From: Candidatus Heimdallarchaeota archaeon
Lineage (GTDB): Archaea; Asgardarchaeota; Heimdallarchaeia; Heimdallarchaeales; Heimdallarchaeaceae
Direction of reading: 5' to 3'
Length of the DNA stretch: 64,000 nucleotides
Assembly: GCA_030603365.1 (NCBI GenBank)
Contig: JAUVXV010000001.1
Location: 480,001-544,000, forward strand
Part shown: one piece after another, positions 1-64,000 of the stretch
Layout: each line of letters opens with the position of its first letter
How positions within the stretch are numbered: the first letter of the stretch is position 1
The notes under the pieces: model-generated
Seen by the model: the letters and a program-made list of their open reading frames with translations, nothing else
What the model was told of the DNA's origin: nothing
Database searches by the model: none
Made by a program: the position numbers and the translations under genes

Positions 1-938
1 CATCATACCTATTTATAGTCAATCCTAAAGCACGAAATGGTGCTATAGGTAAGATGTGGCCAAAAGTTGAGGAAGAGATAAAAAAACGTGGTTTTGATTA
101 CTCTGTTATATTTACAAAAGAACCCAAACATGCAATAGAAATAGCAAAAAAAGAAGCAAACAATTATGATGTGGTTGTTGCAACAGGTGGAGATGGAACA
201 GTCAACGAAGTTGCTAATGGATTGTATGGTACTGGAGTAACATTTGGAGTTTTACCGCTTGGTAATGGTAATGATTTTGCTCGAGGAATATTATTTGATG
301 ATGATTATAATAGAAGTTTGGACGTCCTTTCTAAAGGATTAACTCTTGATTTAACAGTTGGTATTGCTGAAGCTGATGAGGACAAACGTTATTTTTTTAA
401 TATTGTTGATACAGGTGTAGGTGCAACAATTTCAGTTTCATCTTTTACTGATGCAAAATGGTTGAGAGGGTTTGTAAAATACTATTACTTGGCTTTCAAG
501 GGTATACTAAAGTATCGATTGGTAAAAACAAAAATTCAAATTGATGATCAAGAGCCTTTTGATTGTGGTTTAGTTATTCTAGCTGCAGGTGTAGGCAGTC
601 GTTTTGGCGGTGGTTTTCATATACTTCCTGACAATTATGCGTTCGAATCAGACTTTGCAATTTGTTATGCAAATGATTTAGGTAAGATTCAAACAATTAA
701 TCTTCTGAATGTCTTAAAGGGTGGAAACCATTTAGGTAGAAAAAATGTGCATTATTTTAGAGGTAACAAAATTAGTTTGGAATTAAGTAAACCTCTTCCT
801 GTAGAAGTTGAAGGAGAGATTGTCAACTTTGCTGCAACAAAAGTCAAATTTGAAGTAGCACCTGAAAAATTAAAGACCATAGTTCCTGATGAGTTCATTG
901 CACTTAAAGAATCGAGAAAAAAACAAGTAAAATTATGA
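1..938 (+). CDS. Diacylglycerol/sphingosine kinase family lipid kinase (YegS/DAGK-like), 5'-truncated by the window edge
   Basis: Frame is open upstream of the track start (SYLFIVNPKARNG from nt 3). Motifs: NP, GGDGTVNEV, PLGNGNDFAR, FGGG, EGE (normally DGE). Confidence 0.9.
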   Translation, partial: SYLFIVNPKARNGAIGKMWPKVEEEIKKRGFDYSVIFTKEPKHAIEIAKKEANNYDVVVATGGDGTVNEVANGLYGTGVTFGVLPLGNGNDFARGILFDDDYNRSLDVLSKGLTLDLTVGIAEADEDKRYFFNIVDTGVGATISVSSFTDAKWLRGFVKYYYLAFKGILKYRLVKTKIQIDDQEPFDCGLVILAAGVGSRFGGGFHILPDNYAFESDFAICYANDLGKIQTINLLNVLKGGNHLGRKNVHYFRGNKISLELSKPLPVEVEGEIVNFAATKVKFEVAPEKLKTIVPDEFIALKESRKKQVKL

Positions 939-1035
939 TTTTCCATCAAAAGAATTAAGATATAAGAATGTAAACCTGTGTAATAGAAAGCTAAACATCT
1001 TCAAGCATCTTTCTATTTGACTGGAGAGATCTTAC

Positions 1036-1494
1036 TTGCATATAGGATTTGTTGTTCAAAAACTCAGTAAAGAAGAAATTGATAATTCTATAATCTTAAT
1101 CCCAGAACTAGATAGAGAGATGTTCCCAATGGAGGGTGTGCTATTTTTCATTGAATCTTATGATGAAATATTCGGTTGTCACATCGATTCAGCAGGGACT
1201 ATCACTGGTTTAGAAGAATGGTTCAAACAATTTCCAGTTGCAAGAGAAGATATAGTAATTATCTCTAAGTATTCTGAGGGTTATTTTCTTTCAACCACAT
1301 CAGAAATTATTGAGCATCAACAACATTTTGTTATCGAAATGGATAGGATTTTGGCTTCTGAACCCACAGATATCTTTTGCCCAAATTGCCGTTACAATCT
1401 TGAACATGCAGGGAAAGCTTCTAGAGAAGATTCATATATATTGAAATGTGCAAGGTGTGGTTTTACACTTGTTAAAAAAAGCCTTCTGGAATAA
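1036..1494 (+). CDS. Hypothetical protein: possible B3/EcoRII-N-like pseudobarrel plus C-terminal Zn ribbon
   Basis: IP..FP..F..GLEEWFKQF..EDIVII pattern; CPNC...CARC at the C-terminus. Confidence 0.55.
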   Translation: MHIGFVVQKLSKEEIDNSIILIPELDREMFPMEGVLFFIESYDEIFGCHIDSAGTITGLEEWFKQFPVAREDIVIISKYSEGYFLSTTSEIIEHQQHFVIEMDRILASEPTDIFCPNCRYNLEHAGKASREDSYILKCARCGFTLVKKSLLE

Positions 1495-1549
1495 ACCTAC
1501 GTGATAAAACATATTTATATTGTAAAAACTGAAATTATCAAAGAGAACA

Positions 1550-2566
1550 ATGAGAATCTATCTATCAAAAGCTATTCAGATTAAAGGGAAGGATTGGAAA
1601 ATAGCTTGTGATAGCACAAATTCAAATTACTATCCAGTAGTTTTCTACAGTCATGCTCATTCCGATCATATACCAAGAAAGTTACCAAAAACGGACATTA
1701 TCACTTCTAAAATAACTCAGCTTCTAATGAGAAATTTTACCTCTAATTTTGAAGAACCAACATATCATGAGAGTTATTCTCAGAACAACGTTCACTTCAA
1801 ACAAAAATCTAGCGGACATATTGTAGGATCAACAGCCCTAGTAATTGAATCATCTGAAGGGAAGGTGATATATACAGGAGATGTTTCGATAAGAGACAAA
1901 GGATTTCTTGAACCTTTCAAACCTGAAAAATGTGATTCTTTAATAATTGAGAGTACATTCGGAACTCCAGGGTATGTTTTTCCAGAGTATGATGAAACTA
2001 TAAAACAGACAAAAGAACAAATATCCTACTATATTGAAAAGAATATACCTGTTGTTTTAATGGGATATGCTTTGGGAAAAGCTCAGATGTTATATCATTC
2101 TTTTTCCGAACTCTCAGAAACAATTGTAATGCATGGTGCAAATTACAAAATAAATTCTTTATTGATGGATGAGAATGTTGCTGGTTCTATACCCGCAATT
2201 GCATATGTAGATGCTAAGGAAACTGAATTACTAGAAAAAAAGCATGATTGGATACTTTATACTCCTCTTAAATCGGGAAGAGATGCATTTTTTTCCTACC
2301 TTAAGAAGAAATTTAATGCTAAACTTTTTGCTTTTAGCGGTTGGTGTATTTCTCCCAATTATAAATTTAGAATGGCTGTAGATTATGGTGTGCCAATAAG
2401 TGATCATGCAGATTTTAAAGAATTGATTGAAATTTGTGAAAAATGTGATCCGAATCAAATATATACAATCTATGGTGATAATGTTAGATTTGCAGCAGAA
2501 TTAAGAAAATTAGGGTTTAACGCACACCCTTTGTCAAAACAAACTCTCCTTGATTCCTATTTCTAA
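1550..2566 (+). CDS. MBL-fold beta-CASP nuclease (SNM1/Apollo or ligase-associated exonuclease-like) with C-terminal PIP box
   Basis: SHAHSDH, SGHIVGS, YTGD, IESTFG, GYALGKAQ, SDHAD motifs; ends QTLLDSYF. Confidence 0.85.
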   Translation: MRIYLSKAIQIKGKDWKIACDSTNSNYYPVVFYSHAHSDHIPRKLPKTDIITSKITQLLMRNFTSNFEEPTYHESYSQNNVHFKQKSSGHIVGSTALVIESSEGKVIYTGDVSIRDKGFLEPFKPEKCDSLIIESTFGTPGYVFPEYDETIKQTKEQISYYIEKNIPVVLMGYALGKAQMLYHSFSELSETIVMHGANYKINSLLMDENVAGSIPAIAYVDAKETELLEKKHDWILYTPLKSGRDAFFSYLKKKFNAKLFAFSGWCISPNYKFRMAVDYGVPISDHADFKELIEICEKCDPNQIYTIYGDNVRFAAELRKLGFNAHPLSKQTLLDSYF

Positions 2567-2570
2567 TTCT

Positions 2571-2939
2571 TTAATAACAGGCTAATAAATCCTCTATCCT
2601 TTTTTCTTTGTAAATTATTTCATTCAGATGAATTATCTGAATAGGAATGTCTCTTCTAGCAAGGAAATCTTTAGCATTGGTGCTGATAGAATTACAGATA
2701 AGAACAAGTTTTTTCAAATTTAGAGAGGTAATTAATTGTTCCAACTGAAGAAGCTTGTTTGTAGGTATTGTTCTTTTCCAATTAATTGTAACAATTCCAA
2801 TATCATGATTTTGAAGATAAAAATCTATCACATATGTCTTCCTTTCAAATTTAAATGTAACATTTTCTCGTACTGGTACTTTTCTTGAATTGAATTCATT
2901 TCTAAGTATATAGTTTATGACAGATTCTTCAGTGCTCAT
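2571..2939 (-). CDS. Restriction-endonuclease-like (Mrr/PD-(D/E)XK fold) small protein; likely start at ATG 2939 (MSTEES)
   Basis: RENV...IDF...GIVTINWKR...LICNSISTNAKDFL pattern typical of the Mrr_cat-like fold; catalytic (E/Q)xK degenerate. Confidence 0.6.
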   Translation of the reverse strand: MSTEESVINYILRNEFNSRKVPVRENVTFKFERKTYVIDFYLQNHDIGIVTINWKRTIPTNKLLQLEQLITSLNLKKLVLICNSISTNAKDFLARRDIPIQIIHLNEIIYKEKRIEDLLACY

Positions 2940-3084
2940 TGAACAGAAATCAGCTTGATTATTAAAAATAAGCCTTATTACCAGCATAATATACTGGAAA
3001 TATCTAAAAACGTAGTTTATTGACAAAAAACACGAAACTCCAGTTTTGAGAAAAATGTAGATTGGATAGATTTGTTCAGTTTTT

Positions 3085-5631
3085 CTAACCAAAAACGTAA
3101 TTCATATCTTTGATATTAGATAATCTTGCTATTAAACGATCAAAAATAGAAATGTGTTTTTTAACAATTATTTTAGGTATATCGGAATACACATAGATAT
3201 AATCTACCTTTTTCCTCTCCACTTCATGTTTCTTTTCTCTAATGGTATAGGTGATTTTTTCATCGTTTACCTCAGTTAAGACACAAGCAATTCCAGTTTC
3301 TAATTCTTCTTTAGTAAATAATATCACAGATTTTCCAACAACTGATTTGATTAAGGGAGTTTGTTGTTCTATTTTATCCTCTAGTAATCTCACAAGAGCA
3401 GGGGGTAAATCAATAATGAGTTCTGAACCTTTATAGTTGTAAGACTTTATTTCTTCTTTTTCATCTATTTTTAATTTAAAAACTGAATCTGAAAGCCCAT
3501 CTACAAATGTTATATCTTCTAAAATTGCTTTTCTATCTGCACCATCCTTATAGATAAAAATACTTTTTCCGATATTTCTTTTGAAATAGGACAAGGATTT
3601 ACCTGTATATGGTTTTTCAAATGTATTTGTAGAATTACCTAATTGTTTGAATTTGAAAATAGGTTCATTAGATTTATCACCTGTTTTCCATGAAACAAGT
3701 TCTCCCATTTTCCCATTTTTCATTACATAGGTTTCACCTATGTTAGTTTGACTTATAGCATAATCAGAAAAAAGAATCTGTTTTTCTTCTTTCTCAGTTT
3801 TCACATTTAATAACATGGGAACACAGATTGCTTTACTTATAGTGATTCCAGTTACTTTTCCTTCAAAGACATTATTGAATGTCCTGTCATAAGCCACTAT
3901 ATTCTTTCCCATTATCTCTGAAATTATCTCATCCATTCTAGTTATTTCTATAAACGATTTTACTCCTTCGTCTCCATGATATTCGTTAAATCTTTCTGAT
4001 ATCAAAGATGAGAATTCTTCTCGTTTTTCACTTAATTTCTTCAAAGATTTCTTTCTAATGAAAGTAGGTAAAATAAACCAAAATGGCAGAAGAGCTCCTT
4101 TAACTGGAGAAAATCTATCATCAACTACTGCAACTATTCTGTAAGCTGTTCTAGGATGAGACATAAAAATATTAGCAAACATATCCCATCTACTTGGTTT
4201 GTATATGTGCTTGTAAAGTCTAATTGCTGCTTCTCCTTGAAATCTTAATTTTTCGTCTTCGGTGAATTCTTTTCCAGTTAATAATTGCACATTCAATCCA
4301 AAATCACCTGCAACACCTTGATAGAATCCTTCTAGCTTATACAAAACCTGAGCGAGTTCTTTCCCATAACCTGCTTTTTTCGTTTGTAAATCAGCATCTC
4401 CTTCAAGAATTCTCACAAATATATACAATACAGCTATTATTCCATAACTAATGAGAAAGTACCATCCAAACGCAATATCAACTTTAACAGCTGCATAATC
4501 TAATGTTGTTGCAGGTAGTAAGAATGCTTTCTTAACTATCATCTCGATCCATGCTAGTAACTGAAGCCAGATAATATGACCACGTTTGTTATGTGCTAGT
4601 TCATGTGCTACAATACCTCGGATGTCATCATCACTAAAATCATTAATGTCGGAAGCAATAAGGGCAACTCTCTGATCAAAGATGGGACCATATGCCATGG
4701 CATTTAATATTGGTGCTTCAACAAAACCTACCTTAACCTTTCTTCTAATACCTAAACGTTTTCGTACTTCTTCAACCAATTTAAGTACTCTTTCATCATC
4801 TGTTGATTTGATTCCTAGAAGAGCTGTAAGAAGCCATCCAGAAATAAAATACAATAAAATTGACATTACAATAATTATTTCCCATGGTCCAATAGAAAGG
4901 AATATTGTTCTATCAATTAGAAGTGAATCTGCAAAATAAGTGTCTATCTTCACTAATCCTCCTAAAGTATCTCCATTTCTTGGAAGTGAGAAACTACTAC
5001 TAAAATTAAAGAAATATGAGAATGAATGATAATATATTCCTAGATAATTCCAAGTTAGGTTATCAAATCCAGGAACTAATTTGCCAACACCATATAATGC
5101 AACATAAGCTAATGCAAAAAGAGTGAGATAAAGTATCTGTGGAGACATTAGTCTACTTACTAATACAAATTTCTTACCAAAGAATATGAGCGCTAGAATA
5201 ATGAAAACATATAGCATAAGATTATATGCCCAACCTGTGAAAATCTCTGTTTCTTCTTTGGTAACCAGTTCCCACACTTTGTCACCAACTGTTCCAACCA
5301 AGAAAACAAAATATGTTACTACAGATATAATCATGAGTTCTCTCCATACAGGAGAATGTCTTAACTGATATGTTTGATAGACGGCGAGAACGAATAAACT
5401 TAATGCAATCCCTAATAACCAATGTTCTAAGAAGAAAATAACAAGACCAAAAGTTAATGCTATGGATGCTAGCATAAGATTTTCTGATGTTGTTCCATGT
5501 TTTATTTTAGTTCTGATTTCAGAAATTAAGAAAAACAAACCTAGAGCTGTTATTGCTAAACCTAAGATTAGAGTTATATTACCGTCAACTATTTGATTCC
5601 ATTTATCGAGAAAATAATCAGCTAAACTCAT
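3085..5631 (-). CDS. Polytopic membrane M48 (HtpX/Ste24-like) zinc metalloprotease with a long soluble C-terminal extension
   Basis: LNAMAYG, GIVAHELAH (HExxH), LEGDAD, FMSHP motifs; many TM helices N-terminally. Confidence 0.85.
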   Translation of the reverse strand: MSLADYFLDKWNQIVDGNITLILGLAITALGLFFLISEIRTKIKHGTTSENLMLASIALTFGLVIFFLEHWLLGIALSLFVLAVYQTYQLRHSPVWRELMIISVVTYFVFLVGTVGDKVWELVTKEETEIFTGWAYNLMLYVFIILALIFFGKKFVLVSRLMSPQILYLTLFALAYVALYGVGKLVPGFDNLTWNYLGIYYHSFSYFFNFSSSFSLPRNGDTLGGLVKIDTYFADSLLIDRTIFLSIGPWEIIIVMSILLYFISGWLLTALLGIKSTDDERVLKLVEEVRKRLGIRRKVKVGFVEAPILNAMAYGPIFDQRVALIASDINDFSDDDIRGIVAHELAHNKRGHIIWLQLLAWIEMIVKKAFLLPATTLDYAAVKVDIAFGWYFLISYGIIAVLYIFVRILEGDADLQTKKAGYGKELAQVLYKLEGFYQGVAGDFGLNVQLLTGKEFTEDEKLRFQGEAAIRLYKHIYKPSRWDMFANIFMSHPRTAYRIVAVVDDRFSPVKGALLPFWFILPTFIRKKSLKKLSEKREEFSSLISERFNEYHGDEGVKSFIEITRMDEIISEIMGKNIVAYDRTFNNVFEGKVTGITISKAICVPMLLNVKTEKEEKQILFSDYAISQTNIGETYVMKNGKMGELVSWKTGDKSNEPIFKFKQLGNSTNTFEKPYTGKSLSYFKRNIGKSIFIYKDGADRKAILEDITFVDGLSDSVFKLKIDEKEEIKSYNYKGSELIIDLPPALVRLLEDKIEQQTPLIKSVVGKSVILFTKEELETGIACVLTEVNDEKITYTIREKKHEVERKKVDYIYVYSDIPKIIVKKHISIFDRLIARLSNIKDMNYVFG

Positions 5632-5684
5632 ATCATCTTGGATTTGAAGTTGAGCGTTTTAAAATCTTTGTCTTTGGAAAAAAT

Positions 5685-6296
5685 CTATGATATAGGAATT
5701 TGCCGAATTACATCATTGGTAAGTAATTCTTTTGCTGCTCTTTGAGCATCTGTTTCAGTAAGTTTCATCAACTTTACAATATCGTTCAAGGTAGCAGCTC
5801 CTTTGTATTTCAACAAGGAAATAAGCTTCTTTTGTTGTTGACTATAAGTTTTTTTGAAATCTCCTGAAACTGTACTTGGATTTAATTCTAGTTTGGTATT
5901 GGAAAGGTTAACAGCAGGAGTAGTATACTTCCTTAAGCGTTTGTCAACAAAATCATCCATTAAAGAAAAGTGTTCTACTCGTCCATTCCAATCAGTTAAA
6001 TCTTTATTAAACCGATTATGAAATTCCTCTTGGATGTGTTTTAAATCCTCTCTCACAGCAGTATCTTCATCATCACAATCTGTGCATACAACAATAACTG
6101 TTTGTTTTGCAGTTGCATAAATGAACTTGTAATTCTTTGTTTGAAGAAAGTCACAACCTTCATCAACATTCTGAGCAAAAATCTCTATTGCACTCAAAAA
6201 GCTTGTAATAAGGTTTTCATCATGACCTATGCTACCATACTTCTTATGAAAAAGACATTCACCAGTATCTTTAGCTATCCAAATATTATGTAACAT
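5685..6296 (-). CDS. Longin-like domain + C-terminal winged-helix protein; likely start at ATG 6296 (MLHNIW)
   Basis: NIWIAKDTGECLFHK..DENLITSFLSAI..F..RF..DWNG is the Asgard longin-like signature; C-terminal ATLNDIVKLMKL..AKELL HTH. Confidence 0.7.
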   Translation of the reverse strand: MLHNIWIAKDTGECLFHKKYGSIGHDENLITSFLSAIEIFAQNVDEGCDFLQTKNYKFIYATAKQTVIVVCTDCDDEDTAVREDLKHIQEEFHNRFNKDLTDWNGRVEHFSLMDDFVDKRLRKYTTPAVNLSNTKLELNPSTVSGDFKKTYSQQQKKLISLLKYKGAATLNDIVKLMKLTETDAQRAAKELLTNDVIRQIPIS

Positions 6297-6335
6297 AGAC
6301 TTCAAGAAGATAAAAAATGACTTAGCACAAAAAGT

Positions 6336-6541
6336 CTCATAATACATGGGTATTTTCTCGGACTTCTAAAATTGAAAATTAACGAGAATGCAACTGATTA
6401 CTTTTCTTCTTCTGAATATGTAAAATAGATTTGAATTTTTTCTGTGATTGTTTCTTAAAGGAAATGAAAAAAAGAAAAGGAGTGAAAAGGATCTAAGACA
6501 GAAAGTCAAAGAAACAAAGTGAATCACCCATGTATTATGAG
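6336..6541. repeat. Perfect 16-bp inverted repeat (CTCATAATACATGGGT 6336-6351 / ACCCATGTATTATGAG 6526-6541)
   Basis: Direct reverse-complement comparison; 174-bp spacer. Confidence 0.9.
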
Positions 6542-7007
6542 TTAGTCAATTCAAAAATCCATTTGGGATTCTTTAAATCATTTCAGGACTCATCCTAGAC
6601 CAGCAAAATCTGTATGAAAAACTGTGTTCTTCATTGGGTTTATAACTACAATATCTGTAGCAGTACCGGTCTTCTGGCTGTAGCAAAGGAATCCTTTCCC
6701 GTTACTAGAGGGAACTCATTACCGAACTTATCAAAACTAAGAACTGATAAGTTCTCTACCTATCCCATCGAATCTATAGAAACGATATATCCCCTAAGGA
6801 ATATTTAAGCCACTGGCTTAAGGTTTTGAAGTGTTCATAATGCTCTAGATTATGATACTCACCGGAAAGCCTGTCTCGAAGTACTTTCTTCCTTTTGAAC
6901 TCTCCACTTGGTACCAAAACATATCTGATCAACCTCTTTGCTATGTTCCTTGTACCGTTCAAGTCTGCATTGAGTTCATAGTTGCACTGATGGCAAACAA
7001 CATTCCT
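6519..7007 (-). mobile_element. Decayed IS200/IS605-family element: tnpB 3' fragment plus putative omegaRNA/right end
   Basis: Minus strand encodes the TnpB C-terminus, then several hairpins (6805-6821, 6724-6754, 6696-6714, 6646-6660, 6556-6570), ending ...CATGGGTGATTCAC, which resembles IS200/605 right ends. Confidence 0.65.
6774..7007 (-). pseudogene. tnpB: tnpB (RNA-guided nuclease) C-terminal fragment, 5'-truncated
   Basis: RNVVCHQCNYELNADLNGTRNIAKR = second CxxC of the Zn ribbon plus RuvC-III ADxN(A/G)xxNI. Upstream is a poly-A run and an in-frame stop; no N-terminal part. Confidence 0.8.
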
Positions 7008-7070
7008 TTTTTTTTGGAAAAAGAGAGGAAACTTTTAAAGCTTTAAAAATAGTTTATTAAGGAGATAAAA

Positions 7071-8660
7071 ATGTCTAAGAAACTCATTAGGATTTATGTT
7101 TGTTGCACCATCTTGATCTTTCTTTATGCTTCATTTGCTTGTAAACTAGATTCAGAACCTGATACCACAAAAAATATCGCTCGAACACAAAACTTACAAC
7201 ATAAATCATTCCCTAGAATAACTAAAACAAAATCAAGTTTGACACTTCACTCAAGTATAATTATTCTATCAGACGAGGATTTCATAACACAAGGGTTTCC
7301 AGGAGAAGGAACACCTACTAATCCTTATCGGATTGAGAATTACGAAATCACAACAAGCTTCGCAGTTGGGATATATGTATTCAATACTACTAAGAGTTTC
7401 ATAATCTCTAATTGCTTCATATCTGCTCTAGAAGATGGAATAGTAATCACTGATATTATTGCTGGAATTGTTGTCATAGAAAACAATACTTGTGCAAATC
7501 ACAATTACGAGGGGATTTACGTTTGGGGATCTAATAGTATCTTTATTAGAAAAAATGAATGTTATGGAAACCGGAATGGAATAGCTACTGATCATGTGGA
7601 TTATCTTGAGATTAAAAATAATTATTGTCACAATAATGGGATCAGCATCAAATTAGTCTTTTCAAATCATGCCATTGTCACAGATAACACCTTATCCGGT
7701 GGAGGAATTATATTGTATTACGTAGATCATTCGATATTTGAACGCAATGTCATAATTAACTATGGTTATTCTGGAATAATGATGAACTGGGGAGAACACA
7801 ATCGATTAGAGAATAATTATTGCAATGGAGGTGTTTTTGGAATTGATGTTGATATGTCACAAAATATCACGATTGTTAATAATGAATGTTCAAGGAATCT
7901 ATATGATGGTATTTTTACTAGATTCACTGATGATTTGCTAATATTGAATAACTTCAGTACAAAGAACAATGAATCAGGTATTAGAGTAGTTACTTGTTCG
8001 AATATGACTGTTGCAAGAAACACATGTACGGAAAACAAAGGCGCAGGAATCTATGCATTCTACAACTCATTAACACCCTCTATCCCACCAATAATTGAAG
8101 ATAATCTATGCAAGAACAATTCAATAGGAATGAGAGTTTGGGAAACATATTATGCAAAAATATCGAATAATACTGTCGAATCTAATGGACAAGGGATTCT
8201 ACTTGTCGATTCAAAATATATAGAAATAGTAAATAATACTCTACTAAGAAACAGAAAATATGGAGTTAAGATAGCTACTTTGCTTTCAACTTGGAATGTC
8301 ATACATCATAACTACTTCATTTGCAATAATCTAGGAGGTACAGAATATGGTTTTTCCCAAGCCTTTGATGATAGCTATAATAACAAGTGGTATGATGATG
8401 ATTCAAGCACAGGTAATTTTTGGACAGATTATGAAGGAGAAGGAGAATACTCTATAGATGGAAAATACAATATGACAGATCTTTACCCCTTTATCTATGA
8501 TTATGAATGTGCAACAATAACTGAACCTACTAGTGAGTACACTGAACCTACTAGTGAGTACACTGATGAATCAGCTATTTCAATGTTAATCACTTTGTGC
8601 TCATTTCTAGGCTTAAGTAGTATAGGTACAATTATACGAAAACGTCAGAGAAAACAATAA
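7071..8660 (+). CDS. Secreted/membrane-anchored right-handed parallel beta-helix (NosD/CASH) repeat protein
   Basis: Signal peptide; GEGTPTNPYRIEN; many GI...I.NN repeats; GNFWTDY..G..D.YP; C-terminal TM followed by RKRQRKQ. Confidence 0.85.
   Translation: MSKKLIRIYVCCTILIFLYASFACKLDSEPDTTKNIARTQNLQHKSFPRITKTKSSLTLHSSIIILSDEDFITQGFPGEGTPTNPYRIENYEITTSFAVGIYVFNTTKSFIISNCFISALEDGIVITDIIAGIVVIENNTCANHNYEGIYVWGSNSIFIRKNECYGNRNGIATDHVDYLEIKNNYCHNNGISIKLVFSNHAIVTDNTLSGGGIILYYVDHSIFERNVIINYGYSGIMMNWGEHNRLENNYCNGGVFGIDVDMSQNITIVNNECSRNLYDGIFTRFTDDLLILNNFSTKNNESGIRVVTCSNMTVARNTCTENKGAGIYAFYNSLTPSIPPIIEDNLCKNNSIGMRVWETYYAKISNNTVESNGQGILLVDSKYIEIVNNTLLRNRKYGVKIATLLSTWNVIHHNYFICNNLGGTEYGFSQAFDDSYNNKWYDDDSSTGNFWTDYEGEGEYSIDGKYNMTDLYPFIYDYECATITEPTSEYTEPTSEYTDESAISMLITLCSFLGLSSIGTIIRKRQRKQ
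8520..8566 (+). repeat. 21-bp tandem repeat x2 (TEPTSEY) in the Thr-rich stalk
   Basis: ACTGAACCTACTAGTGAGTAC twice, followed by ACTGA. Confidence 0.9.
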
Positions 8661-8676
8661 TTAAAGTACAATGAGA

Positions 8677-8883
8677 TTAGAAGAATCGATCTAAATCTGA
8701 CTGCTTTTTTTTCCTCATGAAATCTTTGAGTTCCTTATCTTTCTGGTCAATGAACCATTGTTTGATACGTTTATCAGGATCAACAACAGATTTTGGAACC
8801 CAGATTTCTTTATCAGTGTAATTCTCAATTAGCATAGTTTTTGCATTTAATATCAAAAAACAAAAAATAATAAAAGAGTTCAA
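8677..8883 (-). CDS. Small protein with C-terminal PIP box (start uncertain: 8835 ATG, 8856 TTG or 8883)
   Basis: EIWVPKSVV..IKQWF core; ends KKKQSDLDRFF (QxxLxxFF). Confidence 0.6.
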   Translation of the reverse strand: MNSFIIFCFLILNAKTMLIENYTDKEIWVPKSVVDPDKRIKQWFIDQKDKELKDFMRKKKQSDLDRFF

Positions 8884-8899
8884 AGAAAAAGAATAATTA

Positions 8900-9556
8900 T
8901 TATGCCTTATATGGCATAATTTCTACAACAATGTTTTCGTCAACTAATTCGATGTCTCTTGCAGCCTTACGGACAGCTTCTTTGGCGATTTCAACCATTT
9001 GATCAGTTGTTAAATCTTCATTATATGTTTCTTTCAAATAAGCAATCGCTTCAGAATCACCTTCGCCCATAGCTTTGGCTTTACAGGACATTACTCCACC
9101 TCCAGGATCTACAAAATGTAGACTTGGTCCTTTATGATCGATTCCTCCAAATAACAGCCCCACTCCAAATGGTCGAAGACCACCTTGTTGTGTGAATACT
9201 TGAATGTAATCTCCTATTTTTATCGAAAGTCCTTGAATATCAATTGGTTCTGCATAAGTTAAGTTGAAGATTTCTGCTTCTAATCTTGAACGAGTAATAA
9301 GAAGTCTACCATCAGCAGCAACTCCAGCAAAGATAGCATGAATTTTATCTGAAATTTTGTGAATCTTTAGATCGGGTTCATTTAGATCAACGATTCTAAG
9401 TAATCCTGCAAGAACTACACCATGTTTACTTTTAATTCCAACAGCAATACTTCCTCTCCTGACTGATTCTCTTGCATATTCAGTTTGAATAATACGTCCT
9501 TCAGGTGAATACATAGTTGTTGTTCTATCATATCCCATAGATTGTGGTCCTAACAT
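8900..9556 (-). CDS. psmA: Proteasome alpha subunit
   Basis: GYDRTTTMYSPEGRIIQTEYA, GVAADGR, GGLRPFGVGLLFGG. Confidence 0.95.
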   Translation of the reverse strand: MLGPQSMGYDRTTTMYSPEGRIIQTEYARESVRRGSIAVGIKSKHGVVLAGLLRIVDLNEPDLKIHKISDKIHAIFAGVAADGRLLITRSRLEAEIFNLTYAEPIDIQGLSIKIGDYIQVFTQQGGLRPFGVGLLFGGIDHKGPSLHFVDPGGGVMSCKAKAMGEGDSEAIAYLKETYNEDLTTDQMVEIAKEAVRKAARDIELVDENIVVEIMPYKA

Positions 9557-9560
9557 TTTC

Positions 9561-10235
9561 TTAAGCCTCCAAATACTTCTTTACATCTTCAGGAGTCAAT
9601 CTCTTGATTCCTTTCTTGTTCACTAGTACAACATCCATACCATCACCAGTTGCAGTATCTCTACTAATTGCTGTAGCTAATGCAGTTATGGCAATTTTCA
9701 AACCCTCTTCTTCTGGTAAATTTTCTTTCCAAGTTGATTCAAGAACACCATATGCAACTAGAGATCCTGACCCTGTAGATGCAAAATCTTCCGCTGAGAT
9801 TCCTCCAGCCATATCTAATGTGTAGATATGTTCGCCATAATCATCTATGCCTGCTACAATCATTGAAACCCAATAAGGAAAATATGATCTATATTGTTCA
9901 TACATGATAGATGCAAGAAGACTACCTGCCATTTTAGTAGAAGGAGGATATCCTCTTCCTAATTCGTAAAGACTTAGGTTTGCTCTTGTCAGATGAACTA
10001 GATACTGAGCGTCTGAGACCAACCCAGCGATAGTAGCAATAGTGAAAGCATTGAGTTCATGCAGCTTTTCTACTTTCTTTGAAGCTATAAAAGTACCCAT
10101 AGAAGCTCTTTTGTCAGCAGCTGCTGCGATGCCTCCCTTGAATTTCAAAGCTATAGTTGTTGTACCATGTTTTGGATCCATAAATGGGTTGTTTGTCATC
10201 CCACTAAAATTTGGATTATTCATAGGATTGTTCAT
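9561..10235 (-). CDS. psmB: Proteasome beta subunit with propeptide
   Basis: HG|TTTIAL, ADKRASMG, AGLVSDAQ, TGSG, RDTATGDG; catalytic Thr/Lys/Asp retained. Confidence 0.95.
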   Translation of the reverse strand: MNNPMNNPNFSGMTNNPFMDPKHGTTTIALKFKGGIAAAADKRASMGTFIASKKVEKLHELNAFTIATIAGLVSDAQYLVHLTRANLSLYELGRGYPPSTKMAGSLLASIMYEQYRSYFPYWVSMIVAGIDDYGEHIYTLDMAGGISAEDFASTGSGSLVAYGVLESTWKENLPEEEGLKIAITALATAISRDTATGDGMDVVLVNKKGIKRLTPEDVKKYLEA

Positions 10236-10294
10236 AATATTACCTCGTTTATTTTTCTTTTTTATTTAAATATTTAGTGTTTTCATCGATTTAA

Positions 10295-11011
10295 CTAATT
10301 ATAAGTTGTTTTATCAATGTGATTTGTTATTTCATCTTCATAGATGTCTACTCTCACATCATTCAGATTTAATATTTCATTATTTACCCATTTTGTTATC
10401 ATTTTAATGTTTGAATTTGTGGGTTGAGTTTCTCTGTATTCTAAGTCAATTGAACCATTTCTGTTAACAAATAGGTGGACTTGATTATCATCACTATCTT
10501 TCCAACACAATTTGATTTGATCTTTTATTGTTCTTTTGTAGAGAAAACGGAAATCACCAAACCATCTTCTTTCAAGGATAGAACTTATTTCTTCCTGATC
10601 TAAAGGTGGTATTGTTCTGATTTTTTGCCATTTTGAGCTATAATTGGTGTCTTGTACATTTACCGCTTTAGCATTTAAAAGATCCTTAATTAGTGATTTA
10701 GTATATCTGCTTCCAGCATGTGTTAATTCATATGTTCCATAGTTGTTTTTTAGCAAATATTTTCTGTCTTGCAATCTTTTCAAAGCTTTTGTAAGTTGAT
10801 GCTGGTGAAGCGTTGTAGTTTTTCTTAATCCTGAAAAACCATATAAAATATTTGAATCTGATAATGCAAGTAACAATTGAACCTCGGGTAATGTCATATA
10901 ATCATATTCTGTACTGTAGAAATAATCATTTGGCAAATTATCTAATTTTAAACTATTTTCATGTGTCTGTTTAAAACTAGAGAACTCATGATACCATTGG
11001 TCCATATTCAT
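10295..11011 (-). CDS. Winged-helix (MarR-like) domain protein
   Basis: FSGLRKTTTLHQHQLTKALKRLQDRKYL..GTYELTHAG. Confidence 0.65.
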   Translation of the reverse strand: MNMDQWYHEFSSFKQTHENSLKLDNLPNDYFYSTEYDYMTLPEVQLLLALSDSNILYGFSGLRKTTTLHQHQLTKALKRLQDRKYLLKNNYGTYELTHAGSRYTKSLIKDLLNAKAVNVQDTNYSSKWQKIRTIPPLDQEEISSILERRWFGDFRFLYKRTIKDQIKLCWKDSDDNQVHLFVNRNGSIDLEYRETQPTNSNIKMITKWVNNEILNLNDVRVDIYEDEITNHIDKTTYN

Positions 11012-11111
11012 AATATTTTCATTATAATCTTTGACACTACACTATATAATGACTCGGTTTTATACGAAATGTCCTATAGTTTTTGTCAACAGATGAATCG
11101 TTTTTTTGATT

Positions 11112-12857
11112 TTATTCCTCTGAAGATGTATCATCTGAATCAGGATCTATTGATGCAGATGTTGGGTGCAAATACACTTCTCCTTCAAGAATAGTATATG
11201 GAATTCTTCTTTCATCAATCCATGGAGCCCCATCTCTAAATTCTTTGAACATATCATTACTCACTATCATGGCCTCTTCCTCTTCAGCTAAGCGAAGAAT
11301 GAATTTATCTCCATCTACTCTAGCAGGAAGCATCTTTATGGCTCCTTCTCTCACAAGTTGATCTAATCTCTTCTGTTCATCGATTTGATATCTTAAAGCT
11401 GCATCAGCAACAGTTATTATTTTCTTGAAATTCGCTCTACTCAATCGATTTATCATTGATTCAACATTAGCAATTTTTGGCTTATTTGACAAGCTCTTCT
11501 CTTCCCATGCAATATTTGATCCATCCAGAATTACCGTTTCAAAAGGATATCTTAGTTCGGGGAAAATTCTTGTTCTAGAAATCTGTGTTCTTTTTGCTAT
11601 GCCTAGAAAAATATCTCTAGAAAAATAAGCTAACCCTAAAAGTAGTGCTGTAAAAATAATTCCGTATATAATTTGCTCTGTTTGTAACGTATCAAGATTA
11701 GGTTCAATAGGAATAACTGATACTTCTTGAAATCTCGTTAAGAGTAAATTAGAATACCATTTTGTTTCTGCTATAGTAGTCCATTCTAAATCTATTGTGA
11801 AAAATAATGCAACAGCTCCAGAGATGATTGGGTTTCCGATGACTGATAAATAGTTTTTACCTGAGATTGCCCTTGTTGAATCTTCAATCCCCTCAAATTC
11901 TATATTATCACAATCAACTATTGGTAAAACATATAACGTAACACCTTCATTATTCGTTATTTCATATTCAATCAAGTATTCTTCTCCCATTGTTACATTA
12001 ATGGGTAGATTCCAGACATCAATCTCTATCTCTGGCATAACAATGATTTGTAGTGTATCACTTTCCGTTACTTTTTCAGTTTCTGGATCATCTACTGTTT
12101 TATAAGTAATGGTAAAAGAGTGCTTCTGATAGAGAAAAGTATCTGGATAGAACCCAATATAATCTGAAAAGCTTTCTCCCCCCTCTATTTCTAGATTAGA
12201 TATTAAGATTGCCCAAGTAACAGAACCTGTTGTACCTGTTTTCGTTATTTCATTTGTGACGGTAACATTTGTTGCCTTTGTTTCACCCGTGTTGGAAATT
12301 ATACAAAAGACCTCATTATTCTGTTCTCTTTCAAGATAAACAGGATTAATAGGGAAAAACATTCTTAACCTTCCAAAAGGAAGAACGGTCAGTTCAAATG
12401 TTGATGAGGCATTATATGTTTTTGATGTTGTACTATTTGCAAAAGCGGTGACTGAATAATTACCGGCGTCTTGACCATTGAATGTGGGCCAAGGAATGGT
12501 TTGGTTGAAATATCCTGTTTCTGTATCATTTAGAAGTATTGTATTCTCATAAATTATTTCAACTGACGGATTTGTAATGTTAAAAAAGATATACGAATCA
12601 GGGATATATGATTCGTTTTCTTCATATGTGTACTGAAATAATATTAGTAGATCATCTTCTCCTCTAGTTAGAGCCGTTGTGTTTAATTCCATGACAAATG
12701 TAGCATTTTCGAGAGTATGAAAAATCGGTTGAAATAGATTGTCTATAGGAGGTTCTCTTGCTTCAGTTGGCAGAGTTGCAGGATTCAATAAAAGAGATAT
12801 AAAAGCGATTCCTACTATTAAGCTGAAGACACTACTCTTCATTGACCTCCTGTACAT
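11112..12857 (-). CDS. Type I membrane protein: signal peptide, Ig/CARDB-like ectodomain, TM, cytoplasmic NYN (Zc3h12a/Regnase-like) RNase domain
   Basis: Signal (..LLLNPATLPTEA); many NxS/T sequons; ISNTGETKATNVTV (CARDB-like); TM IIYGIIFTALLLGLAYF; VILDGSNIA, ADAAL, DGDKFIL, IVSNDMFKEF. Confidence 0.85.
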   Translation of the reverse strand: MYRRSMKSSVFSLIVGIAFISLLLNPATLPTEAREPPIDNLFQPIFHTLENATFVMELNTTALTRGEDDLLILFQYTYEENESYIPDSYIFFNITNPSVEIIYENTILLNDTETGYFNQTIPWPTFNGQDAGNYSVTAFANSTTSKTYNASSTFELTVLPFGRLRMFFPINPVYLEREQNNEVFCIISNTGETKATNVTVTNEITKTGTTGSVTWAILISNLEIEGGESFSDYIGFYPDTFLYQKHSFTITYKTVDDPETEKVTESDTLQIIVMPEIEIDVWNLPINVTMGEEYLIEYEITNNEGVTLYVLPIVDCDNIEFEGIEDSTRAISGKNYLSVIGNPIISGAVALFFTIDLEWTTIAETKWYSNLLLTRFQEVSVIPIEPNLDTLQTEQIIYGIIFTALLLGLAYFSRDIFLGIAKRTQISRTRIFPELRYPFETVILDGSNIAWEEKSLSNKPKIANVESMINRLSRANFKKIITVADAALRYQIDEQKRLDQLVREGAIKMLPARVDGDKFILRLAEEEEAMIVSNDMFKEFRDGAPWIDERRIPYTILEGEVYLHPTSASIDPDSDDTSSEE

Positions 12858-12961
12858 TTAGTGCACTTCTATTTTATTATTCAATATAATATTTTTTCTT
12901 GGTTTAATAAGTTTAACGTGAGTTAGTAGAATTTTCCACCTGTAATCAGAAAAAAACTTAG

Positions 12962-13293
12962 TGAACGATGCGAAAATACCCCTGATTCTGTTTGGAAGCC
13001 GTCAAGGACCTTCCGGGCAACATTCATCTAAGCACTTTACCCAGTTCATATGAACTCTACTTAAGCTTGCTCCTCGATGATTGACCGTTTCAGCGGTTCC
13101 TATATCCTCCTCAGCAAATTATCTCTAGAAGTGTCACCACTCTATTCATCGCATCATTGTCTCTGAATATAGGTCGTATCGTTTCTGTTCCAAGAGCCAT
13201 ATTCTCATATGGTGGATTTACATCCACATCGATTTTATTGGAGTCAGGAGGTTCCTCAGCTATAAGCCGATAGTTGCCTTTTCGCTTCGCTCA
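12962..13293 (-). ncRNA. rnpB: Archaeal RNase P RNA
   Basis: Minus strand: GAGGAACCUCC, AACAGAAAC, CUGAAACGG, GGAGCAAG, AACAGAAUCAGGGGUAU. The ends pair as P1 (UGAGCGAAGCGAAAA / UUUUCGCAUCGUUCA); T-run follows downstream. Confidence 0.92.
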
Positions 13294-13358
13294 ATGTATT
13301 GTTAAATTTATTTAAAATAAAACTATCTGTTTTTGAGACTTGTTATTTCATTTGGGAT

Positions 13359-14525
13359 TTATATTACTTTCATGCTCTTACCAATTTTTTCCATGGTTTC
13401 CAAAATGAAATCTATTTCGTCTTCTGTATGGGTTGCCATTACACAGCAACGTAATCTTCCAGCTTCTCTTGGAACTGCTGGAAATACTATTGGAGGAACA
13501 AGAATCCCTTCCTTTTTCATTTTCTTAGCATAACGAAAAGTTTTGATGTCATCTCCTATAATTACAGGAACAATTGGTGTATCTTTACTTCTCAATGTGT
13601 TATAACCCATTTCTTTTACTCCATTAATGAAATAGGCATAATTCTTTTGAAGTGATTTAATCAATTCTTTGTCAGTTTCTATAATTTCCAGAGCTTTTAA
13701 TGATACAGCAGCACACATTGGTGGAAGTGCTGCACTAAAAACAAAAGCATTTGATGTAAATTTTAGGTATGTAATGACTTCTTTTCTAGCTGCTATATAT
13801 CCACCTATAGAAGGTATAGCTTTGCTCAATGTCCCCATATAAATGTCAACTGCACCAGGTTTAAGATCAAAATAATCATCAACACCTCGTCCATTAGGAC
13901 CAACTGTCCCGAGAGCATGAGCTTCATCCACCATAGTAAAAGAATCATGTTGTTTAGCAATTTCTATTATTTCAGGCATTGGAGCTATATCTCCATCCAT
14001 ACTAAATACACCATCAACTATCACCAGAACGCGTTTATAGTTTGAACGATTTTCCTCTAATACCCTTTCCAAATCACCAGTATCATTATGGTTGAATCTT
14101 TTCCAGTCTGCTTTCGATAAAATACACCCATCGTATATACTTTGATGGTCATATTTGTCAATAACAATAAGATCATCCTTACCAAAGAGTGTAGATATTA
14201 AAGTCATGTTTGTAACATATCCACTACTATAGACAATTGAATCTTCTGTTCTTTTAAAATCAGCAATTTTTCTTTCTAACTGTTCATGTATATCAGCTGT
14301 TCCAGTAAGTAATCTTACTCCTCCTGCACCACTACCATATTTATCTAAAGCTTCATGAGCTACTTTGAATATTTCAGGATGTGAAATCAATCCCAAATAG
14401 CTATACGATCCTAACATCAGAAGTTCTTGATTACCGATAGTAACTTTATTTGAGGCTACTCCTTGAATAGGTAACATGTAAGTCATTAAACCAAATCTAA
14501 CAAGATTTTTCTCCCTAGCTAACAA
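13359..14525 (-). CDS. PLP-dependent alpha-oxoamine synthase (AONS/KBL/serine palmitoyltransferase family)
   Basis: GSYSYLGL, GSGAGGVRLLTG, HQSIYDG, DGVFSMDGD, VDEAHALG, GTLSKA (PLP Lys), FSAALPP. Confidence 0.9.
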   Translation of the reverse strand: MLAREKNLVRFGLMTYMLPIQGVASNKVTIGNQELLMLGSYSYLGLISHPEIFKVAHEALDKYGSGAGGVRLLTGTADIHEQLERKIADFKRTEDSIVYSSGYVTNMTLISTLFGKDDLIVIDKYDHQSIYDGCILSKADWKRFNHNDTGDLERVLEENRSNYKRVLVIVDGVFSMDGDIAPMPEIIEIAKQHDSFTMVDEAHALGTVGPNGRGVDDYFDLKPGAVDIYMGTLSKAIPSIGGYIAARKEVITYLKFTSNAFVFSAALPPMCAAVSLKALEIIETDKELIKSLQKNYAYFINGVKEMGYNTLRSKDTPIVPVIIGDDIKTFRYAKKMKKEGILVPPIVFPAVPREAGRLRCCVMATHTEDEIDFILETMEKIGKSMKVI

Positions 14526-14739
14526 ATCCTTTATTTTCTTATTGTCAATAATGTCTGTAATTTTATTCGCCTCAAGCTGAGATAAACCTCAATATATTGA
14601 ATTAGACAATAATATGTTATTAATAAAACTTCACTTAAAATCATAAAATTAAAGTGCTTATTTCTCATTAAGACTACAAATTATATGATTCTTTTGTGGT
14701 GTTTAAATAGGTTCGACAGACTGAGAGTACTGAAAGTAA

Positions 14740-15105
14740 ATGACAAGATTTTGGGGTGATAATGAAGAAGCTCGGTTGTTGGCTAAAAAAACAATCGAAA
14801 ATCATCTTCAAAAAATTACTGAAAATCAAGGTCAAGTGAACGTCAAAGATTTATTTAAATTATTGTGGAATGATTATCATCTTTTTGATCATTATTTACG
14901 ATTAGTACTCAGACTGGAAGAACTAGAAAATGAAGCAAAAATTTCAATTGATTCAGAGAAAAATCTGAAACCTGTAAAAATGACTGTACTTGAAACTGAA
15001 GGACTAAAAGAAATAAAAGTGTGGGATTTCTATAACAAGAAAGATCAAGTAGATAGAAATAAGCAGATAATTGAAAGGTATAAGAAGATAAACTTTCTAG
15101 CTTGA
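14740..15105 (+). CDS. Hypothetical protein (possibly winged-helix)
   Basis: 121-aa ORF filling the gap with typical codon usage; no clear motif. Confidence 0.55.
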   Translation: MTRFWGDNEEARLLAKKTIENHLQKITENQGQVNVKDLFKLLWNDYHLFDHYLRLVLRLEELENEAKISIDSEKNLKPVKMTVLETEGLKEIKVWDFYNKKDQVDRNKQIIERYKKINFLA

Positions 15106-15177
15106 GATTAGGAATTCTTAATCGAAAGATATAAAGAGGGAGAAAGTTTAGAAAGAAACAAGTTTCTTGATTTTAAT

Positions 15178-15253
15178 GGGCCAGTAGTTCAGTGGATAGA
15201 ATGGCTGCCTGCGGAGCAGTTGGTCGCAGGTTCAAATCCTGCCTGGTCCGCCA
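15178..15253 (+). tRNA. tRNA-Arg(GCG), CCA encoded
   Basis: GGGCCAG/CTGGTCC acceptor stem, anticodon arm GCTGC-CTGCGGA-GCAGT, GGTTCAAATCC T-arm, 3' GCCA. Confidence 0.95.
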
Positions 15254-15270
15254 ATTTTTCTTATTTAAAA

Positions 15271-17193
15271 TTACTTTTCCCCTAGATATCCTTCACCAAA
15301 CCATTTGAAAATAACTTCATCTATCGCTTGTTCTAAAGAATTCTTAATTTCTCCATGGTATTTTTCAGGAAAGGTAATCTGATTTAATTCTTTAACAGAT
15401 TCATGTAAAGCTCTTCTTTGATGAAAAGTATCTTTCCTTGTAATCATAACTATTCCCGTTTCTTTATAACCAAATTCAGCAAGAATAACTATATCCTCTC
15501 CATAGTCAATTTTCATAACTTTGCCAATTTCACTTGTAAAAACTTCAGAAATTATGTCTTTCGCAGCTCTAACCATTCCCCCAAAAAGAAGTACGTCATC
15601 AACTATCTTTTCTTTCTTTAGATATTTCTTTAATGGAATCCCTGACCTATGTAGAATAATAAGCTGGTTTGGCAAGATTACCGCTGTATCCTGTTCAGGT
15701 GATATATTATATCTTATCAAATCTACCAACTCTTTGATAATCTTTTGAGCTTCTAGTACTAATCTTCGTTTTTCGAGGACATTATTAGTTTTAGAAATAG
15801 ATTTACAATAACCATCAATATCCAATAAAATTGGTTTAAAGGATGTATCTGGTTGTTTGTCTACTGTTAAAAGTTTCAGATCATCTAAAAATTTCACACA
15901 TTCATATAGATCCTCCTCTTTTTGATTGGATAAGTAGTTGAACAAGATAACCTGAATAAGGTCAATAAGAATCTTTGCTGATAAGTGATCCATGCTCTTT
16001 TTAGCAGCAACCTTTAATGATTGATTCAAATAATTCTTACCTTTTGAGATATTCAAATTCTTTATTTCCTTTTTCCCAAAAAAATAAAGGATATGAGGAT
16101 TTTGTTCAATTTCTTTAGCTGTTTTTCCTTCTATTAATCCTCCTAAAACCTGATTAAATTCTACTACTTTTCCTTGTTCTATATATAACTCAGCTAAAGA
16201 ATAATCAACTAAGTCATCTTTTGCTCCTATCTCTTCTAGAATTCTTTTTGCTAAAACAAATTCATCTATAGATGAAGCTATTAGTCTTTTCTGAGCGTAA
16301 ATATCTCCTAAATTTGAATGTGCGATTGCTAAAGATCTTTTATCATCACATTTTTCATATAAAGGTATAATTTGTTGAAGCCTATTTTCAGCACTATTAA
16401 AGTTTCCTTGCATTCTTTCAACATCTGCTAGATTAGAAAAAGTTGAAGCTTCCCCTCTTTTATCACCAAGTTCGCTATAATATTTCCCTGCTAGTTCAAA
16501 ATAATTTTTTGAATTATTCCAATTACCTGAGTATTTTTCAAGAACTCCTAAGAGATTGTTTAGCTTAGCAATATGTATTCTGTCTCCATATTCTTTTGCT
16601 TGATGGAGTTTTTCTAAACAGCTTTTCTTTGAATCTTCTACATTTTTTTCAGTTCTAGCTGACCATAGTTCACCATAGATACAATTGAGCCATACATCCA
16701 AATAGATTTGCTTTTTATTACCTACTAATAGTCCAGTAAGTATTTCTTTGATTTGATTGAAAAATAAAATTGCTTCTGTCTTCTTTCCCCTTCTATCTTT
16801 AATTCTTGCCAATCCAATTTTACTTGATAGACTGATTAAATGGTCATCTTCGTCTATAAGGTCTTGAAAAATAATCTCTGCTGAATCGTATTCCCCTTTA
16901 CGAGTAAAGGAAAATCCTTGCCAAAGGAATAAGTAGTTGTTATTCTTGTGTTTTACAAGCTCTTTTTCCAATTCATCAAATAACGATAAATTATATAGAA
17001 TCTTACCTAAGGCAAATAATATCAAATCTGAATTATTTTTAGTTTTTGTCAAGACAAGTGAAACAAGTTGAAGCTGTTCTTCTAATGAGTTATTTTTCCT
17101 TTCATTTTTAAATTGATTAAATAACTTTTGCTCTTCTTGAAACCAGTTATCAACATAATAACTGATTTCGGGAAAAACTAACACATCATTCAT
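15271..17193 (-). CDS. TPR-repeat protein with C-terminal longin/roadblock-like domain
   Basis: NLLG/SNLA/SNLG TPR units with GDKRGEA; C-terminal LIILHRSGIPL...LLFGGMVRAAKDIISEVF. Confidence 0.8.
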   Translation of the reverse strand: MNDVLVFPEISYYVDNWFQEEQKLFNQFKNERKNNSLEEQLQLVSLVLTKTKNNSDLILFALGKILYNLSLFDELEKELVKHKNNNYLFLWQGFSFTRKGEYDSAEIIFQDLIDEDDHLISLSSKIGLARIKDRRGKKTEAILFFNQIKEILTGLLVGNKKQIYLDVWLNCIYGELWSARTEKNVEDSKKSCLEKLHQAKEYGDRIHIAKLNNLLGVLEKYSGNWNNSKNYFELAGKYYSELGDKRGEASTFSNLADVERMQGNFNSAENRLQQIIPLYEKCDDKRSLAIAHSNLGDIYAQKRLIASSIDEFVLAKRILEEIGAKDDLVDYSLAELYIEQGKVVEFNQVLGGLIEGKTAKEIEQNPHILYFFGKKEIKNLNISKGKNYLNQSLKVAAKKSMDHLSAKILIDLIQVILFNYLSNQKEEDLYECVKFLDDLKLLTVDKQPDTSFKPILLDIDGYCKSISKTNNVLEKRRLVLEAQKIIKELVDLIRYNISPEQDTAVILPNQLIILHRSGIPLKKYLKKEKIVDDVLLFGGMVRAAKDIISEVFTSEIGKVMKIDYGEDIVILAEFGYKETGIVMITRKDTFHQRRALHESVKELNQITFPEKYHGEIKNSLEQAIDEVIFKWFGEGYLGEK

Positions 17194-17194
17194 T

Positions 17195-17845
17195 TTAAAG
17201 CTCCGAATGTTTTGACTTATAGAATGGGCTATTTTTCTTCAAAGGAATCTGTGAAAAAGCTTCTGCATGTTTTGTTGTAGCTTGAGCACCTCTCATCAAT
17301 GTTCTATGCTTATGGAATTTGATATAGAAATTCTCTCCTCCTTTATAGAGCTGTGATTTATAGCATTTGATAGCTAATTCTTTTACATCATAGAACCCTG
17401 ATATATCTACGAGAATGTGAGGATTTGGAATTAAGATTGTTGTTTCAGCAACATAAAGCTTGGACACAAGATGAGAATTTTCATGCTGTGTCTCATGAGC
17501 TGCCCATTCTATCCCCTCTCGTACTATTTTGTGACTTATCCGATGATCAATATGATAATCATCTTCAAGGTGAGTCACAACTACTTCAGGTTGAAACTCT
17601 AAAAGGAAAGAAATAAACTCTTTAGTAATTTCCTTTTCGTAATTTGCTACATCAGTATATTCATAGATAATTGGTTTTTGAACTCCTAAAACTTTTGTAG
17701 CTTCAGAATATTCTTTTTTTCTATCTGAAGATGAAGAAAAACAAACCGTACTCACTTCATGTCCAGTACCTATATACTTGGCAATTGTCCCACCTGAACT
17801 TAGGGACTCATCATCAGGATGTGCAAAAACAAAGGCAATCTTCAC
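17195..17845 (-). CDS. PIG-L/LmbE family deacetylase
   Basis: FAHPDDESLSSGGT, DYHIDH, VDIS..K..AI.CYKSQ, AEAF. Confidence 0.9.
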   Translation of the reverse strand: MKIAFVFAHPDDESLSSGGTIAKYIGTGHEVSTVCFSSSSDRKKEYSEATKVLGVQKPIIYEYTDVANYEKEITKEFISFLLEFQPEVVVTHLEDDYHIDHRISHKIVREGIEWAAHETQHENSHLVSKLYVAETTILIPNPHILVDISGFYDVKELAIKCYKSQLYKGGENFYIKFHKHRTLMRGAQATTKHAEAFSQIPLKKNSPFYKSKHSEL

Positions 17846-17896
17846 AACTTTATGATAAAAAAAAGATATAAAAAGAATTCCTATCCAGTTCCAGAA

Positions 17897-18919
17897 TTAT
17901 TGCTCAAGATAATCGGTAGCAAAAATTCCAGTCTTATAACCATCACCCATTAGAATTGTTGAATAGTCTATTTCACCTTTAACCGTACCAGCTGCAAATA
18001 ATCCTTTGATGTTTGTTGAATTAAATTCGTTGGTTTGAATGAACCCATCATCATTAACATCAATATCTAAACCCTGCAAGAGTGTTAAGTTTGGTTTATC
18101 CTTAAGTTCAATAAAGACAACATCAGTAGATATTTCTTTTTCTTCTCCTTCTTTAGTAAACTTTACGCCTTGAACAACATTTGAACCCACAACTTCTACA
18201 CTTTCTAAATTAATGTTATAGTGAATCTTGATATTTTGAGTTCTTTCAATCTTTTTCAAAAACCTCTTATCACATCCTAACTCAGCTTCAGGACATATTA
18301 CTGTTATTTTTCTGCAATATTCTCTTAAGTGCAATGTTCCTCTAGCAATAAAATTGCCTATACCAATAATGACTGCTTTTCGTCCTCTAAAAAGTGCTCC
18401 ATCGCAAACAGCACAATGAGAAACTCCTTTATGAACAAAGTTTTCTTCACCTTTAATTGAGTTCTTTAACTCGGGAAGTCCTGTAGATAAAATAACTGCT
18501 TTTGCATTATGTTTTTGGCTTTCTGTGATTATTTCAAAGCCTGTCTCTATCTGGTTTACAGTTTTAACATTATCATTTATGATATGTATTGAAGAAGCTT
18601 GTTCCAATTGAAGCAAGGATATAGATAAGCTGACTTTGTGTACACCTTGTTGTTCTTTCATCTCTTTAACAACTTTTTGTGCTGATTCAGCATTTAATTT
18701 CTCAAGTTGTTCTGTTACCTTCTGAATTAGATCTACACCCACTATTTTATCAGTACCAGGAATATTTTCTATTTCACCTTTCTTCGCTGTATTTGAATCA
18801 AAAGGTAATCCATAAAGATTGATTCTTAAATCTGGATTTTTTGAATATGCAGCAATTGCAGCAGACATTCCAGTTAAACCAGGTCCTATAATTGCTAAGT
18901 CACAACTATCGTCATCCAT
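17897..18919 (-). CDS. Thioredoxin reductase-like FAD oxidoreductase
   Basis: IIGPGLTGMSAA, LSTG, GVSHCAVCDG (CxxC), TNIKGLFAAG. Confidence 0.85.
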   Translation of the reverse strand: MDDDSCDLAIIGPGLTGMSAAIAAYSKNPDLRINLYGLPFDSNTAKKGEIENIPGTDKIVGVDLIQKVTEQLEKLNAESAQKVVKEMKEQQGVHKVSLSISLLQLEQASSIHIINDNVKTVNQIETGFEIITESQKHNAKAVILSTGLPELKNSIKGEENFVHKGVSHCAVCDGALFRGRKAVIIGIGNFIARGTLHLREYCRKITVICPEAELGCDKRFLKKIERTQNIKIHYNINLESVEVVGSNVVQGVKFTKEGEEKEISTDVVFIELKDKPNLTLLQGLDIDVNDDGFIQTNEFNSTNIKGLFAAGTVKGEIDYSTILMGDGYKTGIFATDYLEQ

Positions 18920-19044
18920 ATCTGTATAAACAATCTCAAAATACAAAAACTTTGTTGAAAAGGAAAATTACTTGAGAAAAACAAAAAACAAAGTACTACT
19001 AGTAGAGTTGATTAAAAATAAAAGATGAAAGGAAAAAAGGGGGC

Positions 19045-19260
19045 TTAGTTATCAACTAAGAAGTAGAAAACACTTCTCATGTCGTTTAAGTTGCTTCTTT
19101 TGACTATTAACCCTAATTCAATTAACCTTCGCAAAGCATATCTTGCAGTTCTTGCAGGAATTGCTGATGCTTTAATTAGTTGCTTTTGAGTTAATGGTCC
19201 CTTTTTTTCCAAGATTGTTAATAGTTTCTTGCCTGAAACTGGTATTTCTTCATCTGCCAT
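19045..19260 (-). CDS. Small winged-helix transcription regulator
   Basis: GPLTQKQL..IPARTARYALRRLIELGLI..DMRSVFY; GGGGA RBS and TTTATA box upstream. Confidence 0.85.
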   Translation of the reverse strand: MADEEIPVSGKKLLTILEKKGPLTQKQLIKASAIPARTARYALRRLIELGLIVKRSNLNDMRSVFYFLVDN

Positions 19261-19290
19261 TTGGTTATTCCCCTTGCTTCGTAAGTTATA

Positions 19291-19370
19291 CGGATAAGCT
19301 CCCCTTATAAAAGCAATCTCAGTATTTTATCCGCAATTGCCTCAAGGTTTCTAGTAGGTTTATCCGCAAT
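19291..19370 (-). promoter_or_regulatory. TATA box flanked by three TTATCCG operator-like sites
   Basis: TTTATCCGCAAT at 19326-19337 and 19359-19370; inverted CGGATAA at 19291-19297; TTTTATAA on the minus strand at about 19305-19312. Confidence 0.6.
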
Positions 19371-19589
19371 AATAAGTTTATAGTTCTGTATTTAATACTC
19401 GATATTTTTCTCATAATATCTTACTAATACAGACTTGCTCCGTTACTTACCATTCACTTACATGTTTTTTTGTTATTTAAACACCCATTTTTCCATTTTT
19501 TAAATGCATGTAACACCAAATTGAATAGCTATTACCACAACAAAGCTTATATTAGAATGTTCGCTTAATGTATTTCTTAGTGAGCAACT

Positions 19590-20048
19590 GTGAGTCATAA
19601 AGTTGAAAGCTCTCCAGAAATATACCATTTAGCAAATCAACTACAACGTATTAACTATCTGGGTAATGTTCAAACTATTCAAATAGAATTTGAATTTATT
19701 CCTGAAGATAAGAAAGCTGAACTTGAGGAAAGTTTCACAGATTCGACTGGAATTGGTCAATATAAATCTGATATGATCATTCTTGAACAAATTTCTGGAA
19801 GAGATATGCTTGAGATAATCAACACACTCCATAATATCAGTCTAGTCTTTGGAGATCTTTCATCTATAGATGGTATCACTGCCCTTGTAGAGATTAGTTA
19901 TAAGGGAGAAACATTCTTTGTCGTCGTCTCATATAATCCTGCAACCAGTGGCTTGGAACTAATATCTACATCTGAAAGTCAATTATATTTTGAATTACTA
20001 AACTTCATTAGAACAAAATGGGCACTTTCCAAAACTTTTCTAAAATAA
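19590..20048 (+). CDS. Hypothetical protein
   Basis: 152-aa ORF, alpha/beta pattern, no recognised motif. Confidence 0.6.
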   Translation: MSHKVESSPEIYHLANQLQRINYLGNVQTIQIEFEFIPEDKKAELEESFTDSTGIGQYKSDMIILEQISGRDMLEIINTLHNISLVFGDLSSIDGITALVEISYKGETFFVVVSYNPATSGLELISTSESQLYFELLNFIRTKWALSKTFLK

Positions 20049-20062
20049 TCAGTGTTTGTTTT

Positions 20063-21169
20063 TTAAAAACTAATTAAGTTCTCACGTAAAACTTTCATTA
20101 ATAATCTTAGTTTTGAATATATGTCTGTAGAATCTAATGTGTCTCTTTTACGTTCAATTCTATCACTTATATCATACAAGACATAGGAAGCAATATGAAA
20201 TCCTATGGTTAAGTCACCAGGATATAGATCCTCGATATCAAAATCAGTACCTAGCTTTCTTAGTGCAAAATTATACCCACTAAGAAAAGCAAATATGTCC
20301 TTTTTCGTGTCATCTATGTTACCATATTTCTGAAACTCCTTCATGCATGGTTTTGCAAAAAAAGTTCCTATATCTTCTGATCTATCTCTTCCTGGCATGA
20401 TGAACTCGGGGTCTAAAATGTATACTTTAATTTTGGGGGGAAATTCTTCAATTGCATCTTGAGTAATTGTAGTTGCATCTGATGAGAAAAGTAGATTACC
20501 TTGATGAAAATCTCCATGAATCATAGTAGCTCCTAGAGATTTTTCTAATGAGACAAAAGAAGGTAACATCAAGTCCAGTATTTCTTCTTGAATGGAAGAA
20601 TCACCCAAAGTTGAAAGCAAGTATAGTATAAGTTTCTTATATGGTTCAGTAACAAATTGATTAGTTTCTGTTCCATGAATGGCAGCAAGTGTTTGTCCTG
20701 CTAGTTTGTGCTTGTAATCCTTGTCAAGTTTTGTTTCTCTGAAACTTGTTCCTGTTACTCCCTCATAAATTATACTTCGATTTTGACTGCTTTTATACAA
20801 TATTTTTGGGATATAGATGCCTGGAAAGTGTTCAGGAACCATTGATATGATTTCATAATTCTTAATCTCTTTACTAAACCTCACCTCATCAGCTGAGAAT
20901 TTGACAACCAGATTAATTGAGTGCTCTCCGATGTCGGTATTTAGATAATAAGTTACAAAATGAACTTTTGATTTTGATGTTCCTTTATCAATAGAATTCA
21001 CATCCTTAATCGAGATAACAGAAGGCATCTCTCCAGTAGTTTCGAAAATTTGAGTTTTGAAAACTTTTTCTAAACTATCACCAATTGTTGTTAGAATGGT
21101 TTTAAATTTCTGTTTTTTTCTAACAGAATCCGGAGATAATTCATTTTCGTCGCTACTCAAATTCAACAC
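20063..21169 (-). CDS. APH/choline-kinase-fold phosphotransferase (paralog of 44769-45815)
   Basis: LVVKF..E, IIYEGVTG, IHGDFHQGN, ILDPEF, EDIGTFF. Confidence 0.8.
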   Translation of the reverse strand: MLNLSSDENELSPDSVRKKQKFKTILTTIGDSLEKVFKTQIFETTGEMPSVISIKDVNSIDKGTSKSKVHFVTYYLNTDIGEHSINLVVKFSADEVRFSKEIKNYEIISMVPEHFPGIYIPKILYKSSQNRSIIYEGVTGTSFRETKLDKDYKHKLAGQTLAAIHGTETNQFVTEPYKKLILYLLSTLGDSSIQEEILDLMLPSFVSLEKSLGATMIHGDFHQGNLLFSSDATTITQDAIEEFPPKIKVYILDPEFIMPGRDRSEDIGTFFAKPCMKEFQKYGNIDDTKKDIFAFLSGYNFALRKLGTDFDIEDLYPGDLTIGFHIASYVLYDISDRIERKRDTLDSTDIYSKLRLLMKVLRENLISF

Positions 21170-21236
21170 ACTATTCCTTATTATGAGAAATTACAAAAAC
21201 TCACTGAAAAACTTAACTCTTATTCTAACCGTACTT

Positions 21237-21620
21237 TTAGATAAGGAGATTGAGTGGGTTTATCATGCCTATAATTTTTTCTCCATCAACAACAATCAAG
21301 TGGTTAATTTTCTGTTCTTTCATTTTTAGCAATGCTGCTGATATTGTTTCTGTTGCATTAATCTTTATAATAGGTGTTTGCATAACCTCTTTAATTTTAA
21401 CCTTCTTGAGATCTTGTTCCTGTGATATTACTTTTATGATGTCTTTGCTTGTAATAATTCCTATTGCATTACCATTAACTGTTACAAGTAGTGACCCCAC
21501 ATCAAAATCTGACATAATTGTTATTGCTTCTTTTAAGTTTTTTGAAGATTTAATGGATAGAGTCCCTTTTGTCATTACGCTTGATACGGGGTCATCCAAT
21601 TCATAGGTTCTAAGCGTCAT
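21237..21620 (-). CDS. CBS-pair protein
   Basis: VSSVMT..VGSLLV..GIITSKDI..VMQTP..INHLIV..IGMI. Confidence 0.9.
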   Translation of the reverse strand: MTLRTYELDDPVSSVMTKGTLSIKSSKNLKEAITIMSDFDVGSLLVTVNGNAIGIITSKDIIKVISQEQDLKKVKIKEVMQTPIIKINATETISAALLKMKEQKINHLIVVDGEKIIGMINPLNLLI

Positions 21621-21722
21621 TGAACTTATCTAGAATTAATACAAGTTAAAGATTTTGTATAGTTGCAATCAACAAGCAAACTAGCGATAAAGATAATTAG
21701 CTAAACTTGCTAACTGTTCTTA

Positions 21723-23276
21723 ATGGCTAATCCAGTAAGAATTATTCACTTCAGTGATACTCATATTACCCCTAGACAACAATTTGTCAAACCGAGTTAT
21801 GATGCAGCTCTAGAAGTGATTAACAAAACACCACATGATTTTTCTATTTTTACCGGAGATTTAACACAAGATGGATTGATTGAAGAATTTATTTTAGCAG
21901 ATGAATTAAGAAGAAAGGTTAATTCTCCAAAAATATATTGGATAATAGGTAATCATGATAGCAGAAGTGGAGGTTTTGAGGTCTGGGAAGAGAAAATTGG
22001 TCCTCGAGAATTTCACGAATTTTCTGAAGATGTTCTCTTTATAGGACTGGATTCATGCATCCCAGATAGAGATGGAGGAAGATTTGGGAGAGAGGCATTA
22101 GATTATACAAAAAAGATATTAATGAAGTATGGAGATGCGAAAATTAAGATAATAGGTTTTCATCATCACATTTTACCAATTCCAAAAACTGGTAGAGAAA
22201 GATCTAATGCAATTGATGCTGGAGATATGCTCTCCATATTACTGGATCATAATGTGGACGCAGTTTTTACAGGTCATAAACATCATCCTAATGTCTATAA
22301 GGTAGAAGACACAATCATTGTTTCCGCGGGATGTGTTTCTAGTTATAAAACTAGGAGTGGTGGTCCTCGATCTTTAAATTATGTTGAGATAACTCCTGAA
22401 AAAGAAGTGAGAGTAAAAACAATGGAGACAGATGGAACACCAATAAGAACTGAAATTAAGACTATCACTCGTCGCTTCAGAATGGTAGATTCATCTGGAG
22501 GGAAGTGGTTAAGACTTGCACAAATTTCTGGTACAGATTTTGGTACATCGTTTGATGGTCACTCTAAATTATTTGAGAAAGGAATGGACCTAATTGACGC
22601 AACCAACCCTGATTTAATACTTCATTGTGGTAATCTTACTTCAAAAGGAAGATCAAGTGATTATGAGATTGCTGTCGATGCATTTTCCAATTATACAGAT
22701 AAATTGGTTTTCTGTCCTGGTCCAAATGACCTGAAAGGATTCGGAGAAACACTAGTACACAAGTATTTTGAAACAGAAGACATCTATGAGAAAAACGAAT
22801 CCTGTTTCTATGTCTTGAATACTTCAGTTCCAGAAACTGAAATAGGAGTAGTTGGTAGAACTGTGCAAAATAGATTGGAAAGATATGTATACCACACACG
22901 TCAGGAAACATTAGATAAGTTTCACACTGTTGTTATGCATCACCATCTCATTCCAATTCCAGGAACGAGAGAAATCTCTGCTTTAGAAGATGCTGGAGAT
23001 GTTCTTAGACTACTTACAGATACTGGCGTTAATCTGGTTTTATCTGGGCATCTTGGAAAAGCTTTCTGTACAAGAGTAGAAAAAACTGCTTTTGTAAACT
23101 GCAATACTCTTTCATCACAAACTACTTCCTCATTTGAAAATAGTTTTAATCTAATAGATGTTTCTACTGAAGGAGCTATCGTTGTTTCTGAGATAAATGT
23201 ACCTTCTGACTTCAGAAGAATATTAGGTATATTTCCGGGGATTCTACCCGACAAAAACCAAAGCAATACTGTTTAA
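21723..23276 (+). CDS. Tandem calcineurin-like metallophosphoesterase (CpdA/Icc-like); second domain degenerate
   Basis: Domain 1: SDTH, TGDLT, GNHD, FHHH, GHKH. Domain 2: SGTD, CGNLT, GPND, MHHH, GHLG. Confidence 0.88.
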   Translation: MANPVRIIHFSDTHITPRQQFVKPSYDAALEVINKTPHDFSIFTGDLTQDGLIEEFILADELRRKVNSPKIYWIIGNHDSRSGGFEVWEEKIGPREFHEFSEDVLFIGLDSCIPDRDGGRFGREALDYTKKILMKYGDAKIKIIGFHHHILPIPKTGRERSNAIDAGDMLSILLDHNVDAVFTGHKHHPNVYKVEDTIIVSAGCVSSYKTRSGGPRSLNYVEITPEKEVRVKTMETDGTPIRTEIKTITRRFRMVDSSGGKWLRLAQISGTDFGTSFDGHSKLFEKGMDLIDATNPDLILHCGNLTSKGRSSDYEIAVDAFSNYTDKLVFCPGPNDLKGFGETLVHKYFETEDIYEKNESCFYVLNTSVPETEIGVVGRTVQNRLERYVYHTRQETLDKFHTVVMHHHLIPIPGTREISALEDAGDVLRLLTDTGVNLVLSGHLGKAFCTRVEKTAFVNCNTLSSQTTSSFENSFNLIDVSTEGAIVVSEINVPSDFRRILGIFPGILPDKNQSNTV

Positions 23277-23326
23277 GTTCGGAGAATCCTACAGCCTTTG
23301 TCGAAGGATTTTTTAAACCTAAATTA

Positions 23327-26300
23327 ATGTATAATTTAATGAAGCTTCCTAGTAGTATAAGTAAACGTAAGAAGTTCCCTCTGTACATTTTATCCTATTA
23401 TATTTTGATTTCCGTGATGTTCGCACCTATCCCACAGATTTATGCGTCTTCTGGACTAATGAATAGTTCATCACAATTCAGTGATAACTCATATCCATAT
23501 AATGGGGCTGATTATTATACAGAAATCTCTTTTGACTCTGTTTTAAGCCAAGATATCAGACCAGAGGAAATAGGCTCAGCTTATTCTCCTATCCAAGATG
23601 ATTCAAATACAGGTGATAGCTTTTCTGTAGATGATAATCTGGCGGTTGACCACCAATTCGCTTTAAATCTTACAGAAGATAGTGGAATTATTACTAATTC
23701 TTATACACTGTCAACAATTTCAGATTATACAAACACAAGTCTTCAATATGGAATAACCAATATGACAGCTGTAAAAGATTATTATCCAGTGGAAAGTCAA
23801 ACAAGTGGTGGTGCCTTAAGAGAGAAATTGACATGGTATGAGTCCGTTGCATTAGCTCAAGAATTTGAGGTTAAATGGGATTATGCTATGTTCTATGGTG
23901 CTAAGATTTTATTAAACTATATTCCAAGTGATTTTACTGGCATTTATGAATTAGAGATATTAGTAGTAAACGCTAGCACAACTAATCCTTATGGACCCAA
24001 TATGTCTTCTGTTTTAACATCTGATGTTAATGATCCTTATGACTCCTTAAATACACCTCCTTTTGGATCTTCAAGCAACATAAGATATTTTGATTTTACC
24101 GATGTTTTGCTTGAAAAGGGAAGCTATTATGTTGTAGCCAATCTAACTATAATTGATAATAATGATGATAGTACATATGATCACTTTGCATGGGATAAAT
24201 ATATTGTGGCTCCTTATGATGGCAAAACATTCGAAATGGATAATGCAACAAGGTCTTGGACACAACAGAATACGTACGATTTAACACTCATTCCTGAATT
24301 ACTTGCCTCTGATTCTAGTGGTCTTGCATTAACATTTAGTGACCCAAACGCCATAGATCTTACTGATAATTCAGTATCTATTACTTCTTTAACAGAATCT
24401 ATTTCTGAAACTGGATTGCATACACTAACTGCAAATACTTCAACGCAAATTACTTTCGACAATAGTTATGCGTTTGTTAAAAGCTATAGTGCTGCTTCTA
24501 TATTCCAAGCTTCTAATTCATCTTATTGGAATTATAGTGTTGATTGGAACATTTCATGGTATACGCCTTTGCTTTATATTACACCCTATGTTAACCTTGA
24601 TCGTTATCATTTTATTTACTCTCCTACGGATTGGCATGATACAACATTCGCGTTCTATTATAATGATACAAATACGATTCCTGGTACCAGAGAATCAGCA
24701 GGTTACAAAGTTGCTCTTGCTAACAACAACTCTGCAGGGAATTGGATCTTGTCCACGAAGAGTCCTAACTATCTTAGTGATTTAACATTGATGGATGATA
24801 CAACACCTACAGAAAGATATCTATTAGGTTATTGGATAGGTACTGCAACTCAATCTATAGGTTATGCTGGATCAAATATTGTAGCTAATACTCTTGTTCA
24901 AGGTGATGGCGCAGGAATCCCATATGATGTTACAACTGGAAGCTTAAACTACACATTATATGATGGAAATGGAAATATTATACCAATTAAAAGTGGTTTA
25001 CCGGGAGATCTTGTTTATACTGATACAACTTCTTATACTTTAGCTGGTATTACTCAAGTTAGTGCTGGTTTCTATACTCCTGAGATATCTTTTGATCCCT
25101 CAGCTTATGGAACAGATGAGCCAGGTTTTTGGACTGCAGCCGTATTCTGGCAAAATGGTACTGAAGTTGGTTTTTACTCTCAAAGAATTGTTGTTCAAAC
25201 TCAAACACAATTTGATTTTGTTTGGGAAGAGATACCATTAGAAGCTAACTGGGTTATAGATGATATTTCAAGAAAAGGTCTTGACTCTATAGTGGTCACT
25301 GGTTATTATTTCAATGTTAGTGAACCATACACAACAGGTGCAAGAAATCCAATATCATCAGCAACTGTGTCTTATAACGTTTATAATGCTACATGGAATA
25401 CAAATGCTAATTTAGATTATTATGGTTCAGCGGAATATAATACTTCAATATTGGTTGATTTTGATGTAGGTATTTACACTGTTGAAATTGCAGGAACAGG
25501 AGCTTTTCTTGAAACGAACTCAACAAGTTTCAGTTTGACAGTATTCTATGAACTGGCTCTAAGTCCACAATTTAGTTCAACTTCAACAAATTACACAGAT
25601 AATGCGATTTACTATATAGCGCTACATGATGTGACGGCAGATGTAAATCTCGATTATTATGATGATTTGAATGTTACTCTGTATGATGGAACCTATTACT
25701 ACCTGACTTCTCCAGTTGATTATAATTTTACTTATGATGGATCTCCAAAAGAATGGATATTAAATATAAATACTACTACTAATAGCTTGGACATAGGTGT
25801 TTATTCAGTTTATATTGAGTTATCTATAGACAATTATAAAGCAAATTACTCAAGTGAGGTAGTTTCAGATGTTTATACTTTCGAAATTACTGCACCTGAA
25901 ACAGAAATTCACGATGTAACAACACCAACAACAATATATGTTTATCATAATGTGATCTTTAAGTTTACATTGTTTGATATCAATCATTCTATTGACTTAA
26001 CAGGGGCTGTTGTAACTCCTTCTGCAAATGTACCAAATATCAACTTAGTTGTAGGTACTGAAGGAGTAAATTATACAATAACTGTAACAAACAGCAATGA
26101 ATTTGCTACTGCCATTGAAATTTCAGTTTCAGTAACATTGGCAAATTACCAATCAGTTACTGATTTTGTGCTTGGAGATCTGGAAGTATTAATTATTCAG
26201 ACAGAACTTGTTGAAAACGAGCCTTTTACACCAGCTGTATCCTATGTTGGATATGAAACAACAGTTGTCATACAATTCAATGATCTTACACATGAACAAG

Positions 26301-28336
26301 TCATATACAGTGCAGAATACATAACATTCACTTACAGTTCCAGTAGCTGCGACTTTGTTAGTTTAGTAGAATGGGGCTTTAGATATAACTTCACTTTCAT
26401 TAACAATGATGTTAGTGTTAATGTCATTAATGTAACTATTACACTAGGAAAAAATGGTTATGAAGAAGCTTCAGCAACAATATCAATACCAGTAATATCA
26501 AAAGCCACAGATGCTGATTTTGATGTAGGATATTCCTCTGATATTTCAATTTACTATGAGGAAGGTTTTACAGTAGGATTATTGTACTGGGATACAACAT
26601 TAATGGAGTATATCCCACAACCAGATACAGTTATAGTAGAAGGGGATATATCTGTCACCTTTGATCCTCCTTCAAACATAAGTGATACAATAATTATAAA
26701 TATTAACCCAATTGGTACTCTTGGAGTATTTTATCTCAACATCACTCTAATGGAACCAGGTTATGCTCCACAAATGCTACAAATATTCATTACAGTAAAT
26801 GAACGAACGACCTACCTTGATACGCCAATGAGTGAACTAGATATCACTGATTACGCGAGTGAAGATATTGAAGTTTTATTCTGGTATCAAGATGTAATCT
26901 CTGGTTATTCCAATATACTAACTGCGACAGTTTCTGCAAATTTTGATGTTGCTAATAGTTCCTTAGATATAAACACATATTTCACTATCGAGTATAATAT
27001 TCTATTAGATCAATATCATCAAATTATTTTTACACCAAATACCGCTTTAGCTGTTGGAACAGTCTTTCTAATAGAACTAACATTCGAGCAATATGGTTAT
27101 GTTATAAAAACTGTGATTATCCAATTGACTTTCCATTCTCCTGTTGATTATGATATAACAGTAGACATTGAAGGAGAATTACGACAATTGGACACTTTTC
27201 AGTTTACTGTAACTATCGAAAATGCGACTCAAGAATTATTATTCCCACTGAGTCTTAATACAATTCATAAGGCTCCTAATCCTTCTGGAGATACAGTCGT
27301 AGTTTTCTATACATTCTATTATAACGATGGAACTGAAGAGACTTTCAATGTGACGATAGCATTAACAGGTTCAGCTGGAACCTACACAGGAACCAGTGTA
27401 GAAATAGAAATTCCATGGCAGGTAACAAGCCTCAGTTATTATGTTTCATATACTCCAAGTGCTGAAAATCAATATGTTTTGCTTTCAAAATCGAGTGTAG
27501 AAAGTGAACCAGTAGCCACAGCATCTCCAGCTTTCTTAGCTTTGTTATCATTCCTATTTAGAGAATACACCTACTACATGGTTGGAGGATTGGCTGCTTT
27601 AGCAGTTATTTTCATAGCTCTCACAATCTACTTTGCAGTAATTAGACCAAAGAAACAAAAGAAGAAAGCATCCAAGAAAGGGTATCTTGACAAAATATCA
27701 AAGATATTAACAAGTGTTTTAGCTATGAGAAAAGTAATAATTGTCCATAAAGAGACAGGATTACCTGTTTATGAATGGGATCTTGGAGGAGAAATAGCCG
27801 TAGATTCGACTTTAGTTACAGGATTCTTGGCAGCTGTTTCTGGAATGGGGAGTGAAATAAGTGGAGGAGCAGCTGGTTCAGTAAAAAAACTCGACTATGG
27901 CCAATTTGTTGTTTCAAGTTCTGCTAAAGATTGTATCTGCGTATATCTATTTAGTACTACTGATGTTTCTGTTGATGTAGAGACTGGTTTAGCAAACTTT
28001 GTTGAGTGGTTTGAGAAAAGGTTCCAACCAATTCTTCATGATTGGAATGGTGTTACTGATGATTTCCAAAAGAATTCAAGACAAATAATGGATACATTAA
28101 GCGAAGAATTATTCGTTTGGACATTACACCCACTTTCAGTCAATACACTGAAAGAGAAGGAAGTAGTTAAGCTAAATCCATTAAGTCAAAGAATTTACAA
28201 GTTCATCAAAGATTACAAAGAAGTAACAATAAGTGTAGCTCTTGAATACTTCAATAAAATACCTCTTGAGGAAACATTATCAACATTATTCAACCTAGTA
28301 GATAACAAATTCCTTTTAAGAATGCGGTTAAGATAA
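23327..28336 (+). CDS. Very large single-pass surface glycoprotein with cytoplasmic longin-like + winged-helix domains
   Basis: Signal peptide; about 1400 aa beta-rich, sequon-rich ectodomain; TM YMVGGLAALAVIFIALTIYFAVI then RPKKQKKK; VIIVHKETGLPVYEW..DSTLVTGFLAAV..FEKRF..DWNG; C-terminal wHTH-like. Confidence 0.85.
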   Translation: MYNLMKLPSSISKRKKFPLYILSYYILISVMFAPIPQIYASSGLMNSSSQFSDNSYPYNGADYYTEISFDSVLSQDIRPEEIGSAYSPIQDDSNTGDSFSVDDNLAVDHQFALNLTEDSGIITNSYTLSTISDYTNTSLQYGITNMTAVKDYYPVESQTSGGALREKLTWYESVALAQEFEVKWDYAMFYGAKILLNYIPSDFTGIYELEILVVNASTTNPYGPNMSSVLTSDVNDPYDSLNTPPFGSSSNIRYFDFTDVLLEKGSYYVVANLTIIDNNDDSTYDHFAWDKYIVAPYDGKTFEMDNATRSWTQQNTYDLTLIPELLASDSSGLALTFSDPNAIDLTDNSVSITSLTESISETGLHTLTANTSTQITFDNSYAFVKSYSAASIFQASNSSYWNYSVDWNISWYTPLLYITPYVNLDRYHFIYSPTDWHDTTFAFYYNDTNTIPGTRESAGYKVALANNNSAGNWILSTKSPNYLSDLTLMDDTTPTERYLLGYWIGTATQSIGYAGSNIVANTLVQGDGAGIPYDVTTGSLNYTLYDGNGNIIPIKSGLPGDLVYTDTTSYTLAGITQVSAGFYTPEISFDPSAYGTDEPGFWTAAVFWQNGTEVGFYSQRIVVQTQTQFDFVWEEIPLEANWVIDDISRKGLDSIVVTGYYFNVSEPYTTGARNPISSATVSYNVYNATWNTNANLDYYGSAEYNTSILVDFDVGIYTVEIAGTGAFLETNSTSFSLTVFYELALSPQFSSTSTNYTDNAIYYIALHDVTADVNLDYYDDLNVTLYDGTYYYLTSPVDYNFTYDGSPKEWILNINTTTNSLDIGVYSVYIELSIDNYKANYSSEVVSDVYTFEITAPETEIHDVTTPTTIYVYHNVIFKFTLFDINHSIDLTGAVVTPSANVPNINLVVGTEGVNYTITVTNSNEFATAIEISVSVTLANYQSVTDFVLGDLEVLIIQTELVENEPFTPAVSYVGYETTVVIQFNDLTHEQVIYSAEYITFTYSSSSCDFVSLVEWGFRYNFTFINNDVSVNVINVTITLGKNGYEEASATISIPVISKATDADFDVGYSSDISIYYEEGFTVGLLYWDTTLMEYIPQPDTVIVEGDISVTFDPPSNISDTIIININPIGTLGVFYLNITLMEPGYAPQMLQIFITVNERTTYLDTPMSELDITDYASEDIEVLFWYQDVISGYSNILTATVSANFDVANSSLDINTYFTIEYNILLDQYHQIIFTPNTALAVGTVFLIELTFEQYGYVIKTVIIQLTFHSPVDYDITVDIEGELRQLDTFQFTVTIENATQELLFPLSLNTIHKAPNPSGDTVVVFYTFYYNDGTEETFNVTIALTGSAGTYTGTSVEIEIPWQVTSLSYYVSYTPSAENQYVLLSKSSVESEPVATASPAFLALLSFLFREYTYYMVGGLAALAVIFIALTIYFAVIRPKKQKKKASKKGYLDKISKILTSVLAMRKVIIVHKETGLPVYEWDLGGEIAVDSTLVTGFLAAVSGMGSEISGGAAGSVKKLDYGQFVVSSSAKDCICVYLFSTTDVSVDVETGLANFVEWFEKRFQPILHDWNGVTDDFQKNSRQIMDTLSEELFVWTLHPLSVNTLKEKEVVKLNPLSQRIYKFIKDYKEVTISVALEYFNKIPLEETLSTLFNLVDNKFLLRMRLR

Positions 28337-28464
28337 TTTATTATCAATACCTCCTTTTTTTCCTCTTTATTTTTAGTTATAAGTATTCCATTAACAAATA
28401 AGCTAGAAAAAGATAAATAAGGAAAACTTCAAAAACAGATTATTAACGATTGGGTTAGGTTGAA

Positions 28465-28962
28465 ATGAAACGCCAATTCAAATTTCCCGAAAATTGCCTA
28501 TTTTATTCTACTTATGTGTGGTTAGAAGATAGAGATAGAGGTATCTTTCGTGTTGGAATAACAGATTTTGGTCAATATATTTTAGACGACATTATCTCTA
28601 TAAGTTTACCTGAAACAGGAATCTTTGTAGAAAAGGATGAAGAAATAATCTCTATTGATTCAATCGAAGATACTCTTGTGATTAAAGCACCAATCTGTGG
28701 AAAAATACATGAAACCAATGATGAATTAAAACGATCACCTGAACTTCTAAACGAAAGTCCATATGAAGCAGGATGGATACTTGAAATGGAAATTGGTTCA
28801 GATGATGATTTGGATCAACTGATGGATTCTAACGAAATAATAGATCTTCACCAAGAAGAAATTAAAGACAAAGATTTCGAAGATGATGATTTTGGGGAAG
28901 AATCAAGTAATATTAATGATGAAGAAGGTTTTGAATACAATGATAACATCTCGGATTATTAA
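28465..28962 (+). CDS. Glycine cleavage H-protein-like, lacking the lipoyl lysine; acidic tail
   Basis: RVGITDFGQ, APICGKIHETN, PELLNESPYEAGWI; lipoylation site reads IDSIED instead of ESVK. Confidence 0.85.
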   Translation: MKRQFKFPENCLFYSTYVWLEDRDRGIFRVGITDFGQYILDDIISISLPETGIFVEKDEEIISIDSIEDTLVIKAPICGKIHETNDELKRSPELLNESPYEAGWILEMEIGSDDDLDQLMDSNEIIDLHQEEIKDKDFEDDDFGEESSNINDEEGFEYNDNISDY

Positions 28963-29133
28963 CTAGACGAGGTTTTATCTAGAAAATCTTAAATAATCTT
29001 TAAGTCTAATTTGACTCAAACCTTTATGGGGCGTAACGTACCTTGGAATTTTGATAACTTTCACCAAAAGCCCAAAAACCAATAAGTTAATGGTAACTAT
29101 TTTTTTAAACTATTATGTTAGGAGTATTGAACA

Positions 29134-30624
29134 ATGAGTAAACCAGAGAAGATTATATCTTTACCTACAGAAGCTATTGAGATTTACAAAATCATAGATA
29201 AGGAAAAGAAGATTTCAATCAAGGAAATAGAGAGAATAACTAAGTTAGACAGAGGTAAATTGGAATATTTTCTTAATTTCCTAGTATCAAATGAACTAAT
29301 CTCTAGATTATCTGTGGTTAGGCATCTTATTTCTCTTATCAAAGAGGGAAGAGACGCTGCAGAAAAACAACTTATAGAGAGACGAATTGTAGATGTTCTA
29401 AAAGAGAATAAGAATATTCATTTCGCAAACTTAGCTGAATTAATTGGCTGTGATAAGAAAGAAATGAATGCTGGAATTGGGCTTCTAAAGAAAAACGATT
29501 TTATTAAAATTGAGAAAGGAGTAATAACTCTAGCTAAACCAGATGCTGAAATAAATGCAAATCTGCAAGCAATCATAGAACAACTTGCAGCCAATGAAAA
29601 AGTCGACACAAGAGACTTTGATGCGATTCTTCTAGAAAGAAACCTTGTTGAATTAGCAGAAGTTAAAGATACAATTCTTGAAACATTAATTTCTTATAAT
29701 GAAGTTAAGAAAAAAATAAAACAATCATCTGAAATAAGTCGTTTAAGTCCAAATATGATTAGAAATGGAACTTGGAAAGATGTTAAACTAAAAGAATACA
29801 ATCTTGAAGTTTCACCTCCAGCTTTCTATGGAGGAAGAAAACAACCTTATGCACAATTTCTAGATATGGTGAAAAGGAAACTAGTAGGACTTGGTTTTCA
29901 AGAGATGAGAGGACCTTTAGTCGAGTTAGAATTCTGGAATTTTGATGCATTATTTCAAGCACAGGATCATTCAGCAAGAGAATGGTCAGATGTTTATAGG
30001 GTAGCTAATCCAAAAAGGGGATTTTTACCTAAAGAGAAGTATGTATCATTAGTTCAGCAAGTTCATGAGGATGGTTATGATACAGGAAGTAAAGGTTGGA
30101 GATATAAATGGTCTCCTGAGAAAAGCGCTCGATTAGTTTTAAGAGCTCACGGTACTTCTGTTAGTGCAAGAACGTTGGTTGATTTACCAGTTCCTTCTAA
30201 ATACTTCAGTATATCAAGATGTTATCGTCCAGATACAGTTGATGCTACACATCTATCTGAATTCAATCAAGCCGAAGGAATAGTAACCGATCCTTCTATT
30301 ACTTTCAGAGATTTACTTGGAATTCTAACAACATTTGCTGTTGATGTGGCTGAATCGGATAATTTCATCTTCAGACCAGACTATTATCCTTTCACAGAAC
30401 CCTCTGTAGAATTAAGTGTTGTAGATCCAAACATAGGACCAGTGGAGTTTGGAGGTGCTGGAATATTCCGACCAGAAGTAACACGTCCTTTTGGAGTAGA
30501 GACCCCTGTAATAGCTTGGGGTTTGGGTATAGATAGGTTGTTTATGGTTAAGCATGGAATTACTGACATTAGAGAACTATTCAGTCATAAATTAGAATGG
30601 TTAAGAACAGCGGGGATATCTTGA
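29134..30624 (+). CDS. pheS: Phenylalanyl-tRNA synthetase alpha subunit (archaeal/eukaryotic type)
   Basis: FWNFDALFQAQDHSARE, YRPDTVDATHLSEFNQAEG, YYPFTEPS, GAGIFRPE, AWGLGIDR. Confidence 0.97.
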   Translation: MSKPEKIISLPTEAIEIYKIIDKEKKISIKEIERITKLDRGKLEYFLNFLVSNELISRLSVVRHLISLIKEGRDAAEKQLIERRIVDVLKENKNIHFANLAELIGCDKKEMNAGIGLLKKNDFIKIEKGVITLAKPDAEINANLQAIIEQLAANEKVDTRDFDAILLERNLVELAEVKDTILETLISYNEVKKKIKQSSEISRLSPNMIRNGTWKDVKLKEYNLEVSPPAFYGGRKQPYAQFLDMVKRKLVGLGFQEMRGPLVELEFWNFDALFQAQDHSAREWSDVYRVANPKRGFLPKEKYVSLVQQVHEDGYDTGSKGWRYKWSPEKSARLVLRAHGTSVSARTLVDLPVPSKYFSISRCYRPDTVDATHLSEFNQAEGIVTDPSITFRDLLGILTTFAVDVAESDNFIFRPDYYPFTEPSVELSVVDPNIGPVEFGGAGIFRPEVTRPFGVETPVIAWGLGIDRLFMVKHGITDIRELFSHKLEWLRTAGIS

Positions 30625-30634
30625 GGTGTTATGA

Positions 30635-32329
30635 ATGGTATCAATAAAAACTAGTTATACAAAAATAAAAGAAATGATTGGTAAAGAAGTTTCAATCGAT
30701 GAATTAGGTAACCTCTTGGCATTTGCAAAATCAGAAATTGACGATTATGTTGAAGAAGAAGACATGCTTGTAATTGATATTAAAACAAGCAATCGACCAG
30801 ACTTATGGTGCGCTGAAGGCATGGTCAGAGAAATCCATGGTATCCTTGGTACGAAGAAGAAAATACCTTTCTATGAAGTTGAACCAAGTGAGTATAAAGT
30901 AGTGGTTGATCCTGAATTGGCTTCCACCCGTCCATATATCGCTTGTGCCATAGCAAAGAATATTGATATGTCAGATTATCATATTAAGCAGTTCATGCAA
31001 CTAGCAGAGAAAATAGATCAATCCTATGGAAGAAAAAGAAAAAGATCATCTATTGGAATGTATAATCTTGCAATGATTAAAAGCCCAATTGATTACAAAG
31101 TGATTGACCAATCACATGAGTTCATTCCCTTAGGTTACGAAGAAAAAATGAGCTTACCTCAAATACTTGAAGAACATGAAAAGGGACAAGAATTTGGTGA
31201 TATTGTCAAAGAATATGGACACTTTCCTATTCTTCTCTCTGCAGATGGACTGACACTATCTTTGCCACCTATAATCAATAGTAATGATGTGGGACGAATA
31301 ACAGAAGAAACTACTGAATGTCTCATAGAAGTAACAGGAACCAATTATGAAACAGTCAATGTAATTTTAAATATACTCTGTCAAACAATAGCAGATCATG
31401 GAGCAAAAATTTTCAGTGTTGAAATTGACTATCCTAAAGAGATACTAGATCGAAAAGATATTAATCCAAATCTAGAATTAGAGGAAATTGAAATTGATAT
31501 AGACATTCTGAACAAATATCTTGGAACAAATTTATCTGTAAAAAAAGCTTCAGAATTAATAGAGAAAAGGCGTTTTGATAGTGTTTCACATGATAAATCT
31601 AAATTAACTGTTGCAATTCCACCATATAGAAAAGATATTCTTCATTGGGTGGATATTTCAGAAGAAATTGCAATAGCGATGGATTTGAATAAAATAGGTC
31701 CCACTGAATGGAAGGTTCTTACAACTGGAAGTCTGTTACCTGAAACTGAAAGTGAGAATAAAGTAAGAGATATTCTATTAGGTATGGGTGGAATTGAACT
31801 ATTAACTAACACATTGACAGATCCAGATATTCTAACACTTAATGTTAATATTAAGGATAGAGAATTGGTCAGAGTTGAAAATCCTATTACTAAAACCTAC
31901 AGTGTTCTAAGAGACCAAATCTATCCTGTTCTAATAAGTGTATTATCAAAAAACACCCATGAATCTTATCCACAATCTATTTTTGAAGTAGGAGAAGTTG
32001 CAAAAATTACTAAGAAATCAGTTGTAACTCAGACAAATGCTGCATTCTTCTACGCTGATGCTGATGCAAGTTTTGAAGATGCCCACAAGTGGCTAGAGTT
32101 CTTACTCAAACTACTGATTACTTCCTACAAAATAGAAAAACTAGAGCATCCTTCCTTTACTGAAGGACGATGTGGTAAAATAATAATCAACCAAAAAGAA
32201 TGTGGAATAATTGGAGAAATAGCACCAGGAGTGCTAGAGAAAAATCAAATATGGGTTCCTGTGGTTGGTTTTGAAATTGAATTGCCTTTAATACCCATTT
32301 TACAATGTAGGATTAAAGAGACATATTAA
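30635..32329 (+). CDS. pheT: Phenylalanyl-tRNA synthetase beta subunit
   Basis: SNRPDLWCAEG, RPYIACA, SLPPIINS, PPYRKDILHWVDISEEIAIA, FEVG, GEIAP. Confidence 0.97.
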   Translation: MVSIKTSYTKIKEMIGKEVSIDELGNLLAFAKSEIDDYVEEEDMLVIDIKTSNRPDLWCAEGMVREIHGILGTKKKIPFYEVEPSEYKVVVDPELASTRPYIACAIAKNIDMSDYHIKQFMQLAEKIDQSYGRKRKRSSIGMYNLAMIKSPIDYKVIDQSHEFIPLGYEEKMSLPQILEEHEKGQEFGDIVKEYGHFPILLSADGLTLSLPPIINSNDVGRITEETTECLIEVTGTNYETVNVILNILCQTIADHGAKIFSVEIDYPKEILDRKDINPNLELEEIEIDIDILNKYLGTNLSVKKASELIEKRRFDSVSHDKSKLTVAIPPYRKDILHWVDISEEIAIAMDLNKIGPTEWKVLTTGSLLPETESENKVRDILLGMGGIELLTNTLTDPDILTLNVNIKDRELVRVENPITKTYSVLRDQIYPVLISVLSKNTHESYPQSIFEVGEVAKITKKSVVTQTNAAFFYADADASFEDAHKWLEFLLKLLITSYKIEKLEHPSFTEGRCGKIIINQKECGIIGEIAPGVLEKNQIWVPVVGFEIELPLIPILQCRIKETY

Positions 32330-32333
32330 ATCT

Positions 32334-33251
32334 CTAATCCTTTCTTTTCTCTTTTAACGTTAAGATTCTATCCCAAATGGTGTCCATCATTTGACTAATG
32401 GCTTTTGAACTTTCGGAGGTTTCAACCATTGGTATCTTTGCTTTAGTTGCTTCTTCCACCAGATATGTTTGAATTTTCCTGATTTCCGAAAATGCTTCAA
32501 TGTACCTGCTTGATCCTCTTTGTTCAATTTTTGAACCTCTTGATTTGATTCTTCTAGAATGCTCTTCTTCATTTTCTAAATAGAGAAGAATCATTATAAC
32601 GTGAGGGTCATTCAATATTTCTGGGTTCAATATATTAGGTGCTAGATGAACTCCTTCTATAATTGTAGTTTCTCTAGAATATAGAGCTGATTGAATAGCG
32701 GCTTCAACTCCAACGATAATGTGTCTGCTTTGTTCTTCATATCCCACAATTGATTGTCGTAAGATTGGATTCAAAGTTGGTTTCAAATATTTGTAAGCTT
32801 CATAACTACTACTATGAATTTCAGGAATAAGCTTCGTCGAGATTGTTTGTCTAAGAATCTCTCTGATCATATCTGTTCCAATAATATTTGTTATCTCCAA
32901 CCTTTCTGAAAGATTTGCGGCTAAGGTACTTTTACCTATGCCTGGAACACCAGCTAGTAAAATGATTATAGGTTTATACTCTTTATTTCTTTCAAAGACC
33001 ACATATCTTTCTGCAAGTTTTTTGTCAACTTTCTCAATCGCTGATGTTATTATCTGCACAAGTTTCTTCTTTGTTTGCGTTTCAGATAATGTACTAACTT
33101 TTTCAGCTACCTTATTTGCTATCTCTTGTGCTTGATTTGTATTCATCCCGATAGAAAAAAGAGATTGAGCTAAAATTCCTTTGGAGAAATATTCATATTT
33201 ATCTTGTTGGGATTTTATACGTAGAAATCTTTCGGAATGATTTTCATTCAT
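32334..33251 (-). CDS. 2-phosphoglycerate kinase-like P-loop kinase
   Basis: FSKGILAQSL (ATP-cone-like), GVPGIGKST, IGTDMIREILR, HSSSYEA, IIEGVHL. Confidence 0.88.
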   Translation of the reverse strand: MNENHSERFLRIKSQQDKYEYFSKGILAQSLFSIGMNTNQAQEIANKVAEKVSTLSETQTKKKLVQIITSAIEKVDKKLAERYVVFERNKEYKPIIILLAGVPGIGKSTLAANLSERLEITNIIGTDMIREILRQTISTKLIPEIHSSSYEAYKYLKPTLNPILRQSIVGYEEQSRHIIVGVEAAIQSALYSRETTIIEGVHLAPNILNPEILNDPHVIMILLYLENEEEHSRRIKSRGSKIEQRGSSRYIEAFSEIRKIQTYLVEEATKAKIPMVETSESSKAISQMMDTIWDRILTLKEKRKD

Positions 33252-33342
33252 TAATTACAATTAGAATTACCCATCTAAAAAGATAACTTTTTTACAGTAT
33301 AATGCATTTTAATATTATAAGCGCTAAATTTGTGGTAATTAA

Positions 33343-34236
33343 ATGGAAAGAGAAGCTCATGTTTTCATTCAGGGAAGAACTAAACAACTATTATCAAGAG
33401 GGATTCTAGCAAAGAAGTTAACCTTACTTGGTTTTTCACCTTCGGAAGGTTATGAGTTTCTTATAGATATTTATGATGATATAATTAATTTGAAGCAAGA
33501 GGTTATTTTAAAGGAGAAAATCGATGAAATTATTTCTTCACATCTAGCTACTTCATACAATGCAACCTTAGCAGATCAGTATTTGAAGGTTGAAGAATGG
33601 AGAGATTCACATATTCCTATATGGATATTAATTGCAGGAGCTATTGGAGCTGGTAAGAGTACACTATCAAGAAGAATTGCAGGAGAGCTTGGGATTCAGC
33701 AAGTTATAGGAACAGATGTGGTTAGAGACATATTAAGGAAAATCCTCTCAAAAGATATTGTTCCAGAATTACACTCCACATCTTATAGCGCATTTAAGAG
33801 TTTAAGACCAATATATAGTTCTAGGTTTGATGAAATTATTCTTGGATTTGAAAACCATTCCAAATTCGTAAATCTTGGTGTAGACGCCGTTCTTTCTAGA
33901 GCTGAAAAAGAAAATGTATCTATCATTATAGAAGGAGAACATCTTTTACCTGCTTTTTTTGATGAAGCAATTCTTTCAAAACCTAATGTTTTATACATCA
34001 CAATTTCTGTTCCTGACTCCGATTTTCATAGGGAAAACTTGAGTTCACAATATACTAAAGAAAAAGAAGAGTTACTAGCTAATTTTGATTATATTAGAAA
34101 AATACAAGAGCATTTGGTGAATGAAACAACAATTAGAAAATTACCTTTAGTTGAAACTATCAAAGGAGAAAGTACCACTAGCAAAGTGAGAAAACTTGTG
34201 ATTGATAAGATAGTATCAATAATTACCTCACAATAG
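33343..34236 (+). CDS. 2-phosphoglycerate kinase-like P-loop kinase (second paralog)
   Basis: LSRGILAKKL, GAIGAGKST, GTDVVRDILR, LHSTSY, IIEGEHL. Confidence 0.85.
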   Translation: MEREAHVFIQGRTKQLLSRGILAKKLTLLGFSPSEGYEFLIDIYDDIINLKQEVILKEKIDEIISSHLATSYNATLADQYLKVEEWRDSHIPIWILIAGAIGAGKSTLSRRIAGELGIQQVIGTDVVRDILRKILSKDIVPELHSTSYSAFKSLRPIYSSRFDEIILGFENHSKFVNLGVDAVLSRAEKENVSIIIEGEHLLPAFFDEAILSKPNVLYITISVPDSDFHRENLSSQYTKEKEELLANFDYIRKIQEHLVNETTIRKLPLVETIKGESTTSKVRKLVIDKIVSIITSQ

Positions 34237-34341
34237 GAATTTTTTAAAGTTATAAATTTACTTTGCAATAGCCAATGATGTATTTGCAACGACCTGATAA
34301 TTGATGATCGACTTTTGGCTGAGGCATTAAATGTGATAGAA

Positions 34342-34614
34342 ATGTCAGAAAACTATTGTTATGTTCACAAAGGAAAGATTGCTACAAATGACTGTGAAAG
34401 ATGTGGCTATCCAATTTGTGATGATTGTTCTAATTCATACTGGCAAACTAATGCAATTACATCCATGTTTCAACCTAAGAAAAGTGAAGAAAAAGAAATG
34501 GTTTTATGCAAAACTTGCTTAAAATCAACTCGTATTCGTAATGGAATATTTACAGGTTTTATGTTAATATTAGTTTTGGGAATGATTGCATTTTTCATTA
34601 TATCCGCCGTTTAA
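34342..34614 (+). CDS. B-box-type Zn-finger protein with C-terminal TM helix
   Basis: CYVH..CERCGYPICDDC..LCKTC; C-terminal IFTGFMLILVLGMIAFFIISAV. Confidence 0.75.
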   Translation: MSENYCYVHKGKIATNDCERCGYPICDDCSNSYWQTNAITSMFQPKKSEEKEMVLCKTCLKSTRIRNGIFTGFMLILVLGMIAFFIISAV

Positions 34615-34632
34615 ACAACAAATTATGTTGGC

Positions 34633-35565
34633 TTATCCAGTTTTTGTTTCCCTGTCAACATCATTTTCTTTCTCTTTTTCATCTTTAGTTTCTTCGAAGT
34701 TTTCTTCACTTTCCGATTCAATTTCAATAGCTTCAATTTCTTTAATCAAATCGGTATCACAAATGGGGCAAATGGTTAAATCACTTGAAATAATGGAACC
34801 ACAAGAGAAACAAGTTATTGGAAAAACCTCTTCTTCTTCCCAATCAAATGTATAGGGTTTTTTCCCCCATGATTCTTTTCTCCATTTATCCATATCAACT
34901 TCACCATCTTCAGTTAAGAAATCTTTAATATCCACACTTTCAACAATTGTCATTCTTTTCATCACAAATTTATTGTAAAAATATATCAATAGCGGGAAAA
35001 ACACTATGTGTGCTATTAATATTGTTAGAAAAATATAACTTATTGACACTTCAGTGATTTTAAGAGTAACAGGAAGAGTCAATGTAACTATAAGAGAGGA
35101 TATTGCAAAAGTTACTAACTCAAGAAATAAGAAACTAATGATAGAAAGACCTGCAATTTCTAATGTATCCTTTATTACAGTTTTTAGTACAACTTTTTTT
35201 GATTGATTCTTCACATCTAGTCTAAGATATTCAAGATAAGTTTTGAAAAGGCTCAAGTTTGTTTTTGTTATCAATGCAATAAATAGAAATGTTACTAGTA
35301 ACGAAAATAAGAACAAGAGAATACTTATCCACCAATTAAAAACGAGATATCTTAATACAAGTACTGGACCGCTTACAACGCCAAGTAGGTTAATATCTGT
35401 TTGTCTTAGAACTGAATATATTTTTCCTGACACCACAAATACAAATAACAAATAATATAGGAAAATAAAAATCAGAGAAATAATGTTTCCCAAACCTTGG
35501 TTTCTTCTTTTTATTGCCTTTTTTTGTCTATTCCAGGGATAAACTGGTTGAATAAGATTCGACAT
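34633..35565 (-). CDS. Membrane protein (about 4 TM) with C-terminal Zn ribbon and acidic tail
   Basis: Hydrophobic segments; CFSCG..CPICD; Glu-rich end. Confidence 0.7.
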   Translation of the reverse strand: MSNLIQPVYPWNRQKKAIKRRNQGLGNIISLIFIFLYYLLFVFVVSGKIYSVLRQTDINLLGVVSGPVLVLRYLVFNWWISILLFLFSLLVTFLFIALITKTNLSLFKTYLEYLRLDVKNQSKKVVLKTVIKDTLEIAGLSIISFLFLELVTFAISSLIVTLTLPVTLKITEVSISYIFLTILIAHIVFFPLLIYFYNKFVMKRMTIVESVDIKDFLTEDGEVDMDKWRKESWGKKPYTFDWEEEEVFPITCFSCGSIISSDLTICPICDTDLIKEIEAIEIESESEENFEETKDEKEKENDVDRETKTG

Positions 35566-35657
35566 TAATACAAAATTCCAGTGCAAGATATTAAATATTA
35601 TCATATTTAGATTAGAAAAAAGATTTTATAAACTGTGTTAATCACTTTGTGATACTA

Positions 35658-36653
35658 ATGATCTCTCTAGGAATTGAAAGCTCTGCTGATAAGCTTGGTA
35701 TAGGTCTGATAGATAGTGATGGAAATATTCTGTCAAATATTAGACAGACCTATAAACCACCCTTTGGTAGTGGAATTCATCCTAGAGAAGCTTCCGAATT
35801 TCATTCAACTAATATGCCTGCAGCAATTGAAGAAGCTTTTCAGCAAGCAGGAATAGCTCCTGAAGAAATTGATTTAATCTCATTCACAAAAGGACCAGGT
35901 TTAGGACCATGTTTAAGAATAGGAGTTATTGCAGCTCGAACTTTAGCTTTGTCCTTAAACAAACCATTGATGCCAGTCAACCATCCGATTGCTCATGTGG
36001 AAATTGGTTGTTTGGAAGGAGACCTCAAAGATCCGGTTGTTTTATACGTCTCAGGAGGAAATACTCAAGTTATAGCTTTCTCTGAAGGAAGATATAGGGT
36101 GTTTGGTGAAACTCTTGATATCCCTGTAGGAAATTGCCTTGATGTATTTGGACGAAATGCAGGTTTAAGTGATAAACAGTTACCTATGGGTAGAGTTATT
36201 GAGCTTGAAGCTCTTAAAGGATCAAAGTTTGTCGATATTCCCTATGTTATAAAAGGAATGGATGTGTCATTTTCTGGTATTTTAACTCATACAACTAAAT
36301 TGCTTAGCTCAAACAACTATGATTTAACTGATATAGCTTATAGTCTTCAAGAAACTGTTTTTTCTATGTTAGTAGAAGTAACAGAACGTGCTTTAGCTCA
36401 CACGAGGAAAGAAGAAGTTCTTGTCTGCGGTGGGGTTGCTGCAAATAAAAGATTAAAAGAAATGCTAAATGAGATGTCTCTATCACATAATGCAGTATTC
36501 AAAGGTCTAGATGCAAACCTTGCTCTAGATAATGGGGTTATGATCGCTTGGCTGGGAATTTTGATGCATAATTCAGGAGTTAAAGCTAAACTTGAAGATA
36601 CAATTATTGACCAACATTATAGACCTGAAGACGTTCCAGTGACTTGGAAATAA
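35658..36653 (+). CDS. kae1: KEOPS t6A threonylcarbamoyltransferase Kae1
   Basis: LGIESSA, GIHPREA, GPGLGPCL, VNHPIAHVE, YVSGGNTQ, GETLDI, GGVAAN, DNGVMIA. Confidence 0.97.
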   Translation: MISLGIESSADKLGIGLIDSDGNILSNIRQTYKPPFGSGIHPREASEFHSTNMPAAIEEAFQQAGIAPEEIDLISFTKGPGLGPCLRIGVIAARTLALSLNKPLMPVNHPIAHVEIGCLEGDLKDPVVLYVSGGNTQVIAFSEGRYRVFGETLDIPVGNCLDVFGRNAGLSDKQLPMGRVIELEALKGSKFVDIPYVIKGMDVSFSGILTHTTKLLSSNNYDLTDIAYSLQETVFSMLVEVTERALAHTRKEEVLVCGGVAANKRLKEMLNEMSLSHNAVFKGLDANLALDNGVMIAWLGILMHNSGVKAKLEDTIIDQHYRPEDVPVTWK

Positions 36654-36666
36654 ACTAGTGATTATT

Positions 36667-37977
36667 ATGGCGCTTGCAATGGTGTTTGACTTATCAAAGA
36701 AGAACTTCTACAGTCTTACATCACTTATTGCTACTCTTGACTTAGATGATGATTTGAAGGAAATAGATGTATTGACAAATGAAAATATTGATGCCAATGT
36801 GATAAAATCTCTTCTTGTTAAATACACACAACTAGTTGTTGGATTTTCATTTCGAACTGCGCAGTTACCTGAGATTTATGAAAGAATGTCTGTAATCTTC
36901 TCAAACTTAAAACCTTTAGAATTAGAAAAAGTGATTTTTATAGCGGGAGGAAGTCATCCCTCAGGAAGTCCTTTAACAACTCTAAAAACAGGTTTTGATT
37001 TTGTTTTTGTTGGAGAAGCTGAATTTTCCTTGCCTTTCTTCTTAAAACAAATAATCACAAATCAAGACGTTCATAAAACTCCAGGAATAGCATATCTTGA
37101 CGATATTGATACACATAAAACAACAACAAATCCACCTCCAATAAATCTTGATGATTATCCACTTATATCTAAATCCCGAGGTCTTTATCCACCTCTCGAA
37201 ATCACTCGAGGCTGTACTTTTGGCTGTACATTCTGCCAGGTACCAACTTTGTTTGGCCATCGTATAAGACACAGATCAATTGAAATTATAACAGATACTG
37301 TAGAGTGGATGGCTAGAAGAAAATTAAATGATATTCGTTTTATTACTCCAAATTCATTCGGTTATATGTCTTCAAAACCAAGAGATGTAAATCAAGATGC
37401 TATTGTAACATTATTATCTTCAATCCGTAAAACTGAAGGTATTAGAAACCTGTATTTTGGGACTTTTCCAGGAGAAGTTCGTCCTGAAACTGTTTCAAAG
37501 GAACTTATGAAGGAGATTAAACCTTACCTATCAAATACTAGAATCTCTTTAGGATTACAGTCAGGAAGCAATGATGTACTCAAGAATATTCACAGAGGAC
37601 ATTCAGTTGAAGAAGGAATAGATGCAATTAATATCTTGCTAGGTACCGGATTTACTCCTGTTGTTGATATTATAATAGGTCTTCCTAACGCTTCAGAAGA
37701 AGATGAACTAAAGACTATCCAAGTTATTGAAGAATTAACAAAACGAGATATTTTCATTAGAGCTCATATTTTTATGCCCCTACCAGGTACAAAATTGGAA
37801 GATACTCAATTCAAACCAGTCTATCCTAAGATAAGAAAGATGTTAGGAAAATTAAGCTCTAAAGGAAAAATAGAAGGAAATTGGACTAATCAAGAAAAGT
37901 ATGCAAGTAACGCGTGGAAAACAAGTCAGAAATTACTTGAATTTCCTCCAATTATGAAACCAAATAGTGGCTTATAA
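36667..37977 (+). CDS. B12-binding domain radical SAM protein (TIGR04013-like)
   Basis: AGGSHPSG, GEAE, EITRGCTFGCTFCQ (CxxxCxxC), FITPNSFGY, GTFPGEVRPE, FMPLPGT. Confidence 0.9.
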   Translation: MALAMVFDLSKKNFYSLTSLIATLDLDDDLKEIDVLTNENIDANVIKSLLVKYTQLVVGFSFRTAQLPEIYERMSVIFSNLKPLELEKVIFIAGGSHPSGSPLTTLKTGFDFVFVGEAEFSLPFFLKQIITNQDVHKTPGIAYLDDIDTHKTTTNPPPINLDDYPLISKSRGLYPPLEITRGCTFGCTFCQVPTLFGHRIRHRSIEIITDTVEWMARRKLNDIRFITPNSFGYMSSKPRDVNQDAIVTLLSSIRKTEGIRNLYFGTFPGEVRPETVSKELMKEIKPYLSNTRISLGLQSGSNDVLKNIHRGHSVEEGIDAINILLGTGFTPVVDIIIGLPNASEEDELKTIQVIEELTKRDIFIRAHIFMPLPGTKLEDTQFKPVYPKIRKMLGKLSSKGKIEGNWTNQEKYASNAWKTSQKLLEFPPIMKPNSGL

Positions 37978-38644
37978 CTTGATCTTCTTTTAAATGCCTA
38001 GCTCTTGCTTCTGCTTTTGCAGTTCTTCTAAAAACACTTATAGCTTTATCCATTGTCTTCCTATAACCTTCTTGAAACGCAAAAAAGAATTCTTTATCAG
38101 ATTGTGTATGAGTACTAGTAAAACATTTTTTCATAAGTAAGATATCCACGGCTTTATCTTCAATTGTTTGAGAAAATTTTCCTAAACCAAAATCTATGAA
38201 AATCAACTCATTATCTCGAATTAGTATATTACTTGTTGTTAGATCTCCATGTATAATGTCATTTGTATGCAAGATGCCAACTTTATCACCGATTTGTCTA
38301 ACTAGTTTTAATTTTTCATCAAGCGATTTAGTACTTTTCAACCAGTCCTTTACTAGAATTCCATCTATGTTTTCCATTATTATACTAGTATCATCCAAAT
38401 CAATTTCAAAGACATTAGGTGTTTTAACACCTATTTTTTTTGCAGCTATTAATAATTTTGATTCGGCAATAGTTCTACTTATTCTTAATTCTTCATCAAT
38501 CTCAGAAATTCTATATTTCTTAGGAATTCTGGTTTTTTTGATAACATTAAACCCAAACCAACATTCCTTAAAAAGAAAAGCTTCAGCTCCCCATGAATCA
38601 TATTGATGAAATGAGTTCTTTTGATCTTCCTTGTTATCTTTCAC
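37952..38644 (-). CDS. bud32: KEOPS kinase Bud32
   Basis: GAEA, KTRIPKKYR..D..LR..RT..E, IIHGDLTTSN, IDFGL, EDKAVD. Confidence 0.95.
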   Translation of the reverse strand: MKDNKEDQKNSFHQYDSWGAEAFLFKECWFGFNVIKKTRIPKKYRISEIDEELRISRTIAESKLLIAAKKIGVKTPNVFEIDLDDTSIIMENIDGILVKDWLKSTKSLDEKLKLVRQIGDKVGILHTNDIIHGDLTTSNILIRDNELIFIDFGLGKFSQTIEDKAVDILLMKKCFTSTHTQSDKEFFFAFQEGYRKTMDKAISVFRRTAKAEARARHLKEDQVISHYLVS

Positions 38645-39680
38645 TTCTTATCCCTTCTAAATTTCTCAATGCGTTTATTATTTCGTCACCTTTAGGTTTA
38701 TCGAGAATTATTTCTTTAAGTTTTAATGTCTCTTTTTCTGAAGTTACAGTCCCGATAATGGAACAAGGTATTTGATACTCTATTAGAAATTCACGAATCT
38801 GAGTAGCTTTATGGTTGTCTGTAGCTAAGATGATTAAACCTGAAGAAATAAGTCTATATGGATCAAACTGCAGCCATTTAGATAATTTCTCTAATACTGG
38901 GTGTATTGTAGGCTCTTCGTTAAGTAATATTCCCACCTTTCTGTGAGCTAAAATCTCACTCAAAGCTCCATAAACACCACCTTCAGTAGCATCATGGATT
39001 AATACAGGTCTGAATTCTTTGTTGATGATATTCGCAATTTCTGTTAAACTGAGTCTTTCACCTATTCGAATCCCTTCTTCTAATTCTTCTTCATCAAGAA
39101 TTCTTTTAATTGATTCTTTAGCTTCAGATATTATTATCCCCATACCCTCTGCACCTATCTCCCCAACAAGAAGTATTTTGTCCCCAACAGTTAATTTGTT
39201 TGGAACATAGTAATTCTTTGTAACAAAACCTATCATGTGTCCAGAAATAACAATGCTTTGAACTGATTCAGAAATTTCTGTGTGACCACCCAAGATGCTG
39301 ATTCCTAAGTCTAAACATTGTTGATGTATTTGCTTTTGTATTAACTCTATCTTACTAAAAGATGTATCCGGAGGTGCGATAATGGATGCTAAGAAACCAT
39401 AAGGTAATGCTCCTGTGCATGAAATATCATTCGCATTAACTATAACCACATACCTACCAGGTTCAGATGTGGGAAAAGTAACGGGATCTGATTTAATGAC
39501 AAGGAAAATTTCAGAAGAATCTTCATAATACTCTTGAACTTTCTGTTTAGCTAATGAGATATTTAAAGCAGCAGCATCTGTCCCTACCCTACCAGAACTA
39601 ATGATTCCTACGTTTTCATAACCTTTCATTTTTAAGATCTCTTCAAGAAGAGAAATTTCTAGTTTACCTTTGTCCATCAT
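38634..39680 (-). CDS. AIR synthase-related (PurM/HypE/ThiL fold) protein
   Basis: GKL, GTDAA, KSDPVT, VNANDI, GGHTE, HDATEGG, DPYRLISSG. Confidence 0.88.
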   Translation of the reverse strand: MMDKGKLEISLLEEILKMKGYENVGIISSGRVGTDAAALNISLAKQKVQEYYEDSSEIFLVIKSDPVTFPTSEPGRYVVIVNANDISCTGALPYGFLASIIAPPDTSFSKIELIQKQIHQQCLDLGISILGGHTEISESVQSIVISGHMIGFVTKNYYVPNKLTVGDKILLVGEIGAEGMGIIISEAKESIKRILDEEELEEGIRIGERLSLTEIANIINKEFRPVLIHDATEGGVYGALSEILAHRKVGILLNEEPTIHPVLEKLSKWLQFDPYRLISSGLIILATDNHKATQIREFLIEYQIPCSIIGTVTSEKETLKLKEIILDKPKGDEIINALRNLEGIRSER

Positions 39681-39744
39681 TATTCCAATAAATTCAGATT
39701 TCTAAAAGTTTTTTACAAATGATAAAAACTATTTTTTTAAATTT

Positions 39745-40713
39745 CTAGAAACCCATTGTGTTTAGAATGTGCTTGATTATCTTAAATTTATAACCTACAT
39801 TAATAACATCATTCACATTTGTTGTCATTCCAACAAGTATCTTACCATCAGTGCTTTCTTCCACTATAATTTGGACTACTTCAGCATTCAATGCCTTAAT
39901 TTCATCTTCAGAATTTATCATTTCATAGATAACTCGTGGAAATTGTGTAATGGTTTCCAGTACATAAATGATCTTCCTTTCTTCTAGATTTCCAGCATAT
40001 AACTCTCCAATAGCACCATCTTTCTTAGCATAGATATAAGCTGCTGCAGATGGAGATTTACATCCTCTTATGGAAGAAAACAACAAAGAAGTTATAGCTC
40101 TTTTGTTTGCTTCATCGAGAATTTCCTGTGTCATTTCACTTGCATGAATTCGTGGTACAGATTCGAAAGGTCGGATTTTCTCGAATTCCTCTGCTTTTGA
40201 TTCAGCTGTTAATTCACTACGTTCTTCTTCATGGGGAATATCTAATGTGAGGGGTTCAACTTCCATTCTTTCAATTCCTAGACGGGAATAGATTCTATCA
40301 ATTTGATTTCTGACACGATCAGGTGATTGATCATATGAATAACCGCAGGTTTTTATGAGTAAATTTTCATTTCCGTGAGTTGTTAGATTTCTAATTATGT
40401 TTTGACTCAAAGTTGTTACATAGTTAAGTATAACAGGTCGAATTTCAGCAGCTATATTTTCTACTCTTGATACAAAAAGAAGTGTTAGATCAATGAAGGT
40501 AATATATGTAGCTCTGAATTTACCTCTGAAAATAGTAATCTCATTATATCTTCTTACCCATTGATAGAATTCTATCGGATGAATGAAATAACTGTGAATT
40601 TCAGTTTTTTCTACTTCACTTTTTGCATTTTCCAGTTCAAAAATGTTATTTCCCTTTAAATCATAGATTATAACAGCTACTAAAGGAGTGATGTTTGTCT
40701 TTGGAAAAGGCAT
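39745..40713 (-). CDS. Two-domain protein with C-terminal roadblock-like domain (paralog 1)
   Basis: C-terminal domain aligns with 40892-41473 and 42194-43270 (QFPRVI..SEDEIKALNA..IIVEE). Confidence 0.65.
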   Translation of the reverse strand: MPFPKTNITPLVAVIIYDLKGNNIFELENAKSEVEKTEIHSYFIHPIEFYQWVRRYNEITIFRGKFRATYITFIDLTLLFVSRVENIAAEIRPVILNYVTTLSQNIIRNLTTHGNENLLIKTCGYSYDQSPDRVRNQIDRIYSRLGIERMEVEPLTLDIPHEEERSELTAESKAEEFEKIRPFESVPRIHASEMTQEILDEANKRAITSLLFSSIRGCKSPSAAAYIYAKKDGAIGELYAGNLEERKIIYVLETITQFPRVIYEMINSEDEIKALNAEVVQIIVEESTDGKILVGMTTNVNDVINVGYKFKIIKHILNTMGF

Positions 40714-40891
40714 AAGACCTCAACTAGAATGTAATATGTGATTATTCGCTAATAAATATATCTCAACTGTCCTATCATAGTACGAAAATTTCTAGTTTCA
40801 TAAGAATCAAGAACAAATTACTATTTTTCCCCTTTAATAGTAAGGAAATATTTTTAGAGTTTTACGATATATTAAATTCTGAGGAAGATTA

Positions 40892-41473
40892 ATGAATACT
40901 AAAAAGACTTCAGATGATTCCCCATCTTCAAAAATATCTTCTCGTAAAAGAAAAGCCTCTAAGAAGGATATTTTTGTTGAGATGGAAGAAGTTGCATACG
41001 AGACTTTGAAAATTCCTAAAAAGAAATTAAAATCTGGACAATACCTCCGAGATTTTCTTACTCAGACATCATCAGTTAGTGAAGTTAAAGAAGCGATACG
41101 AGTTACAATTGATGCATTACTTGATAGCATAGCAAGTGATTTACAATCCTTGTCGGCAGCATCATTAGTACCACACCCAGAAAGTGAAGATATGAGGGTG
41201 ATCGTAAGAGGACCCCTTAGTAAAGATGTGGTAAAGAAAATACTTGTAATTTTTCAAAAATACCCACCAGTTATTAATGATTTACTAGGGTCTGATGAAG
41301 AAATCAAAGTTTTAGATACAGGTATTGGTTTTGTTGTTTTAGAAAATTGTCAAAAGGACAATTATCTGGTCGGAATCACTCAGCAACAAAAAGATGTTGA
41401 TGAACTATCAAGAAAATTAAGACATGTTCAGAATGTGGTCATAAAAAACACACTACTTCTAGAGGACATCTAG
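40892..41473 (+). CDS. Roadblock-like domain protein with basic disordered N-terminus (paralog 2)
   Basis: KYPPVI..SDEEIKVLDTG..VVLEN..YLVGIT followed by a C-terminal helix. Confidence 0.65.
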   Translation: MNTKKTSDDSPSSKISSRKRKASKKDIFVEMEEVAYETLKIPKKKLKSGQYLRDFLTQTSSVSEVKEAIRVTIDALLDSIASDLQSLSAASLVPHPESEDMRVIVRGPLSKDVVKKILVIFQKYPPVINDLLGSDEEIKVLDTGIGFVVLENCQKDNYLVGITQQQKDVDELSRKLRHVQNVVIKNTLLLEDI

Positions 41474-41490
41474 TTGAAGAAATAGGCAAA

Positions 41491-42156
41491 TCATAGATTG
41501 GTTCCACAATGTGGGCATTTTTGTATTTCTGCATTTATTTCCTTAAAACAATTCCAGCAAGCTATTTTGTCCTTTATTTCTTCTTTATAAACTTCTATTA
41601 AATCAATTATTTCTTGCGTAAAATCAGTAACTTCATCATATAATTTTTCATTTCTCCCCAGAGATATTCTTGTTGAAAGAAGGTATAGGAGTAAAACTGA
41701 GCCACCTATTGAAACTAGCACAACCCCCCCAATACGAAGGGCATCTTGGGCTTCTTGTGGAATACTTTCCTTAACTGCAAGCAGTATTATCAGTGGAACA
41801 ATAGAAACAGCTATAATTAGTAAAACTACCCATAAACTATATCTTAATCCAAAAATCTGTTTATTTGACCAATTATATATCCCTCCAAAATAACTTTTTC
41901 TTGGCCTGTAAACGTCAATTTCAAGAAGATTTTCACGTTCAGTGTCAGTGATTTCAACGTTAACCCTTCTTCTTCTAATTTTTGTAAAAAGCTTCAATTC
42001 CTTATCATTTATTTCCTCGATTGTTATTTCTCTTTTTTGTAGTTTTTTTTCTAAATATTTGAAAAGAGATAGTGTTTTCTTTACACTACTGCGAATTTCT
42101 CTTAAGAAAAATCTTCTCTTAATTTGGCTTTTGTCCCAAATTTTCATCGACCCCAC
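41491..42156 (-). CDS. 2-TM membrane protein with C-terminal Zn ribbon
   Basis: Two hydrophobic helices; CWNC..CPHCG. Confidence 0.75.
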   Translation of the reverse strand: MGSMKIWDKSQIKRRFFLREIRSSVKKTLSLFKYLEKKLQKREITIEEINDKELKLFTKIRRRRVNVEITDTERENLLEIDVYRPRKSYFGGIYNWSNKQIFGLRYSLWVVLLIIAVSIVPLIILLAVKESIPQEAQDALRIGGVVLVSIGGSVLLLYLLSTRISLGRNEKLYDEVTDFTQEIIDLIEVYKEEIKDKIACWNCFKEINAEIQKCPHCGTNL

Positions 42157-42193
42157 ATAACAGATACAATGTGAATTATAAAGGAATATTCGT

Positions 42194-43270
42194 TTAACTT
42201 AAGAAAGATGGTTTAAGAAACTCACCAATCATTGTTTTTACAAGTTTCATTCTTTTAGCAATTTGAGGAATTTCCTCTCTATTTTTTGTGATACTTACTA
42301 ACATTCCACCTTCAGTTTCTTCTAAAATGACTACACCGTCTCCTGCATCAAGAGTTTTTTCTTCTCCTTGAGCTTCAAGTGTTTGTTTAACAACTTCAGG
42401 ATATTTAGATAATATGCCTAAAACAAATTCTGCATGCTTTTCAGACATACCATAAGTTATTGTTTCAAGTAACCCTTTATCTCCAGTAAAAACAAAACAG
42501 ACTCCTGTTTTTGAGGACAGTCCTTTAACCACTGATGATATGACTCGCTCAATTGCACTCCTTTTTGTTTCCTCTAGAAGCTGTTGAGTTAATTCAACCT
42601 TCTTGTCATTTGCTATGAAAGTAGCATGAGAAATTTTTTTTCTTCCTAAATGTTCTAATAAATCTTCTACTTGACCTGAATCTGTAGTGCTTGATTGTTG
42701 AGTAGGTGTGTGTGATTGTGCTGTTGAAGGTGAGGGTGTTGTAGGTGAATAAGATTCTGTTTGTTGTACTGCTGGTTTTTCTTCTTCAACTTTAGTAGGA
42801 GCTATTGGTTCTGATTCGATAACTTGAGGTTTCTTTGCAGGAAAATAGTCATATTTTATTTGACTTGCTGCTCTTTCAGAAATTAGATTTCCCAATCGTT
42901 TTATTAAAGCAGTTTGTGATCTTGGTTCCATTTTTTCAATTGTGCCATAATCTTTAAGCTGTTCGTTTAAGTTATTTTTAATTATCTGAATTATGCTCAT
43001 TGCCATATTTTCATCAGTATCTGGTAAAAACATGCATGCTAAAACAATATTATAATATAAATGATAATCAACTCTAAAAACCTCATTTATCAAAGAAAGT
43101 GTCTGTGATTTTTTTAATTCCTCTCTAGTTTTAGTACTTGTGTCTATAACCTGAAAAACGGTTGAAAAAGCTGTTTTTGTGTTTATAACTTTGTCAAAAA
43201 CCATATCTTCCTCTAGCGTAAAAAGGCTAAATCCAACAAACTTATTCCATGCTAAATCGAAGTCGCTCAT
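42194..43270 (-). CDS. Two-domain protein, P/S/T linker, C-terminal roadblock-like domain (paralog 3)
   Basis: KYPEVV..QGEEKTLDAG..VILEE..MLVSIT followed by a C-terminal helix. Confidence 0.65.
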   Translation of the reverse strand: MSDFDLAWNKFVGFSLFTLEEDMVFDKVINTKTAFSTVFQVIDTSTKTREELKKSQTLSLINEVFRVDYHLYYNIVLACMFLPDTDENMAMSIIQIIKNNLNEQLKDYGTIEKMEPRSQTALIKRLGNLISERAASQIKYDYFPAKKPQVIESEPIAPTKVEEEKPAVQQTESYSPTTPSPSTAQSHTPTQQSSTTDSGQVEDLLEHLGRKKISHATFIANDKKVELTQQLLEETKRSAIERVISSVVKGLSSKTGVCFVFTGDKGLLETITYGMSEKHAEFVLGILSKYPEVVKQTLEAQGEEKTLDAGDGVVILEETEGGMLVSITKNREEIPQIAKRMKLVKTMIGEFLKPSFLS

Positions 43271-43395
43271 CTTAAGTTCCTCACAGCTTTGTGTGAGATT
43301 AATTATTAATCAATATTCAGTACTTGACCATCAAACTCTATAAATTGTCTAGTATATGAATTTATTGTGGTCAATTTTAATTTAATTCTTGAATT

Positions 43396-44556
43396 TTATT
43401 TCTTCTTCTTTTTTTCTTGACGTAAGCGTCTTTTCTCCCATTTTTTCCATTTTTTGACATTCTTTGAAGATTCATTCCCGAATACAACTGCAGAATAAGA
43501 TCTCCCTTCAGTTTCCCCTAACTCACGAACCTTAAAACCTTCTTGTTCTACTCTTTTCTTTGTTTCTGAAAGCATTTGTTCTATTATGCTTTGACGACGT
43601 TGAGTTGCATCTGCGTCTAATTCTTCTACTTTTTCTTCCGTAACCACTTCTGGTTGAGGGATAATTTCTTCTGCTACTATTTCTTGTTCAGGAGTTATTT
43701 CTTGTTCAGGAACTGCTTCTGGTTCAGAAATAATCTCATCTATTGCGGATTCGTGAATTATTTGATCAAGATCTACTTTTTCAACAATTGGTTCTCCTGC
43801 TATTTCTGATGTTACCTCTACAATATCCTGTTCAGGTTCTTCTGTTGTCGAAATTATAATTTCTTCTTTGGTAATAGGAACACTAGTAGTTTCCTCTTTA
43901 AATATCAGGTTGTGAATATCTATTGGAATATTTTCAGGCTGGATTAATATCTGTTCATTGATGACTGGTTCTTTAACAATGGGAGAGGATAAATCAACTG
44001 ATTCCAGACTTTTAATATCTTTTTCTGGTAGCTCTTTTATCGTTATTTCTTCAAAATCTGTTGATGTTTCAGGAGTTTCTAAAGCTTCATCAAAATGAGT
44101 TTCTACGGTACTTCTTTTACCTTCAGAGGGAAGAGGTATCTGTTCTTTTTCAATAATTTCTTGAATTTCTGTTTTATCACTAGCATCAATTTCCCCTATA
44201 TCTTCACCTGAAACAGCTTTTGCCAAACCAATTGTAACTTCTTGAAGCTCTTTATCCAGCTGAATTTGCTCATCTGTTGGTTGGATTTCTTTATCAACTT
44301 CAGGTTCTTCTAGAATCTCTTCTTTGATTTCTTCTTCAGGTTCTTCTAGAACCTCTTCTTTGATTTCTTCTTCAGGTGCTGTATCCTTTAATTGCATTTC
44401 AGGTTCGATGCTGTTTTCTAATGTGCTTTCATCAGTAATAACTACCTTTTCAGCATGAACTTGTTCTTTAGCTAGGTCATAGAGAAATTGAGCAAATCTA
44501 ACGATATTCTTATTATCCCAATCTAGCAACTCTTTTGAATCTTCTTCATTATTCAT
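43396..44556 (-). CDS. Highly acidic, largely disordered protein with basic C-terminus
   Basis: E/I/P-rich; internal repeat EEEIKEE(V/I)LEEP x2; ends KKWKKWEKRRLRQEKKKKK. Confidence 0.75.
   Translation of the reverse strand: MNNEEDSKELLDWDNKNIVRFAQFLYDLAKEQVHAEKVVITDESTLENSIEPEMQLKDTAPEEEIKEEVLEEPEEEIKEEILEEPEVDKEIQPTDEQIQLDKELQEVTIGLAKAVSGEDIGEIDASDKTEIQEIIEKEQIPLPSEGKRSTVETHFDEALETPETSTDFEEITIKELPEKDIKSLESVDLSSPIVKEPVINEQILIQPENIPIDIHNLIFKEETTSVPITKEEIIISTTEEPEQDIVEVTSEIAGEPIVEKVDLDQIIHESAIDEIISEPEAVPEQEITPEQEIVAEEIIPQPEVVTEEKVEELDADATQRRQSIIEQMLSETKKRVEQEGFKVRELGETEGRSYSAVVFGNESSKNVKKWKKWEKRRLRQEKKKKK
44298..44376. repeat. 36-bp tandem repeat x2 inside the acidic protein gene
   Basis: CTTCAGGTTCTTCTAGAA(T/C)CTCTTCTTTGATTTCTT twice, followed by CTTCAGG. 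Confidence 0.85.
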
Positions 44557-44768
44557 ACAGCAACCACTTTGAGGGTTGAGCTAAAATCTCAATTCTTACT
44601 ACTTTTCATGTTTTATTAACTTTTCTTAAGTTTCCATTATGTTTGATTTTTATTAGTTTCAGAAACTAAAATTAAACCTAATAAAGATGGAAACAATTAT
44701 CTAAAAAGATAAGAGTTCTGCCTACTGCTAAACTAAAATTTAAGAACTCATTTTGTAATTGTTCTATC

Positions 44769-45815
44769 ATGAGTGATTCACTCAAACCGCTATTAATCCA
44801 ACTAGTAGGCTCCTTTTCATATTATCTTATTGATGAAGCTCGTAGAGAGATAGGGAAAGATGTCTTGGAAGTTCAAATTCAAGATATTGAGTATTATAAA
44901 ACTGGAGGACGGTTTGGTGATGTTTATGTTATAGATGTATTATACTCATCCAAATTCGGGAAACACATAACAAAATTAGCTATTAAATTCATGGAAAGTC
45001 CTACAGAAGTTATTACTGAAATAAAAAATTCCTCATTTCTAGAAAAGAAATTTTCTACTCGTTCTGTTGTAAAAATTCCAAGATATGTTTATGTCAATTT
45101 GAAATCACCAACCTTTATAGCTTATGAAGGAGTAACTGGAATTAATTATGAAGATGCGCTTGATGTCAGAGATAAAAGTTTCTGGGCAGGTTATGTATTA
45201 TCAATAATTCATGAAGGTAAACCTCGTTCTGTGATCACTGATATTTATGAAGAACTCTATAGACGTCTCGTTCTTTCAATATTTGGAGGAGAAAACGTAG
45301 AGCAAGAAATTATGGAAAAATCAAAGGTTCTCATAGAAATGATGTCTGTGTCACAAGGGGGAAGTGATGCTTTTGGCGATTTCCATCAAAGTAATCTCAT
45401 GGTAAGAACTTCTCCTCAAAGCGAAGTATTAGGCATTGCTCTTATAGATCCAACTTTTTGGATGCAAGGTTCTTTTGATCGTTTTGAAGATGTAGGTACT
45501 TTTTTTGGAAGACAAGCTTTCTTAGAATTTAGAGTGAATAAACAGCTTGATACCACAATTGATGACATTCAGAAATTTATTCAAGGTTATAATGTTCATC
45601 TCAGAGAAGTTAATTCTATTCCACTTGAAGACCTATATCCCAAAGGTTATCCACTAGATTTCTTCTTAGCAATATGGGCGTTGATGGATATTCTTGATAA
45701 AACTATGAACCAGAATATCCCCTTAAATCATGTAGATATACTTCTTCTTAAAGAACTGGCTTTTCTATTACTAACAGAACATCCAATTAGTAAAGAAATA
45801 AATAATTTTATATGA
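44769..45815 (+). CDS. APH/choline-kinase-fold phosphotransferase (paralog of 20063-21169)
   Basis: GGRFGDVY, LAIKF..E, IAYEGVTG, FGDFHQSN, LIDPTF, EDVGTFF. Confidence 0.8.
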   Translation: MSDSLKPLLIQLVGSFSYYLIDEARREIGKDVLEVQIQDIEYYKTGGRFGDVYVIDVLYSSKFGKHITKLAIKFMESPTEVITEIKNSSFLEKKFSTRSVVKIPRYVYVNLKSPTFIAYEGVTGINYEDALDVRDKSFWAGYVLSIIHEGKPRSVITDIYEELYRRLVLSIFGGENVEQEIMEKSKVLIEMMSVSQGGSDAFGDFHQSNLMVRTSPQSEVLGIALIDPTFWMQGSFDRFEDVGTFFGRQAFLEFRVNKQLDTTIDDIQKFIQGYNVHLREVNSIPLEDLYPKGYPLDFFLAIWALMDILDKTMNQNIPLNHVDILLLKELAFLLLTEHPISKEINNFI

Positions 45816-45863
45816 GCCCGATGCAAGAAATATTTTAAAGAAGGAAATACAAGGTTATTTGAG

Positions 45864-46706
45864 ATGATTAACTCTAATCAAGAGATTTTAGTCTCAGCTT
45901 ACGCATTAGCTAAGATACTAGCATTGGATTCTCTGGATCATTCAAAAGAATCAGCAGGAGTATTATTAGGATATGTAGATGAGAATGGAAAAACGTTAGT
46001 TATTACAGATTTTGATACAGGAAAACAGCAACAAACCTCAACTTATGTTGTACTTGATGATGAAGCGTTAGTACAAATTGTTACAGATTTGCAAAAGCGT
46101 GATAAACGAGAAACAATAGTTGGATGGGTTCATACTCACCCTTCATATGGTTGTTTCCTCTCTGGTACAGACAAGAGCACTCAAAGAGTATATCAGAATC
46201 TTTTTTCACAAGCAGTTGCTTTAGTAATTGATCCTTCAAAATATTACAAATCATCTGATCAAAAAGACTTGGAAATTAAATTCTTTAGGTTGATTAATGA
46301 TTTAGATTACAAAGTTATTCCATTTGGAATATTCTATGATGATGTGACTACTCATCTGGCTAATCTCGTCGAATTTGATATTAAGTGGGAATTACCTACA
46401 TTATCGGCAGAAGAAGTAAAAATACTCCATCAGAAAATACATTCAATAAGCACTTCTTCAATGCTTGAGGGAGATAAACAATTATTGCATGGATTTGTTG
46501 ATGTTTTAAGTACGTCTTCAGAAGATTTTGTTTCAACAGATGAAGGTAAAGAAACATTAGAATCTATAGATATGAAACTAAATCATATCATAAGAGATGT
46601 AAACTATATCTATGGAGAAGAAACATCTAATCTTTATGCCATATTAAATGTCATTGCTGTTATTGTAATTGCAATTTCATGGTTACTAGCAGCTTTCATT
46701 GCTTAA
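45864..46706 (+). CDS. JAMM/MPN+ isopeptidase (Rpn11/AMSH-like) with C-terminal TM anchor
   Basis: ESAGVLLG, VGWVHTHPSYGCFLSGTD (E..HxH..S..D), ALVIDP; C-terminal AILNVIAVIVIAISWLLAAFIA. Confidence 0.88.
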   Translation: MINSNQEILVSAYALAKILALDSLDHSKESAGVLLGYVDENGKTLVITDFDTGKQQQTSTYVVLDDEALVQIVTDLQKRDKRETIVGWVHTHPSYGCFLSGTDKSTQRVYQNLFSQAVALVIDPSKYYKSSDQKDLEIKFFRLINDLDYKVIPFGIFYDDVTTHLANLVEFDIKWELPTLSAEEVKILHQKIHSISTSSMLEGDKQLLHGFVDVLSTSSEDFVSTDEGKETLESIDMKLNHIIRDVNYIYGEETSNLYAILNVIAVIVIAISWLLAAFIA

Positions 46707-46771
46707 TCTTCCTACATCGGAAAAAAACATGTGTAGAAGAGTTTTTTTAATGAAAGTTAAACAATTTCTTA

Positions 46772-47554
46772 ATGCCTCAAATACAAATTATACCAGTACC
46801 TTCAGTTAAAATAATTGAAGTAAAGGATGATTTACTTTCTATCTTATTTGATTCTCTAAGTGAAAACAAAATACATTTAGAAAATGATGATATTTTAGTT
46901 ATTGCCAGTAAAGTAGTGGCAGTTGCAGAAGATAATATAGTCCATTATTCAACCGTAACTCCTTCAATTGAAGCCATAGAATTAGCCAAAGAAGCGCACA
47001 TGGATCCAGAATTTGCACAAGTTATTCTTGATGAATCTAATGGTAAATATACAGGAGCTGTTCCGGGTGCTATTACTACTTTGAATGAATATGGTCTTCT
47101 TGCAAATGCAGGAGCTGATCAATCCAATGCTAGAGATAAGCAGATTATTCTTTTACCCAAGAATAGTAAGAAATCTGCAGAACAAATACACAAACAGATA
47201 CTAGAAAAAATCAACTCCTATGTTGGCATTATAATTGCAGATTCTCGAACAACTCCATTAAGACTAGGCACAGTTGGTTGTGCATTAGCAACTTTTGGAT
47301 TTGAATCTCTCCTTGATGAAAGAGGCAATAATGATTTATTTGGAAGAGAAATGCATATTACAGTACGTGCAATAGCTGATCAATTGGCAACAGCTGCAGA
47401 GATTGTAATGGGAGAAACCGATGAAAGAACTCCTTTTGCTATTATCAGAGGATACCCAATCAAAAGAATAATAGAAAATGAAGAGATTAATCTTAATACA
47501 CAAATTTCTGCAGAAGAATGTATGTTCATTGGTCCAATGTTAAAGAAGAAGTGA
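46772..47554 (+). CDS. cofE: CofE-family gamma-glutamyl ligase
   Basis: DILVIASKVVA.AE, ANAGADQSN, GIIIADS, DLFGREM..T..AIADQLA..A..VMGE. Confidence 0.88.
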   Translation: MPQIQIIPVPSVKIIEVKDDLLSILFDSLSENKIHLENDDILVIASKVVAVAEDNIVHYSTVTPSIEAIELAKEAHMDPEFAQVILDESNGKYTGAVPGAITTLNEYGLLANAGADQSNARDKQIILLPKNSKKSAEQIHKQILEKINSYVGIIIADSRTTPLRLGTVGCALATFGFESLLDERGNNDLFGREMHITVRAIADQLATAAEIVMGETDERTPFAIIRGYPIKRIIENEEINLNTQISAEECMFIGPMLKKK

Positions 47555-48426
47555 TGAGGGGATTAAGTGTGATCAGAGGATATTTAGGTTCTTTAGAAGT
47601 TGGAGATGAATTACCAGTAAGGATTGTTGGAGTTGTAAATCTATCACCTGCTTCATTTTTCCAAGGTTCAATTGCAGCTTCAAAATTAGAACTTGAGAAA
47701 AAAGTACTAGCAATGATAGATGAAGGCGTAAATTGTATAGATATAGGAGCCCAATCAACTAGACCGATTCAAATTTATGGAGGCAAAGGTCGAGTTGATC
47801 AAGAAATGGAATTGGAACTGGTAAAAACTGCTTTAGAAATTAGCATGGATATATTAAGTAGTTATGATGAAATTGAAATTTCAGTTGATACTCAAAGAAA
47901 AAACGTTGCTGAATATGCATTGAATAAAGGAATCAAAATAATAAATGATATCTCAGGTTTTAAGAAAGAAATAGAGATGGCAAAGATAATCGCTAATTTT
48001 AGCGCATCTGCTGTAGTTATGGCTGCAAGGAAAGAACCAGGGGATATTTTTACTCTTGAGGATATATCTCTAGAATTAGAAAAAAGTGTAGAAATTGGGT
48101 TAAAGTATGGTATTCAAGAAAATAGAATTATTGTTGACCCAGGTATTGGAAGCTGGGAAGCTAGAGATTATAGACATGATTATACTATCATTAAGAATCT
48201 CGAGAAATTTAGGGATCTCAAAAAACCAATTTATATCGGTATAAGCAGGAAAACATCAATCGGTAAAGCTTTAAATGATGCACCAGCAGATCAAAGATTG
48301 TTCGGTTCGATTGGTGCAACAATAATCTCTTTAGTTAAAGGAGTTCATATTGTTCGAACCCACGATGTTAAACCAACTTTAGATGCCATTCGTGTAGGAG
48401 AAGTAATTTTGAATTATGATGAATAA
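47554..48426 (+). CDS. folP: Dihydropteroate synthase; starts by TGATG overlap with cofE
   Basis: GVVNLSPASF, IDIGAQSTRP, ISVDT, INDISG, VDPGIG, GISRKT, IVRTHDV. Confidence 0.92.
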   Translation: MRGLSVIRGYLGSLEVGDELPVRIVGVVNLSPASFFQGSIAASKLELEKKVLAMIDEGVNCIDIGAQSTRPIQIYGGKGRVDQEMELELVKTALEISMDILSSYDEIEISVDTQRKNVAEYALNKGIKIINDISGFKKEIEMAKIIANFSASAVVMAARKEPGDIFTLEDISLELEKSVEIGLKYGIQENRIIVDPGIGSWEARDYRHDYTIIKNLEKFRDLKKPIYIGISRKTSIGKALNDAPADQRLFGSIGATIISLVKGVHIVRTHDVKPTLDAIRVGEVILNYDE

Positions 48427-48431
48427 TTCCA

Positions 48432-49517
48432 TTAGATAGACTTGAAATTCACTCCCTCATCTATTTCAACTACCTTAACTGGTAAATTCAAATTTTGCTT
48501 TAAGACTTTTGCAATTTTTTGAGTATTATCTTTTGTCATAATTACTACACTTCCTCCTAATCCTGCTCCTGTTAATTTACCTCCAAGTGCTCCCAATGAT
48601 AAACTCTGTTCTACAATTTTATCTAAAACAGGTAAAGAAACTCCAACTCCATCTTTAAGTGCAGTATGCTGAGATGTCAATAACTCACCCAGTAATTCAA
48701 TATCTGGAGAAGATTTTTTTAGTTCTATTTCCGCTTGTTCAGTGTTTTCTTTAATTGAAATAACAGCTTTAAGAATTTTAAATTCAGATTGAGTTAATTT
48801 ACTCTTTTTGTTTTCTAGTAGATCGGATGATAAATCGCATAATTCTAATTGAGTTAACGATGCAAACCGATTAACTACTCTCTTGATTGTATCTACTTTA
48901 TCTCCATGTACATTACTAGTAAGTTTAGGAGTTTGACTATCGACAACAATTAGATCTATATCAGGTTGTTTTAGTTGTACTAGTTTTGGTGGTTCAGTAC
49001 ATGATAACCTTATAATTTTCCCATAAGAACAAGCATACTGATCCATTCTTCCACAAGGTATTCCTAGAATATTGTGTTCAGCATCATAAGCAAGTTCAGC
49101 AATCTGATCTTTCTTCAGGTTTAAGTTTGTAATCCCTCCAATGTTCTGGATCCAGCTCACTAGAAGAGCTGCAGAACTAGATAATCCACTAGCTATTGGA
49201 ATCTGGCTTTCAATAAATGCATTAAGCGAAGGTATCTCTATATCTGGTTGAAATCTCTTAAGTGCTAACAATCCTGCTTCTAAGTATGCTTCTAAACTCC
49301 CACTCTTAGTAGTTAAAGAGGATATAGATTTGGAGATGGTTGTTTCTTGATGTAAATCCTTGCTGGTGATGTGAATGGAATCACTATTACTTAATTCAGA
49401 GGAAATTGATAATCTGAGGTTGATTGCAGAAGGAATAACGTTGAGTTGGAGATAATCTTGATGTTCTCCATAAAGACAAACTCTTGCTGGTGATGATGAA
49501 TAAAACATTAGTTTCAT
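48432..49517 (-). CDS. GHMP kinase, galactokinase-like
   Basis: PARVCLYGEHQDY, IPIASGLSSSAA, PCGRMDQ, GGKLTGAGLGG. Confidence 0.88.
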   Translation of the reverse strand: MKLMFYSSSPARVCLYGEHQDYLQLNVIPSAINLRLSISSELSNSDSIHITSKDLHQETTISKSISSLTTKSGSLEAYLEAGLLALKRFQPDIEIPSLNAFIESQIPIASGLSSSAALLVSWIQNIGGITNLNLKKDQIAELAYDAEHNILGIPCGRMDQYACSYGKIIRLSCTEPPKLVQLKQPDIDLIVVDSQTPKLTSNVHGDKVDTIKRVVNRFASLTQLELCDLSSDLLENKKSKLTQSEFKILKAVISIKENTEQAEIELKKSSPDIELLGELLTSQHTALKDGVGVSLPVLDKIVEQSLSLGALGGKLTGAGLGGSVVIMTKDNTQKIAKVLKQNLNLPVKVVEIDEGVNFKSI

Positions 49518-49646
49518 TAAAATCTTATTTAAACAGCTTAATAATTTTTATCGTCTATTAGAAAGAAACGGCTTTAAATCGCTCTTTCCTTTTTCCGACT
49601 TAACAAAGTATATAAAGAAAATCTGTGAATAAAAACTGGGGATACA

Positions 49647-50894
49647 TTGTCAGAAAATTTATTAGATCGAGTATTCAAGATTTCTCAATACATCAAAGAT
49701 GATGACTTTGACGTCCAGAATCAAGAATTCAGACGAGACCCTTGGACAATGGACCCTCTTGCAGAATTATATATTTCTTCTGAAAAACTCAATAGTCAAG
49801 TAGCTCGTTTAGTTCAGATTGTTAGTACTGGTAGCTCCATAAACTCAATTATAGGTGATATAAAATCTGGAAAATCATATTTGATGAATCTCCTGAAAGA
49901 AGGTTTGAAAGAATCTTTATGGAAATATACTGACTTCGATAAGATTCATGTTATATTATTTACCGAAGAAGACTTCAAAGAATACACCTTCACTAAATAT
50001 GTACAAAAAATCTCAGAAAGTGTGTTGAATAAGTTTTTCCCTACTAAAGAATTGAATACATATGAGCTACAAAATCATGTTAAAAATACTAACTCATTAA
50101 TTGTAGTATTATTAGATGATTTTATAGGAGATAAATTACGTGATATCTCCAGTGATACTGCTAAATTACACAAATCACTGAAAGGTAATTTTTCATGTAT
50201 ACTTTCTTTCAACGTAAATGACATGCCCTTGAGCTTATCCGGTTTAAAAGCAAAGGGATGGGATCATTTCACATATACTATAAGAATTCCAGAGCTATCT
50301 TTAATGGAAGCAAAAAATCTCATTCGTTCTAGAATGTGTTATGCTCTGAATAAAACCTCATTTAGAGTCACTGAAGTGTTCTCCGAAAGTGCAATTGAAA
50401 GAGCTTGGAGTACCGCCAAAGGTAACCCGTGGATTTTAATTTCTATCCTCTCAAATGCTTACTCTTACTCTTTAAAGAAAGGATCGAGAACTGTAAGGGA
50501 AATTGATGTATCTGAAGTTATTGATCTCTTTTCACCATCAACTGTTCAAGATGGTCTCGAAGATCATGATAGGTTTATGATACAACAAGCATTAAACAAC
50601 TTTCCTTATAGAGAAAGACAAGTTTGTGAGTTTCTTATGCATCAAAATGCAACAGCTAAAGAGATAACCATTCATCTGTACGGAGAACTTCCCTCATCAG
50701 AATATAGAAGCAAGTACATGGGAACAAAGAGTTTTCTTAAAAGATTAAAAGACAAAAATGTAGTTGTTATTACTGGTGAGAAAGGGAGATCTTTATTATT
50801 TGGATTAAATCCTAAAATGAAAGAAAGGTTGACTCAAGTAACTAGTAAAAGTCAGCAGAGCATTTCTGATGAACAAGAATCTATCGCATTTTAA
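49647..50894 (+). CDS. AAA+/STAND-like P-loop ATPase with C-terminal winged helix
   Basis: Walker A GDIKSGKS, Walker B VVLLDD, F...A......GNP lid motif, C-terminal wHTH (TAKEI..FLKRLKDKNVV). Confidence 0.75.
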   Translation: MSENLLDRVFKISQYIKDDDFDVQNQEFRRDPWTMDPLAELYISSEKLNSQVARLVQIVSTGSSINSIIGDIKSGKSYLMNLLKEGLKESLWKYTDFDKIHVILFTEEDFKEYTFTKYVQKISESVLNKFFPTKELNTYELQNHVKNTNSLIVVLLDDFIGDKLRDISSDTAKLHKSLKGNFSCILSFNVNDMPLSLSGLKAKGWDHFTYTIRIPELSLMEAKNLIRSRMCYALNKTSFRVTEVFSESAIERAWSTAKGNPWILISILSNAYSYSLKKGSRTVREIDVSEVIDLFSPSTVQDGLEDHDRFMIQQALNNFPYRERQVCEFLMHQNATAKEITIHLYGELPSSEYRSKYMGTKSFLKRLKDKNVVVITGEKGRSLLFGLNPKMKERLTQVTSKSQQSISDEQESIAF

Positions 50895-50917
50895 AATAAA
50901 GAAAAAGAAATGAAAAA

Positions 50918-52072
50918 TCATTTCTTAGAAATTGCTTTGAAAAATGAAATTATTTTTAGGATTATATACGCAACTAGTAAGTTGACTAATAGTAGACTAG
51001 TAAACTCAGTGAAGATTGCAATTACAGTAGGCATTTCCAGGTAGAATAGCGCTTCAGCATTTAGGCCAACAATCACTTGATAACTTAAAAATAGGCTAAC
51101 AAGTAAAGGAGCAAGGTTAAGAATTAAAAATGGTCCTTCAAAATTGAAACTCATAGTATCTGTTGTACCTTGTGCTCTTTTATAAACAATAAATCCTAAT
51201 GCAATTCCAAATACGAACCCTACAATAGGTAAAATGTAAAACACATTTATGTATTTAACAACAGCAAAATTACCAGAGGGTAATTTTGAAAAGATCATGT
51301 TCATGAAATTAGTGTTTGTGGCTCCATAGATTACCGTTGCATCTGCTTGTCCATACTGACCACCTAACATATATGATATTACCATGAAAGCCACTCCTCC
51401 TGCAATTGTCAAGAAGATTAGAATTTGGCCAATAATCTCATGTTTATTTGTGGTAACGGTAGTAGATACTCTCTTACGAGAAATTATGATAAATACTAGC
51501 ATATATATTACAGAAAATATCGCTACTACCGTATCATAAACTGGAAATCCACCAACAGATTCACCAAAAGCTATTCCCAAATTTGCATCATGAAAAGCGA
51601 CGTGAGCGTAATTTAAACTCAGGTACATACTTGTTCCAGCACCTATTAAACCTTGTAAACCGTATATTATACCGATTAGTAAGAGTGCAGTTCTTCCTGT
51701 CATTTCAATGGTTGCAAATAATCCAGCAAACAAAGATGTGACAAGATAGATGATGATGATTGCCCATAATCCTGAATTAAATAAATTGCCTATCTGGGTT
51801 TCATAAGGATTATAGAATGCTAGTATAGCTGCTGTGGCAAAGAAAATTGACGACACTATATTTTTTGCTACTGCAGAACCTATCATTATGACAGCTAGAG
51901 TGAAGACAATTGTTGCAGGAGTAATCCAACTTTGTATAAGAGGTATATTTAGAATCCCTAGCCATGGAAGAACAAATTCAGTAACTGCTATGAGACCTAC
52001 GCCTATAACAGTTGTAAGTAGTGCTCTAAGGCTAAAAAATTGTCCAAGATGAAAGAATTTTGTTTCAGTCAT
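50918..52072 (-). CDS. Polytopic membrane protein of unknown function
   Basis: About 10 hydrophobic helices; likely start MTETKFF. Confidence 0.75.
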   Translation of the reverse strand: MTETKFFHLGQFFSLRALLTTVIGVGLIAVTEFVLPWLGILNIPLIQSWITPATIVFTLAVIMIGSAVAKNIVSSIFFATAAILAFYNPYETQIGNLFNSGLWAIIIIYLVTSLFAGLFATIEMTGRTALLLIGIIYGLQGLIGAGTSMYLSLNYAHVAFHDANLGIAFGESVGGFPVYDTVVAIFSVIYMLVFIIISRKRVSTTVTTNKHEIIGQILIFLTIAGGVAFMVISYMLGGQYGQADATVIYGATNTNFMNMIFSKLPSGNFAVVKYINVFYILPIVGFVFGIALGFIVYKRAQGTTDTMSFNFEGPFLILNLAPLLVSLFLSYQVIVGLNAEALFYLEMPTVIAIFTEFTSLLLVNLLVAYIILKIISFFKAISKK

Positions 52073-52162
52073 ATACATCGTTCTCTTTGTTATATTAAAC
52101 GTTCTTAACAAATGTTATAACTTATGTTAAAAAAAAGATTGTGTTGGTATTAATGATAAAAA

Positions 52163-52543
52163 CTATCTTCTAAAGCTGTCTCCAACAGACATCAAAGTTG
52201 CTCCTATGTAGGTTATTAAGCCCGAAAACGCAGCAATAAGGATAACCCATATGCCTGGAATGACTCCATTAAGCGCTTCATAGTCTCTTTGCCAAATTGC
52301 TAGGAAAACAGATAGCAAAATAAGAGCTGCGAGCATAAATCCTGTGAGTGTCAAATAAGCATTCTTTTCTGCATCTTTAAATGAAGCAGAAACTGATCCT
52401 AATGAGAAACCACCAATGATGCCAATACCAAGGTAGAATAGAAACCACCAGTAACCTTCAGTCAATTGTACGATTGAAATAATAACTCCAAAAATACCTA
52501 TAGCTGTTAAAGCTCCTCCTAAAAATGCAGCAGGTCGAGGCAT
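52163..52543 (-). CDS. Small 4-TM membrane protein
   Basis: Four Gly-rich hydrophobic helices. Confidence 0.75.
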   Translation of the reverse strand: MPRPAAFLGGALTAIGIFGVIISIVQLTEGYWWFLFYLGIGIIGGFSLGSVSASFKDAEKNAYLTLTGFMLAALILLSVFLAIWQRDYEALNGVIPGIWVILIAAFSGLITYIGATLMSVGDSFRR

Positions 52544-52617
52544 AATATCATCTCTATTTTTTTAACACCTTGCTTGCTATATTAATATTTCTAAATTAAT
52601 TGGAGGGACTTCAACTA

Positions 52618-52800
52618 CTAACAAGCAACTGTAACCTTCCATGTTTTTAACCCTAATTCTATCTCAAAGTAGAAGAAAACTAAAGCTCCGAAAGCAACTG
52701 TAAAAAATTCAGCAAGGAACTTACCAACTCCATAAGATGACATTACACCTGTTGAACGTATAGGTGAACCTTCAGAAGTCTCAATTTCAGCAACAATATT
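52618..52800 (-). pseudogene. N-terminal fragment of an MFS/GPH (MelB-like) transporter
   Basis: MSSYGVGKFLAEFFTVAFGALVFFYFEIELGL resembles TM1 of GPH transporters, then stops with no continuation. Confidence 0.55.
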
Positions 52801-52954
52801 TTTTTGAGAGAGACAGCGTTTAAAAAATCTTCTGCAAAAATTACATCGGCGTTTAATCCTCAAAAACATCAATAATTTCAGATAATCACACAGCGATTTA
52901 TGTTTAGAGTAATATCATAAAACTCTGAGTAAAGACCTTTCTGATTGTAAGAGA

Positions 52955-53689
52955 TTAACTACTTAGTATGTCTTCTTCAATAGTACCATCATTCATAATT
53001 AGTTGTCGCTGAGCTAATGATGCAAGATTTATATCATGGGTGACAAAAATGAGGGTTTTCTTATTCTTTTCACTCAAATCAATAAGCAAATGAAGAATCT
53101 TTTTTCCAGTATTCGAATCTAAATTTCCTGTAGGTTCATCAGCTAAAATTATTTCTGGTTCATTTGCAAGAGCTCGAGCAATTGCTACTCGTTGTTGTTC
53201 TCCCCCAGAAAGTTGCTCTGGCTTATGACTTCTTCGTTCTAGTAATTCAACGCTCTCTAATAGTTCATTAACACGATTCAATCTTTCTTCTTTATCCACA
53301 TTTGCGAGGATTAATGGCATCTCAATGTTTCTCTCTGCATTTATTTCCTCTAGTAAATTGAAATTTTGAAAAACATAACCAATTGTATCTCTTCTTAGTA
53401 AACTTAGCTCTTTATCTGACATTGTTGCAAGTTTAGTTCCATTGATGCTAATGGTACCTGAATCAACATAATCAAGTGCACCGATTAGATTTAGTAATGT
53501 AGTTTTACCACTTCCAGAAGGTCCAACAATAGAAACAATTTGACCTTTTCTAATTACTAATGATACATCATTTAGAGCTTGAACTTGAATCTCTCCCATT
53601 TGATACCTCTTAGATACTTTAGTTACAGTAATTATTTTTTTAGCTCTAGAAGATTTAGGTCGCTTACTTCCTTCTTTTGAAGTGGTCAT
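52955..53689 (-). CDS. ABC transporter ATP-binding protein (LolD/MacB type)
   Basis: [45 protein letters not shown]. Confidence 0.95.
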
Positions 53690-53711
53690 TTATTATCTTA
53701 TAAAATTCAAC

Positions 53712-54038
53712 TTATTTTTGTGTATCGATAGGAAATCGCTCTTTCATTCTTTCAATCTCTTCATGCCAAGCATCTTCCAAATCGATTTTCATGTATATAC
53801 ACAGTTGAAGGAAAAGTGAAAAAGATTGTGCGAACTCTCTTGGTAGTTCCTTTTTTTCTGGTCTTTTATGCCCTACGTCATCTTTGTAGTTTGATTTGAA
53901 AAGTAAGTAATTTCCTATCTCACTTAGTTCCTCATAAAGATGAAGTAAAACATCATTTGCTGAGAACTCTAACCAATTTCGTTTTTCAAGAAAATTATAA
54001 AACCTCTCTTGGATTTCTTTTAGTTCCATTAGTATCAC
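53712..54038 (-). CDS. MazG-like NTP pyrophosphohydrolase
   Basis: LKEIQ..RNW..LYEELSEI..EFAQ..IDLEDAW..RF all-alpha pattern. Confidence 0.75.
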   Translation of the reverse strand: MILMELKEIQERFYNFLEKRNWLEFSANDVLLHLYEELSEIGNYLLFKSNYKDDVGHKRPEKKELPREFAQSFSLFLQLCIYMKIDLEDAWHEEIERMKERFPIDTQK

Positions 54039-54042
54039 TTCT

Positions 54043-56118
54043 TTATGCTTCGTATTCTTTTAACGTTCTTTTTGTTGTTTTTGTTTTACAAACTGGACAC
54101 TCTTGTTTTATCCTCAACCACTGGTTCATATGATCTTTATGTGCAACATTTTCACAAGTAGGACATTCAAGGATGGTGTCACCTCTTTTAACTAGACCTT
54201 GACAAACAGAACACTTTGGAGGTAATTGTTGACAATTGTTACATGGATCGTATGCTGATTTAATTTCATGACCACAATTCAAGCATAGGTTCTTTCTAGA
54301 AGGAAGAAGAAGTTTTCCAATTTTCTCAAAGTAGGATGATGTGAGAGTACCTTTATAGTAACCTTGAGATATTAATTGACATATTAGTTTAAACAAATCT
54401 AATGGATCCATATTTGTCTTATCAGCAAGAGTTGAAATCTTTATTTTCTTCTTACGTATTTTTTCGATTTCATTCACAACTTTAATGTAAAAATCCCCTA
54501 GTTCTTGCAATTCTAAGCTGGGTAGATATTTTTGATGTGTGTTTAAACTCACTAAAGAACCTCTTAGAGAAACATTGAGAATACCAGATCCAACTAACTC
54601 ATAGATTATGTTCTTAACTGCAATCTCAGATTTTTCCCAATATTTCATGATATTCCGAACCGATGTACGGGAATTAGCTATAATGTACCCAAATATTTCT
54701 TGATAATGTATAGGAAGATCAGTTAATTGTACTAATGGGGGGAAAATCGGAATTTCATCAGGTTCTAAACGATTATTTGAGATTGTCCCTTTAATCAAAC
54801 CTTTACCATAGAAACCATACATTTTCTCCTTTGCATTATATTTGTCGATCCCTAAAGATTCTCCTATTTCTTTTGTCGTTATTTGTGTTTTTGCTATAAC
54901 CATCCCAAGTACAATTTTTTCCCATCTCTCCAAAGTTCCCTCTTGTGTTCTACTATATCGTTTTAAACTATCAATATATACAGTATTTCCTCTTAAAGTG
55001 CAAGAAACAAATCCTTCCAGATGTAGTGTTATAATTCCATCCAATACTTCTTCTACACCTCTATTCATTAAAACAGATAATTTTTTCAAAGGCATTCTGT
55101 CTTGTGTAGAAAGTAATCCAAATAATGCTTCATAGTTAAACAATGAAAGAGATGCCATCTCCTCAATTGTTTCAGTTGGTTTAAGGTCAGGGAAAACTAC
55201 TGGAACGACTTTATTGTTCTCATTGAATATGAATTGAAAAGTCCCTCTAGCAGTAAGAAAGGCTAGTATCTGTACAACATCTTTTGATTCTTTGCTGATA
55301 TAAATAGCTAATTCTTTGATACTGACCTCTTTTTTGATTAATGTAAATCCTACTAAATCTCTTTCTTCACCAGTTAATGCACCCATGGGTAAAATTCTAG
55401 GTGCAATAAGATACTTGTTAATATTAATTGATAAACGATCTGAACCTAATAGGGTTTTTGAGTATCTGAATTGAGTTTCTAATTTTCGGTAGTACATCAG
55501 TGTGGTAATTCTTTCTAAAACCTGATTCTCAGTGAACCCAGTAAGTTTGGCAACTCTTGCTAAGTCTGCGTCTCGAAGCATCATACACGTACCAACTATA
55601 AAAGTGTCATCAGAAGAAATTTTTATTTTTTCTGTTGGTTTCCAGACAAAACTTGCTATGAATTCATCATTTTTGAGTACTCCTACTAATACTCCTTTAC
55701 TAATCAAATAAGACAGATTTTCAATAATTTCTGCTTTTGGAATACGAAGTATTTTTGACAATTCACCTATATTTGTTTTTTTGGTCTGGGCTAAAAGACC
55801 AAGAACTGATTTTCTATTAGAGCTTAATCTACCTGGGTTTATAGATGGATATCTATAAATTGATGCAAGAATGAATCTGTTCTTTCTATAATATCCTCTA
55901 ATGATTAATGCTTGAATTAGGAGCTGAATATATTCTTTGATGGATTCTTCTGGAATTTTATAAGAGTCCGAAAACGAGGATAGATTAATTGTTCTGTATG
56001 TGTATAAATGAGAAAGAATCTGAGATTTTTTAGTTTTACTAAGAGAAATCTCAGGAAGTTCAAGTTCCTGAAAATTTAAATTGTAAACATCCTCTCTTTC
56101 AAAACTCAGTTCTTTCAC
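54043..56118 (-). CDS. Tandem PCI-type winged-helix repeats (about 8) + Zn ribbon + RING-variant finger (putative E3 ligase)
   Basis: Repeated ..G....I.I..LA..L......I..L...G.I.G units; CLNC..CNNC; CSVC..CPTC..H..H..W..CPVC. Confidence 0.8.
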   Translation of the reverse strand: MKELSFEREDVYNLNFQELELPEISLSKTKKSQILSHLYTYRTINLSSFSDSYKIPEESIKEYIQLLIQALIIRGYYRKNRFILASIYRYPSINPGRLSSNRKSVLGLLAQTKKTNIGELSKILRIPKAEIIENLSYLISKGVLVGVLKNDEFIASFVWKPTEKIKISSDDTFIVGTCMMLRDADLARVAKLTGFTENQVLERITTLMYYRKLETQFRYSKTLLGSDRLSININKYLIAPRILPMGALTGEERDLVGFTLIKKEVSIKELAIYISKESKDVVQILAFLTARGTFQFIFNENNKVVPVVFPDLKPTETIEEMASLSLFNYEALFGLLSTQDRMPLKKLSVLMNRGVEEVLDGIITLHLEGFVSCTLRGNTVYIDSLKRYSRTQEGTLERWEKIVLGMVIAKTQITTKEIGESLGIDKYNAKEKMYGFYGKGLIKGTISNNRLEPDEIPIFPPLVQLTDLPIHYQEIFGYIIANSRTSVRNIMKYWEKSEIAVKNIIYELVGSGILNVSLRGSLVSLNTHQKYLPSLELQELGDFYIKVVNEIEKIRKKKIKISTLADKTNMDPLDLFKLICQLISQGYYKGTLTSSYFEKIGKLLLPSRKNLCLNCGHEIKSAYDPCNNCQQLPPKCSVCQGLVKRGDTILECPTCENVAHKDHMNQWLRIKQECPVCKTKTTKRTLKEYEA

Positions 56119-56208
56119 CCCAAGTAGTAATTCTTAATATGATATCGTGACTTATTAAAGTTACTTTATTCAAAATAGAAGATAGATAAAGAGAGGTGTA
56201 GAAAACAT

Positions 56209-57504
56209 CTATGTTCTTTCTAGATACTTCTCGTATTCCCATTCCCACTCTTCAGTTTCTCCCTCATTTTTTGCTACTTCAAATTCTTTACATTCTTTTC
56301 TTTTTACAGAAATGAAAATATTGAGAAGCTCTTTCCCTAGCACTTCTTTAACAAATGCACTTTGCTCTAAAGCATCTAAAGCTTCAGAAAGACTTTCTGG
56401 TAACTTAGTTATACCCATATCTTTTCTTTCTTGCTCTGAGAGTTCTTCAATATTTTTTGTTGTTGGTTCAATGGGTTCTATCTTGTTTTTTATCCCATCC
56501 AATCCCGCTGCTAGAAGCAAAGCTGAAGCTAAATAGATATTTGTTGCTGCATCAGTAGCTCTAAATTCAATTCTAGCGCTCTTTTCATACCCAGGGACAC
56601 GTACCAATGCGGTTCTATTTGCTATCCCCCACGATTTATATACTGGAGCTTCATGCCCTGGAACTAATCGTTTATAGGAATTAGTTATAGGATTAAAGAT
56701 TGCAGTCATTGCATCTACATGCGCCAAAATTCCACCTACAAAATACCTAAGAGTATCACTTATTCCTTTTTCTTCATCCGAAAAAATATTTTTCCCATCT
56801 TTGGCTAGATACTGATGTATATGAAGCCCATTTCCCGCTAGATCTGGAAAAGGTTTGGGCATAAAAGTACCAATAACATCATTAAATAAAGACTCTGCTT
56901 TTATAATGAGTTTTGCAGTTTGAGTATTATCTGCCTGAACTAATGCTTCGAAAACCATAAATTCTATTTCCTGTTGACTATTTCCTACTTCGTGATGAAT
57001 AGTTTTTACTTTAATTCCCATGTCTTGCATATCACAAGCAATATTCCTACGTAAATATCCTAATTCGTCAAAAGGTAATGTGTCCATATATTCTCCTTCC
57101 TCAAAAGGAATAAGATCATAATCTAGAAAATACCATTCAAGCTCTGGTCTAGTTTTATATTCAAAACCTAAATCTTGTGCTTGCTTGATGACTTTTTTCA
57201 GGATGTTTCTAGGATCGGTAGGGTGAGGATTATTATCGTTTCCAAAGATATCACAAATAAGCCTAGCAACTCTTGGTTCCCAGGGAAGAACAGCAATTGT
57301 ATCATAATCTGGAACAATTTTCATGTCACTCTGTTCGGTTAACAAAAATCCAAGAGATGAACCATCTACTCCTGTTCCTTCTTTCATATGTTCCCATATC
57401 TCTGCTGGAAATTCTACAGATTTTAATTCCCCAAGTACTGTTGTGAATTGAAACTGAACAAATTCGATATCATTTTTTTTAAGAAACTCTTCAATATTAC
57501 TCAT
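56209..57504 (-). CDS. glnA: Glutamine synthetase type I
   Basis: DGSS, QSDM, PELEWY, HHEVGNSQQEI, TFMPKP, GNGLHIH, NSYKRLVPGHEAP, NRTALVRVP, RIEFR. Confidence 0.92.
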   Translation of the reverse strand: MSNIEEFLKKNDIEFVQFQFTTVLGELKSVEFPAEIWEHMKEGTGVDGSSLGFLLTEQSDMKIVPDYDTIAVLPWEPRVARLICDIFGNDNNPHPTDPRNILKKVIKQAQDLGFEYKTRPELEWYFLDYDLIPFEEGEYMDTLPFDELGYLRRNIACDMQDMGIKVKTIHHEVGNSQQEIEFMVFEALVQADNTQTAKLIIKAESLFNDVIGTFMPKPFPDLAGNGLHIHQYLAKDGKNIFSDEEKGISDTLRYFVGGILAHVDAMTAIFNPITNSYKRLVPGHEAPVYKSWGIANRTALVRVPGYEKSARIEFRATDAATNIYLASALLLAAGLDGIKNKIEPIEPTTKNIEELSEQERKDMGITKLPESLSEALDALEQSAFVKEVLGKELLNIFISVKRKECKEFEVAKNEGETEEWEWEYEKYLERT

Positions 57505-57633
57505 CACTCTCATCCATGTAATTTGTTGGTAAGAGATAGGAATTTGGTTGATTTAAATAGTTTTTTGAAAGTCTCTTATGGTATGATTTATTATTAATTC
57601 ATTTTCGACAATTATTTAAATTGAATAGCGGTT

Positions 57634-58203
57634 GTGACAAAGAGGATAATGAAAACTCCAACAAGATATTGGGTGACAACTGGCGTAGGTGAATCAGATG
57701 TGTCAATGCTAACTGCAATTGATAAAGCTTACCTGGATAGTGGTCTTGGATATCAGAATCATGTCTCTGTATCTTCAATTCCACCTGTGAACAAGATTAA
57801 TCCAAGAATAGATAGAGATCAAGGCATTACCTTCGTCCCCTTAAATGATGAATGGAAAAAGATTCCTTTTAGTGAAGTTATTCATGTAGTAAGGGCACAG
57901 AATATAGGTTCCAGAGGAGATAATCTTAACAGTTGCATTTCCTTAGCAAAGATTGATGTTGTCATTAATGGAGAGAATCACCAGAGTTTACTAGCATATG
58001 AAAGTACGGGAGACAATCTAAATGATATCGAACAAGAGTCTCTTGCGGGATTGAAGGCTATGATAAAAGAAAGAGAAGCACAAATTGATGAAACATGGGG
58101 AAACACTGGATATGAAACAATAAGTTCTTCTTTAACAATAAGTAAGAAATATGGCTGTTCTGTAGCCTTTGTGGTATTCGATCCTTTTACCTATAATTGT
58201 TGA
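57634..58203 (+). CDS. Pyruvoyl-dependent arginine decarboxylase-like protein
   Basis: P.RYWVTTGVGES..L.A.D.A..DSG....N.VSVSSIPP (Ser-Ser self-cleavage site). Confidence 0.8.
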   Translation: MTKRIMKTPTRYWVTTGVGESDVSMLTAIDKAYLDSGLGYQNHVSVSSIPPVNKINPRIDRDQGITFVPLNDEWKKIPFSEVIHVVRAQNIGSRGDNLNSCISLAKIDVVINGENHQSLLAYESTGDNLNDIEQESLAGLKAMIKEREAQIDETWGNTGYETISSSLTISKKYGCSVAFVVFDPFTYNC

Positions 58204-58293
58204 AATTTATCAACAGAAAATATTAAGCAATAGAAATAAAGCTTAAAAATAGTTTTAAATACCACTATCCAAGCAACACTCAAGTGAAGAGAT

Positions 58294-60180
58294 ATGAAGA
58301 ATAAAAAAACATACGCATTTATGCTTGTTCTTCTTGTTACAATAACAATAGGACTAAGACCATTGATTAATTTTAAAGTAAGCGCAGAAAACCCTGCAGA
58401 ACCTATCTTCGAAGGTTTTACTGCTGAAGGATATGAAGATACTAATGCTATTAATTTTAATGAGGAAACAGAAATTACTGTAAAATATTCAGTTGGTCGT
58501 TATGTAGAAGTTGAAGGAATCAATATCTATGGTTCTGGATCAGGATTAAATATAACTCCTACAGAAGGATTAGCTCTCAATTTTTCATATAGTCTTAAAG
58601 AACGTACATATTATGAGGGAAGTTTTACTCTTACAAATTTGACAAGATTCAGAGGATATGCTTGGATAGGTGACATAACGAATGGAACCATTGAAGATCT
58701 GGAAGTATTTAATCACTTGGAAGCTTGGCATTATCTATATGTAAATGAGGATGGCTTACCCCCAGATTTCTCAGATATTTTAAATGCTTCAACTACTTTT
58801 ACTCCCGGAGTTTATAGAGCTACTGCAAATAAAACAGACAAACCAATTCTAGCTGTCTACAGAGTATATGGTGGGACACCTTCTGATCTTATAACTCTGG
58901 TTACATCAGTATATAGAGACAAAATAATTAATGCATCTCTAAATATTTTCAATGGAGATCTCACTGTAGTTAAGATGAATTTCTCTGAAGAAACAGAAAC
59001 ATATGTGGAATTTAATGCAACTGTTGAATTTTCTCACAGAACACTTTACTTCTGTGCAAATAATTCGTTTGGATGGGATTCTTGGGAAAGTAGTCTTAAT
59101 GAACTTCACAAATCTCTGAGCATCAAAGCTTTGTACAATGGTTATGATTTTTACTCACAGCCTACTTTGGAAGATAAATTAACTGATGTCGATAATATCA
59201 GGCTAAACATTACAACATGGAATACTACGGAAATAGAGACTTTTGGAATAAACTATTATGTTGAAGAAAGTGCAGAAAATGACACGATTATTGTTCCTTG
59301 GACCGAAGTGCAAGCTGCATTAAATCAAACATACAATGAAACCAATGAATTTGATAATATTGATATTGTCAGAGAGTACATTATATCGATTGGTAGTTTC
59401 TCAGCTGGAAACATTCTATTCTATGAAGCTTACAATATCTATTATGATGCATATTATAATGAAACTAATGGTAATATGAGAAGACTAACAGTTTACGATT
59501 CTAAACCAAATCTATTTCTGTACCCAATTAATAATACGTACACAAATCAAAATAATATCACATTTTGGTATACTTCTAGTTTAGCTAGAGGTGACATTGT
59601 AGATGTATCATTAGATTTTGGTGATGGGTCGCCTTTTGAAAATTTGACTGGTGTTATTACAAATTCAACATATCACATATATCCTCAAGTAACGGGAGAT
59701 TTCAATGCAACATTAAACATTACATTAAATATAGCAAGAGAAACTGATGTCGATATACTAGTTTTTAACTCTATATATACGATAATCTATCTTGACTTCG
59801 AGGCACCTCTCTTAGATATTCTAGATAGAACGAATAATGAAACAGACATTGTAGATGGGTATGTGGAACTTTACTTTGAGTATTCTGATGCATATTCAGG
59901 AATTCTTAAGGTATGGGTTTTCTGGGGAGATGGGTCAGTGCAAAATGTTACTGATGATGGTTTTGCTTACCACCATTACACTAACAGCTCTTTGTATACT
60001 ATAACTATAATGGCAGAAGATTTAGCAGGTAATCAACATAATATTACAGTAATCTATAATGTTGTTCTAGTTACTCCAACGTCAGTAGTTCCAACACCAC
60101 TTGCAATTATACCAGCAATTATCTCACTTATTTTAGTTGGATACGTTGTAAAAAGGAAGAAAGATCAAAGAAACGTATAA
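58294..60180 (+). CDS. Cell-surface glycoprotein with PKD-like domains and C-terminal TM anchor
   Basis: Signal peptide, many sequons, DFGDG/WGDG..H.Y, AEDLAGN, TM followed by KRKK. Confidence 0.85.
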   Translation: MKNKKTYAFMLVLLVTITIGLRPLINFKVSAENPAEPIFEGFTAEGYEDTNAINFNEETEITVKYSVGRYVEVEGINIYGSGSGLNITPTEGLALNFSYSLKERTYYEGSFTLTNLTRFRGYAWIGDITNGTIEDLEVFNHLEAWHYLYVNEDGLPPDFSDILNASTTFTPGVYRATANKTDKPILAVYRVYGGTPSDLITLVTSVYRDKIINASLNIFNGDLTVVKMNFSEETETYVEFNATVEFSHRTLYFCANNSFGWDSWESSLNELHKSLSIKALYNGYDFYSQPTLEDKLTDVDNIRLNITTWNTTEIETFGINYYVEESAENDTIIVPWTEVQAALNQTYNETNEFDNIDIVREYIISIGSFSAGNILFYEAYNIYYDAYYNETNGNMRRLTVYDSKPNLFLYPINNTYTNQNNITFWYTSSLARGDIVDVSLDFGDGSPFENLTGVITNSTYHIYPQVTGDFNATLNITLNIARETDVDILVFNSIYTIIYLDFEAPLLDILDRTNNETDIVDGYVELYFEYSDAYSGILKVWVFWGDGSVQNVTDDGFAYHHYTNSSLYTITIMAEDLAGNQHNITVIYNVVLVTPTSVVPTPLAIIPAIISLILVGYVVKRKKDQRNV

Positions 60181-60227
60181 TACTAATCTTACTTTCTTCT
60201 ATCTAATTTTTCTCTCTACTTTATTTT

Positions 60228-62123
60228 TCATTTTAGAAATATGCTAAATTCAAACTCTTTAGTATCGTTAAATGCTAATACTGGTATTGTCAATTTTAAT
60301 GTTAAATCAAAATCTCGGAAATTCTTGGTTAAGTTATAGCTGATTGAATTAGGAAGTTTGATTATAACTTTAGATGACGTTTGTTTATTTGTCAGAATTA
60401 TTTTCTGATTTTTATTATCTTCAGTACTTGAGGAAAAAAGTAAGTCTTCCTTTGAAAAAACTGGTACTACATAATCTCCTAAATTAAATTTGGACAAACT
60501 ATAAAGAGAGAATTCTTCCTTTTGAACACCTCTATTCTCAAATTTATAACGAACCTTAATCTCATTAGAATTGTAATTTATTGAATAATATTTCTTAAGA
60601 ATTACATCATTAGAAGCATATACAGATAAACAAATTTCAACTCCTTTCTTTATTGTTCTTTCACTAAGTACATATCCTTCATTGAACAGGTTATATTGTC
60701 CACTATATTTTTTCGAGATGATATCATACATCAATCCATATCTTGGTTCTAAAGTTGTTTGATTTATAGCTAATTCATGTGAAGGTGTGGAAACTACAAA
60801 TTCACCATTCTGTAAGTTAATTAAATTACTAATAACTCCTCCTCGATGTTGAAAACTACACAGATAATCCCTATTTGTATATACTAACTCACCACATTCT
60901 ATAGATGCTTGTAAAGAATTGCTTGATGAATCTTCCGTACTTGAATCTAAGATGACATTTGTTGCTATATTAACCAGATTAAGATGATTGATACTTCTCC
61001 AAATCTCTACTGCTTTTAAAAAATCTATTCCTTTGATTGGTTCGCTTAATGAACTGAAACATATATTGTGTTGAGCTGTTGCTAAGAAGTATTTGGAATA
61101 TTTCAATAAATTGTTAATCTTAATTTTCGAAGTTCCATCGATTTTTTCCAAACTACTTTTGAGTAAAGCAATATTCCTCGATGCTTCCTCAAAATTTTTC
61201 TGTAGTTCTTGGCAACATGTGGATGAGTCTTTAGAAACCCCAGATTCAGAAGATATAGCAAGTTCATAAGGTAATGAGTATTTCAGCTCAACTTCCTCTA
61301 TATCAAAAACGTCTATTATTTCAGAAGGTTTTATGAATACACACTTTGCTTTTGAAAGTTGTTTGCTTTCGTTAAAATAATTATCTATATCAAAATCAGA
61401 ACGAAAACGGGGGAACTTAAGGTCATTAAAATCGAAAGTTAAAATACCATAAAGGTCAATTCCCTGTTTTTCTGATATTATTGCACCTTCTTGTATTGTT
61501 TCTAATAAACTGTCAAGTGCTCCTGATTTCAAATACTCTGAATATAGCTCAGGGAACATTCTATATACAGAATGTAAATTGAATGATGGTAGAACATATA
61601 AGTCTCTATCTTTGATTTTAAATGGTTTGGAAAACTTCGGGTCAATACTTCCAATTGGTGTTCTTGAAAGAGCTTTATCTAGTATATACCAATCTAGAAT
61701 AATATATGTTATTTCTTCATCAACTAAATATTTGAACATTCGATTGTCACAGACACTAAATGGAGGATAGAACCCTTTGATATAATTTTCAGGATAAATG
61801 TCTTTCAAAATTCTAATAGCCTCTTGAACCTGAAAAGCTATTGCGTTTTCTTCTTTATCTTCTTCGAATGGAACAAAATTTGAATACATCGATGAAGATA
61901 GCTCTATTTGATCCGTTAAACATAGCTTGGAAATGTCTTTGATAATTGAAGTATTTTCCCAGATAACAGATTGTAGGAAAAGAGAATTTAGTGAAATTGT
62001 ACCTTTGAAATTTGGTTCAGATGTGAACCATTCTACTACTTGTCTATATCTCTCAATATGGTCATTTGTGATTGATCCCGTAAACCGAGATAAATTATAA
62101 TGCGCTGACAAGTAGACAGTCAT
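60228..62123 (-). CDS. GH57-like fold protein, apparently catalytically degenerate
   Basis: SAHYN (cf. HxHQP), ERYRQVV, TISLNS, QIELSSSMYSN, KGFYPPF (cf. GxWxPE), ITYIILD; C-terminal beta-supersandwich-like region. Confidence 0.65.
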   Translation of the reverse strand: MTVYLSAHYNLSRFTGSITNDHIERYRQVVEWFTSEPNFKGTISLNSLFLQSVIWENTSIIKDISKLCLTDQIELSSSMYSNFVPFEEDKEENAIAFQVQEAIRILKDIYPENYIKGFYPPFSVCDNRMFKYLVDEEITYIILDWYILDKALSRTPIGSIDPKFSKPFKIKDRDLYVLPSFNLHSVYRMFPELYSEYLKSGALDSLLETIQEGAIISEKQGIDLYGILTFDFNDLKFPRFRSDFDIDNYFNESKQLSKAKCVFIKPSEIIDVFDIEEVELKYSLPYELAISSESGVSKDSSTCCQELQKNFEEASRNIALLKSSLEKIDGTSKIKINNLLKYSKYFLATAQHNICFSSLSEPIKGIDFLKAVEIWRSINHLNLVNIATNVILDSSTEDSSSNSLQASIECGELVYTNRDYLCSFQHRGGVISNLINLQNGEFVVSTPSHELAINQTTLEPRYGLMYDIISKKYSGQYNLFNEGYVLSERTIKKGVEICLSVYASNDVILKKYYSINYNSNEIKVRYKFENRGVQKEEFSLYSLSKFNLGDYVVPVFSKEDLLFSSSTEDNKNQKIILTNKQTSSKVIIKLPNSISYNLTKNFRDFDLTLKLTIPVLAFNDTKEFEFSIFLK

Positions 62124-62314
62124 CGCTATACGATTGGGTAGATTACTTAAAATGTTTTTCTGTAAAATTATGAAATTAATGAAATAAAAAACCAAATAAC
62201 ATATTAAACAAAAGTTTCCTTATATCTAAAATTCTGTGATTAGAGCGCTTCTATCGTAGTTTATTTAGCTAGCTTTAAATAAGCTCATGCTCAAAAGAAA
62301 TTAGAGTGAATATT

Positions 62315-63268
62315 ATGAGTGAAGAACGCTGTCCAAATTGTAACTCCAACGAAATAATCGATGATTATAAACGTGGAGAATCTATCTGTAGCAATTGTGG
62401 GCTAGTGGTCTCTAAATTGATAGATACTTCTCCAGAATGGAGAGCATTCACCGGGGAGGAGAAAGCAAATAGAAGCAGAACAGGTTCTCCTGTTTCAGCA
62501 TTGAAATCTGACTATGGTATTTCATCTCAAATAGGTTTTGGTAACATAGATATCTTTGGGAAGAAACTTGATCCTAATGTAATGGCAAAAATGCGAAGAT
62601 TGCGTTGGTTAAATAGAAGAGATTCTCGATCTCAAATCAGAAACTTGCGTATCGCACTTCGTGAATTAAAAAGGATTGTGAGCCAATTAGAACTAAGTGA
62701 TGAAATAGCTAAAGCAGCAGCAACTACATATAGAAAAGCTCTGAAAGCTGACCTTATCAGAGGAAGAAGTATTGAATCTATGGTAGCTGCAGCAATTTAC
62801 ATAGCTGCAAGACAATATAATAATCCTACTACTTTGAAAGATATAGAGAAGCATATCAAAGCTGATAGAAAAGTAATCGCAAGATGTTTTAGATTATATG
62901 TTCAAGAATTGAACATAAAACCAACTCCAATTGATCCTGCAGTTTTACTGACTAAATTATGTAGTGAACTAGAATTGACTACTGCAACACAGAATGAAGC
63001 ACTTAAAATTCTTGAAGAAAGCAAATCTCGAAGACTAGATATGGGTAAAAACCCTTTGAGTGTAGCAGCAGCTGCAATCTATATAGCAGGTATAAGAACT
63101 GGAGAAAGACGAACACAACAACAAGTAGCTAAAGTAGCAAAGACAACTCCTGTAACACTGAGAAACAGGTTCAGAGAAATTGTTGATTCTTTGGAGTTAG
63201 CAAATGTCATTGTTAAGAGAGGTGCTGCAAGCGCTCCTGTTTATGTTCGTGATCCTTGGAAATTCTAA
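62315..63268 (+). CDS. tfb: Transcription initiation factor IIB
   Basis: CPNC..CSNCGLV Zn ribbon, IDTSPEWRAF, RTGSP, LIRGRSIE, GKNP..AAAAIYIA, RTQ..VA, TLRNR. Confidence 0.97.
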   Translation: MSEERCPNCNSNEIIDDYKRGESICSNCGLVVSKLIDTSPEWRAFTGEEKANRSRTGSPVSALKSDYGISSQIGFGNIDIFGKKLDPNVMAKMRRLRWLNRRDSRSQIRNLRIALRELKRIVSQLELSDEIAKAAATTYRKALKADLIRGRSIESMVAAAIYIAARQYNNPTTLKDIEKHIKADRKVIARCFRLYVQELNIKPTPIDPAVLLTKLCSELELTTATQNEALKILEESKSRRLDMGKNPLSVAAAAIYIAGIRTGERRTQQQVAKVAKTTPVTLRNRFREIVDSLELANVIVKRGAASAPVYVRDPWKF

Positions 63269-63365
63269 CGCCTCTGATTTTTCTTTTTAGTATTACCCTA
63301 ATGTTATTGCTGTATTAATCTGCTTTTAAGAATACTGTACATTTTTGATATTGGGTGTAATACTA

Positions 63366-63719
63366 ATGGGTATTAGGAAAAAGGTTTCACGAAATACCAC
63401 AAATAAAGTAGAGGATACTCCTGAAATAAAGAATACTCCTGGAGTAAAGTTCTATTCCTTAATTGATATTGTAAAAACAGATCGCATAATGTCTGAAGTT
63501 AAAGAAGGAAATTTGATATTCCTTAATCTAAGTAGAATTTCTGCATATCCTGAAAGGAAAAGTGAATTTTTACAGTCATTGAAGGAAACATCTGCTCAAC
63601 TAAATGCAACACTGAAAATGGTTTCAGAAGAAACATTGATGGTTGCTCCACAGTCTGTACCTATTGAGATTCGTTCATTATCTCCATCTATGCTAAAAGG
63701 AAAAAAGATGGAAGACTAA
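63366..63719 (+). CDS. sepF: SepF-like cell division protein
   Basis: ..RIMSEVKEGNLIFLNLS..FLQSLK....LNATLKMVSEETLMVAPQSV. Confidence 0.7.
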   Translation: MGIRKKVSRNTTNKVEDTPEIKNTPGVKFYSLIDIVKTDRIMSEVKEGNLIFLNLSRISAYPERKSEFLQSLKETSAQLNATLKMVSEETLMVAPQSVPIEIRSLSPSMLKGKKMED

Positions 63720-63759
63720 GAGACCAAGACATATTGTGTCGAACATAGGTATATTGATT

Positions 63760-64000
63760 TTAAGATATGTTGGATTCAATAATTTGATGAATATTTGACA
63801 TAACGTCACTTACCTTCTCTAAGTTAGGTCCTCCACCTAAAGCTAAATCACCTTTGCCTCCACCAGATCCTCCAACTATGAGTGATAGTTCTTTTACCAT
63901 TTCAACAATATTTGCCTTTGATTGAGGACTTTTGCAGCCTACTATTGTAACTTTATTGTCATCTGAAGAAATAAGAATGCAAATTCCATCTTCGAAATTC
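63760..64000 (-). CDS. alaS: 3' end of alanyl-tRNA synthetase (DHHA1 domain), runs off the window
   Basis: Manual translation ...MVKELSLIVGGSGGGKGDLALGGGPN...SNIS*; not in the ORF track. Confidence 0.8.
   Translation of the reverse strand, partial: NFEDGICILISSDDNKVTIVGCKSPQSKANIVEMVKELSLIVGGSGGGKGDLALGGGPNLEKVSDVMSNIHQIIESNIS

Follow-up and report, generated by a model that had tools for sequence, protein, structure and literature searches.

Our data support that P0001, the product of a gene found in the window analysed here (a stretch of 64,000 nucleotides from a Candidatus Heimdallarchaeota archaeon), is a single-pass surface glycoprotein with three Ig-like domains outside the cell and a Regnase-type NYN domain on the inner side of the membrane; its gene belongs to the core genes of the order Heimdallarchaeales and is inherited vertically. 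What the initial annotation had observed on P0001 from the letters alone is confirmed, and its interpretation as a signal-gated receptor RNase is partly supported: the layout is found as described, and an extracellular signal may gate the RNase.

Table 1. Features of the TM-NYN gene, its product and the adjoining RNase P RNA gene (positions in the window; residues of P0001)
Feature	Position	Strand	Basis
Whole ORF, 581 aa (P0001), TM-NYN protein	11112..12857	(-)	no interruption in frame
Signal-peptide-like N-terminus, aa 1-33	12759..12857	(-)	hydropathy in 26 homologues, alignment
Ectodomain beta-sandwich D1, membrane-distal, aa 50-158	12384..12710	(-)	AF2 model, pLDDT ~90
Ectodomain beta-sandwich D2, aa 160-274	12036..12380	(-)	AF2 model, fold matches, invariant columns
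Ectodomain beta-sandwich D3, membrane-proximal, aa 275-385	11703..12035	(-)	AF2 model, fold matches
Transmembrane helix, aa 394-415	11613..11678	(-)	alignment, hydropathy, AF2 helix 388-424
Basic juxtamembrane linker, aa 416-439, contains GIAKRTQISRTRIF	11541..11612	(-)	low pLDDT
Zc3h12a-type NYN (PIN-like) nuclease domain, aa 440-565	11163..11540	(-)	Pfam, profiles, fold
Short acidic variable C-terminal tail, aa 566-581, and stop	11112..11162	(-)	sequence, Pfam, alignment
Intergenic region with promoter-like elements	12858..12965	(-)	sequence, alignment of 21 family loci
Shine-Dalgarno-like AGAAGTG	12864-12870	(-)	sequence
TATA-like AAACTTATTAAAC	~12902-12916	(-)	putative promoter
Oligo-T tract after rnpB	12950-12956	(-)	putative terminator
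Archaeal RNase P RNA gene (rnpB)	12966..13289	(-)	RF00373, 163.5 bits

The N-terminus of P0001 does look like the cleavable signal peptide formerly proposed: a basic n-region (MYRRSMK) precedes an h-region of about residues 9-25, then come N-P and ...TEA, and the hydrophobic stretch is found by hydropathy in all 26 homologues. An Ala provides the small residue at the possible -1 position of a putative cleavage site; judged from its residues only, this stretch could alternatively be an uncleaved N-in anchor. By hydropathy the single TM helix annotated before lies at about residues 394-415 in all 26 homologues, and it ends in Y-F-S-R-D, invariant across the family. About ten N-glycosylation sequons had been announced; by our count the ectodomain has 11 N-x-S/T, where shuffled sequences give 5.1±2.0, and the cytoplasmic part has none. 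The membrane-distal domain D1 holds 9 of these 11, ten sequon positions of the ectodomain are kept in at least 13 of the 26 homologues, and the same genome encodes the oligosaccharyltransferase STT3/AglB. As the sequons are confined to the ectodomain and basic residues follow the TM helix, the RNase domain faces the cytoplasm; the positive-inside rule likewise makes the linker (residues 416-439) cytoplasmic, this topology being established by indirect means. An extracellular NYN domain, an objection raised by the annotation against itself, is contradicted by the sequon distribution and the basic residues.

The ectodomain, formerly described as beta-rich, is all-beta in the AF2 model from residue 50 to 385 (pLDDT about 90) and forms there three sandwich domains. 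With VIA-align, D1 resembles the MG2 domain of alpha2-macroglobulin (2p9r_B: Z 12.1, rmsd 2.1, 96 aa), and the MG matches of the ectodomain also include MG2-MG4 of C3, C5 and TEP1 (Z 11-12.7); D2, which carries an N189-x-G191 motif invariant across the order, resembles the PapD/ASH-like 6fvi_A (Z 10.2), and D3 matches Ig-like/MG domains (Z about 9-10). No Pfam family matches the ectodomain at E <= 1, PF07705, PF10633 and the MG families included; ESM Atlas features give weak leads (0.85) to CARDB/NPCBM_assoc clusters, and Foldseek of the whole model against the PDB returned generic tandem Ig-array matches only, with low TM-scores, and told less than VIA-align. The fold class of the ectodomain, as modelled, is generic. 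The ectodomain is nevertheless homologous order-wide at 20-22% identity, with invariant residues, which argues that it is functional and not a relic.

The C-terminal NYN/PIN domain seen in the sequence is indeed recognised by Pfam as PF11977 (62.5 bits for a cut-off of 23, E 5e-17, residues 440-562 on HMM positions 3-139 of 154), the only family matching P0001 at E <= 1; NCBIfam gave no family for P0001. In a search of the whole 3.65-Mb genome P0001 is the sole PF11977 match (65.8 bits). The profile comparison with ZC3H12A/B/C and KHNYN yields E values of 1e-10 to 3e-12, and ZC3H12C is the best fold match among 48,161 chains (7ndj_A with VIA-align: Z 13.1, rmsd 3.0 Å, 137 aa, 23% identity), for a part of the AF2 model whose confidence is only moderate (pLDDT 57-77). 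The motifs DGSN (445-448), DAA (485-487), DGDKFIL (515-521) and SNDMF (533-537) are invariant in the family alignment, and the key residues of the domain are D445, N448, D485, D515, D517, S533, N534, D535 and E539. The alignment of these motifs with Regnase-1, formerly made by eye, holds—D445, N448, D517, S533, D535 and E539 align to D141, N144, D226, S242, D244 and D248 of Regnase-1, and these six positions are invariant or nearly so in the 26-member family alignment—except at D225 of Regnase-1, which pairs with G516, not with an acid. At the order level D445, N448, D517, N534 and D535 are invariant, E539 nearly so, and S533 alternates with Thr; D485 and D515, the latter two residues upstream of D517, are further invariant acids. 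The DDNN mutant of Regnase-1, which is inactive, is changed at D226 and D244 (PMC4772114).

The Gly found in place of D225 indicates that the metal site differs from that of Regnase-1. However the D225 equivalent is also missing in most soluble prokaryotic relatives, so that Gly appears as the prokaryotic norm and not as a sign of decay. With its other catalytic residues retained, the NYN domain is a predicted endoribonuclease, apparently intact as far as its sequence tells. A surface or adhesion protein whose NYN-like tail would be non-catalytic, and would only bind RNA or a protein partner, could find arguments in this Gly and in the likeness of the ectodomain to adhesin, S-layer and CARDB-type Ig arrays; it seems to us very improbable, as the remaining catalytic positions are invariant or nearly so across the order—Thr replacing S533 in some members—and the loss of D225 is shared with most of the soluble relatives.

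P212 and R214 of Regnase-1, both needed for dimerisation and activity (PMC4772114), align to P511 and R513 of P0001. R or K at the position of R513 is typical of the TM-NYN clade, and Gly is found there in the soluble relatives. The retention of these equivalents of the dimer interface might hint at a control by oligomerisation, and is suggestive at most; the homodimer prediction carried out with two copies of residues 425-572 (score 0.00) speaks neither way.

P0001 has the PF11977 family and the fold in common with Regnase-1/MCPIP1 (ZC3H12A), ZC3H12B-D, KHNYN and N4BP1. These eukaryotic proteins are however soluble, whereas P0001 is bound to the membrane with a signal sequence, three Ig-like domains and a TM helix. 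In the Regnases (ZC3H12A-D) a CCCH zinc finger directly follows the PIN domain; P0001 by contrast ends 16 aa after its NYN, in a tail displaying neither a Cys/His motif nor a zf-CCCH Pfam match, so that it should be regarded as a member of PF11977 and not as a Regnase orthologue. The eukaryotic insertions of 8 and 6 residues are also missing from its NYN domain, and the identity is about 23%. Since its Pfam score does not exceed those of the other members from prokaryotes, no special ancestor-descendant link to the Regnases is shown; bit scores give no hint of a specific sisterhood to the eukaryotic Regnases, our NYN tree covering prokaryotic sequences.

Full-length homologues are present in 39 of the 46 genomes of Heimdallarchaeales (26/30, 1/1, 2/3 and 10/12 genomes in its four families), and among 400 Asgard genomes none was found outside this order, other Heimdallarchaeia included. 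The search of Asgard proteomes suggested by the annotation thus retrieves the same layout, restricted to one order. The layout is common to about 60 clusters at 90% identity and to 31 representatives at 50% identity, closed genomes of 3.1-3.3 Mb included, which rules out a misassembly or a chimeric fusion; the fear of a fusion found in no relative is likewise dispelled by the 39 genomes. Most of these genomes hold one full-length homologue only. Sensor families usually expand and diversify; the TM-NYN family, unlike them, shows no expansion. Within the family the mean pairwise identity reaches 84% for the NYN domain versus 45% for the ectodomain.

The nearest relatives of P0001 are short soluble prokaryotic NYN proteins (33-39% identity). 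Beside them, a protein of a Promethearchaeota MAG (P0175/P0223), likewise from an Asgard archaeon, shares with P0001 the order of ectodomain, one TM helix and PF11977 NYN domain at the C-terminus, but its ectodomain is a PQQ-like beta-propeller instead of three Ig-like domains. As this ectodomain is unrelated, and as its NYN branches elsewhere in a quick NYN tree, the fusion must be independent and the layout arose at least twice. STAND/AAA_16-NYN fusions also exist among the related NYN domains; together with the propeller-TM-NYN protein they suggest that sensor-like or oligomerising modules have repeatedly taken this type of NYN as their output. Other relatives—P0185, P0127 and P0102—are short, with an N-terminal TM and the NYN only, which indicates that tethering to the membrane can by itself be a selected feature.

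The RNase P RNA gene, announced at about 105 bp on the same strand, lies 108 bp upstream of the ORF by our measurement, and this adjacency is limited to one family: in all 21 Heimdallarchaeaceae loci rnpB directly precedes the ORF on its strand, at 76-162 bp, and does so down to 41% protein identity while the other flanks vary, whereas no RF00373 match lies beside the homologue in the ten loci of the sister families (0/10). A functional link with RNase P RNA throughout the order is thereby ruled out. One could still imagine that P0001 helps to mature or turn over RNase P RNA, or to process tRNA 5' ends, in the manner of PRORP (PF16953): among PIN-like nucleases PF11977 has been assigned to the PRORP group (PMC5499597), the profile reaches PRORP2 (E 3e-6) and the fold PRORP1 (4g23_A, Z 11.0), in addition to the neighbourhood of rnpB in all 21 family loci. 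We give very little credence to this function. PRORP has a PPR and a zinc-binding module, while P0001 has neither, does not match PF16953 and is an anchored glycosylated protein of the membrane, an odd fit for such a task; the ten sister-family loci retain the protein away from rnpB; and an oligo-T tract follows rnpB, the TM-NYN gene having TATA-like and Shine-Dalgarno-like elements of its own, conserved in the 21 family loci.

The neighbours of the gene are housekeeping ones: rnpB, proteasome alpha/beta and an aminotransferase. At the genus level a MOFRL/DUF4147 protein and an alkaline phosphatase are encoded beside it. No conserved partner gene emerged across families from an all-against-all comparison of the neighbours at 14 loci. 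The native G+C and the fixed chromosomal position rule out a horizontal island, and P0001 matched none of the families of PADLOC-DB 2.0 at E <= 0.01. The genomic setting of the gene speaks against a mobile defence module. It was nonetheless conceivable that the ectodomain detects virus contact or envelope damage, and that the NYN then degrades viral or host RNA. Eukaryotic PF11977 proteins (Regnases, KHNYN, N4BP1) restrict viral RNA, the fusion of related NYN domains to STAND/AAA_16 NTPases is an architecture typical of conflict systems, and evolution is much faster in the ectodomain than in the RNase domain. At the opposite, PADLOC is silent, and the gene belongs to no defence island, being neither patchy nor mobile and occupying the same chromosomal place in 21/21 family loci; it is mostly found as one full-length copy of native G+C, and across families it is not accompanied by any conserved immunity, antitoxin or partner gene. 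We consider an antiviral or abortive-infection sensor as improbable, and of the roles suggested by the annotation the abortive antiviral response is the one that fits least with a vertically inherited core gene among housekeeping neighbours.

The reading we favour, tentatively and at a little less than an even chance, is that of a core surface glycoprotein in which clustering of the ectodomain/TM part sets the activity of a membrane-held NYN endoribonuclease. A Sec-type signal sequence would lead the three tandem Ig/macroglobulin-like sandwiches out of the cell, the distal one carrying most of the N-glycans, and the TM helix with its basic linker of 25 residues would keep the NYN domain, a catalytically competent endoribonuclease of the Zc3h12a type, on the inner side of the membrane. 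Isolated NYN domains would be poorly active, and would cut RNA once neighbouring molecules are brought together; the PIN domains of Regnase-1 need head-to-tail dimerisation. A trigger, which might be a ligand, an envelope or cell contact or a surface stress, would provoke the lateral clustering or the reorientation of the ectodomain/TM part and so set the RNase activity, coupling the state of the cell surface to the cleavage of RNAs near the membrane; the RNase activity, its control by clustering and its targets are presumed.

The likeness to IRE1 with an unrelated RNase domain, pointed out by the initial annotation, is a fair one as regards the shared layout only: IRE1 also joins a far-side sensor-like domain, a single TM and a cytoplasmic endoribonuclease, and its RNase is switched on by oligomerisation. 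However IRE1 has a kinase and a KEN domain, both missing from P0001, of which PF11977 is the sole Pfam match; KEN and PIN-like domains are unrelated RNase folds, and the lumenal fold of IRE1 is not that of three glycosylated Ig-like sandwiches. A true outside-in receptor RNase, in which binding or clustering of the ectodomain would drive the head-to-tail association of the NYN domains and so turn on the cleavage of RNA at the membrane, and which Asgard archaea would have devised on at least two occasions, is a serious possibility, though on balance unlikely. Its triggers could be a ligand, a cell-cell or cell-envelope contact or a virus, and it would apply an IRE1/RNase L-like logic to a PIN-fold nuclease, in a three-Ig and in a beta-propeller version.

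The mostly single copy, the vertical inheritance and the contrast between 84% and 45% identity fit a constitutive housekeeping enzyme equally well as a gated one. P0001 could then be a membrane-tethered enzyme of RNA decay or processing, whose ectodomain is merely an anchor or a spacer passing no information; it might, for example, turn over those mRNAs whose translation takes place at the membrane. Bacterial-type precedents of such enzymes are RNase Y, with its N-terminal TM, and RNase E, with its membrane-targeting amphipathic helix: both are endoribonucleases attached to the membrane from the cytoplasmic side and encoded by a core, mostly single-copy gene, as P0001 would be. Their catalytic domains (HD/KH and S1/DNase I-like) are however unrelated to NYN, they are devoid of a large extracellular domain, and we know of no RNase E or RNase Y in archaea. 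This constitutive role agrees with a core gene that nearly the whole order possesses, mostly as one full-length copy, with its housekeeping neighbours and native G+C, with the extreme conservation of the NYN surface (84%), with the recurrence of membrane-anchored NYN proteins without ectodomain (P0185, P0127, P0102, P0145) and with the lack of any defence-family match. On the other hand one TM helix would suffice for tethering, yet an ectodomain of 340 aa in three domains, with conserved glycosylation sites, is kept order-wide; a second lineage separately joined a propeller ectodomain to TM-NYN; and the absence of the gene from other Heimdallarchaeia and from the remaining Asgard genomes sampled shows that it answers no general archaeal housekeeping need. 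We regard this role as a serious possibility which is on balance unlikely.

Zc3h12a-type NYN RNases are soluble eukaryotic regulators of immune mRNAs and antiviral effectors, and Heimdallarchaeia are the Asgard class reported closest to eukaryotes; here, in one order of this class, the same type of nuclease forms the cytoplasmic part of a surface glycoprotein that is conserved and crosses the membrane once. If the ectodomain controls the RNase, P0001 would be the first prokaryotic receptor-RNase with an IRE1-like logic, and would link the cell surface directly to the fate of RNA, without transcription factors; if the enzyme is constitutive, archaea would have in it a membrane-localised RNA decay enzyme of a new kind. 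The hypothesis lends itself readily to testing, with a cytoplasmic domain of 166 aa, clear catalytic point mutants and forced dimerisation. Prokaryotic relatives of the Zc3h12a-type NYN RNases have been listed without an assigned function (PMC5499597). In the literature searched we found no paper describing the TM-NYN receptor layout, in keeping with the statement of the annotation that this architecture was not recognised as described, and none that joins Asgard archaea with Regnase-type terms, save one in which an orthologous group of soluble Zc3h12a-like NYN proteins is listed for methanogens.

The 581-aa product of the gene (P0001, hereafter the TM-NYN protein) belongs to a conserved set of single-pass membrane proteins resembling surface glycoproteins. 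Most genomes have one full-length copy, and the tail on the cytoplasmic side is a nuclease of the Zc3h12a type, apparently intact. The elements listed by the initial annotation all lie where it had located them; the gene is a single open frame of 581 codons, and the G+C content near it (0.32-0.35) is like that of the remainder of the window. PF11977 (RNase_Zc3h12a) is the sole Pfam family detected, covering aa 440-562 with E 5e-17 and 62.5 bits, where the cut-off is 23; no NCBIfam family matched the protein.

A Kyte-Doolittle scan of 26 homologues gives two hydrophobic segments in each: one N-terminal (about aa 9-28), the other at about aa 394-415. The N-terminus, in which a basic n-region (MYRRSMK) is followed by a 15-residue h-region, then by N-P and a small residue (…TEA), looks like the signal peptide proposed at first, its cleavage being putative; an uncleaved N-in anchor is a possible alternative, and both would leave the C-terminus in the cytoplasm. 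After the second segment comes KRTQISRTR, in agreement with the positive-inside rule. The ectodomain of P0001 carries 11 N-x-S/T sequons (about ten had been noticed), versus 5.1±2.0 expected from composition-preserving shuffles, and the 166-aa cytoplasmic part carries none; family-wide the numbers are 9-17 (expected 4-7) and 0-2 respectively. Ten sequon positions are common to at least 13 of the 26 sequences, N93 and N141 being invariant, and the window's genome has a gene for the STT3/AglB oligosaccharyltransferase. Altogether, segment hydropathy, the basic stretch, the sequon distribution and STT3/AglB point to an extracellular aa 34-393 and an intracellular NYN domain; the opposite orientation, which would have undone the initial reading, does not apply given the basic residues and the sequons. 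D1, the membrane-distal beta-sandwich, holds 9 of the 11 sequons of P0001 (family mean 8.0 of 11.5), a predicted dense glycan cap at the tip of the ectodomain.

With the 26-sequence alignment as input, AF2 gave a model of mean pLDDT 76 (about 90 in the ectodomain, 57-77 in the NYN domain). It bears out the succession read from the sequence—beta-rich ectodomain, single TM, NYN/PIN domain—as three beta-sandwiches delimited by structural comparison (aa 51-158, 160-274 and 274-385), a membrane-spanning helix (388-424) and a ZC3H12C-like domain. When compared exhaustively with 48,161 PDB chains, aa 436-573 have ZC3H12C as top match (7ndj_A: Z 13.1, rmsd 3.0 Å, 137 residues, for a domain modelled at pLDDT 57-77) and PRORP1 as the next (Z 11.0). 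The first sandwich superposes on the MG2 domain of alpha2-macroglobulin (2p9r_B: Z 12.1, rmsd 2.1 Å), and the three jointly align with MG2-MG4 of C3, C5 and TEP1 (Z 11-12.7). The modelled ectodomain is a generic Ig/MG-like stalk, a fold that points to no particular ligand; its language-model look-alikes are, weakly, archaeal CARDB/NPCBM_assoc surface proteins.

A profile of 30 NYN domains (A2) matches ZC3H12C, ZC3H12B, ZC3H12A and KHNYN across the entire domain (E 3e-12 to 4e-10), and PRORP2 at E 3e-6. Aligned with Regnase-1 (ZC3H12A, a eukaryotic PF11977 endoribonuclease; 3v32_B, chain index + 111 giving UniProt numbering), D445, N448, P511, R513, G516, D517, S533, D535 and E539 correspond to D141, N144, P212, R214, D225, D226, S242, D244 and D248, i.e. 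the same residue or a conservative replacement everywhere but at G516. Apart from G516, these positions are invariant in the 26-member family alignment, except S533, kept in at least 90%. At the order level (22 members, 23-28% overall identity) D445, N448, D517, N534 and D535 are invariant, P511 and E539 nearly so, S533 alternates with Thr, and the R513 position is mostly Arg or Lys. D485 and D515 are additional invariant acids of the domain. In Regnase-1 the inactive DDNN mutant is changed at D226 and D244, and P212A and R214A abolish PIN dimerisation and activity (PMC4772114). The likeness first noted by eye to the motifs IDGSN, YDDRFIV and VSNDTYRD holds for D141, N144, D226, S242 and D244 and fails at D225, whose equivalent is typically absent in the prokaryotic PF11977 branch. 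No zinc finger follows the NYN domain; together with the catalytic-residue alignment, this makes the domain a member of PF11977, its centre plausibly active, and not an orthologue of the Regnases.

A word-index search found 62 clusters, nearly all of 555-650 aa with PF11977—the few shorter ones being marked partial or apparently truncated; those with a name belong to MAGs of Heimdallarchaeaceae or Heimdallarchaeota, identity falling as low as 41% (Ca. Heimdallarchaeum aukensis). With the NYN domain as query, phmmer run exhaustively against 1.84 billion representatives gave 1132 matches: the best 31 (E < 1e-30), 6 of them shorter fragments, have where complete the layout of P0001 (a hydrophobic segment at the N-terminus, 10-15 sequons and, some 40 residues ahead of NYN, a TM helix). 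Short soluble proteins (130-300 aa, 33-39% identity) rank lower, as do other fusions. The Asgard-wide search recommended initially, here over 400 genomes, detects full-length proteins in 26 of 30 Heimdallarchaeaceae (the four others are 79-90% complete) and in 1/1, 2/3 and 10/12 genomes of the other three families of the order, so that a fusion found in no relative is not the case; outside the order the NYN part alone matches. PF11977 is matched once in the window's genome, and most genomes of the order show a single full-length match; there are two full-length paralogues in G010, and in some others fragments or soluble NYN proteins add further matches. In many other Asgard genomes, short soluble NYN ORFs (165-240 aa) match P0001 from aa 412 on, juxtamembrane linker included, so this linker may derive from the N-terminal extension of an ancestral soluble NYN protein.

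Mean identity within the family is 84% for NYN versus 45% for the ectodomain, and 53% versus about 21% at the order level. Such very strong purifying selection over the whole NYN surface would suit a constitutive, membrane-tethered RNA decay with a housekeeping role, as would the core-gene behaviour, the housekeeping neighbours and the existence of TM-only NYN versions; we hold this possible but rather doubtful.

A quick IQ-TREE of 153 NYN domains, without eukaryotic sequences, is based on a small number of columns and leaves many forks unresolved, hence we use it just for the three-Ig clade and for distant placements. All three-Ig TM-NYN proteins fall in one clade (SH-aLRT 99). P0175/P0223, a protein of a Promethearchaeota MAG with a PQQ beta-propeller (PF13570/PF13360), one TM (about aa 422-440) and PF11977 at the C-terminus, lies far from it amid soluble forms, and several short proteins with an N-terminal TM and NYN are also outside. 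These separate positions indicate a distinct origin for the propeller form and repeated membrane placement of PF11977-type NYN domains, at least twice behind a large ectodomain. Two metagenomic proteins, P0108 and P0153 (891 and 909 aa), combine a C-terminal PF11977 with weak N-terminal STAND/AAA_16 matches (E about 1e-4, below Pfam cut-offs), a layout that would resemble conflict systems; PADLOC matched neither. We tentatively favour, at somewhat under even chances, RNA cleavage that would be coupled to the surface through the ectodomain and would depend on bringing NYN domains together. It is consistent with the ectodomain and glycosylation sites retained throughout the order, with the second, independent ectodomain-TM-NYN fusion, with the same NYN type behind STAND NTPases (as sub-threshold matches) and with the kept dimer-interface residues of Regnase-1, among them the R214 position, which is basic here and not in soluble relatives. 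Readings other than this one and the constitutive decay are each given little chance.

Database names of the homologues do not go beyond 'NYN domain-containing protein' and 'hypothetical protein'. In its part on PF11977, a PIN-superfamily survey counts 23 archaeal members, gives the prokaryotic ones no function ('Unknown function in bacteria') and makes no mention of the TM-NYN architecture (PMC5499597). A full-text literature search found no paper joining Asgard archaea with Regnase-type RNases or reporting a TM-NYN receptor, in line with the first impression of novelty: a known enzyme domain stands within an undescribed architecture. To this the analysis adds how G516 and R513 compare with D225 and R214 of Regnase-1, the propeller form's separate origin, the contrast in conservation between domains, the family-restricted rnpB linkage and the promoter-like elements.

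Coordinates of the TM-NYN gene, its neighbours and related ORFs
Feature	Location	Strand	Remark
238-aa ORF	window 10295-11011	(-)	between TM-NYN gene and psmB/psmA
TM-NYN gene	window 11112-12857	(-)	
D1 sequon site, aa 149	window 12411-12413	(-)	
D1 sequon site, aa 89-93 region	window 12591-12593	(-)	
Archaeal RNase P RNA gene (rnpB), RF00373, 163.5 bits	window 12966-13289	(-)	108 bp upstream of TM-NYN gene
Class I/II aminotransferase, PF00155, AONS/SPT-like, 388-aa ORF	window 13359-14525	(-)	between rnpB and PIG-L gene
Cas12f1-like/TnpB fragment, PF07282	L002:5227-5547		just upstream of rnpB, Ca. H. aukensis-like locus
~610-aa protein, weak N-terminal PIN matches below Pfam cut-offs	L021:180-2024		
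~610-aa protein, same matches	L024:2340-4157		
~610-aa protein, same matches	L026:7600-9465		
Short soluble NYN ORF	G319:C1:1129952-1130383		
Short soluble NYN ORF	G372:C13:13271-13699		

The same-strand RNase P RNA gene, first placed at about 105 bp, recurs 76-162 bp upstream in all 21 Heimdallarchaeaceae loci, from four genera (the start codon being ambiguous in one), and near none of the 10 sister-family homologues: the adjacency is family-restricted, not order-wide. An oligo-T tract follows rnpB immediately; ahead of the ATG, a conserved AAACTTATTAAAC element stands at a distance of 45-59 nt and an AGAAGTG/GGAGGT element at 7-13 nt. We read them as terminator, TATA box and Shine-Dalgarno site, so that the TM-NYN gene would form a transcription unit separate from rnpB. 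Where downstream genes were annotated or compared, in four loci (window, L002, L004, L005), the genes for a 238-aa protein, psmB and psmA come next; no neighbour common to different families of the order was found in the compared loci. The antiviral abortive role raised initially loses ground here, a classical defence module being unlikely: PADLOC does not match the TM-NYN protein, no island or partner gene was found, and the chromosomal position is fixed.

The 238-aa ORF, without Pfam match (precomputed matches are faint, MarR/HTH_45), is found alongside the proteasome genes in Heimdallarchaeaceae and also in L022, one genome of a sister family; locus L002, which is Ca. H. aukensis-like, has it inverted. 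Upstream of rnpB the flank varies, and the rnpB-TM-NYN pair stays intact; the aminotransferase is at the same place in L004, not in L002 and L005. In three loci of two sister families, the ~610-aa protein with weak PIN matches is encoded on the strand of the TM-NYN gene, 0.1-1.3 kb upstream of it.

Follow-up and report, generated by a model that had tools for sequence, protein, structure and literature searches.

The described enzyme that most closely matches P0001, the predicted MPN+/JAMM protease considered here, in both sequence and fold is CsRpn11 of Candidatus Caldiarchaeum subterraneum (PDB 6FJU, 6FJV, 6FNN, and 6FNO), which is encoded in an operon with ubiquitin, E1, E2, and E3. CsRpn11 processes a ubiquitin precursor and cleaves ubiquitin conjugates but not SAMPs (PMC6043591, PMC5654768), and it is presented as an archaeal enzyme that acts without a proteasome lid (PMC6043591). 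It is 202 aa long and was purified at full length as a soluble monomer, and the paper makes no mention of membranes (PMC6043591). The published work covered here treats the archaeal Rpn11-like enzyme as a soluble component of an operon (PMC6043591, PMC5654768, PMC9192718, PMC11188069). The one large JAMM survey kept the catalytic core only, so that a terminal anchor could not show. In the literature covered, which lacks most subscription journals, no archaeal MPN+ enzyme with a membrane anchor is described.

Rpn11, CSN5, and AMSH are soluble enzymes. Eukaryotic Rpn11 (PSMD14) and CSN5 share with P0001 the same fold, the same motif, a very similar local context, and C-terminal helices; however, they are subunits of PCI complexes, where they are paired with an inactive MPN- protein and activated by the complex, whereas no MPN- protein was found in the genome that encodes P0001. 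AMSH (STAMBP) and yeast Sst2 are JAMM deubiquitinases that work at the membrane surface and that match P0001 in phmmer searches, but AMSH is recruited to endosomes through its MIT domain and ESCRT contacts, whereas P0001 has no MIT domain and would use its own anchor. Eukaryotic deubiquitinases that one helix tethers to a membrane while their catalytic domain faces the cytosol include USP19 (tail-anchored, endoplasmic reticulum) and USP30 (membrane-anchored, mitochondria). These share their working principle, fixation by one membrane helix, with the arrangement proposed here for P0001, but as cysteine proteases of the USP family they are unrelated to JAMM enzymes in fold and mechanism. Desampylases of the JAMM1/HvJAMM1 type are, like P0001, stand-alone archaeal MPN+ enzymes, and they cut both Ubl precursors and conjugates; they are, however, small, soluble, and directed at SAMPs, and the desampylase model gives P0001 20.3 bits against a cutoff of 130.

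P0001 lies in a window (the whole stretch of DNA that was analyzed) of 64,000 nucleotides from a Heimdallarchaeota genome. Its open reading frame, which runs from an ATG start to a TAA stop and encodes 280 aa, occupies exactly the interval given in Table 1. Pfam JAB (PF01398) matches residues 4 to 113 (8.1e-15; 55.1 bits, cutoff 22.5), and PF14464 also matches (3.7e-08); JAB was the only domain found in the Pfam scan, which returned no MIT or other ESCRT-binding domain. Among PDB entries, phmmer matched P0001 to CsRpn11 (6fjv, 1.7e-25), Rpn11 (2e-15), CSN5 (1e-14), and AMSH (about 1e-9). The AlphaFold2 model is of moderate confidence (mean pLDDT, 71.7) and has an MPN fold at residues 8 to 168, for which the best Foldseek match was 6fju (3.6e-15; TMt, 0.77); the top matches were CsRpn11, Rpn11, and CSN5, with TMt values of 0.77 to 0.83 on the core. 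The string GWVHTHPSYGCFLSGTD constitutes residues 87 to 103, and E29, H90, H92, S100, and D103 are all present and are invariant across 21 aligned orthologues. This E...HxH-x7-S-x2-D site is common to P0001 and CsRpn11, as are an Ins-1 of equal length, the lack of a long Ins-2, and helices that follow the MPN domain. In the Ins-1-like loop, T52, G53, Q55, Q57, and T58 are invariant in the same 21-orthologue alignment. The pLDDT of the model falls below 50 at residues 58 to 63 of this loop, which fits a segment that becomes ordered upon ubiquitin binding, as has been reported for Ins-1 of CsRpn11 (PMC6043591). Similarity to desampylases and Cap3-type isopeptidases in NCBIfam is weak (20 to 24 bits against cutoffs of 127 to 320). 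Sequence and model support P0001 as an intact Rpn11-like MPN+ protease, presumably an active one.

Table 1. Positions within the window of P0001, its predicted parts, and flanking elements
Feature	Position	Strand	Basis or remark
Upstream neighbor, 348-aa APH/choline-kinase-fold kinase P0213	44769..45815	+	Linked gene; putative relation only
A/T-rich TATA-like element TATTTTAAAG	45831..45840	+	About 28 nt 5′ of the ATG, in the 48-nt spacer; read from sequence
Whole gene, 280-aa putatively tail-anchored MPN+/JAMM protease P0001	45864..46706	+	ORF list, translation; stop codon included
MPN+ catalytic domain, residues about 4-168	45873..46367	+	Pfam JAB, phmmer against PDB, Foldseek
Codon of catalytic Glu29 (KESAG)	45948..45950	+	Alignment places it in the region of the catalytic Glu of CsRpn11 and Rpn11
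Ins-1-like loop, residues about 49-63 (DFDTGKQQQTSTYVV)	46008..46052	+	Gapless alignment to the CsRpn11 Ins-1 segment
JAMM zinc motif H90-T-H92-x7-S100-x2-D103	46131..46172	+	Read directly from sequence
Helical linker (stalk), residues about 182-255	46407..46628	+	AlphaFold2 helices; profile match
Predicted C-terminal transmembrane anchor, residues 256-280	46629..46703	+	Hydropathy and conservation; nothing follows
Weak hairpin, then a run of seven T	46707..46748	+	Fold of -7.4 kcal/mol; T-run read from sequence

Beyond the MPN domain, the AlphaFold2 model places helices at residues 182 to 194 and 202 to 217 and one long helix at residues 229 to 279, the tail of which has a pLDDT of 80 to 86; the segment that connects these helices is poorly defined. 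This stalk, across which the profile match extends in other Heimdallarchaeia families, sits where CsRpn11 has its C-terminal helices H4 and H5 (PMC6043591). P0001 differs from the 202-aa soluble enzyme, however, in its length, its longer helical linker, and its predicted transmembrane end. Residues 256 to 280 (NLYAILNVIAVIVIAISWLLAAFIA) are 25 residues with zero charges, and the protein stops there. The top 19-residue Kyte-Doolittle window (residues 261 to 279) scores 2.70, and residues 253 to 280 form the single region above 1.6, the classical threshold for calling a transmembrane segment; no other window comes near it. All 21 aligned orthologues have the hydrophobic tail, and Y258, N262, and W273 of the helix are invariant among them. 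Because the hydrophobicity is retained in orthologues down to about 30% identity, in which the tail sequence has changed completely, it is not a matter of chance. In PSMD14-like eukaryotic rows of our tree (see below), the C-terminal helix reaches a Kyte-Doolittle value of only 1.57 and contains charges. Counting against an anchor is the flank on the cytoplasmic side of the helix, which is acidic (GEETSN) and not basic. On balance, hydropathy and conservation suggest that the C-terminal helix is a membrane anchor. Two structural observations of the initial annotation have thus held up: a complete, Rpn11-like catalytic motif, now backed by the JAB match, the five invariant residues, and an MPN fold close to those of CsRpn11, Rpn11, and CSN5; and a helical stalk followed by a terminal hydrophobic helix without a luminal tail, as borne out by the modeled helices, the hydropathy peak, and the end of the protein at residue 280.

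Each of the 28 genomes sampled from its family has a full-length orthologue of P0001. The initial annotation had implied that the architecture is rare and had suggested looking for it throughout Asgard archaea. When this was done, a single hydrophobic helix at the extreme C terminus of the examined MPN+ genes was found in 15 of 22 Asgard families, a count based on representatives and genomic copies in which the tail stays hydrophobic although its sequence is not conserved between families. Far from being rare, the anchored layout is the common form of the enzyme in many Asgard families. Odinarchaeum yielded no JAB match in the Pfam search and no MPN gene other than the anchored form; three further families each had one genome in which that form was the sole match to P0001. 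In several families, the largest in the sample among them, the genes examined encode soluble MPN forms only, so a working ubiquitin system can do without the anchor.

A tree of MPN+ domains, likewise proposed at the outset, separates the eukaryote-like Rpn11 and CSN5 rows as a clade of their own (SH-aLRT, 99) and places P0001 within an archaeal clade. Given this placement, and given that no MPN- partner was found, P0001 is not a proteasome-lid Rpn11 proper. The hydrophobic segment is absent in 42 of the 48 eukaryote-like rows of the tree, which fits the solubility of Rpn11, CSN5, and AMSH; the other six comprise four rows with internal segments and two flagged as tail-anchored, and we take the latter two for poor gene models. 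Uniting all 48 archaeal tail-anchored rows as one clade was rejected by the AU test (p-AU, 0.0006), a test that is poorly posed in this case: truncated fragments, together with a small number of soluble derivatives, are interspersed with the anchored rows. The tail-anchor label needs at least 12 changes on the tree; what the AU result shows is that the label changes several times, not that the architecture arose many times. It is conceivable, albeit in our estimation quite unlikely, that the anchored form was the ancestral Asgard deubiquitinase, that a membrane-based forerunner system matured ubiquitin and erased marks on membrane proteins, and that Rpn11 and CSN5 became soluble by loss of the anchor, their C-terminal helices being put to new use in building the helical bundle of PCI complexes.

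MPN matches occurred in 207 and E2 matches in 209 of 301 Asgard genomes, and the two were present or absent together family by family (in one family, 1 of 76 genomes had an MPN match and 0 of 76 an E2), with the proviso that MPN genes of any type are counted and that related genomes are nonindependent samples. The genome studied here contains two ubiquitin-like systems and just two MPN genes, each of which retains an intact motif. A Ub-E1-E2 cluster lies on contig 1, about 195 kb from P0001, and an operon on contig 17 encodes a second, 120-aa ubiquitin-like protein with its own E1, E2, and E3 as well as the soluble MPN protein. Since one MPN gene is inside the contig 17 operon, the anchored enzyme is free to serve the contig 1 cluster. 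Unlike the gene for CsRpn11, that for P0001 is encoded away from ubiquitin genes, and no ubiquitin operon surrounds it in this genome or in the relatives that were inspected. Genomes in which no MPN gene but the anchored one was found (anchored-only genomes) carry a canonical Ub-E2(-E1) cluster elsewhere, and in two of these an E1-like gene adjoins it. The N-terminal part of the RING E3 encoded in the contig 17 operon is very hydrophobic and looks like several membrane helices, making ubiquitin ligation at a membrane plausible. Candidates for tail insertion are an ArsA/Get3 homologue (contig 15, positions 438709 to 439650; ArsA_ATPase, 2.8e-79) and an EMC3/YidC-like insertase (EMC3_TMCO1, 7e-22); ArsA-family ATPases were present in 14 of 14 control genomes, and their presence therefore says little.

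We consider it moderately probable that P0001 is a tail-anchored, zinc-dependent deubiquitinase of the Rpn11/CsRpn11 type that also acts as a ubiquitin-precursor peptidase, at the cytoplasmic face of the membrane. The part remaining in the cytoplasm would comprise the MPN+ domain and some 85 residues of helical linker, while the last 25 residues would be inserted posttranslationally into the cell membrane, likely by way of the Get3/ArsA homologue and the EMC3/YidC-like insertase. Held a few nanometers from the membrane, the enzyme would bind the C-terminal tail of ubiquitin through its Ins-1 loop, as CsRpn11 does, and would cut after Gly-Gly, both maturing the 78-aa precursor that ends in ...KGGS and stripping ubiquitin from conjugates made at or near the membrane. 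We infer ubiquitin as the substrate, along with the catalytic activity, the membrane insertion, the topology, and the insertion route; both the maturation and the removal of ubiquitin would then probably take place on the inner face of the cell membrane. The initial annotation had envisaged a membrane-resident deubiquitinase for membrane cargo, with an ESCRT/ERAD-like function. Of this proposal, the membrane-resident deubiquitinase stands as the best-supported interpretation of an intact MPN+ protease with a terminal hydrophobic helix, whereas the ESCRT/ERAD-like role is without support: P0001 contains no MIT or ESCRT-binding domain, and no ESCRT families occur among its neighbors, either here or at the loci of relatives. 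Trimming of the ubiquitin precursor is as likely a job as acting on membrane cargo. Ubiquitin ends in ...KGGS in this genome and in ...GGSVKY in Odinarchaeum, where no MPN gene besides the anchored one was found; in another family the C-terminal extension is GGPY.

An active membrane-anchored enzyme might instead be directed at another modifier (the 120-aa Ubl or a protein of the SAMP/MoaD/ThiS/Urm1 type) or at a peptide bond that involves no Ubl at all. The absence of an adjoining ubiquitin gene and the existence of a second ubiquitin-like protein served by a separate E1, E2, and E3 speak for this, and the faint NCBIfam likeness to desampylases and Cap3-type enzymes shows how varied JAMM substrates are. 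However, those NCBIfam matches fall far under their cutoffs, the nearest relative in sequence and fold cleaves ubiquitin and not SAMPs, the second Ubl already has an MPN gene in its own operon, and the anchored-only genomes carry the canonical Ub-E2 cluster; we therefore regard a different modifier as unlikely. Alternatively, the terminal helix could be read as a buried protein-protein contact, like the C-terminal helices of Rpn11 in the lid bundle of the proteasome, which would make the enzyme a subunit of a soluble complex. Against the 25 successive uncharged residues, whose peak lies well over both the 1.6 threshold and the eukaryotic helix, one may set the fairly hydrophobic helix in which PSMD14-like proteins also end, the common position of this helix and the C-terminal helices of CsRpn11 and Rpn11, and the invariant Y258, N262, and W273, which suggest specific packing. 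Between families, however, it is hydrophobicity and not sequence that is conserved, as expected for a lipid-facing anchor, and neither of the two MPN genes encodes an Rpn8-like MPN- partner. A buried contact of this kind strikes us as highly improbable.

The gene immediately upstream raises the question of whether the protease and the APH-fold kinase P0213 form a two-gene module, in which phosphorylation (for example, of a lipid head group, a metabolite, or a protein) controls the protease or marks its substrate and ubiquitin removal is secondary. P0213 adjoins P0001 on the same strand in the family, including Heimdallarchaeum aukensis, in which the protease has 50% identity, and in a second family (L006, L007) a homologue lies within 2 to 3 kb of the gene for the anchored MPN protein. 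Its kinase motifs are invariant, its catalytic residues are all kept, and its fold matches those of MTR kinase and APH (E value, 2.5e-8) and of other small-molecule kinases, choline/ethanolamine kinases among them; a PDB sequence search gave no real match and NCBIfam no match. On the other hand, of the five Heimdallarchaeia families examined that have an anchored MPN gene, only two show the link, and no other Asgard locus that was inspected shows it; in four other Asgard families the protease is accompanied by another conserved gene pair; and the TATA-like element in the spacer means that the two genes may be transcribed separately. Cofolding of P0001 residues 1 to 252 with P0213 scored 0.00, which is evidence for neither side. 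All told, we judge such a module to be very unlikely.

Apart from the kinase-fold gene, the neighbors of the presumed tail-anchored deubiquitinase are cofE-like and folP-like genes and unknowns. Profiles of the ca. 256-aa and ca. 410-aa neighbors from other Asgard families had no match in this 89%-complete genome. NCBIfam returned nothing for the Odin/f23 neighbor pair and Pfam nothing for the Odin neighbors, and the ESM Atlas gave no usable match for either the C-terminal 116 residues of P0001 or the 256-aa Odin neighbor. The roadblock/longin-like genes at positions 39745 to 44556 were considered as part of one system with the protease and set aside, as they are syntenic within the family only and are missing at the loci of the second family, though the kinase is still nearby there.

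No known archaea are more closely related to eukaryotes than the Asgard group, whose ubiquitin machinery is regarded as the precursor of the eukaryotic system. Should the enzyme's usual form in these archaea prove to reside in the membrane, maturing and removing ubiquitin would be processes bound to the membrane surface, with implications for how ubiquitin came to be connected with ESCRT sorting and with the quality control of membrane proteins. P0001 is a concrete and easily expressed candidate for studying tail-anchor insertion and ubiquitin signaling in an archaeon. Its genome also offers an internal contrast: anchored and soluble MPN+ enzymes, two ubiquitin-like systems, and a seemingly membrane-embedded RING E3.

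The TATA-like element upstream of P0001 is possibly the gene's own promoter, which would yield a near-leaderless mRNA, and the hairpin and T-run that follow the stop codon are a possible, if weak, candidate for the transcript end. As a terminator, the hairpin is no better than shuffled sequence (z, -1.5; not significant). The sequencing runs that contain parts of the 64-kb stretch are cold-seep and sediment DNA runs only.

The protein belongs to the JAMM/MPN+ family and, judged by sequence and modeled fold, to its CsRpn11-like group (CsRpn11: the Rpn11 homologue from Caldiarchaeum subterraneum). Pfam places the JAB/MPN domain at residues 4 to 113 (8.1e-15, 55 bits, cut-off 22.5). The catalytic string quoted in the initial annotation was located at residues 87 to 103, and the motif is indeed complete (E29, H90, H92, S100, and D103), with all of these residues invariant among the aligned orthologues. 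Among solved structures, the top sequence match was CsRpn11 itself (6fjv/6fju; 1.7e-25), followed by Rpn11/PSMD14 (~2e-15), CSN5 (~1e-14), and AMSH (~1e-9); when compared with CsRpn11, the protein aligns gap-free across Ins-1, the ubiquitin-tail-binding loop. An AlphaFold2 model with 21 orthologues as input (mean pLDDT 71.7) comprises an MPN fold (residues 8 to 168), helices at 182 to 194 and 202 to 217, and a single long helix from 229 to 279; Foldseek matched it to CsRpn11, Rpn11, and CSN5. Our favored reading, held with moderate confidence, is that the protein is most likely a tail-anchored, cytoplasm-facing, Rpn11-like deubiquitinase and ubiquitin-precursor peptidase. What is new here is the anchor; the JAMM/MPN+ and CsRpn11-like kinds were already known.

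A terminal hydrophobic helix with no tail after it had been proposed from the sequence, and this was borne out. The peak 19-residue Kyte-Doolittle value is 2.70 (residues 261 to 279), residues 256 to 280 are all uncharged, and 280 is the last residue of the protein; no segment in the rest of the protein comes near the 1.6 threshold. In contrast, the C-terminal helix of the PSMD14-like eukaryotic proteins recovered by exhaustive search peaks at only 1.57 and has Asp and Lys residues in it. Y258, N262, and W273 are invariant within the tail in the orthologue alignment. On the basis of this hydropathy and conservation, residues 256 to 280 most likely form a transmembrane anchor. Proteins of the ArsA/Get3 and EMC3/TMCO1 families have been linked to the insertion of tail anchors in eukaryotes and some archaea, and both families are represented in this genome, by an ATPase (ArsA/Get3; 2.8e-79) and an EMC3/TMCO1 homologue (7e-22). 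Given that ArsA-family matches occur in all 14 control genomes, the presence of an ArsA/Get3 homologue is weak evidence.

The anchored form is widespread among Asgard archaea. A word-indexed search returned 49 relatives besides the window protein, mostly full length (~280 aa) and 50 to 88% identical, and the named ones all bear the label Heimdallarchaeota, Heimdallarchaeaceae, or Asgard group. When 1.84 billion representatives were searched exhaustively with a profile, 18 clusters fell below 1e-30; many of the 210- to 300-aa proteins recovered, among them named ones from a Baldrarchaeia MAG and from Odinarchaeum yellowstonii LCB4, have their best hydrophobic window no more than a few residues from the C terminus. 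Among 301 Asgard genomes searched in six frames, all 28 of the window's family had full-length copies. When whole ORFs of the best MPN matches were inspected in at least one genome per family, a layout in keeping with the MPN-plus-transmembrane architecture that the initial annotation had suggested seeking, with one hydrophobic helix closing the protein at its extreme C terminus, was found in 15 of the 22 Asgard families surveyed (f1, f2, f3, f4, f6, f8 [Odin], f9, f12, f13, f17, f19, f23, f25, f29, and f30). Across families the tail keeps its hydrophobicity and changes in sequence. In f5, f7, f14, f15, f18, f20, and f27, none of the examined MPN genes encodes the helix; their products are soluble (~300 aa), short (~150 aa), or extended at the N terminus. 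One f12 relative (L019:3866-4465, minus strand) is without the hydrophobic tail, though the rest of its group is anchored, and ends in a strongly basic stretch (...KKLYRRKDTIFKERKRRKIIT), which may act in place of the anchor by binding the membrane peripherally or by binding nucleic acid.

Maximum-likelihood analysis of 146 MPN domains (LG+C20, quick search; unrooted tree) places the window protein within a 27-row clade (starred; 23 rows tail anchored) nested in a 49-row clade (SH-aLRT 93), in which 41 rows, the Odin protein among them, are tail anchored and the exceptions are mostly truncated fragments, along with a few ~295-aa forms with a soluble C terminus. Rpn11 and CSN5 rows of the eukaryote-like kind form their own clade (SH-aLRT 99), and orthology of the window protein to the lid Rpn11 was rejected. 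So was its identity as an AMSH-type ESCRT enzyme: no ESCRT gene or MIT domain was found at its own locus or those of the relatives examined, and the ESCRT/ERAD-like function proposed earlier is unsupported. The anchored label is strongly clustered on the tree (12 changes versus a shuffled mean of 41.6) and is not a strict clade; forcing all 48 anchored rows into one group was rejected (p-AU 0.0006), an expected outcome where anchored rows have fragments and soluble derivatives nested between them. Because the tree is unrooted, gain and loss of the anchor are indistinguishable. A separate, well-supported MPN+ clade of 430- to 760-aa proteins (P0113, P0116, P0127, P0156, P0165, and P0167) has a hydrophobic helix in midprotein followed by a large C-terminal part, predicted to be extracellular; this predicted layout is a second, different way to place an MPN domain at the membrane.

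In its two experimental papers (PMC6043591 and PMC5654768), CsRpn11 is a soluble protein of 202 aa and membranes go unmentioned, whereas the window protein has 280 aa. Sequences had been trimmed to the core for the JAMM cluster map of PMC6043591. In the Asgard ubiquitin-ESCRT papers (PMC9192718 and PMC11188069), the deubiquitinase appears just as a search term or abbreviation. Full-text searches, in a corpus that lacks most subscription journals, turned up no account of an archaeal MPN+ enzyme anchored in the membrane.

Both Pfam models find exactly two MPN genes in the genome, which also carries two ubiquitin-like systems. One MPN gene lies inside an operon on contig 17, where the Ubl has an acidic N-terminal extension and ends in ...STAGK and the MPN+ protein is soluble with an N-terminal extension. 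The other system, on contig 1 some 195 kb from the protease gene, comprises a 78-aa ubiquitin (Pfam 3.9e-14) ending in ...RTKGGS, an E1, and an E2/UEV-like gene, and no MPN gene was found within the 3.2 kb examined around it. This makes the anchored enzyme the obvious candidate to serve the contig-1 system. Three further observations strengthen this assignment. The anchored gene is the only JAB match to the Pfam family in Odinarchaeum and the only match to the window protein (E <= 1e-5) in one genome each of f13, f17, and f19; in these four genomes the ubiquitin-E2 cluster lies away from the anchored gene, with an E1-like gene adjoining it in Odin and f17. Ubiquitin orthologues also have residues beyond the Gly-Gly at the C terminus (GGSVKY in Odin, GGPY in f23), so these precursors need trimming, and trimming of CsUb, the C. 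subterraneum ubiquitin, by CsRpn11 has been shown experimentally (PMC5654768 and PMC6043591). Finally, MPN and E2 matches are copresent or coabsent family by family across the 301 genomes: in the seven MPN-poor families (f10, f11 [1/76], f16, f21, f24, f26, and f28), E2 is absent too except for 1/7 in f24. This is a pattern rather than a statistic, as related genomes are not independent, and the ubiquitin module seems to behave as one unit across Asgard families, all of it present or all of it missing. Separately, the 360-aa contig-17 protein has a very hydrophobic N-terminal 200 residues and a C-terminal RING-like finger (Pfam only 0.006 to 0.007), making it a candidate membrane-embedded ubiquitin ligase.

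Coordinates of the protease gene, its neighbors, and related loci (L-prefixed labels are loci of the same genome or of relatives)
Feature	Coordinates	Strand	Remarks
Three paralogous unannotated proteins and, among them, an acidic 386-aa protein	39745-44556		C-terminal domain of ~120 aa common to the three paralogues, 25-30% mutual identity
Kinase-fold neighbor (P0213), 348 aa	44769-45815	+	Upstream of protease gene, 48-nt spacer
Protease ORF	45864-46706	+	Codes for 280 residues
CofE-type (F420-0:gamma-glutamyl ligase family) and pterin-binding FolP-like genes	46772-48426	+	Directly downstream of protease gene
Contig-17 operon	L002:218-2596; L027:114-1836		E1 416 aa, Ubl 120 aa, E2 176 aa, MPN+ 240 aa, RING protein 360 aa
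Loci of the conserved neighbor pair	L017:3758-6450 (Odinarchaeum); L025:3782-6570; L024:3737-7911; L022:20-4642		Soluble proteins of ~410 and ~256 aa

The kinase-fold neighbor matched no Pfam or NCBIfam family. Its orthologues retain the glycine-rich loop (G47 and G50), K73, E92, D204, N209, and D227, and its model (pLDDT 88.4) resembles methylthioribose kinase, aminoglycoside/macrolide phosphotransferases, and choline kinases (E of ~1e-8 to 1e-7; TM of ~0.5). In fold, and in every catalytic residue, it is like small-molecule kinases of the APH/choline/methylthioribose type. The kinase-protease adjacency is kept in Heimdallarchaeaceae down to Heimdallarchaeum aukensis, and in a second family a kinase homologue lies 2 to 3 kb from the anchored MPN gene; at the remaining Heimdallarchaeia and Asgard loci examined, none was found close to the MPN gene. 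We treat it as a linked gene only. Downstream, the CofE-type gene runs 37 nt into the start of the FolP-like gene; the pair is retained in near relatives and replaced in H. aukensis. Within the family, the paralogue group keeps synteny with the kinase-protease pair; it is absent from the second family's loci.

In four Asgard families outside the Heimdall group, the conserved neighbor pair adjoins the anchored MPN gene or lies within ~3 kb of it. Neither product matched a Pfam or NCBIfam family, and a profile search did not find the pair in the window's own genome (89% complete). The larger protein carries an invariant ...P-x-DFLERD... motif, and in Odin the MPN gene and the pair are contiguous on one strand.
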